Below, in pieces: positions 1-46,600 of a stretch of 46,600 nt of DNA; the stretch's first letter is position 1, and each line of letters opens with the position of its first letter. Where the stretch lies: IMG/VR virus record IMGVR_UViG_3300043039_000093, positions 1 through 46,600 of that record; one strand, 5' to 3'. The position numbers were made by a program, and so were the translations under genes. Under the pieces are notes generated by a model. It was not told the origin of the DNA. It searched no databases and was given only the letters and a program-made list of their open reading frames with translations. The stretch comes from a virus. Taxonomy: Duplodnaviria > Caudoviricetes.

Positions 1-127
1 AGTGAACATAGAGACGGAGCAACCTTTGTAATACCTAAGTCACATCAAGTTGAGTATGAGCGCACTGTGGTAACGCCTGGTAGTGAAGCGGACAAGAATA
101 TCACAGAGCAGCTATCCAAAATCATGA
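1..127. repeat. 127-bp terminal direct repeat, left copy (circular contig overlap)
   Basis: Bases 1-127 (agtgaacatagagacgg...aaaatcatga) are identical to 46474-46600; a reading frame runs straight through the junction. Confidence 0.97.
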
Positions 128-141
128 AGGTGGCGGTATGA
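1..141 (+). CDS. C-terminal end of the lambda P-like replication protein that starts at 45907 and crosses the circular junction
   Basis: Frame 1 reads SEHRDGATFVIPK...KIMKVAV and stops at TGA 139-141, which overlaps the ATG at 138 (ATGA). Confidence 0.85.
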   Translation, partial: SEHRDGATFVIPKSHQVEYERTVVTPGSEADKNITEQLSKIMKVAV

Positions 142-443
142 AAATTTGGGAAGTGGAGCTACGTTTCAAGTGTGATCAAACAGGGTATAGGCGGCTAATA
201 AGAAATGACAGCGAGCTTTTGCAGAAAGCTAAGACTTGGGTTGCCTCTTGCTTAAAAGACCAGCTCGATAGCGTGATTGAGCTAAACGATGATGGCTTTC
301 TTGATGCAGAGGTGAAAGCGATCCGCAGAAACACAGAGCTTATGACTAAAAAAGTTTTGGCTGCCAATAATATCGATCAACTGGTGCGAATGGATTTTTA
401 CGATCACCAAGAAATCATTGTTCATGAACGCGTTATTTTTTAA
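138..443 (+). CDS. hypothetical phage protein
   Basis: 101-aa ORF, ATGA-coupled to the upstream gene; no motif recognised. Confidence 0.7.
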   Translation: MKIWEVELRFKCDQTGYRRLIRNDSELLQKAKTWVASCLKDQLDSVIELNDDGFLDAEVKAIRRNTELMTKKVLAANNIDQLVRMDFYDHQEIIVHERVIF

Positions 444-452
444 GGATCCGGT

Positions 453-656
453 GTGAGTATGAAAACCACAAAAGGGTACAGCGTCGCAGGTCTGCAAACC
501 GCCTATCACCCCAAAGAGAATGTGTTTCGAGGCTGGTCGGGCAGATTGAGAGTAGTTGATGGGGATCCGTACTTTGATGAATATTTGAAATGGAATAGCG
601 ATGGCTCAGCGTTTAAACATGAATATGGTGATATTAATTTAAAGGATGGTAAGTGA
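453..656 (+). CDS. hypothetical phage protein
   Basis: 67-aa ORF packed in the operon, stop overlaps the next start. Confidence 0.65.
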   Translation: MSMKTTKGYSVAGLQTAYHPKENVFRGWSGRLRVVDGDPYFDEYLKWNSDGSAFKHEYGDINLKDGK

Positions 657-1000
657 TGAACAAGAACATACAAGCACTAGGTCGCATGAAGACAGGGAAG
701 ATGAACAACACTGAGAAAGCCTATGCTCATCATTTGGAGATGCAGCGTCGAGCAGGTGAGATATCTTATTACTCTTTCGATGGTATCAACCTACGGTTAG
801 CAGATAACACGTTTTACAAACCAGACTTCTTGGTGATGCGCTCAGATGGTCAGTTAGAGATACATGAAGTTAAGGGCCAGTGGACTGACGATGCACTTGT
901 GAAAATCAAAGTCGCTGCTGACAAGTTCCCTTTCAAGTTCATCGCAATTATGAAGCAAACAAAGAGAAATGGTGGCGGTTGGGATGTTCGAGACTTTTAA
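653..1000 (+). CDS. PD-(D/E)xK nuclease-fold protein (DUF1064-like)
   Basis: Motif YKPDFLV...EIHEVKG; nin-region position just before the Q-like gene. Confidence 0.75.
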   Translation: MMNKNIQALGRMKTGKMNNTEKAYAHHLEMQRRAGEISYYSFDGINLRLADNTFYKPDFLVMRSDGQLEIHEVKGQWTDDALVKIKVAADKFPFKFIAIMKQTKRNGGGWDVRDF

Positions 1001-1092
1001 CGTATAGAAAAGCATAGGTGCTAGCTAGGATTAGCACATTGCTGACAACGATGTCAATTCACATGATTACTGAAGATTAAGGTTGAGGATAA

Positions 1093-1668
1093 ATGGATAA
1101 AATATTGAGTCGACGATTTGCCACAAGTCCGCGCTTAGAGTTGCAGCATGGCGACTGGTTAAAGCAGGGTATGGGTGCTAAGACGATTAAATTCGACATT
1201 GGGCAAGGCGGTCTGCCTCCTGAAGTGAATTGGGAAGATAAGGCGGCCGCTATTGGATTAATCAAGAGCAAAACAGGTAAAGCCCTAGCTTCTCTCTTAG
1301 TATGGGGTGACAACGAGCTGTATGACTGGTCAGAGTCGTTCAATGATGTGGTTAACCACTTAGCAGCTAACATGATTAAATACTGCTTAGAAGACGACAG
1401 AGGCGCACCTAAGTCTAAATATACGCTTAATGAGTTGGCGTACAAGATGGCACGTATGACACTGCATTTTGAGCTATATAACTTGTGGTCGCTGTATTCA
1501 GTCGAAGGGCGTTTATTGTTTAGTGGTATTGATATGTCGCCAAGCACGTACAGCCATATATGGACCAAGTATCAAGATAAGATGTTAGGTGACATTGATT
1601 ATTTGATGACCTTTATCAACCAAGATGTGCTTAATTATCGATATAACTTGACCCTTGATTGCAGTTGA
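1093..1668 (+). CDS. putative late antiterminator (Q-like)
   Basis: 191 aa, RBS GAGG; last early gene, followed at once by a sigma70 promoter and tandem terminators; C-terminal helical HTH-like segment. Assignment is mainly positional. Confidence 0.6.
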   Translation: MDKILSRRFATSPRLELQHGDWLKQGMGAKTIKFDIGQGGLPPEVNWEDKAAAIGLIKSKTGKALASLLVWGDNELYDWSESFNDVVNHLAANMIKYCLEDDRGAPKSKYTLNELAYKMARMTLHFELYNLWSLYSVEGRLLFSGIDMSPSTYSHIWTKYQDKMLGDIDYLMTFINQDVLNYRYNLTLDCS

Positions 1669-1677
1669 TGCTATATT
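1648..1677 (+). promoter_or_regulatory. putative late promoter (pR'-like)
   Basis: TTGACC (1648-1653), 18 bp, TG-extended TATATT (1672-1677) at the end of the Q-like gene. Confidence 0.55.
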
Positions 1678-1718
1678 TTCTACACTGGCATTCGTTGTAA
1701 GTGAAGCCAACCCGATTC

Positions 1719-1749
1719 AGGCGTTTAGTTAATACTAACCGCCTTTTTT
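1719..1749 (+). terminator. intrinsic terminator (tR'-like 1)
   Basis: AGGCG-TTTAG...CTAAC-CGCCT hairpin plus T-run. Confidence 0.7.
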
Positions 1750-1764
1750 ATTGCCTGAGATTTG

Positions 1765-1797
1765 CCCGATGCCGGAATACCGATATCGGGATTTTTT
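1765..1797 (+). terminator. intrinsic terminator (tR'-like 2)
   Basis: CCCGAT...ATCGGG hairpin plus T6. Confidence 0.65.
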
Positions 1798-1822
1798 ATG
1801 TCCAAAATTTAGCAGGGATGCT

Positions 1823-1978
1823 ATGTGCGAACTAACTAACCAGCAAGCTTATGATTACTATCATGAGGTAACCGAGTCGTGCGCCAAAGAATATTGGCTG
1901 CAGTTCCTGAAGGACCGAGCTAATAGAGGTGTGGAAGGCGCTCAAGGTTTTGTAGATAAGATTGAGTTTTATGCGTAA
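1823..1978 (+). CDS. small hypothetical protein (51 aa)
   Basis: MCELTNQQAYDYY...; the ATG at 1823 follows AGGGA; the longer 1751 start would run through a terminator. Confidence 0.55.
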   Translation: MCELTNQQAYDYYHEVTESCAKEYWLQFLKDRANRGVEGAQGFVDKIEFYA

Positions 1979-2091
1979 TGCTAAAATAATATACTGAAAA
2001 TATGTTGTTAAAATTAAGAGTCAACAATTGAATTTCTCGTACCTAGTACCCATATATTTTCTTCAATTAATATAAAATTAAGGAAGAAAAT

Positions 2092-2298
2092 ATGAGTGAA
2101 AATAAGTATTCAATCGGAGATATTGTTAAGTTAAACGCTGGTGGACCAGATATGTCAATTTTAGGTTTTGGAGCTAGAGCCTTAAAAGAAGGTTTCCAAG
2201 GTACGTATAAGTGTCAATGGTTTGCTGGTAAGAAACTTGAGCATGGTTTATTTACTGAAGAGAGTTTATTGAAGGTGGTTGACAGCGATGAAGGTTGA
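2092..2298 (+). CDS. YodC / DUF2158 family protein
   Basis: IGDIVKLNAGGPDMSI...CQWFAG...FTEESL matches the family pattern; RBS AAGGA. Confidence 0.85.
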   Translation: MSENKYSIGDIVKLNAGGPDMSILGFGARALKEGFQGTYKCQWFAGKKLEHGLFTEESLLKVVDSDEG

Positions 2299-2554
2299 TA
2301 CAGTTGTATTGTGGATGCTGAACCTGCTTGAGAGAGATACGTGCTTGTATCAAGACGATGTGGCCGATTACCTAATAAAAAATAACGCTAACGATTTATT
2401 GAAAGAAAATGCTGATGGTAACGTTGTTCTTAACAACAATGTTTTAAATGCTTTTAAAAAAGCCACTGAAAACAATGTTGTTTGGGTTCGATCGGGATTT
2501 TACTGGAGATATAGAGTCGCTGAAGATGAGCCAGGTAGAAACGCTAGAGGTTAA
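2288..2554 (+). CDS. hypothetical protein (DUF6953-like)
   Basis: WML..LE...CLYQDDV...NADGN.VL...VL.AF...VVW...YWR.R; overlaps the end of the YodC-like gene; AT-rich. Confidence 0.65.
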   Translation: MKVDTVVLWMLNLLERDTCLYQDDVADYLIKNNANDLLKENADGNVVLNNNVLNAFKKATENNVVWVRSGFYWRYRVAEDEPGRNARG

Positions 2555-2558
2555 TATT

Positions 2559-2585
2559 AAAGCCGCCAAATAGGCGGCTTTTTTT
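2559..2585 (+). terminator. intrinsic terminator after the two-gene moron
   Basis: AAAGCCGCC-AAATA-GGCGGCTTTTTTT. Confidence 0.85.
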
Positions 2586-2633
2586 ATGTCTAAAATATAG
2601 TGCTGCCTTCTATGTTGCTACCACAAACACTTT

Positions 2634-2664
2634 TGCCCTCACTTGATTGTGCAGGGCATTTTTT
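2634..2664 (+). terminator. intrinsic terminator
   Basis: TGCCCTCAC...GTGCAGGGCA plus T6. Confidence 0.65.
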
Positions 2665-2687
2665 ATACACGCTGATTGGAGGTGAGC

Positions 2688-3251
2688 ATGTCGAAAAGAC
2701 CAATGCCTCCTAATACTGATCTACGTCCATTGATAGCAGCACCAGAGATACACGAATGGCTGCACGCTACGATACTAAATCCTGATCATGAGTGGTTCAA
2801 CGAAGACCATAGACACCTGATGGAATACTCAGTAACTGAAATAGCGTTTATGTGGGCTCAAAGTGAATACGTTAAAGCTGGTAAACAGATATTAGGCCAG
2901 TGTGAGAAAGTCATGATGATGGCTGGTGGTTGGAAAAAGACACGTCAGGAAATGTGGTTTGAAGACACACTGGGTGATGTGCCTGAATACTTGGTGACGC
3001 TTGATGCCAATTATTGCCGTGATTGTACAGACGCTGAGTTTGCTGCATTGGTTGAGCATGAGATTTATCACATGAGGCATAAACCAGATATTTTTGGTGA
3101 CCCATCATTTAAAGCAGACGGCAGACCACAGCTTGAATTGATTGCTCATGATGTTGAAGAGTTTTTCGGAGTCGTCAGACGATATGGCGGTGATGAAGCG
3201 GTTATTAAGATGGCTGAGTTGCAAGATTGTGAGCCGCAAATAAAATACTAA
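2688..3251 (+). CDS. phage putative metallopeptidase
   Basis: HExxH (ALVEHEIYH) and downstream HDVEEF motif; RBS GGAGG; typical pre-terminase position. Confidence 0.85.
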   Translation: MSKRPMPPNTDLRPLIAAPEIHEWLHATILNPDHEWFNEDHRHLMEYSVTEIAFMWAQSEYVKAGKQILGQCEKVMMMAGGWKKTRQEMWFEDTLGDVPEYLVTLDANYCRDCTDAEFAALVEHEIYHMRHKPDIFGDPSFKADGRPQLELIAHDVEEFFGVVRRYGGDEAVIKMAELQDCEPQIKY

Positions 3252-3283
3252 TTACCTTTACTTAGCGATACGAGAGAGCATTT

Positions 3284-3760
3284 ATGGCGACCCTTAACAA
3301 TAAGGTTAAGGCCTTTATTGTACAAGGGCTTGCTACCTATATGACCCCATCCGAAGTAGTGGAAGCTGTCAATCAAGAATTTGACGGACTAAAAGTTACA
3401 AGACAGCAGGTATCGAACTACGACCCTGGCAAAGCAGCTGCAGTTAATTTATCCCAGAAGTGGAAAGACCTATTCAAGCAATTCCGTGATGACTTTAACA
3501 ACGATATTCAGGCAATACCAATTGCTAACAAAGCCTATCGATTAAACATGCTTGATCGTATGGCGCGTGATGCTGAGAAGTCAAAGAATAGACCATTGGC
3601 GGCAAGCTTACTCGAGCAGGCAGCTAAGGATGTGGGCGAGGTGTTTACCAATAAACAGAAAGTCGATAACACATCGAGTGATGGATCAATGGCGACTAAG
3701 CCTAATGTTATTCGTTTAGTGGCTCCAAAGGTAGATGAAAATGGGCGAGCAATTAAATGA
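3284..3760 (+). CDS. terminase small subunit (DUF2280 family)
   Basis: MATL...VKAFIVQ.LA...TPS.V..AV..EF...RQQV..YDP...IPIANKAYRL; directly upstream of TerL. Confidence 0.85.
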   Translation: MATLNNKVKAFIVQGLATYMTPSEVVEAVNQEFDGLKVTRQQVSNYDPGKAAAVNLSQKWKDLFKQFRDDFNNDIQAIPIANKAYRLNMLDRMARDAEKSKNRPLAASLLEQAAKDVGEVFTNKQKVDNTSSDGSMATKPNVIRLVAPKVDENGRAIK

Positions 3761-5006
3761 TGAAGTCTATGCTGACATAACGATACCACCAAAACTTATA
3801 CCAGTATTTGAATCTAAGTCACGCTACAAAGGTGCTTATGGTGGCCGTGGTAGCGCTAAGACACGTACATTCGCATTAATGACAGCCGTAGAGGGTTATC
3901 GACTAGCCGAAGCAGGCGCTAGCGGCATAATCCTATGCGGCCGTGAGTATATGAACTCACTTGAAGAGTCATCGCTTGAAGAGATTAAACAGGCAATACG
4001 CTCAGTTGATTGGCTTAATGATTACTATGAGATTGGCGAGAAATATGTTCGCACTAAGAATAGGCGTGTTGCTTATGCCTTTACTGGTCTACGTCACAAC
4101 TTAGATAGTATCAAAGGCAAGTCACGCATACTGCTCGCTTGGGTAGATGAGGCTGAGAACGTCAGTGAAAAAGCGTGGCAGAAACTACTACCTACCGTTC
4201 GTGAAGATGATTCAGAAGTTTGGATAACTTGGAACCCTGAGAACGAGGGTAGCGCCACCGACAAACGCTTTAGAAAGAAGTACAACGAATTCATAGTTGA
4301 GTTGAATTACAGCGACAATCCATTCTTTCCAGATGTACTTGAGCAAGAGCGACTTAATGATCAAGAAAACCTTGATGATGCAACCTACTGCTGGATTTGG
4401 GAAGGTGCTTATCATGAAGCATCTGATGCCCAAATATTTAACGGTAAGTTTGTCGTCAAAGAGTTTGCGAGACACCCAACATGGAATGGTCCATACAACG
4501 GCTTGGATTTTGGATTTTCTGCCGATCCAACGGGCGCGACAAACTCATGGGAAAATGACGGCATTCTTTATATCGAACATGAGGCGTGCAAGGTTGGTCT
4601 TGAGATTGACGACACGCCAGATTATTTGAAAGACAATATACCAGGCATTGAGAATTATGAAGTAATAGCTGATAACGCTCGACCTGAATCAATAAGCTAT
4701 CTAAAGCGTAACGGCATACCAAAAATTAAGGCCTGCGTTAAGGGCAAGGGTAGTGTTGAGGATGGTATTGCTCACCTCAAAGGTTATAAGCAAATCGTCA
4801 TACATCCTCGATGCGTAAAGACCGCTCAAGAATTTAGATTATACAGCTATAAGACTGACCGATTAAGCGGTGAGATATTGCCGGAGATTATCGATAAGCA
4901 TAACCATTTGATTGACTCACTAAGATATGCACATGAGCGCACTATGAAGCGTGGTGCTAACACTAAACGACATAGAGCCACTGCTGGCAAACGGACGTAT
5001 AGATGA
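3735..5006 (+). CDS. terL: terminase large subunit, PBSX family
   Basis: Walker A YGGRGSAKT, Walker B WVDEAE, TWNP motif, nuclease motifs GLDFGF and NHLIDSLRYA. Confidence 0.95.
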   Translation: MKMGEQLNDEVYADITIPPKLIPVFESKSRYKGAYGGRGSAKTRTFALMTAVEGYRLAEAGASGIILCGREYMNSLEESSLEEIKQAIRSVDWLNDYYEIGEKYVRTKNRRVAYAFTGLRHNLDSIKGKSRILLAWVDEAENVSEKAWQKLLPTVREDDSEVWITWNPENEGSATDKRFRKKYNEFIVELNYSDNPFFPDVLEQERLNDQENLDDATYCWIWEGAYHEASDAQIFNGKFVVKEFARHPTWNGPYNGLDFGFSADPTGATNSWENDGILYIEHEACKVGLEIDDTPDYLKDNIPGIENYEVIADNARPESISYLKRNGIPKIKACVKGKGSVEDGIAHLKGYKQIVIHPRCVKTAQEFRLYSYKTDRLSGEILPEIIDKHNHLIDSLRYAHERTMKRGANTKRHRATAGKRTYR

Positions 5007-6520
5007 ATGATATAACTGAAAAGCCGCGTTACCGTGTCACAGCAGGTAAGGCGCTAAGCCAAGAGCAAGCAACTGACCTACGAGGTAAGACTTTTTACCG
5101 TTACCTGATCCGTACTGATACTGACGAGATTCTTAAGAAAGCGGGTGTCAGTCGTCATGCGCTAAAGACATTACTTACTGACCCAGACATTGACCAAGCG
5201 ATTGATAGACGTGAAGAAGAGTTAGGCAATGCGACTTATACAATTACACCAAGTGAGGGCGCTGTTGCTGATTTTGTCTATGAGCAGCTAGACCTACATC
5301 TTGGAACGATATTGCAAGGATCATCGCTTAGTAAGTGGTACGGCTATGATGTGATTGAAATGCTATGGGGTAAGGATAGCAGTGGGCGTAATGCAGTCAC
5401 TACAATGATGTCTAAGCCTATTCAGTGGTTCGAGCCGCTATCTGGCGGTGCACTACAATGGTTCCCGAACGATGGTAGTCAGCCGGTCATGATTAGTGAT
5501 CAGAAAGATTTCTACTATCGCTATCTATATCAGCAGCATAAGCCAACATATCTAAACCCTAAAGGCAAATCATTATTAAGCCGTGTTTACTGGCTGCACT
5601 ACTTCAAGACCAACGGCTGGCGTTTTTGGTCTAAGTTCTTGGAGCGTTTCGGTTCACCTTTGCTTATTGGTAAGACTGATGCAACCAGTGAAGAAGATGC
5701 GCAGAAATTTGCAGATGCAGTACTTGCTGCACACAACTCAGGCGTCGTCACTATCAACATTGACGAAGACGTGACAGCTGTTACTGGTGGCGGTAATGGC
5801 GAGGCATTTGTTAGCTATGACTCAGTAGTTAAGCAAAGTATTACGACTTATTTGCTAGGTCAGACGCTTACCAGTGGTACGGACAAAGGCGGTACTTACG
5901 GCCAAGGTGTCGTTCACCAAGAACAGCAAGAGATTATCTTTAGCAGCGACCGTAAGCATGCGCTCAAAGCCGTTCAACGATTCATCGATGTTATCTGTAC
6001 GGCTAATGGATTTGAAGCGCCTGAGTTTAAATGGGTGGCTAAGAAGTTTATTAATCAAGAGCAGTTAGACGCTGATAAGAAAGCGCATGATATGGGTGTG
6101 AGGTTCACCAAGTCATATTTTGTTGATGAGCATGGCTATAACGAGCAGCATATTGCTCATATGGACTATGGTGATGGCGCTATCAAATTGCCAACATCAG
6201 CACAAGCCAATCGTTATACGTCGATGGCTAATAAAACGTGGCTGCCATTTAAAGCAGCTGACAGTGACGGTGAGTTTACTGACGAACAACAAGAGCTTGA
6301 ACAGGTGGCAGATGATGCGCTAGATTCGAGCGTACAGCCGTTTGAAACTAATGCGGTGCTATCAGCTATAAGTAACGCTACGGACGCTGACAGCTTACGT
6401 GAGTCGCTATTTAACCTATGCGGTGAAGGGTTGGCTGATAGCGAGTTTACTCAGTTGGTTAATACTGCAATACAGGTCGCTGATGTGCATGGTTTCGCTG
6501 ATGAATCGAGTGAGGTTTAA
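5003..6520 (+). CDS. portal protein (DUF935 / Mu gp29-like)
   Basis: W.KFLERFGSP...GK and LLGQTLTS...G.YGQG.VH motifs; follows TerL. Confidence 0.9.
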   Translation: MNDITEKPRYRVTAGKALSQEQATDLRGKTFYRYLIRTDTDEILKKAGVSRHALKTLLTDPDIDQAIDRREEELGNATYTITPSEGAVADFVYEQLDLHLGTILQGSSLSKWYGYDVIEMLWGKDSSGRNAVTTMMSKPIQWFEPLSGGALQWFPNDGSQPVMISDQKDFYYRYLYQQHKPTYLNPKGKSLLSRVYWLHYFKTNGWRFWSKFLERFGSPLLIGKTDATSEEDAQKFADAVLAAHNSGVVTINIDEDVTAVTGGGNGEAFVSYDSVVKQSITTYLLGQTLTSGTDKGGTYGQGVVHQEQQEIIFSSDRKHALKAVQRFIDVICTANGFEAPEFKWVAKKFINQEQLDADKKAHDMGVRFTKSYFVDEHGYNEQHIAHMDYGDGAIKLPTSAQANRYTSMANKTWLPFKAADSDGEFTDEQQELEQVADDALDSSVQPFETNAVLSAISNATDADSLRESLFNLCGEGLADSEFTQLVNTAIQVADVHGFADESSEV

Positions 6521-6523
6521 ACC

Positions 6524-7321
6524 ATGACAGTAACAGCAGCATTTGACGTAAAGTTCATCGAAGCCATTGCTTACGCTTTAAACCGTAACGTGGTTTTACC
6601 AGATGAGTACTACGACCGCATGACACCAATACAGCGTCAGCAAGCGGTATCTATCGCAGGGCTTGGGCAGACTGAGCAGATTAAGCATGTGATGGGCTTG
6701 GTCAATGATCAACTCGATAGTGGCGGTACATTTGCAGACTTTCAAAACGCTGTAAAAAAAGGTGACATTGATATCAATCTACCAAGGCATCGGCTAGACA
6801 ATATCTTTCGTACTAACATTCAAGGCGCTTATGGCCGTGGTCGATGGTATCAGCAGCAGCAAAACAAAGATGAGCGCCCTTATTTGATGCGTGACGGTAT
6901 CAATGATATTAGACAGCGCCCAGCTCACAAGGTGCTAGATGGTGTAGTCAGGCATATTGATGATCCATTTTGGCAACAGCACTATGCTCCTGATGGGTAT
7001 CGTTGTCGTTGCATTATGCGTTCGCTGACTGAATCTCAAGCTCAAGCGAAAGGCATTACCGATGATGGCAACTTGCCAAACGTGCCAAACGATAAAGATT
7101 GGATTGGTGGTACTCCTGCACAGTACACGGGCAACATGAACAAGCTAGTCAATGACAAGATAGCCGAACTCGCTATCACGTACTACAAGCAGTCAGATGC
7201 GATTTTGGCAGCAAGACAGCGTATTGAGGCGGCTATCACAGTGATGTTGGCACAACCAGTGCCGGAGCTTGCTTTGATGATTGATGAGGCTAAAGAGCTG
7301 ATTGAGGAAGAAAGCGAATGA
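6524..7321 (+). CDS. minor head protein (Mu F / SPP1 gp7-like)
   Basis: RLDNIFRTN..AY..GR, RPAH..LDG...DDPFW, P.GYRCRC. Confidence 0.92.
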   Translation: MTVTAAFDVKFIEAIAYALNRNVVLPDEYYDRMTPIQRQQAVSIAGLGQTEQIKHVMGLVNDQLDSGGTFADFQNAVKKGDIDINLPRHRLDNIFRTNIQGAYGRGRWYQQQQNKDERPYLMRDGINDIRQRPAHKVLDGVVRHIDDPFWQQHYAPDGYRCRCIMRSLTESQAQAKGITDDGNLPNVPNDKDWIGGTPAQYTGNMNKLVNDKIAELAITYYKQSDAILAARQRIEAAITVMLAQPVPELALMIDEAKELIEEESE

Positions 7322-7404
7322 ATAAATCACGAATACTCAGAGCTGTTGTGCTGTTGATAGACATAGCATTGGTCATCTACTCAAAAAGACGTAAAAGAAA
7401 ATAA
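7318..7404 (+). CDS. 28-aa single-pass membrane peptide (not in the ORF track)
   Basis: MNKSRILRAVVLLIDIALVIYSKRRKRK; ATGA overlap with the upstream stop, GAGGA upstream, terminator directly after. Confidence 0.55.
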   Translation: MNKSRILRAVVLLIDIALVIYSKRRKRK

Positions 7405-7409
7405 CCAAT

Positions 7410-7434
7410 AAGCCGCCGATTAGGGCGGTTTTTT
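7410..7434 (+). terminator. intrinsic terminator
   Basis: AGCCGCC-GATTAG-GGCGGTT plus T-run. Confidence 0.8.
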
Positions 7435-7448
7435 AATGGGTGGTATTT

Positions 7449-7682
7449 ATGATTGATGAGGATTGCAGAAACGAAGAAAGCGATATTGTCAAAGGAAGCG
7501 TTTGGCAGTTACTAGGATCAGGTTTGCTGATTGTCGTGTCGAATATAGATGACGGATGGGTTATCAAAGAGCAGCTAGATGAAAACGGTATGCGTAGAAC
7601 GCTGAGCATGGATATACCACAATTTCTGTCTTTTTATAAATTATTTTACACGCCAAAAGAGCATAAACAGGAACAACCATGA
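7449..7682 (+). CDS. hypothetical protein
   Basis: About 77-aa ORF, ATGA-coupled to the protease gene. Confidence 0.6.
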   Translation: MIDEDCRNEESDIVKGSVWQLLGSGLLIVVSNIDDGWVIKEQLDENGMRRTLSMDIPQFLSFYKLFYTPKEHKQEQP

Positions 7683-8881
7683 ACTTACAAGCAAAGATTA
7701 AGCGCGACATTGATAGTCATGCGCCCATGAGCTGCACAGGGCTTGAGCATCAGCTTGCATCTATCGACTTCAAGGCGCTATCACGCTATGACGGTGATGA
7801 TAGTGAAGCGGCTTACACAGTTGAGAATGGTGTAGCAACTATCGATGTACGTGGCTTGCTAGTACCTGAGACCTCAAGCGACTATCGCTCATGGGGCGTA
7901 ACAGGTTATGCAAACTTAGCGGACTACATACAGCAAGCCAATGACGACTACACAGTGACTAGCATTGTCTTAGACATTGATAGTGGCGGTGGTTATGTCG
8001 CAGGGCTTGACGGTATCACCGAGACTATCTACCAGTCTACAAAGCCTATTGAAACGTTCGTCAGTGGTGATATGTATTCAGCTGCTTACTGGTTAGGTGC
8101 TAGCACAAGCAAGGTTACAGCATCCAAGCAATCGGGCATTGGCAGCATCGGTGTTTATGTGGTCCACACCGAAGAGAGCGGATGGCTTGAGCGTTACGGT
8201 GAAAAGGTTTCATTGTTCCGATCAGGCAAGTGGAAGGCAGCATTCAACTCATTCATGCCACTGACAGATGATGAAAAAACACGTTTACAAGAAGGCGTCG
8301 ATGAATCAGCAAGCATCTTTTTTAATCATGTGGCAGCACAGCGCAATGTTGATGCTAAAACAGTTAAAGGCTGGGAAGGCGATGTATTTACCGCCGTCAA
8401 AGCCAAAGAATTAGGTCTGATTGATGTGATTGCTGACAGTGTCGCAGTCTCAAGCAGCACCGCACAGAGCAACAATAACCCCGAGGAGTACGACTTGAAC
8501 GAGTTAGAGAAGGCGCAAGCCAAAATCGCAGAGCTGGAGAAATCCGAGGCTCTAGCCAAGCAAGAAGCAGTAGATGCTAAAGCCGCTGCACTTGCTGCAC
8601 AAAATAAATTAGCGGAAACGCAAGCGTCAACACGCCAAGCTGCTATTGATAAATTAGCTGCTGATACTGGCCGCACGTTTGACGAAAGCCAGCTAAACGC
8701 ATTTAAAGCAATGGATGAAGCGCAGTTTGCTGTAGCTGAGTTTATGGCTAAACCTGTTGAAGCAAAAGCGCCTGAACTGCCAGATGGTCTTGATAAAGCT
8801 CAAGCAACAAATGGCCGCGAAGGTGGCGAAAGTAAAATTCTAGCGGCTGTCAATGCTGCAAAAGCACAAGGAGCTAAATAA
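7679..8881 (+). CDS. prohead protease (S49/SppA family) with C-terminal scaffold (lambda C-like)
   Basis: LDIDSGGG, SAAYWLG, GSIGV motifs; Ala/Lys/Glu-rich coiled-coil C-terminus. Confidence 0.92.
   Translation: MNLQAKIKRDIDSHAPMSCTGLEHQLASIDFKALSRYDGDDSEAAYTVENGVATIDVRGLLVPETSSDYRSWGVTGYANLADYIQQANDDYTVTSIVLDIDSGGGYVAGLDGITETIYQSTKPIETFVSGDMYSAAYWLGASTSKVTASKQSGIGSIGVYVVHTEESGWLERYGEKVSLFRSGKWKAAFNSFMPLTDDEKTRLQEGVDESASIFFNHVAAQRNVDAKTVKGWEGDVFTAVKAKELGLIDVIADSVAVSSSTAQSNNNPEEYDLNELEKAQAKIAELEKSEALAKQEAVDAKAAALAAQNKLAETQASTRQAAIDKLAADTGRTFDESQLNAFKAMDEAQFAVAEFMAKPVEAKAPELPDGLDKAQATNGREGGESKILAAVNAAKAQGAK
8495..8881 (+). CDS. nested scaffolding protein (lambda Nu3-like, 128 aa)
   Basis: In-frame TTG at 8495, 6 nt after GAGGAG, right after a Ser/Asn linker and at the start of the coiled coil. 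Confidence 0.65.
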   Translation: MNELEKAQAKIAELEKSEALAKQEAVDAKAAALAAQNKLAETQASTRQAAIDKLAADTGRTFDESQLNAFKAMDEAQFAVAEFMAKPVEAKAPELPDGLDKAQATNGREGGESKILAAVNAAKAQGAK

Positions 8882-9261
8882 TGGTTGATTTCAACTATAC
8901 AACTGAGCAGCCGTTAACAGTCGATGTTGCACCTATCACTGATAGCGTCGTACCTACAACTGGTACTGCATACAAACGCGGTGACTTACTGGTGATTGCT
9001 GCTGGCACCAACGTAGCGACTCACAGTGATGCATCAACAGGCGCACAAGCTGATTGGCATGTTATCTGTCTGGCTGACGTAACTGCTGAGCAAGCCACTG
9101 CCAAGATTGCTGCAGGTGTTGAAATGCCTGTGTATGTTGCGGGTAAGTTTGATGTTGCGGAAGTCAAGCTGAACGGCGTGGCACTCGATGCGACTCAAAA
9201 ACTAGCGGCGCGTGCATACGCTAATCGCTCAACTAAAATCACGCTTAGCGTAGTTAAATAA
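8881..9261 (+). CDS. head decoration protein (lambda D-like)
   Basis: 126 aa between protease and capsid; YKRGDLL and VYVAGKF motifs. Confidence 0.8.
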   Translation: MVDFNYTTEQPLTVDVAPITDSVVPTTGTAYKRGDLLVIAAGTNVATHSDASTGAQADWHVICLADVTAEQATAKIAAGVEMPVYVAGKFDVAEVKLNGVALDATQKLAARAYANRSTKITLSVVK

Positions 9262-9273
9262 GGACAAATATTT

Positions 9274-10368
9274 ATGGCTACTTTTAATATCGAAGGCGCT
9301 GAAATTGAAACAGCATCTTTTGAAGAACTTGGCGCGGTTTATGATCATAGTAAGCCGGTCGACACTTTTTTCCGTGACCGCTACTTCAGCGATGAAGAAT
9401 ACTTAAACAACGAAGACAAAGTACCTGTAGGTGACATCAAAACCTATATTCCGCTAGCACCTGCTGTGGTACCAACAGCTCAAGGCCGTGTCATCAAAGA
9501 TAAGGTTGAGTTGAATGTTAAATATATTCCAGCGCCTTACTTTAAACCTGCCTGTGTTGTAGAGCCTAGCAGCAAAATTAAAGCGAAAATGCTCAAGCTA
9601 TTGCAGACCATGCGCGTGATTGCTACCAATGCTGCAGGTGTACCGCCAACAATGCAAGATGAGTGGGAAATGGCAGCAGCAGTGTCTTACTGGACTATCC
9701 GCGAATCATTGTCTGCCCGTATCGCTATTATGTGCCGTGATGCTTTGCTGTACGGCAAGGTTGTTGTAGAAGGTGATGATAATGCGGGTGTGACCGTTGA
9801 TTATGATCGTCATAGTGACTTAACGTTTAGTCCGCTTATTGCATGGGACCAAGCAGGTGCCACGCCATATGAAGACATTCGCGGTATGGTCAAAGACTTG
9901 GTGAAGCATGGTAAGCGTCGCCCAGTTGATGCATTAATGTCTAGCCGTGTTTTTGATGCGATGGCTGACAACGCCACTTTTAACGATAAATTCACAGCAT
10001 CAAAAGACAGTACTGCTACTCGTGTGTTTGATGGCGCCTTTGGTGGCGAAACTGAAGCAACTTTGCGCGGTACGCTTGACGGCATTGAATTTTGGACGTA
10101 TGACGCTGAGTTTGATACAGAAGATGGTACTAGTGAGCTAATGATTCCAGAAGATGGTTTTTGGTTAATCTCTGAGCGCGCTAATAAGCTGTACTTCTGC
10201 ATGATTAAGCATCGTAAAAACCCTGCTAAATTAGCAATGGAATTGATGCCTTACCATGTATTTAGTGATGATCCATCGGTCGATAAGTTTATTGCTGACT
10301 CTAGCCCTCTGCCTGTGCCAATCAATAAGAATGGTGCGTGTGGCGGTACTGGTTTTATCACTCTTTAA
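9274..10368 (+). CDS. major capsid protein (lambda E family)
   Basis: 364 aa; FFRDRYF, LAPAV.P...G, PYFK, VDY.R motifs; AAGGA RBS. Confidence 0.9.
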   Translation: MATFNIEGAEIETASFEELGAVYDHSKPVDTFFRDRYFSDEEYLNNEDKVPVGDIKTYIPLAPAVVPTAQGRVIKDKVELNVKYIPAPYFKPACVVEPSSKIKAKMLKLLQTMRVIATNAAGVPPTMQDEWEMAAAVSYWTIRESLSARIAIMCRDALLYGKVVVEGDDNAGVTVDYDRHSDLTFSPLIAWDQAGATPYEDIRGMVKDLVKHGKRRPVDALMSSRVFDAMADNATFNDKFTASKDSTATRVFDGAFGGETEATLRGTLDGIEFWTYDAEFDTEDGTSELMIPEDGFWLISERANKLYFCMIKHRKNPAKLAMELMPYHVFSDDPSVDKFIADSSPLPVPINKNGACGGTGFITL

Positions 10369-10386
10369 TATCAACTAACTTTAATC

Positions 10387-10413
10387 GCCCTGTCTAATCG
10401 CAGGGCTTTTTTT
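10387..10413 (+). terminator. intrinsic terminator after the capsid gene
   Basis: GCCCTG-TCTAATCG-CAGGGC plus T7. Confidence 0.85.
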
Positions 10414-10423
10414 GGAGAAAATT

Positions 10424-10678
10424 ATGTCTAAGTATATTGCAAAACAATCGGTAGGTCGTTTTAAGACTGGCGAAGTCGTCGAAGGCTTGACCGAAGATCG
10501 TGCCAAATTTTTACTAAGCAAAGGTGCTATCGAAGAAGCTGACGGTGAAGGCAATGAAGTAGTGGAGCTAGAAAAGCTTACCAAAGCCGAGCTAACAGCT
10601 TTACTCGATGAAGAAGAAATCGACTACAACGACTCAGATACCAAAGCTGAGCTAATCGCACGCTTTCCGAAGGACTGA
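10424..10678 (+). CDS. small virion-associated protein with HeH/LEM-like C-terminus
   Basis: LTKAELTALLDEEEIDY...TKAELIA; RBS GGAG. Confidence 0.75.
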   Translation: MSKYIAKQSVGRFKTGEVVEGLTEDRAKFLLSKGAIEEADGEGNEVVELEKLTKAELTALLDEEEIDYNDSDTKAELIARFPKD

Positions 10679-10680
10679 TT

Positions 10681-11118
10681 ATGTACGCGACTCATGACGA
10701 TTTAATAAGCCGCTTTGGTGCGCTTGCTATAGCTGAGCTTGAGTCGATGCATAACGACGGCTTGCTTGCGGTCACTAACGCGCTGTCAGACGCATCAGAG
10801 AAGATGAACAGTTACTTATCCATACGCTATCAAACGCCATTGAATAAGACTGAGCATTTGAAACTGGTGTGCTGCAATATCGCAAGATACCTACTGTACA
10901 TGAACGACGCAACGGGTGAGCCAGAAGACCGCTATAAAGAGGCGCTTAAATGGCTGCAAGACGTTGGCGCAGGTAAGGCTAATGTCACGTTTGCTGAGCC
11001 ATTGAGTGCCACCGAACAACAAAGCACTTATGTTAAGCCTGCTGTACCAATTGGGAGTAGCTACCCTGGTCAAATATTTGGTGATGATGTCTTTGCCAAG
11101 ATGCCTAATGTGAGGTGA
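10681..11118 (+). CDS. head-tail adaptor (DUF1320 / Mu gp36-like)
   Basis: MYAT..DL..RFG, AL.DAS...YL..RY..PL, CCNIARY.L, RYKEALKWL. Confidence 0.9.
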   Translation: MYATHDDLISRFGALAIAELESMHNDGLLAVTNALSDASEKMNSYLSIRYQTPLNKTEHLKLVCCNIARYLLYMNDATGEPEDRYKEALKWLQDVGAGKANVTFAEPLSATEQQSTYVKPAVPIGSSYPGQIFGDDVFAKMPNVR

Positions 11119-11558
11119 CTATGTTTGATGCAGAGCTATCAGGTGGGGACGAGATAATCAGACGGCTGGGCGACTTGTATTTTGATAATAAAAAAATGCA
11201 GAAGTTTAGCCGCTTGACTGGTGCTGAAATGGTCCATCAAACTGAGGAGCGTTTTTATAATCAGCATGATCTACAGCGTCAGCCGTGGATACCCTCTCAA
11301 CGTGCAATAAAGCAAGGCGGCGATACACTACGCAAAGATGGTCGTTTGTTAGCGTCATTGACCTATATTGCTCTTCCTGACGGTGTGAAGTGGGGCACAA
11401 ACGTTGTTTACGCTCGCATGATGCACTACGGCGGTAAAAAGGCGATATTCCCGCACTTGTGGGGCGATATACCTGCTAGACCGTTTTTGGGTATGAACGA
11501 GAACGACCGCGCTAGTGTGCTTAACATCATTAATCGAATTATGGACGTGGACTTATGA
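11115..11558 (+). CDS. virion morphogenesis / tail completion protein (Mu G-like)
   Basis: TL..DGRL..S, GTNVVYA..H.GG, IPARPFLG. Confidence 0.9.
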   Translation: MTMFDAELSGGDEIIRRLGDLYFDNKKMQKFSRLTGAEMVHQTEERFYNQHDLQRQPWIPSQRAIKQGGDTLRKDGRLLASLTYIALPDGVKWGTNVVYARMMHYGGKKAIFPHLWGDIPARPFLGMNENDRASVLNIINRIMDVDL

Positions 11559-11977
11559 GTAATTATTTTGCAGTAGGTCTTGGCCTAATCGAGCATTTAG
11601 AAGCTAAGGCTGACGAGTGGGGCGTTAAGCACATCGGAACTGTCGCAGATATCAGCAAGATTAATAAGCAAATCACACCTGCGCTCTATGTTGTCAATAC
11701 AAGCAATAATCCGAACGCTATCGGCTCACTAGACAGCGTGGACGTGCAGCAATGGACGGTTGTTATCGCAGTCAGTAATCAAGCCTCACAGACAGATACA
11801 GCAGCTCTTATGCGCGATGCAGGAGAGCTTATCGGCAAGGTGATTAATCATGTGCAGGGTTATCAGCTAGATGACTGGCACGGTGCCTTACAGCGTACTA
11901 ACACATCAGGCAGACCAGACTATTTCAGCACGTTTGCGCTTTACCCTTTCACTTTTAGTACACAATTCAAGCCTTAA
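11555..11977 (+). CDS. tail terminator protein (Mu gp37-like)
   Basis: 140 aa before the tail tube gene; TPALYV, QQWTVVIAV, YPFTF. Confidence 0.7.
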   Translation: MSNYFAVGLGLIEHLEAKADEWGVKHIGTVADISKINKQITPALYVVNTSNNPNAIGSLDSVDVQQWTVVIAVSNQASQTDTAALMRDAGELIGKVINHVQGYQLDDWHGALQRTNTSGRPDYFSTFALYPFTFSTQFKP

Positions 11978-11994
11978 TTGAGGGGAATTAACTC

Positions 11995-12732
11995 ATGGCA
12001 GATAATTTAAACCAATCCCACGCCTTTATTGGTAAGGGTAAAATCTATATGACACCAGTTAAAGATGGTGTTAAGCAGTCAGCATTTTGGGTGGGCGTAG
12101 CGTCAGCACTTGCGTTTAGTCACTCAGTCGAGGACAAACAAGAGCTGTTTGAACATCATTCAGGCAACTCGCAACTTTGGGACGTGAGTGAGGGTAAGAA
12201 AAAAACCTCTATCTCATTAACCATTCAAGAGCGTCGCGATGATGCAATGCGTGCAGCACTGCAAGCAACTGTTGAGATTGTGGCAGCCGCTACCGTAACA
12301 GGCGAAAGTCATAACATTGGCGAAGTTGGCGATATGGCCTTTTTGAAGCATGGCAACGTGTCAGACGTGGCAATTACTGATGCAGATGCAGGCCCGTTAG
12401 TAGTTGGCACTGATTACACGGTTGATGCTGATTATGGTCGTATTGAGCTAGTCACAGGCGGTCATACAGCGCCATTGTCTATCGATTATGGTTACGGTGA
12501 GTCTAAAGTAACCAAGCCTATGACCGACGATGTTGATTACTACGAAGTCCGCCTTGATGGTATCAACACGGTTGGTCAGCAAGGTCGTCAGATTACGACT
12601 GCTTACCGCGTCAAACTTGATCCAGCTGATACTTATGACCTCATCAATGAGAACTTTGCAGAGATGAGTATCGAAGGTGAGTGTCTGTTTGATGAAGATG
12701 CAGGTGCAACGTATCAGGTTGTGAACCTTTAG
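11995..12732 (+). CDS. major tail (tube) protein
   Basis: FIGKGKIY N-terminus, internal GTDYTVD..GRI Ig-like insert, G.N...YRVKL.P; followed by a terminator; no sheath gene in the genome. Confidence 0.85.
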   Translation: MADNLNQSHAFIGKGKIYMTPVKDGVKQSAFWVGVASALAFSHSVEDKQELFEHHSGNSQLWDVSEGKKKTSISLTIQERRDDAMRAALQATVEIVAAATVTGESHNIGEVGDMAFLKHGNVSDVAITDADAGPLVVGTDYTVDADYGRIELVTGGHTAPLSIDYGYGESKVTKPMTDDVDYYEVRLDGINTVGQQGRQITTAYRVKLDPADTYDLINENFAEMSIEGECLFDEDAGATYQVVNL

Positions 12733-12736
12733 ATTT

Positions 12737-12770
12737 ATAGGTCTATGTGAAATTGCATAGACCTGTTTTT
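12737..12770 (+). terminator. intrinsic terminator after the tail tube gene
   Basis: AGGTCTATG-TGAAATTG-CATAGACCT-G plus T5. Confidence 0.85.
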
Positions 12771-12823
12771 ATTTAATTAAGTGACTGCGTGACGGTTGCT
12801 TACTCAAATAAAAAGGACTCATT

Positions 12824-13255
12824 ATGCGTACTAATGCACAAACCAAGCTGACGAATACAGCGACCAATGAGGTTATCGTCTTATCAGACAGCCTTTACCC
12901 AGAGGGTGAGCACGACTGGTCAGCGATAGTATCAAGCAATAAGTACGCGCTTGACGGCACTCTAATAATTGAGCAGTCAGAGCGTAAAGCTGGCAGACCG
13001 TACACGATGCAAGCGCCTGCTGGTCATGGCGTGCTATCACGAGCAACGGTCAATGCGCTCAAATCTGAGCGTGACAAGCTAGGCGCGACGTTTTGGCTAG
13101 ACTATCTAGCAGATGGGGCGGTAAAGCGTGTAAAGGTGATATTTGACACGACGCAAGAGGCCATCAATGCAACGCCAATCAAAGGCTCGACCAGTCCACA
13201 GTTGACTGATTATTACAATGTAAAGCTCAGTTTCTTAGAGATACCGAGCGTGTAA
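12824..13255 (+). CDS. putative distal tail (Dit-like) protein
   Basis: E.DWS......YALDGTLIIEQ..RKAGRP.T motif typical of the small gene that follows the tape measure in related gammaproteobacterial siphophages. Confidence 0.65.
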   Translation: MRTNAQTKLTNTATNEVIVLSDSLYPEGEHDWSAIVSSNKYALDGTLIIEQSERKAGRPYTMQAPAGHGVLSRATVNALKSERDKLGATFWLDYLADGAVKRVKVIFDTTQEAINATPIKGSTSPQLTDYYNVKLSFLEIPSV

Positions 13256-13291
13256 ATGGTATGATTAAGCATACTTTTGATGGGGTGTGTT

Positions 13292-13501
13292 ATGAGTGAT
13301 GATAAAATAATTACCATAAATGACATAGATAGATTGCGTGACGAGCGCGATAGTATTTTTCGCAACATAGAAGCGTCAACAAACACATCAGAGCGCAAGT
13401 CGTTAAAATGGGCTTGGCACATAAAGCAAGCGCAGTTAAGGCTATGCACCGATAAAATCAGCTCTTTGCCTAGCAGCGATTTTGGATGCGATAATGAGTG
13501 A
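13292..13501 (+). CDS. hypothetical moron protein (69 aa)
   Basis: RBS GGGGTG; upstream extended -10 TGG-TATGAT at about 13257-13265. Confidence 0.55.
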   Translation: MSDDKIITINDIDRLRDERDSIFRNIEASTNTSERKSLKWAWHIKQAQLRLCTDKISSLPSSDFGCDNE

Positions 13502-13538
13502 TAAATAGCATTAATATAAATTATAAAAGGTGTTTAAT

Positions 13539-13643
13539 ATGAAAACTGTATCATTCGATGACTATATAGCATCACTACCTATCGAGCGTCAAAAGCGCAT
13601 TAACGATAGAGCAGCAAAACTAATTGCCAAGATTAAAAAGTAA
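13539..13643 (+). CDS. 34-aa peptide resembling the N-terminal helix of HigA-type antitoxins (not in the ORF track)
   Basis: MKTVSFDDYIASLPIERQKRINDRAAKLIAKIKK; RBS AAGGTG 6 nt upstream; terminator just downstream. Confidence 0.7.
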   Translation: MKTVSFDDYIASLPIERQKRINDRAAKLIAKIKK

Positions 13644-13661
13644 ACCCTAATAGTAAAACCA

Positions 13662-13688
13662 TAGCCCACTCATCGTAGTGGGTTTTTT
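13662..13688 (+). terminator. intrinsic terminator closing the moron
   Basis: AGCCCACT-CATCGT-AGTGGGTT plus T-run. Confidence 0.8.
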
Positions 13689-13715
13689 AATGCCTAAAAT
13701 TTGACGGATGACGAC

Positions 13716-16700
13716 ATGGCAATTACTCAAAACGATTTAGAAATACTAAAGTCTGAGATTATGGCTGATACGCCTGATGGTGGTGGATTGCCAACGGGTA
13801 TTGCTGTTATCGATGGCGTATCTAATAACTTATTCCCCGATGTATCTGACATTGACCGCTTATTGGGTCGTGTACGTCTGCGTAAAGTATCGCTAGCAGT
13901 TAAGACAGCTAATGCCGAGCTATTGCAAGCGACTCGTATGCTATTTACAGAGCTACCTGATAACCCAAATATCAGCGTGTTTGCCTTTAAAGCAACATCG
14001 TTTGCAGACCAGCGTTCAGATGCTCAGAACAAGATTGAATCATATCTAACGTTTGGCTCGCGCTGGTCAGGTCATGTGCTCGAAACACAATTAGAGGGTC
14101 AAAGAGTAATACAGATATCGCTAAATAGTACAGACGATGTGCCAAAAGTTGGCAAAGCTTTGGTACTTGTACAAAACGAAGGGCAGTCTGACGAATTTTA
14201 TCAGTATCTACGCCCCACGAATGTTGATACTGCCATGCGTAGCTTTACGCGCAACACAAATGGCAGTGTTACCTCGGTGAGCCGGACTGTTGCTACTATC
14301 GAGTTTGGCGAAGCATTGCGCTACACGTTTAACGGTCTGACGGTTTCTGAGTTTTACAATAATAGCTCAACCGCAAGACGTGCTGTATTGCGTGAGGCGC
14401 AAGTGTCTGATGCTGCTAAATATTACAGTGCATCGCGTTTGTCTGAGCCAGTAACAGCCATGAGCACAAGACAGGTGCGCCTAAACTCGGTCTATGTGCA
14501 AGTTGTGCCAAGCTCAACTACTGAGACACCACTACCACTGATTGACCCTGTGGGGCAGTCTAGTACCTTAGTACGCGCATCTGATGGCACAATTAGCATC
14601 AACAAGTCGGTATCTGTTAGCTCAACGACACCATGGCAAATTGGCTCAACCATTTATCCATCATCTATGTCGTTGACTATTAGTGGCATCACGATGACTG
14701 ATGTAGATGGCGAGTTAAAAGACTCGTCTGGCAATATCTACGCATCAGTTGATTATAGTAGTGGCCTTGTCACATGGTACAACACAGCAAATTTTGGCAT
14801 ACAAACAGTGGTGGGCAGCTTTGCACCTGCAAGCTCATTGATGCGCGTCATGCAAAGTGAGATTATCTACACGCCAGAAAGCTCGGTTGGCACAAGCTAT
14901 TTGCGCCAATTACAAGCCAAGCCAAGTCCTAGCAGTATGCGCGTCAGCTTTCAGGTTGGCGGTAATGTAACGACGATCCGTGACGATGGGCGCGGTAATC
15001 TGATTAATGATGATGGCACTGCATACGGTATTTTAGATTACGAAAATAGCTTAGTGCAGTTGGTGCTGCCAGCGATACCTGATTCAGAATCAGCCATTAT
15101 TTTTACGTATTCAACCGATTTGGGTACGGTCAGCGTTGGCGGTCAAACAATCAAAGGTGGTTTTGAGTTTGCAGCAGGTGCCTACCTACCGCCAAACTTT
15201 ACTATTACATGGGGCAGTAAAACAGCTACCGTGACAGGCAGTGTTATCAGTGGCGATGCAACAGGGACTTTTGATGGGTCAGTAATACGTATTACACCTA
15301 ACACGCTACCAGCGCCCAATACTGTATTTACCATCACGTATGACAAGCCGGTTAATGATTCACAAGTAAAAAAGGGTGATATAACTGTTCCGTTTTCATC
15401 AAAAAATACGTTTAAATTTAATATTGGCAAGGTTGATGCGGGTAAATTTAATGCACGGTTCCAAGTAAAGCAGGGTAACTGGGTAACGGATAGTTTTGAG
15501 TACGTTAAGCTGCCAGAGTGGGGTTTTACGATCAAAGATGATGGCGCAGGTAACATCGTTAAGATCGCGAACAATGGCGCTAGCCCTAACACTTGGACTA
15601 AAACCTCAAAGGACTTGGTTTTTGATATTAGCGGTACGATTAATTACGCGACAGGGGACGTAACCATCTTTTTTGGCGCAACCGCTGAGCTTATTGATGT
15701 AGTCGCTAAAATCAGAAAAGATCCTGCTTTTAAATATTTTAAGTATATTGACGCTAAAGTTGTGTCTTACTCAAACAAGTACACACCTGTGACCGCTGAC
15801 GCAACAGAAATAGATGTTATCTATAGCGCAACAGAGGACTTGTCAGGTATCACGACAGAGACATTGACGCGCAATGCAACCGAGTTAAAACTTACAATTC
15901 CTGATAGCAACGGTGCGCCCGTGTTATCAGGTTCTGTTAGCTTGTTAAGTGCAAAAGATATTAACGGCTCAATGACGGTCGATGGCGTAACTGTTGGCAG
16001 TATTGAATATACAACAGGTAACGTCACGCTCACATCGTGGGCACAAGTTGCCAACAATATCAATGTAGATAGTGCTGTCCGTGAGTTTGCGGTGCCTGCA
16101 TTGTCAAGCATTGCATTTAGGACGGCTAGCGCGCCCATTAAGATAAACACATTTTCGATTCATCTAAAAGCAGGTGGTACTACATACCAGTTGCAAGCGG
16201 ATGAGGACGGTGTGTTTGACCAAGCGGTTGCTTATGATGGATTTCTTGGTAACGACATATTGACGAATGGCATTACGGGTTTTATTGATTATCAGACTGG
16301 CGTTGTGGCGCTTTACGGCAATAATATCGATCCTGAATCTGTGACTTATACAGGCATGGCCTACAGCTATTTACCACTTGATAAAGACCTGATTGGACTT
16401 GATCCAGTGCGCTTGCCGACTGATGGTCGAGTTCCATTTGTCCGTAAAGGCGACAGCATAGCTATCACAGAGCTTAAGACAATGGCTCTGCCAACAAACG
16501 CACCAAACGACACGTTTGATTTGGGTTTTGAACGATTATCTGATGTAGGTGTTGTTGATGCTAATGGTTTAAAAGTGAGCTTTGACTATCTCGATGTTGA
16601 TTTAGATGCAGGTACTTTGACGCTTAATAGTATGTTTGATATGTCATTTTATACAGCGCCACTGACTGCTAAATATCGCATTATGGATATTGCGCTAGTC

Positions 16701-17261
16701 ATTGAGACGGATATATCAGGTCGTGTGACGCTATCAACGCCTATCACGCATGATTACAGCACATCAGCGGTATTTAGCTCAATGCTACTCGCTGGCGATA
16801 TGCAAGCTCGTGCTTACAATGTCATTAGTCAAAAGTCATGGACGAGCGTGTTTAGTGATACGTTAATTGGTGATAAAGCGACATCACAGTTGCAAGTGAC
16901 TAACAATCCGATTGTCGTGACAAACCGTGATGCAATCGAGGAGCGATGGGCGCTAGTATTTACCAGTCAAACGGCATTCAATATTATCGGTCAGACAGTT
17001 GGTCAAATTGGATCAGGATCAACAACTACGCTAACAGCACCTATTAACCCGATGACTGGGTATCCTTATTTTACAATACCTATTGCAGCGTGGGGGCTTG
17101 GTTGGTCAGCTAATAACGTGGTACGCATTAATACCGCAGCCGCTAAGTATCCTGTATGGATTGGTAACGCGATACAGCAGCATCAAGGCAGTAGCAGTGA
17201 TAACTATGATTTTACGATTGGTTATCATGCAAACATTGATAGAGACAGGGTGGTGTCATGA
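13716..17261 (+). CDS. large tail-tip / baseplate-associated structural protein (about 1181 aa)
   Basis: N-terminal SE.MADTPDGGG...NNLFPDVS.IDR..GRV.LRK; repeated G.IDY.TG.V beta modules; C-terminal LDPVRLP.DGRVP. Confidence 0.8.
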   Translation: MAITQNDLEILKSEIMADTPDGGGLPTGIAVIDGVSNNLFPDVSDIDRLLGRVRLRKVSLAVKTANAELLQATRMLFTELPDNPNISVFAFKATSFADQRSDAQNKIESYLTFGSRWSGHVLETQLEGQRVIQISLNSTDDVPKVGKALVLVQNEGQSDEFYQYLRPTNVDTAMRSFTRNTNGSVTSVSRTVATIEFGEALRYTFNGLTVSEFYNNSSTARRAVLREAQVSDAAKYYSASRLSEPVTAMSTRQVRLNSVYVQVVPSSTTETPLPLIDPVGQSSTLVRASDGTISINKSVSVSSTTPWQIGSTIYPSSMSLTISGITMTDVDGELKDSSGNIYASVDYSSGLVTWYNTANFGIQTVVGSFAPASSLMRVMQSEIIYTPESSVGTSYLRQLQAKPSPSSMRVSFQVGGNVTTIRDDGRGNLINDDGTAYGILDYENSLVQLVLPAIPDSESAIIFTYSTDLGTVSVGGQTIKGGFEFAAGAYLPPNFTITWGSKTATVTGSVISGDATGTFDGSVIRITPNTLPAPNTVFTITYDKPVNDSQVKKGDITVPFSSKNTFKFNIGKVDAGKFNARFQVKQGNWVTDSFEYVKLPEWGFTIKDDGAGNIVKIANNGASPNTWTKTSKDLVFDISGTINYATGDVTIFFGATAELIDVVAKIRKDPAFKYFKYIDAKVVSYSNKYTPVTADATEIDVIYSATEDLSGITTETLTRNATELKLTIPDSNGAPVLSGSVSLLSAKDINGSMTVDGVTVGSIEYTTGNVTLTSWAQVANNINVDSAVREFAVPALSSIAFRTASAPIKINTFSIHLKAGGTTYQLQADEDGVFDQAVAYDGFLGNDILTNGITGFIDYQTGVVALYGNNIDPESVTYTGMAYSYLPLDKDLIGLDPVRLPTDGRVPFVRKGDSIAITELKTMALPTNAPNDTFDLGFERLSDVGVVDANGLKVSFDYLDVDLDAGTLTLNSMFDMSFYTAPLTAKYRIMDIALVIETDISGRVTLSTPITHDYSTSAVFSSMLLAGDMQARAYNVISQKSWTSVFSDTLIGDKATSQLQVTNNPIVVTNRDAIEERWALVFTSQTAFNIIGQTVGQIGSGSTTTLTAPINPMTGYPYFTIPIAAWGLGWSANNVVRINTAAAKYPVWIGNAIQQHQGSSSDNYDFTIGYHANIDRDRVVS

Positions 17262-17602
17262 TATTAAGTATTGATGCAAAAAACGCAGCGCTACAAGGGA
17301 TTGCCGATAAGCTCAATGTTGGCACAAACTCGGTGCTATCAATCTATGTGGGCGCAACGCTTGCCGCTGAGATTGCCTTACTTAATCCTGTGCAAGAATC
17401 TATTGCTGATGCTGTCATGACGTTTAAAGTGCCCCCAAAAGTTTTAGCAATAGCATCAGGCGTGCCAACGGTGGCAAATATTTTAGATGCTAGCGGCACA
17501 TTGATCGCTACGCTTGATGTGGCAACCGAACTTACGCTTGATAAGGCGCAAGTATATCAAGGTGGCTATGTGACGCTGACAGCACTAACTATGGGCGTGT
17601 GA
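17258..17602 (+). CDS. minor tail protein
   Basis: 114 aa, ATGA-coupled; beta-rich. Confidence 0.65.
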   Translation: MILSIDAKNAALQGIADKLNVGTNSVLSIYVGATLAAEIALLNPVQESIADAVMTFKVPPKVLAIASGVPTVANILDASGTLIATLDVATELTLDKAQVYQGGYVTLTALTMGV

Positions 17603-17603
17603 T

Positions 17604-17828
17604 ATGGCAACTATAAACGGTAAAGCAAAACGCTATGACGGTACAGCGATTGATTATGTGTTGTTATTCCAATGGAAAACAGGCAAGTGCCTTGGTAAAT
17701 CAATACCAGACACAGCAGGGAATTGGTCGTTTGACTACGATACCAACTTGATAGTCGGTATTACTTATGTCGCTGATGGGTGTGAGCCTATAACACATGG
17801 CGCTTACGAATTTGTACTAAATAAATAA
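17604..17828 (+). CDS. small tail-fibre-associated protein
   Basis: ING...DG.AIDYV.LF.W.TG......PD..GNWSF; prealbumin/carboxypeptidase-regulatory-like pattern. Confidence 0.6.
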   Translation: MATINGKAKRYDGTAIDYVLLFQWKTGKCLGKSIPDTAGNWSFDYDTNLIVGITYVADGCEPITHGAYEFVLNK

Positions 17829-17836
17829 GGATAATC

Positions 17837-18745
17837 ATGAGCTTTTTAAATCCAGTTAATGAGCCAGTACTACGATTTAGTAGCACAGATGCGGGTGCGC
17901 CACAGATCAACTATAACGCTCGCGCGGCAGGCGATGTTAAAGCTGTGCTTAAAGCGTGTTTGGTAACGGGATACGGCACCAAGGCTAGTGCAGGTTGGAC
18001 AGCAACAAGCGATGCAGCTAATGTGGTTGAGTTTATAAGTCCAAACATGGATATGGCTGACTACAAGATAGGTATTGACGATGGGGCGACTACCTCAACT
18101 TGGTACTATTATTATCAAGGCGATAGAGTTAATCCGCAAAATAATACTGCGTCAAAAACAATGGCAAATATAAACAAGTCAAGTTCCCAAAATGGGTGGC
18201 AATTAATTGTATCTGCGCGAGGAATGTACTTGATTGAGATAATTACTCTCACGTCAGTCAGTAAAACGGCGGCGAGACTAACATTTTTTGGCAATATAAA
18301 ATCAGGGATGATTGATAATTCAGGTATAAATATCGGGTTTTGGTCTGTCGGTGTTGGCGCACCCATAGGTACTTTTATAAATATGTTTGACCTCGTTAAT
18401 AGTTACAATATATGTCATTACAAACTTAATACGCGTACCGCATTAGAATTTGGCGCATCAAATATCAACTACCACGCGACATCTTTATCGACAAATGGTA
18501 GCTTATTTTCCAACGAAATGCTTAGTGAGCTTTTTTTAACGTGGAACTATCAGTTTGCAGCGCAGCAACCCGGAATGCTCTTAAAAACACCAGCCAGCAC
18601 TGATGCTATTTATGGTATTTATGACAGCGTGGTAAACAGTAGGCCTGCATTGAGTGTGTGCGTTGGTTATGCACACTCTACCGCACTACAGACCTCTTAC
18701 CAATCTAAACCTGTTGTTATTTATCTTGATTACTGGGGCTATTGA
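17837..18745 (+). CDS. tail fibre / putative receptor-binding protein
   Basis: N-terminal FSSTDAGAPQ...VLKACLVTGYG.KASAGW; AT-rich, Asn/Ser-rich C-terminal two thirds. Confidence 0.7.
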   Translation: MSFLNPVNEPVLRFSSTDAGAPQINYNARAAGDVKAVLKACLVTGYGTKASAGWTATSDAANVVEFISPNMDMADYKIGIDDGATTSTWYYYYQGDRVNPQNNTASKTMANINKSSSQNGWQLIVSARGMYLIEIITLTSVSKTAARLTFFGNIKSGMIDNSGINIGFWSVGVGAPIGTFINMFDLVNSYNICHYKLNTRTALEFGASNINYHATSLSTNGSLFSNEMLSELFLTWNYQFAAQQPGMLLKTPASTDAIYGIYDSVVNSRPALSVCVGYAHSTALQTSYQSKPVVIYLDYWGY

Positions 18746-18746
18746 T

Positions 18747-19076
18747 ATGGTTATCGCAGGAAACTACACCCCTATTACTTTGTTGTATAGTGGTTATATT
18801 GCTGGTTCGGGTGACGGTATTGTCACAGTTAAAGGTGAGCCTGCATCGCGTAAAATATGGCTGCTCAACGCTCAAACGATGGCGGTTGAGCAAGTTATCA
18901 CATCTTTAAAAAATGGTCATTATATTTTTCTAGGTCTTAATCCCGATAAGAAATACCTAGTAATGGTACGTGACTACAAAAAAGAGTATGAGCCGTTTGT
19001 GTGGGATGACGTAACGGCTGCTAACGACTTAACGATTGATGAGCAAGTAGCACTACAAGAAACTTGGAAAACTTAA
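18747..19076 (+). CDS. tail-fibre-associated protein (carboxypeptidase-regulatory-like fold)
   Basis: GIVTVKGEPASRKIWL...S..NGHY.F.GL....YLV..RD; ATG at 18747 just after the upstream stop. Confidence 0.65.
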   Translation: MVIAGNYTPITLLYSGYIAGSGDGIVTVKGEPASRKIWLLNAQTMAVEQVITSLKNGHYIFLGLNPDKKYLVMVRDYKKEYEPFVWDDVTAANDLTIDEQVALQETWKT

Positions 19077-19093
19077 AATAAAATGAGGTAATT

Positions 19094-21622
19094 ATGGCTA
19101 ACGCATTGCGCCTCATACTTGAGCGTTATATCGCAGTACAACCTAAAGCGAATAAGCTATCGTTACCACTTGACCGTAATTCAGGTGACATAACGCGCTA
19201 TAAGTATGTTTTAGCCAATGCTTTACCGTTACGCATGGAGCGATTAAGCAGCGAGCAGCCTGAATCTAATGTGCTACCGCTTAGTATGACCCAACCGCTA
19301 GGCACGATAGCACCGCCTTTATATTTTATATCCAACAGCTTGCCGTTACCGTTAACAGTAGCGACAAGTGAGCAACCAGCATCAAACGTTTTACCGCTTA
19401 ACATGAGCCGCAGACTTGGCACTGCGGTTGGTGTGCCAGTTACACCGCCTGATGTTGCCGATGTAAATGTAACGGTCAATGCAGTTGCAAGCATAATGCC
19501 AACAGCCAACGCCAGTGTGTCAGCAACAGAAGATGATGCGGTAGCGGTATCAGTCACAGCAATAGCAGATATAACGCCTATTGCGAGTGCTACGCTGTCT
19601 GCCGAATCGCTTGATGTTGCCGTTACGATTACCGCTGTAGCTACACTAAACCCCACAGCAAGTGCATCAGCAAGTTATGATAGCAACAATCCTAGACTCG
19701 CAATGTTTGGCATATCTAGCGACATGCAAAACGCTAAATTACAAGGTGTCGATAGGCGCTCAAGCTTTGAGGCTAACGATAGTTTAAAGCATGACGTTAG
19801 TGCTGATTGGCAGCAATCAAAACCGATAAGCATTGATAATCAAGCGCAATTTGAGGCTAACGACAAGCTTAATATTGAGATAAGGCCGCTATTTGAGCAC
19901 TCAAAACGGGTCGGCACCGATAGCAAGCAGTTGTATGAGTCTCAACGATTTATCGCTGATAAGTCTACGCTAAAAACCGAGACAGCCAAACGCGTCAGCC
20001 ATAGCCGTTGGTACGGCTTTGAAGCGATGCTCAAGCGTCAAATCGAGCGCGTACTGGGCACTGAATACGCCGAGCTGGTGACAGGTAGGTTTGATACTTC
20101 TAGCGACTACAATCGACTGACTGCACTTAGATACGACGCGCTTATTGAAACAGCAAGATTGCCTTATACGAAGTTGCGCTATGTACCGCCGCCATTATCG
20201 CAGACAGTCATCTTGAAAGAACAGATTATTGATGGATGGAAATGTGGCAGCGGTGCATTACGTCACTATGTTTATAATGACGAATTAGCGTTACCGATGA
20301 CAAGGCGTATTGCGGATAGAGGCGAATCTAGCAACTTAGCAATGCCTTTGACCATGCCTCGTGGCGTCCTGATACTGTCGGCTGATGATGCTAATGCACT
20401 GCCTAACTACCCTTGCAAGCGCAAAACGTTAGCAGTCAATCCTACACTTGATATTGTTACTTGCAAACCTAGGGTGTTTGGCAAAGCGTCAGGCATGACA
20501 GTAAGTGCAAACACGGAGTTTGATGCGGTTGCATGGCTTGAATTGCTCATTGGTGAAAAAAGTGAGGCGTACAACAAAGGAGTTATATTTGTGACTAACA
20601 GTGTCTCATTAACGCGCTCAGATGATGCTCGTGAAATAAAAATGCTAGGCTTTAGCGTTGGCATTGATAGCAATAGTTATACATGGTCATTTAGTGCCAC
20701 TGTGCCACTATCTGAGCTGTCAAAAGTCAATACGGCATATGAGCAGCAGATAGGCGTGGAGTTCGTCTGTAACGGCAATCTGTGGCGATTTATACTTGAT
20801 AGCTGTGACGACAGCGTGTCATTTGGTGAGAGTAGCTTAACGATCAAAGGCAAGTCACGAGCGATGCTATTAGCAAATCCGTATTCTAGTCAGCGCGGCT
20901 TTAAGTACGACACGCCTATGAGCGCAAGACAGATAGCTGAAGATGAATTAAATCGCTTTGGTGTACCTAGTGGCTTTACACTTGATTGGCAGCTTGCAGG
21001 GGTAAACGGTTGGAATGTACCAGCTAATACTTACAGCTACACAGGCAAAACGCCTATCAATAGCTTGCAATGGATAGCCGAGGCAGCCGGTGGCTTTATC
21101 AATGCTCACATGAGCGAGGATATCATTCACGTATTGCCTCATTATCCAATACCATCGTGGGGGTGGTCATCGCAAACGCCTAGCGTTAACTTACCAATTT
21201 CACTAATTACCAGTCGCAGCCGTGGCCGTGTCAATAAGCCTAGCTACAATGGGGTGACGATATATGGCGAGAATGATAACGGTATAGGCGCATTAATTAA
21301 GCGCACAGGTACTAGCGGAGGTTATCAACCACCTATGGTAACGAGTGATTTAATAACCGACCAAGACGCTGCTATCAGCCGCGGTAAGATGATATTGAGT
21401 GACACTGGCGATATTGGTAACATCGGTATCTCAATGCCGTTACATAACGATGTAGGCGTGTTAAAACCCTCTACGCTTATCGGTGTTAATGATGGTGAGC
21501 AATGGGTTGGCATGGTCAGAGGTACGACTATCACAGGTCGCTTATCTAGCAATCGAGCACTAGAAATTGACCAGTCTATTGATGTGGAGCGTCATTTCGA
21601 TAAGGAGGTGATCAGTGGCTAG
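19094..21622 (+). CDS. tail protein with repetitive N-terminus and C-terminal baseplate-hub-like domain
   Basis: NxLPL and Ala/Val/Thr repeats; C-terminal D..SYTWSFS, W.VPA...S....TP...L..IAEAAGG, PSYNGV, R.GT.G. Confidence 0.75.
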   Translation: MANALRLILERYIAVQPKANKLSLPLDRNSGDITRYKYVLANALPLRMERLSSEQPESNVLPLSMTQPLGTIAPPLYFISNSLPLPLTVATSEQPASNVLPLNMSRRLGTAVGVPVTPPDVADVNVTVNAVASIMPTANASVSATEDDAVAVSVTAIADITPIASATLSAESLDVAVTITAVATLNPTASASASYDSNNPRLAMFGISSDMQNAKLQGVDRRSSFEANDSLKHDVSADWQQSKPISIDNQAQFEANDKLNIEIRPLFEHSKRVGTDSKQLYESQRFIADKSTLKTETAKRVSHSRWYGFEAMLKRQIERVLGTEYAELVTGRFDTSSDYNRLTALRYDALIETARLPYTKLRYVPPPLSQTVILKEQIIDGWKCGSGALRHYVYNDELALPMTRRIADRGESSNLAMPLTMPRGVLILSADDANALPNYPCKRKTLAVNPTLDIVTCKPRVFGKASGMTVSANTEFDAVAWLELLIGEKSEAYNKGVIFVTNSVSLTRSDDAREIKMLGFSVGIDSNSYTWSFSATVPLSELSKVNTAYEQQIGVEFVCNGNLWRFILDSCDDSVSFGESSLTIKGKSRAMLLANPYSSQRGFKYDTPMSARQIAEDELNRFGVPSGFTLDWQLAGVNGWNVPANTYSYTGKTPINSLQWIAEAAGGFINAHMSEDIIHVLPHYPIPSWGWSSQTPSVNLPISLITSRSRGRVNKPSYNGVTIYGENDNGIGALIKRTGTSGGYQPPMVTSDLITDQDAAISRGKMILSDTGDIGNIGISMPLHNDVGVLKPSTLIGVNDGEQWVGMVRGTTITGRLSSNRALEIDQSIDVERHFDKEVISG

Positions 21623-21848
21623 CGGTAACCTATGGCAGTTATTTAAAAACGTGACAGAGCAAGGTGCTAAGCAACTAGCGACTGTCATTGATAGGCAAGG
21701 CTCAAACTATACCGTCACCATGCAGGGCGGCGGTAATACCATCGTACAATCAAGTGCAGCTTATGAGCTGCAATCTAAAGTATTCATACGTGATGGGCAG
21801 ATAGTCAGTGAAGCGCCTGATTTGCCCTTTGTTGAAATAGAGGTTTAG
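21615..21848 (+). CDS. small tail-tip protein
   Basis: NLWQLF...VFIRDGQIV.EAP.LP...IEV; RBS AAGGAGG. Confidence 0.65.
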   Translation: MASGNLWQLFKNVTEQGAKQLATVIDRQGSNYTVTMQGGGNTIVQSSAAYELQSKVFIRDGQIVSEAPDLPFVEIEV

Positions 21849-21849
21849 C

Positions 21850-22272
21850 ATGACAGACAAAATAGATAAAGTGATCCGCGTCGCTGATACCGATATTACT
21901 ATCAAGCGCGTGAAAGTTAAAAACCTAAACGAAGTGACACGGGCGTTTACACCTTTTGTCGCTGAGTTTGAGCGTATCGTGAAGGCTAAAAAGGGTATGC
22001 CAGAGAGTGAGCTACTGGCACTTATTGGTAGCTACACAGACGAAACGGTCATATTGGCCTCAGTGCTGACAGACCAAACCCCAGCCTTTTACCGAGAGCT
22101 TGAGCCGTTAGAGATGCTGCAAGTGATGCAGGAGGTCGTCGCCCATAGTGGCGATTTTTTTATGCGTCAGATTTTCATGCCCCTAAAAAGTCTGGGGGCA
22201 CAACTAGCTTTACTTGGTTCGACAGCTTACTACCATTCTACAAAATCGGACTCAGAGAGTGCGATGTCTTAG
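21850..22272 (+). CDS. tail assembly chaperone (lambda G-like)
   Basis: 140 aa upstream of the tape measure; contains slippery heptamer T TTT TTT at 22155-22161. Confidence 0.75.
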   Translation: MTDKIDKVIRVADTDITIKRVKVKNLNEVTRAFTPFVAEFERIVKAKKGMPESELLALIGSYTDETVILASVLTDQTPAFYRELEPLEMLQVMQEVVAHSGDFFMRQIFMPLKSLGAQLALLGSTAYYHSTKSDSESAMS

Positions 22273-22409
22273 ATATGGCGTTTGGCGAATGGTGGGAGCT
22301 ATCCAAAGCGCTAGCTAAAGACAAGCAGCAAAGCATCAAAGATATGGCTGTTGCTATGCGAGTATCACAAGCAGATGCTAAAGGTTGGAAAGAGTTTATG
22401 AAAAGCTAG
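22161..22409 (+). CDS. -1 frameshift extension of the tail chaperone (lambda T-like; fused product about 186 aa)
   Basis: -1 frame is open from the slip site for 82 codons: YASDFHAPKKSGGTTSFTWFDSLLPFYKIG...KGWKEFMKS, TAG at 22407-22409. Confidence 0.75.
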   Translation, partial: YASDFHAPKKSGGTTSFTWFDSLLPFYKIGLRECDVLDMAFGEWWELSKALAKDKQQSIKDMAVAMRVSQADAKGWKEFMKS

Positions 22410-22462
22410 CGTAACAATGCTTAATCAACTAAAATTGAGTAAATATAATTTTGGTGATGATT

Positions 22463-23065
22463 ATGAAAAAGCTATTAGCGGTAGGTTTGGCTTTGATGCT
22501 CGGTGGTTGCGGTGGGGGTTATGATAGCCTGCCGCCGCTAGTAAGTGATGGCAATGGTGGGACTATTGGGGCAGGCGGCACTATAGGGTCTGGTGGCTCT
22601 AAAGAAGATGGGGAATGGCGTTATTCATCAGTTAATAATAGCGCGGGTGAAGTGTTCAATGCGAAAGCGGAAAATAATGCGATAAACACATATCCTGATC
22701 CTGAAGTAGATGGATTAAACGCAAGACCTTTTGTTATTGCTGAAAGGCAACGCTTATTACCTGGCACTGTGTCGGAATCGATAAAGATATTTACAGGGTC
22801 GGCAGTGGCTTGTGTTCCAACGTGCCAGATACCTATAAAATTTAATAGCAACAGGCAAAGTTATTTGATGCAGTACAGCACTCTTGATGAGGTTTTGGTG
22901 CCCGTTAGCGCAGAAGTAGGTAAAGATTTATTTGATAAATTTACAAAATCCAATTCAGCAGTAATAACACTGCCTATCATTGGCCTTAGTGATAATGTTG
23001 ATTCTGAATTTAACCTCAGAGGTTACGAGGCAAGTAGAATGAAGCTGAGTATAGATAGCTTATAA
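22463..23065 (+). CDS. lipoprotein moron (possible superinfection exclusion / lysogenic conversion)
   Basis: MKKLLAVGLALMLGG-C lipobox, Gly-rich linker; own promoter TTAATC-17-TATAAT (22421-22449); terminators downstream. Confidence 0.75.
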   Translation: MKKLLAVGLALMLGGCGGGYDSLPPLVSDGNGGTIGAGGTIGSGGSKEDGEWRYSSVNNSAGEVFNAKAENNAINTYPDPEVDGLNARPFVIAERQRLLPGTVSESIKIFTGSAVACVPTCQIPIKFNSNRQSYLMQYSTLDEVLVPVSAEVGKDLFDKFTKSNSAVITLPIIGLSDNVDSEFNLRGYEASRMKLSIDSL

Positions 23066-23074
23066 TTTTTAGTT

Positions 23075-23143
23075 AAAAAACCGCCGATTAAGTAGCGGGT
23101 TTTCTTTTCAAATGCAGCTCACTTTAATCGGTGGGCTTTTTTT
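23075..23143 (+). terminator. two tandem terminator hairpins after the lipoprotein gene
   Basis: AAACCGC...GCGGGTTTT and AGCTCAC...GTGGGCT plus T-run. Confidence 0.65.
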
Positions 23144-23168
23144 ATGCCCATAATTTGAGGTGCGCCAC

Positions 23169-26100
23169 ATGGCAAGTGATTTAGATTTTAACGTGCAGTT
23201 GCGTGTGCTCAACGAGCAATTCAATAGAGGTATTGATAGCGCACGCGATAAGTTTACGCAGTACGCTCAATCAGTACAGCGTAACGTTCAGCAAATGAAT
23301 ACTGATACTGAGCGAGCATCTACAATGCTTGCAGGGCTTGCTAATGTTGATGCCAGTCGTTTAACGTCTGAGATACGCGCAACGGCTGACCAGTTAAGAC
23401 AAATGGGCGCAGGTGCTAACTTATCAGGCGATCAGATTGAAGCAGCTATGGAAGCATCAGCACTACAAGTGACTCGACTAGGTAGACAGTTAGAAGTGGC
23501 AAGGTCTGAAGCGTTACGACTGAGCCAAACCAATGCAAGTCCAGCAGATTTAGAGCAAGCAGCGGCTAACGTCAATCGATTAGAGCAAGAGTTAAACGGA
23601 GCGCGAAGTGCCAGTGTCAGCTTAGCAAACGAGCTGTCAGGTGCGATGAACAGGGCAAGTACAACCGCTGATAATGCGCGTAATGCTCTCTATCGTATGG
23701 CTAATATACGAGTACCTGAAACCATAAGAGGTGAGATTGATAGTATCAGTCGAGCTTTAGTGGATTTTCAGAACAATAGCGGTCGCCCTGCCGCTGAGAT
23801 TGAACGAGCAACACGCGCAGCCGAGGAACAGATCAGACGGCTTGAGAATGAGCTTAACGGTGTTGATGACACGATAAGACGGACAGATACCAGCACAGGA
23901 GGCCTAAGTGGTGGTGTTGATAAGCTAAAAGGCGCGTTTGGTGGCCTTCAAGGTTTATTGGCAGCGGCAGGTCTTGGTATTGGTGTTGCTGAGATTATCG
24001 AAACAGCGGATGCATTTAAAACGCTTGAGGCTCGCATCAAGCTAGCAACTGGTGCAGGTGCTGCATTTACTACTGGTTTTGAGGGTGTAAAGCAGATTGC
24101 CAACGAGACGTTCAGTAGTATCGAAAGCACAGGTGAGTTGTTTGCCAAAATATCAGCGTCAGCCGAGACATTAGGGCTTGCTCAAAAAGATGTGCTAGGC
24201 GTCACGAAAACTATTAATGAAGCCATCAAGGTATCTGGCGGTAGTGCTGCTAGTGCTGATGCAGCAATTACCCAGCTCAACCAAGCCCTCGCTTCAGGCA
24301 TATTACGCGGAGAAGAATACAACTCAATATCAGAGCAAGCGCCCAGACTCCTAAAGGCAATGGCTGATGGTATGAATGTCACAAGGGGTGAGTTGAGAGG
24401 AATGGCTGCTGACGGCAAGCTGTCATCCGAGGTTGTTATTGCCGCTCTACAAAGCCAAAGTCAGGTTATCAGTGATGAGTTTGGCTCACTGCCAACCACA
24501 GTGGGCAACTCGCTACAAGTGGTAAAAAATCAGTTATTTAACTTTGTTGGTGAGATTGACGGCACATTAAACCAAACGTCAAAGCTTGCTGAAGCAATTA
24601 GTTATATTGGCAATAGTCTTGAGGATTTAGATCCGAGCCTTGTGTCTGCCTTGACAGGTGTGTTTCAAAACACAGTTGAAACTGTTGTTACGTTAGCCAA
24701 AGGGGTTAACGGTGTTTATGACATCTTTGTTGATCTAATTAATACAATGACAGGCGGTTCTGCTGATGCTGCTGAACAAGTCGGACTAATAACCGCTGCG
24801 CTTCACGGCCTTAATGTATTCATCAGCTTTATTAAAGATGGGTTTAGCGCAATTGGGGTTGCGGCTGGGTTTGTTGTTGCAAGCTTGTATGGCGCTATGT
24901 CCGATTTAGCTAATATCGCAGCAAGCATAACTTTTGGCGATATTTCTGATGGCTTTAAGCAAACCGCTGACGAGCTGCAAGCAAAGTCCAAAGAAACTTG
25001 GGATAGTGCCGAACAGGATGTTTTAGATTGGGAGTCGTCAGGCGCACAAGCTATCATTAATGCAGGCAAAACAGCAAAGGAAATCTATACGGAAATAGCA
25101 GCGGACTCTGAAGCAACCTACAGAAAAATGTCTGAGGATGCTGAAGCAACCGCTGAGCAACAAGAAGCAGCCCTTGTTAAGTATGCACTGGATAACATTA
25201 AGGCTAATGACAATGTTGTCTCAGATAAGCTGCGTGTTGAGCTGGCCGAAAAGCAACTACAAGCTGTCATTGGTGATACTGGCAAAGCGTCTATTGAATC
25301 TGCTAAAGAAACAACAGCGGCATATTTAGGCGTAGGTCAAAGCTTTGCAGAAGTCGCTTTAGCAGGTAAAGAGGCGGGCGTAAGTATTAGGCAGTCACTT
25401 TATAAAGCGATTGAGGGTGCAAATACCAAAGAGGCTGTGGAAGATATCATCATATCTCTACGCTTAATGGGTAATCAGGGCAAGATTAGCGGTGAGGATT
25501 CTGCGCTAGGGTTTGAGCTTGCCAACTCTAAACTGCATCTAATTCAAGAGCAAACTGATGCCAATATGGTGGCGTTCACCGATTATGCAGCCGAGGTCAT
25601 ACAGAAAAGCGGCGGTATCACTGAAGCAAATAAAAACGTCATCAGAGCGCAGTTAGAGCAAAGAGCTGCTGCGATGGGCTTAGCTGTGCAAATGTCTGAG
25701 ACAGGCGATATAACTGTCACTGAACTAGACAAGGCCACTCTTGCAAGTACGCGCACCAAAGAGCAAATTGACGAGTTAGCTGGTGCGGTTGGTGTTGGAC
25801 TATCCAAGGAGTTTATCAAATCTAGTGCTGGACTTGACGAGTTAATCAGTGGTTTTGATGACTTGACCGATGCAGGGTATGACGCAGGCGGTGCACTCGT
25901 TGACTCATTGACTGCAATGTCCGATAAGGCCAGTAATACGGTTGAAATCGAAGCTCTGATCGTTAAATGGAACGAGCTATACAAAGAAGGCAAGATAACT
26001 GGTCAAGAGCTAGCTGATGGCTTAGAAGGGGTCAAAAACCGAGCTGACATACTCAAAGACGGCATTAACGGCGTCACTGAGGCTTACGGCTTATTAGGCT

Positions 26101-27053
26101 TAAAGACTCGTGAGGAACTAGCCAAAGACGCAGGTGCTTATACTGACGCATACAACATTGTCAAAAGAGACGGTCAAGCCACAGCGCAGCAGTTAGAAGA
26201 AGCGTTTGAGAAAACAGCGAAATCTAACATCGCATCAAATAATGGTGTCGTTGATGCGGTCACTAAGCGTATGGCAGCTGAACGCGGTGTCACTGTCGCA
26301 GTCGATGAGCAAGGCCGTGTCACATTTGAAAAAATGGGGCAAGCCAAGGCAGCAAACGATAATGTCACGCGCTCAGTCAACAACATCCGTACAGCTTACG
26401 ATGGCATATCTAGCAGCGCAGGCGGTGCAGGTAATGCCATGGTACGTGCTGCAAATGATGCGTCATCAGCTTACGATAAGTTGCAAGCCAAGATTAAGTC
26501 TGTCAAAGAAGCTCAGGCGCTTGAAAACGCTGACACCACGCTGCAGAACTTACGGATTTATGGCAAAGAGGAAGCGCCTGTAATAGCAAATCAATTTGGT
26601 TCAAAGCTTGCAGTTGAGAACTTTCTAAAATCGCAAGGACTATCCGAGGCAACAGCTATCGAGGAGGCGCGTAAACTCTACGCCAAATCCGGTCAGCGTG
26701 ACGGTGCCTTGAATATTGCAGGACTGCAAGGTTTTCAAGAAGGTCAAAACCTAACAGCTGCTGACTTGAGTAAGTTTAAATCAGACTCGGTTTATCTCGC
26801 TGAGATCGCAAGCCGTGCACGAGACAGAGAGCGGCAAACTGACAGCAATCAAGCAGCACGAACGGCATCAGCTCAAATCACAACGCAAGAATACGGACGT
26901 TTTGATACACAGCCAAGCTCAGTTAAAAAGATTGATGTTAACTTCAAACTTGGCGGTGCTTCGGCATTGGTAAGTATGCCAGAGAATCAAGAGTCATCAC
27001 TCATGGCTATATTGCAACAGCTACAAGACAGTAAAGCAATCGCAGGTTACTAG
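23169..27053 (+). CDS. tail tape measure protein (about 1294 aa)
   Basis: Ala-rich helical protein with tape-measure domain AITQLNQALASGILRGEEYNSISEQAPRL; RBS GAGG. Confidence 0.95.
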   Translation: MASDLDFNVQLRVLNEQFNRGIDSARDKFTQYAQSVQRNVQQMNTDTERASTMLAGLANVDASRLTSEIRATADQLRQMGAGANLSGDQIEAAMEASALQVTRLGRQLEVARSEALRLSQTNASPADLEQAAANVNRLEQELNGARSASVSLANELSGAMNRASTTADNARNALYRMANIRVPETIRGEIDSISRALVDFQNNSGRPAAEIERATRAAEEQIRRLENELNGVDDTIRRTDTSTGGLSGGVDKLKGAFGGLQGLLAAAGLGIGVAEIIETADAFKTLEARIKLATGAGAAFTTGFEGVKQIANETFSSIESTGELFAKISASAETLGLAQKDVLGVTKTINEAIKVSGGSAASADAAITQLNQALASGILRGEEYNSISEQAPRLLKAMADGMNVTRGELRGMAADGKLSSEVVIAALQSQSQVISDEFGSLPTTVGNSLQVVKNQLFNFVGEIDGTLNQTSKLAEAISYIGNSLEDLDPSLVSALTGVFQNTVETVVTLAKGVNGVYDIFVDLINTMTGGSADAAEQVGLITAALHGLNVFISFIKDGFSAIGVAAGFVVASLYGAMSDLANIAASITFGDISDGFKQTADELQAKSKETWDSAEQDVLDWESSGAQAIINAGKTAKEIYTEIAADSEATYRKMSEDAEATAEQQEAALVKYALDNIKANDNVVSDKLRVELAEKQLQAVIGDTGKASIESAKETTAAYLGVGQSFAEVALAGKEAGVSIRQSLYKAIEGANTKEAVEDIIISLRLMGNQGKISGEDSALGFELANSKLHLIQEQTDANMVAFTDYAAEVIQKSGGITEANKNVIRAQLEQRAAAMGLAVQMSETGDITVTELDKATLASTRTKEQIDELAGAVGVGLSKEFIKSSAGLDELISGFDDLTDAGYDAGGALVDSLTAMSDKASNTVEIEALIVKWNELYKEGKITGQELADGLEGVKNRADILKDGINGVTEAYGLLGLKTREELAKDAGAYTDAYNIVKRDGQATAQQLEEAFEKTAKSNIASNNGVVDAVTKRMAAERGVTVAVDEQGRVTFEKMGQAKAANDNVTRSVNNIRTAYDGISSSAGGAGNAMVRAANDASSAYDKLQAKIKSVKEAQALENADTTLQNLRIYGKEEAPVIANQFGSKLAVENFLKSQGLSEATAIEEARKLYAKSGQRDGALNIAGLQGFQEGQNLTAADLSKFKSDSVYLAEIASRARDRERQTDSNQAARTASAQITTQEYGRFDTQPSSVKKIDVNFKLGGASALVSMPENQESSLMAILQQLQDSKAIAGY

Positions 27054-27075
27054 CCACTCATTGAGTGGTTTTTTT
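27051..27075 (+). terminator. intrinsic terminator after the tape measure gene
   Basis: AGCCACTC-ATT-GAGTGGTT plus T-run. Confidence 0.8.
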
Positions 27076-27097
27076 ATGTCAAAAATTAGGGGGCGGT

Positions 27098-27490
27098 ATG
27101 CCGCAGAACACACCATTTCTAGACATCATTTTATTGAAGCTTCTCACATTTTTGCCAAAAGTGTTTGCGGCCGTAATTGGTGCGGTTTTTAGTCTTGTCT
27201 TATCGGGCGATATCGGCAAAGACGGTAAAATCAGCGTGACAACATCGGTCATCATGAAGTTTACCATTGCTGTCACAATCAGCTTATACGGCGGTGAGGC
27301 AACGATTGACTACTATCAGCTACAAGGGTATAGCTCGATGACTCATGGCGCTATCATGCTTGCGTGGGCAGTGTTTGGAATGCTGATGATTGGCATTGCT
27401 TATCAGTCAGTCGCACTCATGCAAGGCAAGTCGATATCAGCGATTATCAAAGAGATTAAAGACGCATTTTTTGCGATATTTAACAAGTGA
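27098..27490 (+). CDS. holin
   Basis: 130 aa, three hydrophobic segments, charged C-terminus, directly upstream of the endolysin. Confidence 0.75.
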   Translation: MPQNTPFLDIILLKLLTFLPKVFAAVIGAVFSLVLSGDIGKDGKISVTTSVIMKFTIAVTISLYGGEATIDYYQLQGYSSMTHGAIMLAWAVFGMLMIGIAYQSVALMQGKSISAIIKEIKDAFFAIFNK

Positions 27491-27506
27491 GTTAATCGAA
27501 TAACAT

Positions 27507-27529
27507 GCCCCTTAATTGGGGCTTTTTTT
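27507..27529 (+). terminator. terminator-like hairpin between holin and endolysin
   Basis: GCCCC-TTAATT-GGGGC plus T7. Confidence 0.6.
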
Positions 27530-27539
27530 GGGGAAAAAT

Positions 27540-28043
27540 ATGAGTATTTTTGAGAGTCTATTTAATAGATTGATGGAACACGAGGGCGGTTATGTTAATC
27601 ACCCAAGCGACCCTGGCGGTGAAACAATGTGGGGCGTGACAAAGCGTGTTGCTAGAGCACATGGTTATAATGGTCCTATGCGTAGTTTGCCAAAATCCAC
27701 GGCTCAAGCGATTGCAGATAAAGACTATTGGCAGGTTGTCAGAGGTGATGATTTGCCCAATGACGTTGCATGGCAAGTATTTGATGCGGCTTATAACCAC
27801 GGCAACCGACAGGCTATTAAGTTTCTACAACGTGCAATCGGCTTAACTGGTAATGATGTGGACGGCATTATTGGCAATCAGACACTAGACGCGGTTAAGT
27901 GCATGGACTCAGATCGAATTGTTTTGTTATTCATTGCTGAGCGTTTGCAGTTTTTTACCAATCTCAGAACATGGGGCACGTTTGGTAAAGGCTGGTCACG
28001 TCGCATTGTTGGCAACCTAAGATGGGCAGCAAAGGATAATTGA
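27540..28043 (+). CDS. endolysin, glycoside hydrolase family 108 with peptidoglycan-binding C-terminus
   Basis: EGGYVNHPSDPGGET.WGVT, FDAAYNHG, LQRA.G...DGIIG.QT, FGKGW.RR. Confidence 0.95.
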   Translation: MSIFESLFNRLMEHEGGYVNHPSDPGGETMWGVTKRVARAHGYNGPMRSLPKSTAQAIADKDYWQVVRGDDLPNDVAWQVFDAAYNHGNRQAIKFLQRAIGLTGNDVDGIIGNQTLDAVKCMDSDRIVLLFIAERLQFFTNLRTWGTFGKGWSRRIVGNLRWAAKDN

Positions 28044-28044
28044 T

Positions 28045-28521
28045 ATGCTATTAATTATGATTTATCGATACTGGCAATACGCTGTGATAGCAATCTTAAC
28101 TATCATGCTTGCTATCACGTCATTTTGCCTTCAAGATTCCAACAGAGAAATGCAGCTAATCAAGGTTACGCATGACCTAGAGACAGCTAATAATGTCGCA
28201 GAGACAAGCTTAAAGCTAGCTGAAATTATGCGACTAAATAATGAGAGGTGGCAAAATGCAGTCAATCAAAACGCACAGACACAAAAACAAATTGCTCATG
28301 AGTCTGCTACTAACAGCGCTATCGTTGACAGCCTGTCAGACACAATCGACAAAAACAGTACCGCCTATCTCAAAGCCGATGCCGATGCCCGAGCTGAGTA
28401 CACCGCTGCCCTCGCAAACGTATCAAAAGACTGTATCGGACAGATTACAGAGCTATCAAGAGTCGCTGACGGACACGTTGCCGATATCCGAATGATGCAG
28501 CAAGCATGGCCTAAAAACTAA
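28045..28521 (+). CDS. inner-membrane spanin (Rz-like)
   Basis: N-terminal transmembrane segment, coiled coil, C-terminal ADGH..D......AWP; follows the endolysin. Confidence 0.85.
   Translation: MLLIMIYRYWQYAVIAILTIMLAITSFCLQDSNREMQLIKVTHDLETANNVAETSLKLAEIMRLNNERWQNAVNQNAQTQKQIAHESATNSAIVDSLSDTIDKNSTAYLKADADARAEYTAALANVSKDCIGQITELSRVADGHVADIRMMQQAWPKN
28256..28495 (+). CDS. outer-membrane spanin (Rz1-like), fully embedded in Rz in the +1 frame
   Basis: RBS GAGGTG, MQSIKTHRHKNKLLMSLLLTALSLTA-C lipobox, Pro-rich mature part. Confidence 0.85.
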   Translation: MQSIKTHRHKNKLLMSLLLTALSLTACQTQSTKTVPPISKPMPMPELSTPLPSQTYQKTVSDRLQSYQESLTDTLPISE

Positions 28522-28523
28522 AC

Positions 28524-28555
28524 AAGCCCCGATTGTTAATTTGGCGGGGTTTTTT
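28524..28555. terminator. terminator at the convergence of late and leftward transcripts
   Basis: AAGCCCCG...CGGGGTTT plus T-run. Confidence 0.7.
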
Positions 28556-28567
28556 ATTTGTCTGAAA

Positions 28568-28807
28568 TTAGCACGTTACACCGTAGTTCTTCATGAGTGG
28601 CTGAAATATCTCAGCGCCACAAAAGTTACTGATCATGAATAGCAAGGTTATGATTATGATAAAAAAACCAACAGCCCACATGGTTAAGGTTAATGGCCAA
28701 TTTGTTAAATTCGGATTACCACAGTGTCTACACTCCCAATCAGAACGTCTTAGTCTGTTATTGCAATCTGGACACCGTTTATGATCAATAAGCAATTCAA
28801 TCTCCAT
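28568..28807 (-). CDS. zinc-ribbon plus transmembrane small protein (moron)
   Basis: CPDC...CRHC then one TM helix; promoter TTGCTG-17-TATACT on the minus strand (28857-28829). Confidence 0.7.
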   Translation of the reverse strand: MEIELLIDHKRCPDCNNRLRRSDWECRHCGNPNLTNWPLTLTMWAVGFFIIIITLLFMISNFCGAEIFQPLMKNYGVTC

Positions 28808-28865
28808 TTCAAGTTATTATTTTATGAAAGTATATATTGATTGTATTAGGTCAGCAATTGTCTGT

Positions 28866-30071
28866 TTAAATTGCTTTGAGCTTATCTAAATAGTCTGCCC
28901 ACGCTTGCATTAGCTCACAACGCTCATCTAGAAAGATGGTCCTATTATAGGCCCGACCGTGCATATCCCTAACATTGTGGCCCAACTGCATTTCTACCAA
29001 GTTCTCAGGATATTTTAATTTTTCAACAATCAGCGTTCGAGCTGTGGCCCTAAATCCGTGAACCGTTTGCTTGGTCCCGTCATAACCAAGACGTTTCAAC
29101 GCCTGATTCATCGTGTTTTCAGACATTGGTTGGACCGTGGTATGAATAGCAGGGAATAGGTATTTACTACGAGCGTGTAGTGACAGCTCACGTATTAGCT
29201 CAATAGCTTGGGTGGGTAGCGGTACGATTAATGATAGTCCGGTCCGTCTTTGAGTCTTGCGTGGTGTAAAGGTCCAAGTGCCGGCATCAAGGTCGAAGTC
29301 ATCCCACAGCGCATAACGCAATTCGCCACTACGCACAAATAGCATCGGCATCAACTTGATTGCCGTGCAGACCTCAAAGCTACCTTCATAACTATCAATC
29401 GCATTTAGCAGCACGCCTAGCTCTTTTGGGTCCGTAATGGTTGGGTGGTGTTTTGTCGTTGGCGCCTGTAATGCGCCTATCAAATCTTGGGTTACGTCAC
29501 GCTCACACCTAGCAGTTTGGACCCCATATCTAAATACTTGGCCTGCAATGGTCCGCATTTTTATCGCTGTCTCATAGTAACCTTGCGCCTCAGCGGTCCG
29601 ACATGCTTTCAATACATCAATCGGCTTAATGTCAGTAATGACCATATCCCCAATGTGCTTATTTAGACGTTTGAGCTGCCTATTGTTATTCGTGATAGTG
29701 GCAGGGCTGACGTTGCGCTTACGGCTCATGTAGTCATCTGCAATCGCTGCAAACGTGTTGTTAGATAATAGTTCTTGCTCACGTTCATCATTAATTTTCT
29801 GCTGCTGTGGATCAACGCCTTCAGCTAACATCGCACGTATCTGTTTGCGCTGCTCACGAGCTTGAGCTAATGACACATCAGGATAAAGGCCCAATGTAAT
29901 AGTGGCTCGCTTTTTACCAATAGGTCTCACATAATCCATACGCCATGACTTAGCCCCTAATGTGCTGACATACAAATACAAGCGCCCACCGTCAGCTAAC
30001 TTGTAAGCCTTATCTTGCGGCTTGGCTTGTTTTACTTGCGAGTCGGTCAATGGTTTTATTATTTTAGCCAT
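28866..30071 (-). CDS. int: tyrosine integrase, P4-like with N-terminal arm-binding domain
   Basis: LTD..VK.AKP..K.YKL.DG..LYL.V...G.KSW; catalytic R (VRSGE), HGFR, LGH, AYNR. Confidence 0.97.
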   Translation of the reverse strand: MAKIIKPLTDSQVKQAKPQDKAYKLADGGRLYLYVSTLGAKSWRMDYVRPIGKKRATITLGLYPDVSLAQAREQRKQIRAMLAEGVDPQQQKINDEREQELLSNNTFAAIADDYMSRKRNVSPATITNNNRQLKRLNKHIGDMVITDIKPIDVLKACRTAEAQGYYETAIKMRTIAGQVFRYGVQTARCERDVTQDLIGALQAPTTKHHPTITDPKELGVLLNAIDSYEGSFEVCTAIKLMPMLFVRSGELRYALWDDFDLDAGTWTFTPRKTQRRTGLSLIVPLPTQAIELIRELSLHARSKYLFPAIHTTVQPMSENTMNQALKRLGYDGTKQTVHGFRATARTLIVEKLKYPENLVEMQLGHNVRDMHGRAYNRTIFLDERCELMQAWADYLDKLKAI

Positions 30072-30140
30072 TTTGACGGTATCCTATTTGGCGGTATCGA
30101 TGAATACCGTCAATAATACCGTCATTTAACGTATAGATAA

Positions 30141-30170
30141 AGACAACTAAAGACAACTAAAAACGTCTAA
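30141..30170. repeat. 10-bp tandem repeats (candidate Xis binding sites)
   Basis: AGACAACTAA x2 plus degenerate AAACGTCTAA between the arm sites and the core. Confidence 0.55.
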
Positions 30171-30175
30171 GCAAC

Positions 30176-30207
30176 AAAAAACCCCACAACCAAAGGGTTA
30201 TGGGGTT
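30176..30207 (-). terminator. terminator downstream of the tRNA-like core
   Basis: Minus strand AACCCCATAACC-CTTT-GGTTGTGGGGTTTTTT. Confidence 0.75.
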
Positions 30208-30233
30208 CTAAAGCAAACTAAAAATATATTTGA

Positions 30234-30252
30234 TGGTGCGCCCACCAGATTC
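30234..30252 (-). other. attP core: tRNA 3'-end fragment (probably tRNA-Arg)
   Basis: Minus strand GAATCTGGTGGGCGCACCA: T-arm half, acceptor strand TGGGCGC, discriminator A, CCA. Confidence 0.75.
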
Positions 30253-30391
30253 CAAACTGTAAACATAAGATATTGATTTATATGGTTTTATTTATTGTTA
30301 TAACTGGCGATACCGTCATGGATACCGCCATTCTTTGAATTGGCTCAGTAATTTATACCAGTTCGAATCCCGCTTTTGGATTCTAACACGG

Positions 30392-30586
30392 TTATGCTTC
30401 ATCTTTCTCATAATCATTTAGCTTTTCAACTATGTCGTCAATTTTGACTTTAAGCCACTTGTTGGGTCGACCTTCTAAATCAGGCTCAGGTAAAAAGCCT
30501 TCTCTGATTTTAGCTTTTAAAGCAGTGTCACTCTTAAAGCAAAATATTTGCTTGATGTCACTAGTGGTGTAGTAGATACCTGTCAT
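30392..30586 (-). CDS. excisionase / AlpA-like winged-helix protein
   Basis: 64 aa next to attP; IREGFLPEP......KW pattern. Confidence 0.75.
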   Translation of the reverse strand: MTGIYYTTSDIKQIFCFKSDTALKAKIREGFLPEPDLEGRPNKWLKVKIDDIVEKLNDYEKDEA

Positions 30587-31368
30587 TATGATAGCTCCTT
30601 ATTATTAAACATTTGAATTATCTTATTAAGTGTTATAGGTGTGGCAGGTCTAGTAGTCCCTGTTGGACCAACAGCGCTACTGCCATTTAGTGCTGGCTGA
30701 TAAGCTAAGATGTATAGTGACTCCAATATGTCTAACTCTTCTTTCTGGCATGCAACAAAGCTCATGCTGTCGAAGTCTTTATCTTTATGACTAGCTACGC
30801 GACTGGCTATATTTATGCTTTGACCTATATAAACGATTTCATCGTCTTTTATCAAAAAGTAAACACCACAAGCATCGCCATAGGTTTTGGACTTTTCTAC
30901 AATTGCTGATTTTGGCAGTAGGTTGAATTTAGTCTGTTCAAGAATGGGTGCGATATCAGTTAAATTCCCCATCAACATATCAACCTCGCTCACCAGTTGA
31001 TCCTTAATTTCCTGCAGGTCTGCTATATCGGTTAGCAGGGAGCCATGCTGCTGGCTTAATATCTGACGGTATTCAGCCTGTTCTATGACGTGAGGTTTCT
31101 TGATTTCCAAGTTTCTATTTATTGCATTTTGGATCACGTCTCTAACCAGGTATAAATGTTTGTACCCACGGCCACCATTATGCTCAACTACTTCAAAATT
31201 GATTGGATGTTCCTTTGCTTTCAAACTTTGAATATATGAAGTAACGTGCATATCACCTATTCGGAATATTTTAGCCATCCCACCTGCTGTCATCTTTTTA
31301 TCTAGGATATTTCTATCAATAAAATTAGGTAGCGCTTCAAGGTCAATATCAGTTTCAATCGTTGCCAT
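30586..31368 (-). CDS. GIY-YIG nuclease domain protein
   Basis: GVYFL......VYIGQS.NI..R...H...LE..YI..YQP.LN at the C-terminus; central coiled coil. Confidence 0.8.
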   Translation of the reverse strand: MATIETDIDLEALPNFIDRNILDKKMTAGGMAKIFRIGDMHVTSYIQSLKAKEHPINFEVVEHNGGRGYKHLYLVRDVIQNAINRNLEIKKPHVIEQAEYRQILSQQHGSLLTDIADLQEIKDQLVSEVDMLMGNLTDIAPILEQTKFNLLPKSAIVEKSKTYGDACGVYFLIKDDEIVYIGQSINIASRVASHKDKDFDSMSFVACQKEELDILESLYILAYQPALNGSSAVGPTGTTRPATPITLNKIIQMFNNKELS

Positions 31369-31582
31369 TGGTAGTCACCTCTTTTTCATTGTCTATAATT
31401 TCTAGCGCATCCTTAAGGTCGCATATCCAAACTTCCTTATCTCTAATACGTGACTCCCCGAGTACCCATGAGTACGACTCAACACCTTCTGGCGCATCAC
31501 GCACGATACTGCGCGACTGCTCAATGCCATGTACATTTAAAATCTCATGCGCGTCATCAAGCGTCTTAATATCTCGTTTCAC
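31355..31582 (-). CDS. hypothetical protein
   Basis: 75 aa, RBS GGAGG, packed in the operon. Confidence 0.65.
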   Translation of the reverse strand: MKRDIKTLDDAHEILNVHGIEQSRSIVRDAPEGVESYSWVLGESRIRDKEVWICDLKDALEIIDNEKEVTTNGND

Positions 31583-31583
31583 A

Positions 31584-32114
31584 TCACCCTCCTTGTTTGC
31601 TAACTCGTTTTTTCATCGTCTTAAATGCAGCAACTGCATCTATTGCCTTCCAGCCGACAACTTTGATTTGTCGCTTGGTGTAAAAACTCTGATCTTTAAC
31701 GTCAAAACTCTCATTGCGGAAAAACGCTGTGCAAATATCAAACTCGGTGATTTCTTCGTCATCAAAGTGCGCGTGATATAGGACTAAGACATTGGTGTTT
31801 TGCTCAGGTAATTTCTCATCAACACTGATAAATTCAGGTAAGATATACGGCTGCATATGACTTGCATAGTGAGTATGCTCTGCCCAGTGCTTGCCATACT
31901 CGATGCTGTCAACCTCTTTAGGTTGACGACTACCATAATTAACAATGAAAGGCAATTCTCTTGAATTAGGGTTGTTTTTAATGTTGTATCTGAAAATAAG
32001 GTTGTCATCCGCTATCCATAACGCACCCTTATCGAGTTCACATACAGATGGGTCGTTTCTTACTTTTTCGCTTATCTCAGTCCAACTCAGCGCCCTCAAC
32101 GGTAAATTACTCAC
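31584..32114 (-). CDS. DUF551-like (Eaa/Ead-type) protein
   Basis: C-terminal ISVDEKLPE....VLV...V.GW; GTG start at 32114, 8 nt after GGAG. Confidence 0.65.
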   Translation of the reverse strand: MSNLPLRALSWTEISEKVRNDPSVCELDKGALWIADDNLIFRYNIKNNPNSRELPFIVNYGSRQPKEVDSIEYGKHWAEHTHYASHMQPYILPEFISVDEKLPEQNTNVLVLYHAHFDDEEITEFDICTAFFRNESFDVKDQSFYTKRQIKVVGWKAIDAVAAFKTMKKRVSKQGG

Positions 32115-32679
32115 AATCATTCTCCTTATCCAACTCATCAAAGACGTAGAAGTGCTCTGACTCCGTGTTGAGGTTGTAGCAGTCCTCTTGGCATGTTTCG
32201 CAATATTCACATTCGCAAGTGCTTCTATCTTCAGTCCAAAATGCCGAGTTGACCGATGTTTGGTTGAAGCCAAAAGCAACGTATTTGTCTTTATGCTTCT
32301 CAAGAATTTCTGCTTGCTCAGGTAAGCTACAGTAAGTTTCAAATTCAAAATTTTTGTCAAATGCGCGGTACGCATCTATCAGCTCGGCAAGCTCACTATT
32401 ACGAACAACATTTTTATCAAAAGTGGACAAAAGCACTATTTTTTCTGCTCTTGTTATTTCGTCAGTGTAAGGAAGCGCCCATAAATCATCTAAGCCCTCG
32501 CCAGTTACAGTTCTTGAGTAACTTTTGCCATTAGCCATTGGCTGTAATGGCTCAAGGTGTTTTTTTTCAAAATGCTCCCAAACCACGAAAGCACCTCTAA
32601 AAGCATTTTGTGTTTCGCCAATAAATTCAGCATTACCGTCGGCTTTGAAGCCGTATATTTCAGTTGTACTCACGACCAT
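32107..32679 (-). CDS. hypothetical protein
   Basis: 190 aa, acidic, Cys cluster CECEYCETC near the C-terminus. Confidence 0.7.
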   Translation of the reverse strand: MVVSTTEIYGFKADGNAEFIGETQNAFRGAFVVWEHFEKKHLEPLQPMANGKSYSRTVTGEGLDDLWALPYTDEITRAEKIVLLSTFDKNVVRNSELAELIDAYRAFDKNFEFETYCSLPEQAEILEKHKDKYVAFGFNQTSVNSAFWTEDRSTCECEYCETCQEDCYNLNTESEHFYVFDELDKENDCE

Positions 32680-33233
32680 TCTCCTTTATGCAAATTTTGC
32701 ATAGTGCTACCGCACGTTTCGCACACGCTTGGTAATCCCAAATCAATTTCTAGCAGCTCATCTGCTATGTTCTCGCGCTCGATTAGCGAGTTTTGCCAGT
32801 TGGTTGTGTCGTAGCCTTTAAGCATTGGCATTGTTGAGCCAGCAGTTGAGTACCAAATCCCCAGCTCTAAATTGTATTTAGGCTTGTCGCTAAAAAATAT
32901 AGACCGGCCATTAGCATTGATTGCTGCGTAATGAAAATGACTTGTCACATACTTATGATCAAACACTGACTGGTCGAGCTGCTTTGGTTTTGGCTTAACT
33001 AGCCCAAGTCGTACAGCGTGTCTCGCTAGTGACTCTTCCACAGCTACCGCATTTTCCTCACACTCGGCATCATACTCGGGGTCAGGTAGCGCATGATTTA
33101 GCTCAGTGGTCAGCTCATCAAGACAGGTTAGTGCTTTATCCATTTTTTTGATTTTCTGACGCATATCGTAGTTTTGAACTTCTAGCTTTCTAACTTTATT
33201 GGCCAGTCTTTTTTTGCTTATTTTCATATCCAT
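32670..33233 (-). CDS. hypothetical protein (coiled coil plus small phage beta domain)
   Basis: 187 aa; AAINANG..IFF..KP...W...WQNSLIER; terminal CETC. Confidence 0.7.
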   Translation of the reverse strand: MDMKISKKRLANKVRKLEVQNYDMRQKIKKMDKALTCLDELTTELNHALPDPEYDAECEENAVAVEESLARHAVRLGLVKPKPKQLDQSVFDHKYVTSHFHYAAINANGRSIFFSDKPKYNLELGIWYSTAGSTMPMLKGYDTTNWQNSLIERENIADELLEIDLGLPSVCETCGSTMQNLHKGEWS

Positions 33234-33236
33234 TCC

Positions 33237-33647
33237 TCACGCATAAATGCGTATGTAAGAGTTATCAAAGTCAACATCGTCATGTCCTTTCGACATCTTG
33301 TCTGCCATCTGTGCGGCAAGGTCAACGATGTTCTCTTTTGCTATTTCAGTTTCTGTAGCCCATTCGAGCTCAGCAGGTTCAATGCTTTTATCAAACTTAA
33401 AGAGCTTGACGCCTACCAAGTAGCGGCGCGGGTTCTTAAATATCTGATAGCTATTCTTTAGCCAGTCATCACATCGGATCACGTTCTTGCGAATAGTCTC
33501 ATCGTCTGTCTCACGCTTGAATGTGAGCTGCATATAACCAGTGAACGATTTGACGAACGCGCCATCATCGCGCTTCTGTTGGACGGCTTGGTTGCGCTTA
33601 CGCTGTGCTAGCTTCTTGCGCTTATCGCGGTTTTTAGGTTTTGGCAT
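33237..33647 (-). CDS. hypothetical protein with basic N-terminus
   Basis: MPKPKNRDKRKKLAQRKRN..., 136 aa. Confidence 0.7.
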   Translation of the reverse strand: MPKPKNRDKRKKLAQRKRNQAVQQKRDDGAFVKSFTGYMQLTFKRETDDETIRKNVIRCDDWLKNSYQIFKNPRRYLVGVKLFKFDKSIEPAELEWATETEIAKENIVDLAAQMADKMSKGHDDVDFDNSYIRIYA

Positions 33648-33656
33648 GACAGGCCC

Positions 33657-34175
33657 TTAATAATCGTTAATATTTTGAGCGCTACATTGGTAGTTATCAG
33701 CGATACATAGTGATTTGCCGTATCTAGCGATGACACCATCAATTGCTGATACCCAATAGCCTGCTTTGTCTAGCACTGGCCTACGTTCGAAGTATGCAAC
33801 CGCACCACTCTTATCGATTGCCCGCCACGCCATGTCTAAATATTCCCAACGTACTTCACTGATTAGCTTGAGAATTGGCATGCCACCTTTAGACTGTGGT
33901 GCAACTAAAAACATATCAGGCTGAACGCTACTGAAGCGCTCTATAAAATATTGCATTAACTCTAAAGGGTCGGCATTAAAATCCAACGAATCTACTAGCA
34001 GGTGTTGCTTACCATTCAGACTTAGTAGGTCATCCTGAATGGTGAATCGCTGTGAGTGCTTGGAATTAAGGCTGCCTGATTTGGTTACGTCATCGAATAC
34101 AGCAAACATCTGAATACTGTTTACACCGCTTTTCGTCACCGTTCTGCTTAATGAGCTGTTATTTAGCCTTAACAT
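33657..34175 (-). CDS. hypothetical protein
   Basis: 172 aa, RBS GAGG; C-terminal WRAIDKSG..AYF..RP...W. Confidence 0.7.
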   Translation of the reverse strand: MLRLNNSSLSRTVTKSGVNSIQMFAVFDDVTKSGSLNSKHSQRFTIQDDLLSLNGKQHLLVDSLDFNADPLELMQYFIERFSSVQPDMFLVAPQSKGGMPILKLISEVRWEYLDMAWRAIDKSGAVAYFERRPVLDKAGYWVSAIDGVIARYGKSLCIADNYQCSAQNINDY

Positions 34176-34314
34176 GAGTTAATCCTCAGAATAGGGGTTT
34201 AGGGTAGTAAGCATCGTCGCCTTGGAGCACCTGAACTCAGACATGCCCTTTTTGAGCCGTCACCTCACCAACTAGCTAATACCTACCGACCTAAACGATT
34301 GACGTTATTTACTC

Positions 34315-35358
34315 TTAACCTTTAGCAGTAATATCTTCAGCAACAACATCTAATGTGTCGTTTAGCATCTTGATGTCACCTTCATCAAAGTCTTGCTTCT
34401 TGTCAGTAATTAAGCCGCGCATCCGCTCAACATCTTCAGGTGTTTTGGCAGCCTTGACATGCTTCATGATGTTGTCGTATTCATCAGCTAAGATGATTGA
34501 CTGCTTCTGATCAGCAAGCGCTTGGCGTAGCTCGTCAACGTCTTCATCTTTGATATTGATAGAGTTATTCTCGACCATGGCTTTAATTTCTTTACCAATA
34601 GGCCCGATCTGCTTTACATCAGTAATCTGCTCAATCGTTCCCAGCAGCTCACTCGTATCGTAATATTCAATAACTGGTGCTTCAGCGGTTGCCTCTTTGC
34701 CTTTAACGCGGTTAAGTAGGGCAGAGGCACCAGCATTAGTAGATTTAGGCGTCACGTTACGAGGCGCGTCATTATTGCGGTCAGCCAACTCATCAGGCGT
34801 ATAAACACCTAATATGACATCAGGGCAGTGCAGACGGCTAAAGCGTTTGGCTGCTAGATATGCAAGCTGTTGGCGTGGGTCAGCTGTCCATAGCGGTGAG
34901 TTTCGGACAGTACCAACTTGCGCCATGGTTAAGCTAAGTTCGGTTGGCTCATCGTCGCCTTTGAATGTCGCTCGGCAAATAACACCAACGTCAGTGGACT
35001 TATCATCTTTGGCCTTAACCTTTGACCAGTCACCAAAGTATTCAAACTTAATACGGTCAGTGATAGGAGCGCGGTTGTTGATTACGGCGATAACAAGCTG
35101 TGCCTCGTAGCCCAACGTGCCATTAACCAAGTGTGTTTTTTGTGCTACTGCATATGGGTCCATGCCCCAGCGCAATGACTGACCAACGATAGCAAAGCAG
35201 TCACCTGTATTGCCTTGTAGATGCTTGGGAACAGTACAAGCACCACTAGCCATCATTTCAGCCAATCGGTGACACTTATTAAACAGCGAGTCATCAAGTG
35301 TGATTTGCTGTGGTGAATATTGCTGATCTTCCATTACCGCGATTTCTTGAGTATTCAT
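34315..35358 (-). CDS. recT: RecT-like single-strand annealing protein
   Basis: VPKHLQG..GDC...Q..RWGMDP.AVAQKT..VNG.LGYEAQL, NSPLW..DP.QQL.Y, PDVILGVYTPDEL. Confidence 0.88.
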   Translation of the reverse strand: MNTQEIAVMEDQQYSPQQITLDDSLFNKCHRLAEMMASGACTVPKHLQGNTGDCFAIVGQSLRWGMDPYAVAQKTHLVNGTLGYEAQLVIAVINNRAPITDRIKFEYFGDWSKVKAKDDKSTDVGVICRATFKGDDEPTELSLTMAQVGTVRNSPLWTADPRQQLAYLAAKRFSRLHCPDVILGVYTPDELADRNNDAPRNVTPKSTNAGASALLNRVKGKEATAEAPVIEYYDTSELLGTIEQITDVKQIGPIGKEIKAMVENNSINIKDEDVDELRQALADQKQSIILADEYDNIMKHVKAAKTPEDVERMRGLITDKKQDFDEGDIKMLNDTLDVVAEDITAKG

Positions 35359-35391
35359 GGGGTTATTCCTTAGTAAGTTATTAAATGAGTT

Positions 35392-36405
35392 TTATTTGAC
35401 TCGCATCACGCGGCTTTCGCTTTGCTTGTTGTACTTCTCAGCAAGCTCTGGCATGTCCTTCTTAAATTGGCCACTATTAAAACGATTGCTCGTTTGTACC
35501 TTATAAGTAGCGACCACCTCACCATCAATGGCCAATGCCTCATTGTCTTGAATCTGGCAAATCAGATCAGTCTGGGCGAGCTCAAGTGCGGCTTTAACTT
35601 CTTTTTCTTTCGCCTTTAATGACTCGTAATGCTCAAAGGCTTTGGCAGTTTCACTATCCGGCTTGACATCAAGCGTTGTATCAGGATTGTGCCGTGGGTA
35701 TTTATCCTTAGCGTTCAGCAGAGTAGTAGCATCAGGCTCTACACCTGCTAATACGTTGTCATTCCAGAAGCTTTCAGCTGCTTCAAACAAGTAATCGATA
35801 AACTCTTGATGACGTTCAATTTTGTACTGACGGTATTTGTTACCACCAATGAGCACAGCCATATGACAAACTTGTACACCTGTTACACCCATATACCATT
35901 GAGCTTGGCACTGATACTGGTCGGGTACTTCGTCAGACTCCTCTAAGCCCCAATTTTTACCGACATACTCTGATGCGGTTTTAATCTCGACAATCTCATC
36001 GGTAGTAAGCCTGCCATCTTTGAAACGAACGTTGCCCCAGCCTTTGACGTGATTGTTGACTACGGCACGGTCAATGTTAGCGATGGCCCAACGATGTTCT
36101 GGGTGACGCATGAGGAAGTTAACGTTCTGAATTTTAAGGCCACTGCGCTTGCTAAACTCACGCGCTACTGTGTCTTCAAGTACGGTGCCCCAATATGCAA
36201 ACTCGTTCATATCTTCTGCTGACAAAGGCTGCGTCTTAGACTGGTAAATGTCGTAAGCAGTAGCGTAGGGCGACACACCGATGATTGCTGCTATGTCACT
36301 ACCACCGATACCGCTTTGACGTAATTTGAGCCAGTCTTCACGACTTAGGTTGCTACTCTTAATAGCATTTTGGTCTTGCTGTTCAAACTTGATTGCGAGT
36401 CCCAT
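35392..36405 (-). CDS. YqaJ-like viral recombination exonuclease
   Basis: WL..R..GIGGSD.AAI.G.SPY, ANIDR, EIKTA, Y..Q.QWYM.VTG. Confidence 0.93.
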   Translation of the reverse strand: MGLAIKFEQQDQNAIKSSNLSREDWLKLRQSGIGGSDIAAIIGVSPYATAYDIYQSKTQPLSAEDMNEFAYWGTVLEDTVAREFSKRSGLKIQNVNFLMRHPEHRWAIANIDRAVVNNHVKGWGNVRFKDGRLTTDEIVEIKTASEYVGKNWGLEESDEVPDQYQCQAQWYMGVTGVQVCHMAVLIGGNKYRQYKIERHQEFIDYLFEAAESFWNDNVLAGVEPDATTLLNAKDKYPRHNPDTTLDVKPDSETAKAFEHYESLKAKEKEVKAALELAQTDLICQIQDNEALAIDGEVVATYKVQTSNRFNSGQFKKDMPELAEKYNKQSESRVMRVK

Positions 36406-36407
36406 GG

Positions 36408-36560
36408 TTACTCTCTCCCATATGCTTTTGCGATAAATTCATTGGCGTGTTTTGCCACTTTTGCTTGTTCTGACTGCTCGTAGCTGTCGTCAGCGATTGC
36501 ATAAGATGCGACCAACGCGCCCCATGCGAACCAAAGTGCTGTGAATAAGGTAAATTTCAT
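36408..36560 (-). CDS. small membrane/secreted protein (50 aa)
   Basis: MKFTLFTALWFAWGALVASYAIA...; RBS GGAGG. Confidence 0.6.
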   Translation of the reverse strand: MKFTLFTALWFAWGALVASYAIADDSYEQSEQAKVAKHANEFIAKAYGRE

Positions 36561-36561
36561 A

Positions 36562-36948
36562 TCAAGCACCTCCCCACATTGCGGCCTCATTACGCATATC
36601 GTTTTCCCAGTAGTTATTGAGCCACGCCTGATGTCTTGCCTTGTCGATAACTGCATCAAGGTAGGGCTTAGGTTCTTGGACTGGTTGGCTCTGAGTACGT
36701 TGCCAGTAAGATTGATTAACCAGCTTAATAAAGGCGGTCATAATCAGATCATTGTGATGGGGCGCGTGTTGATACTTAACCTCGTTACCGTTTGCATCTA
36801 CCGCCAACACTGGTAGTGCGTCTTTTAGCTTTTCCGATAAAGTGGCTTTAACTTCAAAGTGCACTTGATTGTCGTCTAGCTCTACAATCAGATAACCGTC
36901 TTTTCTGCCTAAATCGAAATATTGCTTTTTACCATCGATATCTGCCAT
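36562..36948 (-). CDS. hypothetical protein, first gene of the pL operon
   Basis: MADIDGKK... start at 36948 with RBS AAGGAG. Confidence 0.7.
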   Translation of the reverse strand: MADIDGKKQYFDLGRKDGYLIVELDDNQVHFEVKATLSEKLKDALPVLAVDANGNEVKYQHAPHHNDLIMTAFIKLVNQSYWQRTQSQPVQEPKPYLDAVIDKARHQAWLNNYWENDMRNEAAMWGGA

Positions 36949-37063
36949 AATATTTTCACTCCTTGTTGAGTAAGCCCCTTTAGATGTCGAGTCGAGAAGG
37001 GGCTTTTTGTTGTCTAGGATTTGATACCGCTGCATCATCTGCGTTGTTCGTTGCGATGTGTGT

Positions 37064-37156
37064 ATAATATCGTGATTACGATACTATGTAAACCCTTATA
37101 ACGATATTTTTAACGTATATACGATATTAATGTATAAGTTTATTGTTATTACGATA
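37064..37156 (-). promoter_or_regulatory. pL promoter and OL operators
   Basis: Minus strand TTTACA (37092-37087), 17 bp, TATTAT (37069-37064); 16-bp TATCG-N6-CGATA-type sites at 37068, 37091, 37111, 37141. Confidence 0.8.
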
Positions 37157-37166
37157 TTTATAGGCG

Positions 37167-37191
37167 CAAAAAAACCGCCACTTGGGCGGTT
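37167..37191 (-). terminator. terminator ending the immunity-region cargo transcript
   Basis: Minus strand AAACCGCC-CAAGT-GGCGGTTTTTTT. Confidence 0.85.
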
Positions 37192-37206
37192 TAGTAATAT
37201 GTTTTT

Positions 37207-38115
37207 TTAGTATCTGTAGCCTCTAACAGTACACCTACATCCCTCTACAGGTTCAAAGAAGTGCTCGTCAAATGCGCGATCTAACTCACCATTCAAAATA
37301 TTAAAACCTTTGTCTTTGATGTCTAAGCAAGGTTGAGTTGAATAATTATCATCAACTACATCAAACTGACCTTGTTTGAAATAGCCATCTTCTTTTAACT
37401 TGGTAAGTGAATCAATTCTAGGCTTCATAAGCGCAAACCAAGATTTGTAGTATTTCTCATTGTTCCATCTATCGTCATCAATCTTGCAAAATTTTCCAGC
37501 CTCTATTTTGTACTGCTCATCTACCAGTTTATAGACATCACTGAATTCTTGCGGCTTAAGTTTTTCTTCGAGATCATAAAGAAACTGCAGGATATCGACA
37601 TTGGCAAACTTAAAGCGTACTGGGCCTGAAGCTAGCTTATTGTCAGACACAGTACCAAAGCGATCTGCCAGTCTGTGCTTTTGCTCATCGTTAAAAGTAG
37701 CTTGGTACCATCCCTGTAACCCAAAGAACTCAATCAAGCCACCATTGATATTTTTATCAATAGCAAAGGTTTCTGTTATGGGTAATTCGGGTGCTGGTTC
37801 AGAGTTTATAATCGGAATAGAGGTGGGCTGCGACTTCAACTCATTCAATTCACGCATTATATTTTCATAATCCTGTCTATCCTGCTGTGTTGGCGCTAGT
37901 TGACGTTGCATAGCCTGTTGTGCGGCGGGTGAGTGTAGAGGCATAATAGCGGCGCTCCCACACTGCCCACACCTTTTATTTTTTGAACGCCAGATCTCAT
38001 AAATTATGGCAGGAATGACAGCAAACCATATTAAGATCAACGTTATAATTATACTTCCTGCTACTGTGGGGTTGGACGTAGATCCGCAGTTGCTGCAATA
38101 AACTTGTTGTGCCAT
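37207..38115 (-). CDS. membrane protein with split zinc ribbon and unknown C-terminal domain
   Basis: CSNC - TM hairpin - CGQC, Gln/Pro linker, C-terminal C...H....GCRC; promoter TTGCCG-17-TAAAGT (38181-38153). Confidence 0.75.
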   Translation of the reverse strand: MAQQVYCSNCGSTSNPTVAGSIIITLILIWFAVIPAIIYEIWRSKNKRCGQCGSAAIMPLHSPAAQQAMQRQLAPTQQDRQDYENIMRELNELKSQPTSIPIINSEPAPELPITETFAIDKNINGGLIEFFGLQGWYQATFNDEQKHRLADRFGTVSDNKLASGPVRFKFANVDILQFLYDLEEKLKPQEFSDVYKLVDEQYKIEAGKFCKIDDDRWNNEKYYKSWFALMKPRIDSLTKLKEDGYFKQGQFDVVDDNYSTQPCLDIKDKGFNILNGELDRAFDEHFFEPVEGCRCTVRGYRY

Positions 38116-38229
38116 ATCACTCGCCTGAATATGTAAAATAATGATTTACTCGACTTTAACCGATTGGTAACTATTCGGCAACTGTCTATAGTTGCTATTT
38201 TATTCGAATTCAATAATTTATAGCCACAA

Positions 38230-38254
38230 GAAAACCCGCTTAATAGCGGGTTCT
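38230..38254 (-). terminator. terminator after the methyltransferase gene
   Basis: Minus strand GAACCCGC-TATTAA-GCGGGTTTTCTT. Confidence 0.75.
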
Positions 38255-38267
38255 GATGTTTTAGGTA

Positions 38268-39122
38268 TTAAGCCAACTTCAATCTTTCATGTTCAAGGAT
38301 ATCAAAGTGCGGTGAGGTAATAAAAAGCTCACTACCAATTCTTTTCTTCGCGGCGCTGTAGTTGATATCAAACTGATATTGTGCAAATTCTTTATATAGA
38401 TCGCTAATTTCTGGGGTATTGTCATAAGTAAGCAGCCACGGCAAATCAGTTTTGGCCAATTTTTCAGAAATAGCCGCATGATCTTCATGATTATAAAAAT
38501 TAGTATATAGAGACTGGCCTTTGTTGTAGTACGGAGGGTCTACCATAAGTAGTGGTTTAGGTAGTGTAATACTCTCTAGCTTCTCAATGAACTTAATTGC
38601 ATCCATATTATAAATATGAATCTTATCTTTAATCGCAGCAATTTGATGAACTTTTTTTATTAGAGCTGCCTTATTAAAACGGCAATCCATTCTATATGCA
38701 CCATCTTGCTTTTTTCCGCCAATTACTCCAGCTTTGATGATGCCAGATCGATTGGTACGATTAAGGAAGAGGGTAGAGAACGCAAGCTCTAAAGGGTCCG
38801 CAGTATCTTTAATATCCTGTATGGCTTTTTGCTTATACCATTCGTCCATATCAATTTTGGTCAAACTAATAAGTTTAGAGAGCTCTTCTGGCTGGTCGAC
38901 TATACAGCTCCATAGTGAAGCAATAGACTGATCAATATCATTGAGATGCAGCTCGTCAACTATATTATTAGTTAAAAGCCTTAAAGCGAGGCCACAGCCT
39001 CCAGCGTAAGGCTCAGCATATTGGCACAGTTCCATATCATGGCTCGCAATAACATCACGAGTCATATCGTAAATACTGGCTTTGCCACCTGGATAGCGAA
39101 GCGGTGAAAGTGAGCGTTTCAT
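38268..39122 (-). CDS. N6-adenine DNA methyltransferase (D12/Dam class)
   Basis: SPLRYPGGK, EPYAGG (SAM binding), LND, FLNR, DPPYY (catalytic). Confidence 0.93.
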   Translation of the reverse strand: MKRSLSPLRYPGGKASIYDMTRDVIASHDMELCQYAEPYAGGCGLALRLLTNNIVDELHLNDIDQSIASLWSCIVDQPEELSKLISLTKIDMDEWYKQKAIQDIKDTADPLELAFSTLFLNRTNRSGIIKAGVIGGKKQDGAYRMDCRFNKAALIKKVHQIAAIKDKIHIYNMDAIKFIEKLESITLPKPLLMVDPPYYNKGQSLYTNFYNHEDHAAISEKLAKTDLPWLLTYDNTPEISDLYKEFAQYQFDINYSAAKKRIGSELFITSPHFDILEHERLKLA

Positions 39123-39183
39123 AAAGAACCAGAGTTAGTTTTAGTCAATCTTAGCAGAAGACTTTAAAATTGGCCAATTTTAT

Positions 39184-40614
39184 TTATTTGATTTCATTTA
39201 AGATATATTGAATAATCGGCTCAATATTCATCCAATCTGTTTTTAGTTCAGAAGCCTTTGGATAAGCTCCTCCATGAGCATTTATTCCCAGAGAAACTGG
39301 CGATAAGGCTGAACCTCGACTCTCTACCAAAAGGGTTAGGTTTTTTAATGCAGTTTCTTGTGATGCCGTTAATTTATGTTCATTTCCATCTAATTTAAAA
39401 TATTTATTTACTTCTATAATTGTAAGGTCTAGCCTGTCTTTGCTGACCTTCTTATGGCCAACTATATTTAGATAATGCTTTAATATACTTTCAGTAAATA
39501 CTCTTGTAATAATGGCACAGGACAACGGGAAAGACTCGACATGAATAACTTTCAATTCATGGTAAATTGTCATTATTATCTGATTGGATGTTTTACAATA
39601 AAATTCATTCGTAAATATGTACTTTCTATTATTAGGGTTCTTTGAGGATCTTTGTCTGCTTGGGTTGGTTGGTTCTTCTTTTTGCTTTAATGGGTCTTGC
39701 TCACTAATGCTGGCAGTGCTTGAATCATTAGTATTTTGATGACCTTCTGTATCAACTGCAATTTCAGTATCATTCTTTCCCTGATCACCAGCATTAACAT
39801 CTTGCTCTATTTTATTTAAAGTATAGCTATCAACCCTCTCTACTTCTTTTAGATAAGCATCGTAAAGATAGTTTCCATATTTTATGTAATCATCTTTATT
39901 AGACCTAGAGCTGACTGCCTTGTTATTTTTGTCTGCTACGTCCAAGATAAACTTCTCTAATGCTAAGATAAAATCTTCTTTAGGTATGTCAATTACTATT
40001 TCCAAATCCTTAGTATTGGACCTCAGCCCTATAGAGTTCCTAAAAGCTGGATTAGCTAAAAATCTTGTAACTGTGGTTAGTATTCCTTCTGTTTCAGCTT
40101 CTTTTATATCGTTTTTCTTAGCAAAATCGATAATGCTCACAGCTAATGTATTGTTGTTCGAGCGCCCACCCTCGAACCTTGTTTTTTGTTCTGCGCTCCA
40201 AGATTTAGTGCCAACTCCATTTTGTTGGCCACTATGTTTTCTTTCTAGCCATAAATTCGCATCTTCTCGCTTATCAAACACTTCACACTCAACATCCACC
40301 AACTTAGTGTTATACCTCTTTAAAATATCTTTGATTCTTTTTGAATATGGCGGTAACAAATCTGGATTTTCTAGAAGCTTAAGAGCACTTGCTCTTCTAT
40401 TACCCTCAAGAACAACATATCCTACAATATCCTCAAAAACAGCAATATCCTCAATGGGGCTCAGCCAGTTTTTTGCTATATCCTCCAATAGATTCATTAT
40501 CTGTTCTTTATCCATCATGTGTTCTATGATTGATATCTCATTCTCCATAATACTAGGTAATCTTGGGTTTTTTATATCAAGAACTAGTTTGTCAATTTTA
40601 AGTTTTCTTTTCAT
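39184..40614 (-). CDS. ParB/sulfiredoxin-like N-terminal domain plus HEPN-like C-terminal domain (candidate defence effector)
   Basis: LD.KNPRL, VVLEGNRR..ALKLL; polar linker; C-terminal EL......FP.SCA..TR.F.E...NAHG; AT-rich. Confidence 0.7.
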   Translation of the reverse strand: MKRKLKIDKLVLDIKNPRLPSIMENEISIIEHMMDKEQIMNLLEDIAKNWLSPIEDIAVFEDIVGYVVLEGNRRASALKLLENPDLLPPYSKRIKDILKRYNTKLVDVECEVFDKREDANLWLERKHSGQQNGVGTKSWSAEQKTRFEGGRSNNNTLAVSIIDFAKKNDIKEAETEGILTTVTRFLANPAFRNSIGLRSNTKDLEIVIDIPKEDFILALEKFILDVADKNNKAVSSRSNKDDYIKYGNYLYDAYLKEVERVDSYTLNKIEQDVNAGDQGKNDTEIAVDTEGHQNTNDSSTASISEQDPLKQKEEPTNPSRQRSSKNPNNRKYIFTNEFYCKTSNQIIMTIYHELKVIHVESFPLSCAIITRVFTESILKHYLNIVGHKKVSKDRLDLTIIEVNKYFKLDGNEHKLTASQETALKNLTLLVESRGSALSPVSLGINAHGGAYPKASELKTDWMNIEPIIQYILNEIK

Positions 40615-40734
40615 TACATTCCCTATAATAAATGGCTTTATTTCTAAAATATAAAATTATTATTTTCCCGATTAAGTGCTTTTGAGCAGCTCTACTCGCC
40701 ACCCGCTAGTCCCAATCCAACGCTTCACACACCC

Positions 40735-41124
40735 TCAAGAATACTTCCTCTGCTTATCACATAGCTGCATCCCAACCTCTTTAGCATCACTCAAGTCAGC
40801 GCCTTCCTTAATGCTGTAAGGCACGTTTGGAGTCAGACCAGCTTGCTTCAGCGATTCTTTAGCTGCCTTATTAAGCGGAGTACCAATATAGGATTCATCA
40901 ATATACACTGCAGGTTTGAAATATACTTCAGAACCAAACTCTGGATGAATGCTACACGAGATCGCACCAACTACAGTAAACGGGTAAGGTGTTTTATAAT
41001 CCGTTCCCCAAAATGATTCATGTACTATGGTAATGCCAAAGTCACTATTTTGATCTTCAGGAATGCACGCAGCTAACGATAAGGCAGCTATACTAATTAA
41101 CCACCAGGACAAATTGATTCGCAT
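40735..41124 (-). CDS. lipoprotein, YebY/DUF2511-like
   Basis: LSLAA-C lipobox; YPFTV.G.ISC, PLN.AA, G..LC. Confidence 0.6.
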   Translation of the reverse strand: MRINLSWWLISIAALSLAACIPEDQNSDFGITIVHESFWGTDYKTPYPFTVVGAISCSIHPEFGSEVYFKPAVYIDESYIGTPLNKAAKESLKQAGLTPNVPYSIKEGADLSDAKEVGMQLCDKQRKYS

Positions 41125-41390
41125 GGTACGCCATCCTTGTCGCGGTCTAATCTAGTGTTACCACACTTCAACGCCTGCTTAGCTTGCTCACAATTAGCCA
41201 TCTGACCACAAACACTTGGCAGACCTTTGCATTGCGAACCACCAGTGCCTTTGGCGAATAGCGGATGATCAACTTCGACAGATTCCTTCAAAACCGTATT
41301 GCTTTGAAATGGGTTATCTATCGTAGTAACGCCGGCATTGGACGATAAAGCGAACACAGATAGTGCCGCGGCTAGTATTAATTTTTTCAT
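41097..41390 (-). CDS. secreted Excalibur calcium-binding domain protein
   Basis: Signal peptide; C.QM.NC.QA...L.CG..RLDRDKDGVPCE. Confidence 0.9.
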   Translation of the reverse strand: MKKLILAAALSVFALSSNAGVTTIDNPFQSNTVLKESVEVDHPLFAKGTGGSQCKGLPSVCGQMANCEQAKQALKCGNTRLDRDKDGVPCESICPGG

Positions 41391-41417
41391 GGGTGAATTC
41401 CTTTTCTAGAAATTATC

Positions 41418-41936
41418 TTAATTACTATTCAACATTAGTGACTCCATAAATTCTTCGTAACTATCAAGAATTTCAACCTCCTTGATAGCTATAGAGGCAC
41501 AAGCGTTTTCAATATTATAGCCACCAACAGTTTCAGGGAAAGCATAAGAAAAGTCTGACTCAGACAACATTGTTTTTTTGAATTGTTGACTGTTAATAAC
41601 CTCATCTTTAAAGCCATAATCTACACGCGCGTTGACATAATATGTTTGATCGTCACATGAAATAAACCATTGCTGCTTTGAATAATACAGTCCCTTTTTA
41701 CGGATTGGATTGTTATTTATATACGTATATTGAAAAATGGCAGAAATATACTTAGGTTTATCTTTAGTGCTACTAAAGCTACTGCCTCCATACACCCTAA
41801 TATCCTGTCTTTTAACTGAATCATAATCTAAGAATGTTTGCATTTGTTTATCGTCAGACTTACCTAAGTCTATCCATTCAACAGCGCTAGATACCACTGG
41901 TAAAGCCAATAAGACTGCTAACAAAACTTTATTCAT
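41418..41936 (-). CDS. secreted protein (surface-adhesin E-like)
   Basis: Signal peptide ending VSSA; W..LG......FLD.DSV.R...ISC...PET.G.....AC. Confidence 0.6.
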   Translation of the reverse strand: MNKVLLAVLLALPVVSSAVEWIDLGKSDDKQMQTFLDYDSVKRQDIRVYGGSSFSSTKDKPKYISAIFQYTYINNNPIRKKGLYYSKQQWFISCDDQTYYVNARVDYGFKDEVINSQQFKKTMLSESDFSYAFPETVGGYNIENACASIAIKEVEILDSYEEFMESLMLNSN

Positions 41937-42057
41937 AACCACATCCTTGTGTTATTCAAAATCCAACGCTTCCCGATACACGCACCATCCCAATGGCAGG
42001 GTGTCGACTGGCTTGGCGAACTTTAGAAAGTGGCATATCCATATGTAAGCCCAGTCA

Positions 42058-42798
42058 TTAATATTCGACATATTTACCCACCACTTTACCTACTAAGTTG
42101 CATTCACCCATGGGCACCATTTTTTGTTCATGCCAGTTTGGATTAAGAGGGCGCAGGTACATATCTTCTGATGTCTCACCTAAAACAAGCTGCTTGAAGG
42201 TTGCTTCTTTATCATCGTTGCATTGCACTATAATCAGGTCGGCATTCTTTAATGCTAGAAACCCAGTCTGAGGTTCAACGTATATAATATCGCCTGGATC
42301 AAACTTAGGTAGCATGCTTTCGCCGCGAACTATTAAAGCAAAACCAAGTTTGGATAGCTTGGCAGGTCTTGGCGCTTTACCTATAGCATCCGACATCATC
42401 ACTGGGTCTACGTTCGACCAACTACCCGCAGCCACCCAGCTAAGTATCGGCACCATATCGGCGTTATCAGATATAGGCGCGTGCTGAGTATCGGTAGGTG
42501 CATCAAACAAATCGTCGCCGCTTTGACCTTGCATGGCTTTTATTTGCGCTCTCAGATCATCAATTGAAGGCACTTTGTCCAAATCAAGCATTTCGCCCTG
42601 ATTCTTAATTAGCCAATCGGTACTGACGCCAGTAGTTTTGGCAATATCGTACAAACTAGACGAATCTTTATTTCTACCATTCTCAATATCAGATATAGCA
42701 CCTTGTGATGTTTTGACTTTCTTAGCAAGTTGATTTTGGGTGAACCCTGCGTGTTTACGGGCTTTTCTAACCCTGTTTCCTAGATTTTCGTTATTCAT
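42058..42798 (-). CDS. cI: CI-like repressor (XRE HTH plus S24 peptidase)
   Basis: TQ.QLA.....QG.IS.IENG HTH; VAAG cleavage site; GESM and TFKQL catalytic Ser/Lys. Confidence 0.95.
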   Translation of the reverse strand: MNNENLGNRVRKARKHAGFTQNQLAKKVKTSQGAISDIENGRNKDSSSLYDIAKTTGVSTDWLIKNQGEMLDLDKVPSIDDLRAQIKAMQGQSGDDLFDAPTDTQHAPISDNADMVPILSWVAAGSWSNVDPVMMSDAIGKAPRPAKLSKLGFALIVRGESMLPKFDPGDIIYVEPQTGFLALKNADLIIVQCNDDKEATFKQLVLGETSEDMYLRPLNPNWHEQKMVPMGECNLVGKVVGKYVEY

Positions 42799-42816
42799 TT
42801 TAGTGTCCTTATTAAA

Positions 42817-42909
42817 TATCGTAATTATGATACAAATAAATATCGTTTTGGCGTTTGATTAAATAACGTAATTACGATATTATGATTACTATTAAACGTT
42901 GGAGCGATA
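42817..42909. promoter_or_regulatory. OR operators with pR (and probable pRM)
   Basis: TATCGTAATTATGATA (42817), TATCGTTTTGGCGTTT (42841), TAACGTAATTACGATA (42864), AAACGTTGGAGCGATA (42894); pR TTGATT (42855), 17 bp, TATTAT (42878). Confidence 0.82.
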
Positions 42910-42912
42910 TTT

Positions 42913-43125
42913 ATGACTAATATTATTGATTGGAAGTCTATTGTCCGGGACCTTTTAGAAGGCAGGACACAGCTTGAGCTGCAAGAAATCACTGGTGTTC
43001 ATCAAGGTGTTATTAGCGATCTTAAAAGCGGTAAACCTAAACCACACCTTACATACGTTAACGGCGCTGCTCTTATCAAAGCTCATCAAGACCTATGCCA
43101 AGACGAACAACCAGAGGAAGCTTAA
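42913..43125 (+). CDS. cro: Cro-like HTH regulator
   Basis: 70 aa divergent from cI; TQLELQEITGVHQGVISDL HTH. Confidence 0.85.
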   Translation: MTNIIDWKSIVRDLLEGRTQLELQEITGVHQGVISDLKSGKPKPHLTYVNGAALIKAHQDLCQDEQPEEA

Positions 43126-43127
43126 CT

Positions 43128-43511
43128 ATGACAACTAAGGCCACAAATCAATTATCACTCGAACAGCTTGCATGGTCACGCAATATGCAGTCCCAAATCG
43201 TGCAAGCCGTTGCAGCGAACAAGCAAACGAATGTAGCGGACTGCATCGGCGTAGACACAACCACAGTCGGCCGCTGGTTAGACGCTAATAACACAGAGAG
43301 CAAAGTAGTAAAACTCTGCGACATGTTGGCATTCTGTGGACTCAAGGTCGTTCCTGCAAACATGAAGTGTTACGACGCCTCGAAAATCGACATCTTATTT
43401 CGATTGGCTAAAGACAATTTTCAACGCTTGGAGGAAGTCGATGATTTTTTTCATGATGACGCTAAGACGCAGATCGCTGAGGGCACTTATCGTCCAAGGG
43501 GCACGTTATGA
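43128..43511 (+). CDS. cII: CII-like activator
   Basis: Q..VA..IGVD.TTV.RW...LA.CGLKVVP; position after cro. Confidence 0.8.
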   Translation: MTTKATNQLSLEQLAWSRNMQSQIVQAVAANKQTNVADCIGVDTTTVGRWLDANNTESKVVKLCDMLAFCGLKVVPANMKCYDASKIDILFRLAKDNFQRLEEVDDFFHDDAKTQIAEGTYRPRGTL

Positions 43512-43645
43512 GTTGCGAGGACTGCCCACATCACTTAGCAGACAGCGATAGATGCTGTCACCAATCAATATCTCCAGTACCAGCACTACTGATGAAAGAA
43601 GCGGTACTGGCCAACCTAAAAGACCAATGGAACACGCATTATTAA
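43508..43645 (+). CDS. 45-aa Cys/His-rich peptide (not in the ORF track)
   Basis: MSCEDCPHHLADSDRCCHQ...; ATGA overlap with the cII stop. Confidence 0.5.
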   Translation: MSCEDCPHHLADSDRCCHQSISPVPALLMKEAVLANLKDQWNTHY

Positions 43646-43661
43646 CAAACAGGAGCCTGGC

Positions 43662-43895
43662 ATGAACTCGAAAAACACGGACTTATTTAACGAACGCCAA
43701 GCAAGCTTTGCATTAGTGCAAGAATTGGCTCAAACCAAGCAAGACGATATCAAGGCGAAAAATATAGAAACGATTAAAGAAGAAGAGCAAGACAAGCAGG
43801 ATAAGAACAGCGAGTTTTGGTACAGAGTCAGATGGGTATTAAACATCGTTGCACTGATCATTATTGCCGCCACGCTCTTTAGAGTATCGAAGTAG
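43662..43895 (+). CDS. small protein with C-terminal transmembrane helix
   Basis: RBS AGGAG; WVLNIVALIIIAATLF. Confidence 0.7.
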   Translation: MNSKNTDLFNERQASFALVQELAQTKQDDIKAKNIETIKEEEQDKQDKNSEFWYRVRWVLNIVALIIIAATLFRVSK

Positions 43896-43903
43896 GAGAT
43901 CTT

Positions 43904-44335
43904 ATGTTTATCGGTAGAAAATTAGGTAATCCGCTTTATAGCAAAGTCGAAGCGATAGTTGATCAGAAAGGAGCGTATGGGTCAGTTAAGCACAGCGATT
44001 TTGACAGCATACGAAATAAATCTTCAGTACGCGCCATCTTAACAAGTATGGGTTACAAACCTTGTAATGAGGCAAAACCTAGTGTTTGGAAAGAGGCAAG
44101 AAAAAAGAGTATATCGACTAATTCGTCGATCAAAGCTGAAAAAGAAATGGGAACTAAAACAGGTCAGCTTGTTTTGGATGAGCTTAAAGCCAATGGCGTG
44201 TATCAGGTATCTAGCTTCAGTCTTTCACGAAAATATCTAGACAATATCATAGTCGAAATACGCGAGCTTGGTTACTCAGTAACAGGGATAAGAGAAGGCA
44301 ACCTGGTCAAATCGTACAAATTAGACGCGCAATAA
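43904..44335 (+). CDS. hypothetical basic protein (winged-helix-like C-terminus)
   Basis: RBS AGGAG; I.EIRELGY.V......Y.L. Confidence 0.65.
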   Translation: MFIGRKLGNPLYSKVEAIVDQKGAYGSVKHSDFDSIRNKSSVRAILTSMGYKPCNEAKPSVWKEARKKSISTNSSIKAEKEMGTKTGQLVLDELKANGVYQVSSFSLSRKYLDNIIVEIRELGYSVTGIREGNLVKSYKLDAQ

Positions 44336-44370
44336 AAAACGCCCTTCAGATGCAACTGAAAGGGCGCTTA
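44335..44370. terminator. hairpin / terminator (T-run on the minus strand)
   Basis: AAAAA-CGCCCTTCAG-ATGCAA-CTGAAAGGGCG. Confidence 0.55.
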
Positions 44371-44406
44371 CTTACTTAAAACACTAGCTAAGAATTGGAG
44401 TATGAC

Positions 44407-45114
44407 ATGAAATTACCAACCATTCAAGAAAATCAAGATTTGCAGCAAGCAGTCGATGCGAAAGAGCTTTATCAGTCTCTAGGGCTAGATATTAGTAACT
44501 GGTCGAGGTGGTCCGCTAAAAACATAGCCGAAAACCCATTTGCTGTTCAAGGTGTGGATTTTTTGGGGTTCGTCATGATGACGAGCGGCAATAAAGCTCA
44601 AAATTACCTACTATCAATCGACTTTGCCAAAAAGCTAGCAATGCAAGTTAGAACAGAGATGGGTGAGCGCATCAGAGACTATTTCTTAGAGTGCGAGCGC
44701 AGAACTCAACAGTCAGTCACAGCACTACCTGATTTTACCAATCCAGCATTAGCGGCTAGAGCATGGGCTGATGAATACCAAGCTAAGCAGATAGCGCAAG
44801 AGCAGTTGGCAGAAGCTCAGCCTAAGATTAACTTTCATGATGCAGTAGCTGCCAGTAGAACAATGATGACGGTATCTGATGTGGCCAAAAAGATAGGTAT
44901 GACAGCTCAAGAGCTAAATAAGAAGCTAGTAGACATAGGTGCTTACGATAAGCGCAGACTACCAAAAAAGGTATTTGGCCATAATTTCATCACCAAAGGC
45001 TATGGCGTTATGAAACTCACAGCAGATGGCTACGATCGCAACCTGTTAACTCAATCAGGTCAAATTTATCTCATTGGGCTATTTAGCCGCGCAAGAGAAT
45101 TGGAGGCCGTGTGA
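44407..45114 (+). CDS. antirepressor (AntA/AntB N-terminus plus KilA-C/ANT C-terminus)
   Basis: VDAKELY..L, Y.LSIDFAK.LAM...G..IR.YF.ECE, LPDFTNPA.AARAWADEY, AQPK..F.D. Confidence 0.9.
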   Translation: MKLPTIQENQDLQQAVDAKELYQSLGLDISNWSRWSAKNIAENPFAVQGVDFLGFVMMTSGNKAQNYLLSIDFAKKLAMQVRTEMGERIRDYFLECERRTQQSVTALPDFTNPALAARAWADEYQAKQIAQEQLAEAQPKINFHDAVAASRTMMTVSDVAKKIGMTAQELNKKLVDIGAYDKRRLPKKVFGHNFITKGYGVMKLTADGYDRNLLTQSGQIYLIGLFSRARELEAV

Positions 45115-46067
45115 GCAATCTATTAATCAATGAGCCGCCTCTTCAAGTCCTTCCTAGTTTAGCCAAAGCTATAGGGCTTAATGAGGCGATCATGCTCCAA
45201 CAGGTTCACTACTGGCTTCATCACGCCAGAGTGAAGCATGACGGCCGTATGTGGATTTATAAAACCTTTGAGCAGTGGCACGATCAAGACTTTTCTTTTT
45301 GGTCGCTTAGTACGATAAAACGCATCTCAAAAAACCTAATCAGTATGAATTTATTATTAGTAGAAAAGCTCGCAAATAACTCTTTTGATCGCGTTAATCA
45401 CTATACCGTCAATTATGAAAAACTGGCTGAGTTAGTTGCAAATAAGCCTAAAAGCCCCGTAACTACCGATAGTGTCAATGTGACCCAATCGAATGGTGCA
45501 AATTGCCATCAGCATAGTGTCAATGTGACCCAATCAGATAGTGTCAATGTGACACGATGTTTAAGAGATAACAAAGAGAATACTAAAGAGAATATATATA
45601 TAAGCGATTCTCAAAATGAAGATGTTATCTCAGTAATGAATAAAAACGCTCAGTCTATTTTGAATTGGCAAGCACCTAGCAAAGAAACTATGCAAGCAGA
45701 GTTGGTTAGAGCTGGATCAATACTCAACATGACAGATGATCAGTATCAAATCTATGTTGGTGATTTCAAAGCACACTTTGAGCAAAACGCATTGAAAGGT
45801 AATCCATTGTTGGGTGACAGGAATAGGAAGAACAGGCTAAGGCAGTGGCTGGAAAACATAGCAAAGAAACAGCCAAAGCAATCAAATGTATTTCAAGGAG
45901 CCACCAATGCGAACACTCAACCAGTTAACAGCCAACATCAACAATTCAACACAAGCACCACAGCAGGCTATGCAGCCAAGCTTGATGCAGATGCAGACGC
46001 CTACTATGCAGAGCAAGCAGCAATCGCCGAGCAAGCAGTTGACGGAAGCCCTGAGAACGCTTTTTAA
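45111..46067 (+). CDS. replication initiator (lambda O-like)
   Basis: LLINEPPLQVLPSLA.AIGLNEA..LQQ.HYW winged-helix N-terminus; internal iterons. Confidence 0.9.
   Translation: MSNLLINEPPLQVLPSLAKAIGLNEAIMLQQVHYWLHHARVKHDGRMWIYKTFEQWHDQDFSFWSLSTIKRISKNLISMNLLLVEKLANNSFDRVNHYTVNYEKLAELVANKPKSPVTTDSVNVTQSNGANCHQHSVNVTQSDSVNVTRCLRDNKENTKENIYISDSQNEDVISVMNKNAQSILNWQAPSKETMQAELVRAGSILNMTDDQYQIYVGDFKAHFEQNALKGNPLLGDRNRKNRLRQWLENIAKKQPKQSNVFQGATNANTQPVNSQHQQFNTSTTAGYAAKLDADADAYYAEQAAIAEQAVDGSPENAF
45468..45602. repeat. replication origin: iterons plus AT-rich tract
   Basis: ATAGTGTCAATGTGAC at 45469, 45514, 45538 (GTCA-N3-TGAC dyad), a degenerate copy near 45491, then AAGAGA repeats and an (AT)n run. 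Confidence 0.85.
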
Positions 46068-46600
46068 GCAGTGGAAAGCATGGTTCAAAAATAAGATGAA
46101 AACCAAGGATGATGATTTTGATTGGTCGTTCGACATGGTTCTAGTTTGGGCCCGGTACCTAACCAAGAAACGAATCACAGCACCAGAGTTTGATGCAGCC
46201 AGTGAATTATCTTTTGATCAAGACTGGATGCCAAGCAATGCAAAAGAGTTTTTGGCGTTGGTACGCACACAGCAAGCCAATGAATACCCATCAGCACAAG
46301 CAGCCTTTGACAACGCTTGCAACCAGTGTGGATTGATTGAAGACCGGTACGTTAAACGCCAGTGGCTGCATGCAGTGGTACTAGAAACAGCAAATCGTAT
46401 CGGCTGGGGCAAGCTTAAAAACGCTAACAATTACTTCCTGAAGGCGTTTACCAGTGTTTATGAGCAAGTGGTCAGTGAACATAGAGACGGAGCAACCTTT
46501 GTAATACCTAAGTCACATCAAGTTGAGTATGAGCGCACTGTGGTAACGCCTGGTAGTGAAGCGGACAAGAATATCACAGAGCAGCTATCCAAAATCATGA
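45907..46600 (+). CDS. lambda P-like helicase loader (235 aa when circularised; ends at 141)
   Basis: AAGGAG RBS, ATG at 45907, open to the contig end; WMPS.AKEF, YPSA.AAF..AC, W.H.VV...A..IGW. Confidence 0.8.
   Translation, partial: MRTLNQLTANINNSTQAPQQAMQPSLMQMQTPTMQSKQQSPSKQLTEALRTLFKQWKAWFKNKMKTKDDDFDWSFDMVLVWARYLTKKRITAPEFDAASELSFDQDWMPSNAKEFLALVRTQQANEYPSAQAAFDNACNQCGLIEDRYVKRQWLHAVVLETANRIGWGKLKNANNYFLKAFTSVYEQVVSEHRDGATFVIPKSHQVEYERTVVTPGSEADKNITEQLSKIM
46474..46600. repeat. 127-bp terminal direct repeat, right copy
   Basis: Identical to 1-127. Confidence 0.97.

Follow-up and report, generated by a model that had tools for sequence, protein, structure and literature searches.

A mobile 34-residue phage microgene that matches the N-terminal module of Gp49-partner HigA antitoxins

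HigB toxins of the Gp49 type (PF05973) and their XRE/HigA antitoxins have been described as HigBA1/2 in Acinetobacter (PMC5906591), as HigA2/HigA3 in M. tuberculosis (PDB: 7EWC, 6LTY) and as HigBA in S. pneumoniae (PDB: 6AF3/6AF4). The Acinetobacter HigB is presented in the passages concerned of PMC5906591 as a toxic RNase, and the two antitoxin variants of that organism cross-neutralise at a difference of 42-45%. HigB2 and HigB3 of M. tuberculosis, which are more than 40% identical to the Acinetobacter toxin, are not toxic according to the relevant part of PMC9098466. How antitoxin and toxin meet is described for pneumococcal HigBA in portions of PMC7984235: strand 1 (residues 6-9), helix 1 (10-17) and helix 2 (20-42) of HigA bind strand 1 and helices 1-2 of the toxin, all the HigA interface residues listed there lie within 10-34, the active site of the toxin is not occluded by the antitoxin, and helix-mimicking peptides, two of them from HigA, freed the toxin activity. 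In V. cholerae, a peptide of HigA2 residues 3-22 alone inhibits its toxin, a member of the PF06296 family (excerpts of PMC5416850). Documented anti-phage activity belongs to a three-gene HigBAC, which responds to the major tail protein by aborting siphophage infection (10.1101/2024.02.24.581848, passages concerned), whereas the Psychrobacter pairs discussed below consist of two genes.

Phage orphan antitoxins are a known kind. T4 Dmd, which acts against RnlA/LsoA, ICP1 Gp145 against DarT, T4 TifA against ToxN, as well as orphan DarG-like enzymes of T-even phages and T4 AdfM, are carried without a linked toxin and have been shown experimentally to counter host toxin-antitoxin systems, as the relevant sections of PMC13716836, PMC13728456 and 10.1101/2023.12.14.571748 describe; by the same sections, the T-even orphan DarG-like enzyme also came from a bacterial antitoxin by domain loss. 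The peptide described here resembles them in having no linked toxin. They differ from it in acting on other toxins and in being folded proteins or enzymes of lytic phages, and none is described in the passages concerned as a HigA fragment directed against a RelE-superfamily RNase. One passage of a review (PMC7354431) mentions a mycobacteriophage orphan gene in which 18 of 31 residues match HigA3 along a stretch said to be the toxin-binding interface. Like our peptide, it is a phage gene with no neighbouring toxin and with similarity to a Gp49-partner antitoxin, but it is a BLAST observation, and that passage gives neither its length nor its HTH status. A phage gene reduced to the toxin-binding module of HigA was not found described in open-access literature listings.

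Here, we have analysed a complete virus record with terminal repeats (the window, 46,600 nucleotides; 46.6 kb), whose integrase, CI-like repressor, terminase, capsid and tail genes mark it as a temperate phage of the long-tailed type. Psychrobacter is the most likely host, as Psychrobacter phage vB_PmaS_Y8A is the closest named relative for the region and a Psychrobacter sp. genome carries a near-identical copy of the peptide gene. The original prediction placed a 34-residue ORF with the ribosome-binding site AAGGTG and a clean stop among the tail genes, and coordinates, spacing and neighbours confirm it: the microgene (13539..13643, + strand) opens with ATG at 13539 and closes with TAA at 13643, the Shine-Dalgarno-like AAGGTG (13527..13532, +) ends 6 nt 5' of the ATG, and the gene lies 3' of the major tail gene (phrog_807) and 5' of more tail genes. 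Other copies of the gene carry AAGGAG, AAGGCG, GAGGT or AGGA as ribosome-binding site. The terminator that had been credited to the gene is present as an intrinsic-terminator-like hairpin and T-run (13663..13690, +; -10.7 kcal/mol), but it closes the accessory slot in which the gene sits and belongs to the site. The peptide has no Pfam or PHROG match at E 0.01, looser cut-offs in NCBIfam and Pfam gave chance-level matches, and tblastn against named phages and plasmids gave matches of E 4-9 at best. Unnamed short clusters of the ESM Atlas at 0.93-0.94 were set aside, their recognition value being under the reliable range. One 247-nt contig spans the ORF, in a run whose RNA status is guessed, and six runs of an expression look-up contained 6-9% of the words of the ORF.

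The slot is bounded by two conserved genes of unknown function, one of 143 residues on the left (phrog_4408; 12824..13255, +) and one of about 1,180 residues in the tail region on the right (phrog_6128; 13701..17261, +). At its head lies a sigma-70-like promoter with extended -10 (13236..13265, +), recognised by consensus match only, and TG-n-TAT(A/G)AT is present at this position in most filled slots. We surveyed 25 viral loci retrieved through the left-flank gene. The slot is empty in 13 of them, with 68-75 bp that already include the hairpin and T-run, and this is also the form in Y8A; the other 12 have small ORFs in it, most of them unrelated and, as a rule, preceded by an extended -10 motif. 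The peptide occupies it in two (L004, L018). Upstream of the peptide gene in the same slot is an ORF of no known family (69-74 aa; 13277..13501, +), followed by a four-codon stub (13494..13508, +) that starts with Met-Ser-Asp like other slot genes and is likely a scar of cassette exchange. The 74-residue ORF occurs without the peptide in L013, L014 and L016, and the peptide without the ORF in L004, L018, L031, L034 and L079; since the two assort independently, the ORF is, judged by its distribution, not the partner of the peptide.

The slot (13256-13715, together with loci L004-L028) looks like a hotspot of accessory genes, many of which begin with Met-Ser-Asp and have overlapping stop-start junctions, as if cassettes were exchanged via a junction that they have in common; counter-defence may also be the role of other genes in the slot. 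Between the late-control region and the terminase genes, two small genes (DUF2158, DUF6953) at 2092-2554 likely mark a second accessory slot, and this region corresponds to where L034 carries the peptide. On the minus strand, 37207-41942 holds a DNA methyltransferase, a 476-residue phrog_9592 protein, an Excalibur-domain protein and several unknown ORFs next to the repressor, possibly a cargo or defence island.

Pattern scans for the peptide gave four viral loci, one of 34 genome loci and six metagenome loci, to which database proteins were added; the pattern matches L036 and L037 were dropped, since they lie by chance within a 314-aa ORF. The 21 peptides, 34-43 residues long, comprise 20 distinct sequences; 20 of the first 32 alignment columns are invariant, and the sequence is free past residue 32. 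In related phages the gene occupies four genomic sites, namely the tail slot, a position behind a GH19 endolysin (L031) in a phage whose own tail slot (L011) is empty, one behind an antiterminator Q gene (L034) and one behind a T5orf172-domain gene (L123), a similar gene end being seen in L126 and L128. Homologues that stop at the same point with Ka/Ks<1, which the original prediction had named as support, were found: six genes pooled gave a pS of 0.40 and a pN of 0.049, with at least 20 synonymous against 10 non-synonymous changes (p=1.8e-7), and a dN/dS of about 0.09 that is biased downward because three of the six were found by amino-acid motif searches. The same excess is seen with two copies found by synteny alone (synonymous to non-synonymous changes of 9:3, 6:3 and 11:2). 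The peptide gene is real, mobile and under purifying selection. No remnant of an HTH was detected in any frame downstream of the gene in eight of eight copies (best 0.0 bits), against 19.3 bits for the control, a frameshifted antitoxin (L045); a 57-aa truncated antitoxin copy in a Psychrobacter genome (L087) is itself without an HTH remnant. Codons 14-20 (13578-13598) have zero synonymous changes in eight of eight copies despite the overall pS of about 0.4, which reflects either chance or an overlapping DNA or RNA signal.

That the peptide begins like a HigA-type antitoxin had been suggested from a residue pattern, and this similarity is borne out. Among 154 Psychrobacter genomes 13 match the peptide, one through a prophage copy and 12 through the N-terminus of a 99-aa XRE protein, which is full length with its HTH in 11 cases and truncated in one. 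The best match, the N-terminus of L080, is identical at 17 of 32 positions. The 99-aa XRE gene lies directly behind an intact Gp49 toxin (PF05973) in four genomes; in one the toxin is split by transposase-like ORFs, and in six the locus holds no toxin. Intact pairs of this best-matching subfamily are thus confined to 4 of the 154 genomes; PF05973 is matched in 48. Between the peptide gene and some antitoxin 5' ends, DNA similarity reaches 70-75% over 60-74 nt. A motif derived from the peptide recovered 34 GTDB loci, of which 22 are HTH proteins, 19 of these directly behind a Gp49-like toxin, as judged with profiles seeded in part with these very loci. A search of 251 genomes of the family gave 13 with a match, and the seven new loci examined are all toxin-antitoxin pairs. 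The peptide is 53% identical to the Psychrobacter L080 N-terminus and 55% to an alphaproteobacterial one, which makes both lineages candidate donors.

Profile comparisons place this likeness beyond chance. An antitoxin-N-terminus profile, with seeds partly chosen through the peptide, gave the peptide 39.0 bits, against at most 12.9 in 20,000 shuffles and 5.2 for the next of 487 ORFs in the window. Profiles from five further seed sets gave 35.6 bits (14 antitoxins picked via their toxin), 43.4 bits (the three subfamily-B members among those 14), 19.9 bits (five distant antitoxins) and 23.1 bits (16 mixed antitoxins), in each case reached by 0 of 20,000 shuffles; the fifth, built from 11 antitoxins of subfamily A, the commoner one in Psychrobacter, gave 2.4 bits, which 575 of 20,000 shuffles reach and which is not significant. 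Psychrobacter toxins such as those of L080, L083, L084 and L085 are of subfamily B. The peptide ends where the HTH begins in the antitoxins. From the N-terminal matches, the profile scores and this end point, the peptide is by sequence the pre-HTH module of the Gp49-partner XRE antitoxin family, closest to one subfamily.

The peptide is not itself a member of that family, because the HTH and the linked toxin are missing. The absence of the HTH, already part of the original prediction, stands: no Pfam HTH is found in the peptide, and no C-terminal XRE HTH or dimerisation region follows its eight copies. Nor was a RelE-like toxin found in the genome, where family libraries and six-frame scans for Gp49-like frames detected no Gp49/RelE-type toxin. 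No Gp49 toxin gene lies directly upstream of the peptide gene at the loci examined, no Gp49-like frame was seen in four other carrier records (three of them incomplete), and none of these toxins was found in the one lysogen genome examined (G001). What we observe is a phage gene under selection with no cognate toxin in the phage and a matching toxin in the host lineage. Compared with the known XRE/HigA antitoxins, the peptide has the homologous strand-helix-helix N-terminus and is predicted to use the same toxin surface; unlike them it is devoid of HTH, dimerisation strand, linked toxin gene and toxin-first operon, and it is carried by phages as a mobile 105-nt gene. It shares with the V. cholerae HigA2 3-22 peptide (PMC5416850, passages concerned) the character of an N-terminal antitoxin peptide free of the HTH, there neutralising a RelE-superfamily toxin, but the latter is a laboratory fragment of a cognate antitoxin acting on a PF06296, not a PF05973, toxin; PDB searches gave no sequence match between the two.

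Among the neighbours of matching genes in host genomes are integrase, restriction-modification and satellite-like primase genes. The matching subfamily also has full-length 99-aa antitoxins that occur without a toxin (L086, L088, L090 and L091, also L081 and L089); such toxinless antitoxins are mostly beside restriction-modification genes, and four adjoin DUF3631/DUF927 primase-like genes of satellite-like elements.

To understand how the peptide may meet a toxin, we consider its predicted structure. The peptide had been described as a single helix, which is not what the model gives: residues 1-5 form an extended strand, followed by a helix (6-12), a Leu-Pro turn and a second helix (15-33), with a mean pLDDT of 93.7. 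The L080 toxin was modelled with a pLDDT of 94.8, and among solved folds S. pneumoniae HigB comes closest to it (6AF4; E 1.4e-5, 20% identity); PDB sequence searches gave no significant match to the peptide, to its alignment or to the toxin. A complex with a host toxin, as originally proposed, is predicted for the one toxin covered, that of Psychrobacter L080: three runs gave it a score of 0.72, and the best of three controls scored 0.01. Of 157 solved complexes 116 attain the mark applied, as do 2 of 215 mismatched pairs; the runs agree in at least 96% of contacts with partner pLDDT of at least 84, and the peptide alignment had 26 rows, 20 of them antitoxin N-termini.

In the predicted complex, residues 1-10 and 17-32 of the peptide pack on strand 1 and helix 2 of the toxin. 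Contacts are made by peptide residues 1-7, 9-10, 17, 20-22, 24-25, 28-29 and 32 with toxin residues 3-8, 11, 23-35, 39, 43, 80-81 and 108. The predicted site is the surface covered by HigA in the solved S. pneumoniae complex, which supports the antitoxin reading; because of this same match, the pass may in part reflect likeness to 6AF4 and thus memory of it, and the antitoxin N-termini in the peptide alignment also count against the score. The predicted site avoids the invariant residues K56, E57, R59, R68, F93 and Y94 of the toxin, so any inhibition would act indirectly and could depend on the full dimer.

We argue that the peptide is rather probably a minimal trans-acting antitoxin against non-cognate Gp49/HigB toxins. 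It would represent a stand-alone N-terminal toxin-binding module of a Moraxellaceae HigA-type (XRE) antitoxin, predicted to bind Gp49/HigB RNases that the phage does not encode and likely to neutralise them in trans; because it is predicted to bind an RNA-cutting toxin, the gene likely lets the phage silence a bacterial toxin-antitoxin system. The peptide would be made from the slot promoter and the late operon, its binding would block the toxin, and the absence of an HTH would keep it from dimerising and from repressing the host operon. The original interpretation, a retained neutralising segment that disarms HigBA modules, is supported in ancestry, selection and predicted binding. It could mop up toxin freed when the host antitoxin declines during infection or induction, a counter-defence role that we regard as plausible, somewhat short of probable. 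Alternatively, it could mop up toxin when a higBA-bearing plasmid or satellite is lost from a lysogen, though such an anti-addiction role seems unlikely. The distance across which the Acinetobacter antitoxins cross-neutralise (42-45%) is about that between the peptide and the host antitoxin. More broadly, and tentatively, phages may cut a type II antitoxin down to its 32-residue toxin-binding module and move this from one accessory slot to another, as a broad inhibitor of Gp49/HigB RNases that is blind to promoters.

An antitoxin-derived peptide could have been exapted to bind another host or phage protein, its toxin binding being vestigial. Positions 11-16, 18, 19 and 23, outside the predicted interface, are as invariant as the interface itself, intact target pairs are rare (4 of 154 sampled genomes), the carriers examined have no Gp49 toxin, and antitoxin N-termini can have second roles, HigA2 also contacting DNA in the passages concerned of PMC11006873. 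We nevertheless consider exaptation rather unlikely: the toxin-contacting hydrophobic residues F6, Y9, I21, A25, L28 and I32 are kept or conservatively changed across copies, the complex prediction passes, and mobile elements in the genus repeatedly carry full-length orphans of the same antitoxin subfamily, which suggests that neutralising a Gp49 toxin is worth keeping. More improbable is that the peptide binds the toxin without silencing it and ousts the host HigA, lifting co-repression or releasing the RNase as a trigger against competing phages or elements. Such a displacing role is conceivable because the predicted site is far from the putative active centre and short HigA mimics freed the pneumococcal toxin: HigA- and HigB-mimicking peptides broke pneumococcal HigBA and restored RNase activity (PMC7984235, part concerned), and the Acinetobacter toxin works as a co-repressor (PMC5906591, likewise). 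The pneumococcal mimics are, however, single interface helices, whereas the phage peptide has the whole strand-helix-helix interface, and, with the gene in the late region, toxin set free would probably reach late mRNAs of the phage itself.

The gene might instead be what is left, without function, of a higBA operon in decay. Bacteria commonly carry truncated antitoxin N-termini, which make up 60 of 70 short matches (28 of them still extending into the HTH start), many of the short pieces look like frameshift or contig-end fragments, and the 57-aa copy in Psychrobacter is one such truncation. The dN/dS, the four insertion sites with their ribosome-binding sites and the absence of an HTH remnant behind all eight copies, set against the frameshifted control, largely refute this reading, which is very improbable. 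We give as little credence to a cognate antitoxin of an unrecognised phage toxin, such as the neighbouring 74-aa ORF, even though a small ORF of unknown family precedes the peptide in the slot. Cognate antitoxins with no DNA-binding domain exist in prophages, PaaA2 among them. The PaaA2-ParE2 pair is described in the passage concerned of PMC8630535. However, the ORF and the peptide each occur without the other, and no Gp49-like frame is found in the genome, the four carrier records, three of them incomplete, or the lysogen genome.

The 70 short matches to the antitoxin family comprise 10 instances of the present peptide, 28 pieces that extend into the HTH start and 32 with different tails. P0034 and P0038 carry the module joined to a DNA-binding tail that weakly resembles BrnA (76 aa, E 0.0019), and no viral locus was found for P0034, a longer relative of the peptide. 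P0035 has two tandem modules in 84 residues and no DNA-binding domain. HTH-less modules occur in unrelated bacteria (L047, L057, L064, L073; P0062, P0068, P0073, P0103-P0105), and possibly are independent micro-antitoxins or remnants; that of L047 sits behind a Gp49-like toxin, and one recurring group of 61-75 residues shares an acidic tail.

On the question of whether ordinary higBA pairs defend against phages, a strongly selected phage gene that matches their antitoxin is indirect evidence that phages encounter these toxins. The peptide also bears on whether an N-terminal module alone inhibits a Gp49 toxin whose active site the antitoxin leaves uncovered. It points to a class of counter-defence genes too small for normal gene-calling cut-offs and without a match among Pfam, PHROG and NCBIfam families. 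If phages do prune antitoxins to this module, this would be a first instance of phage counter-defence aimed at RelE-superfamily toxins, plain two-gene higBA pairs of the Gp49 type would be anti-phage systems, and the many short HTH-less pieces in databases, including the tandem P0035, would be candidates for a general class of micro-antitoxins.
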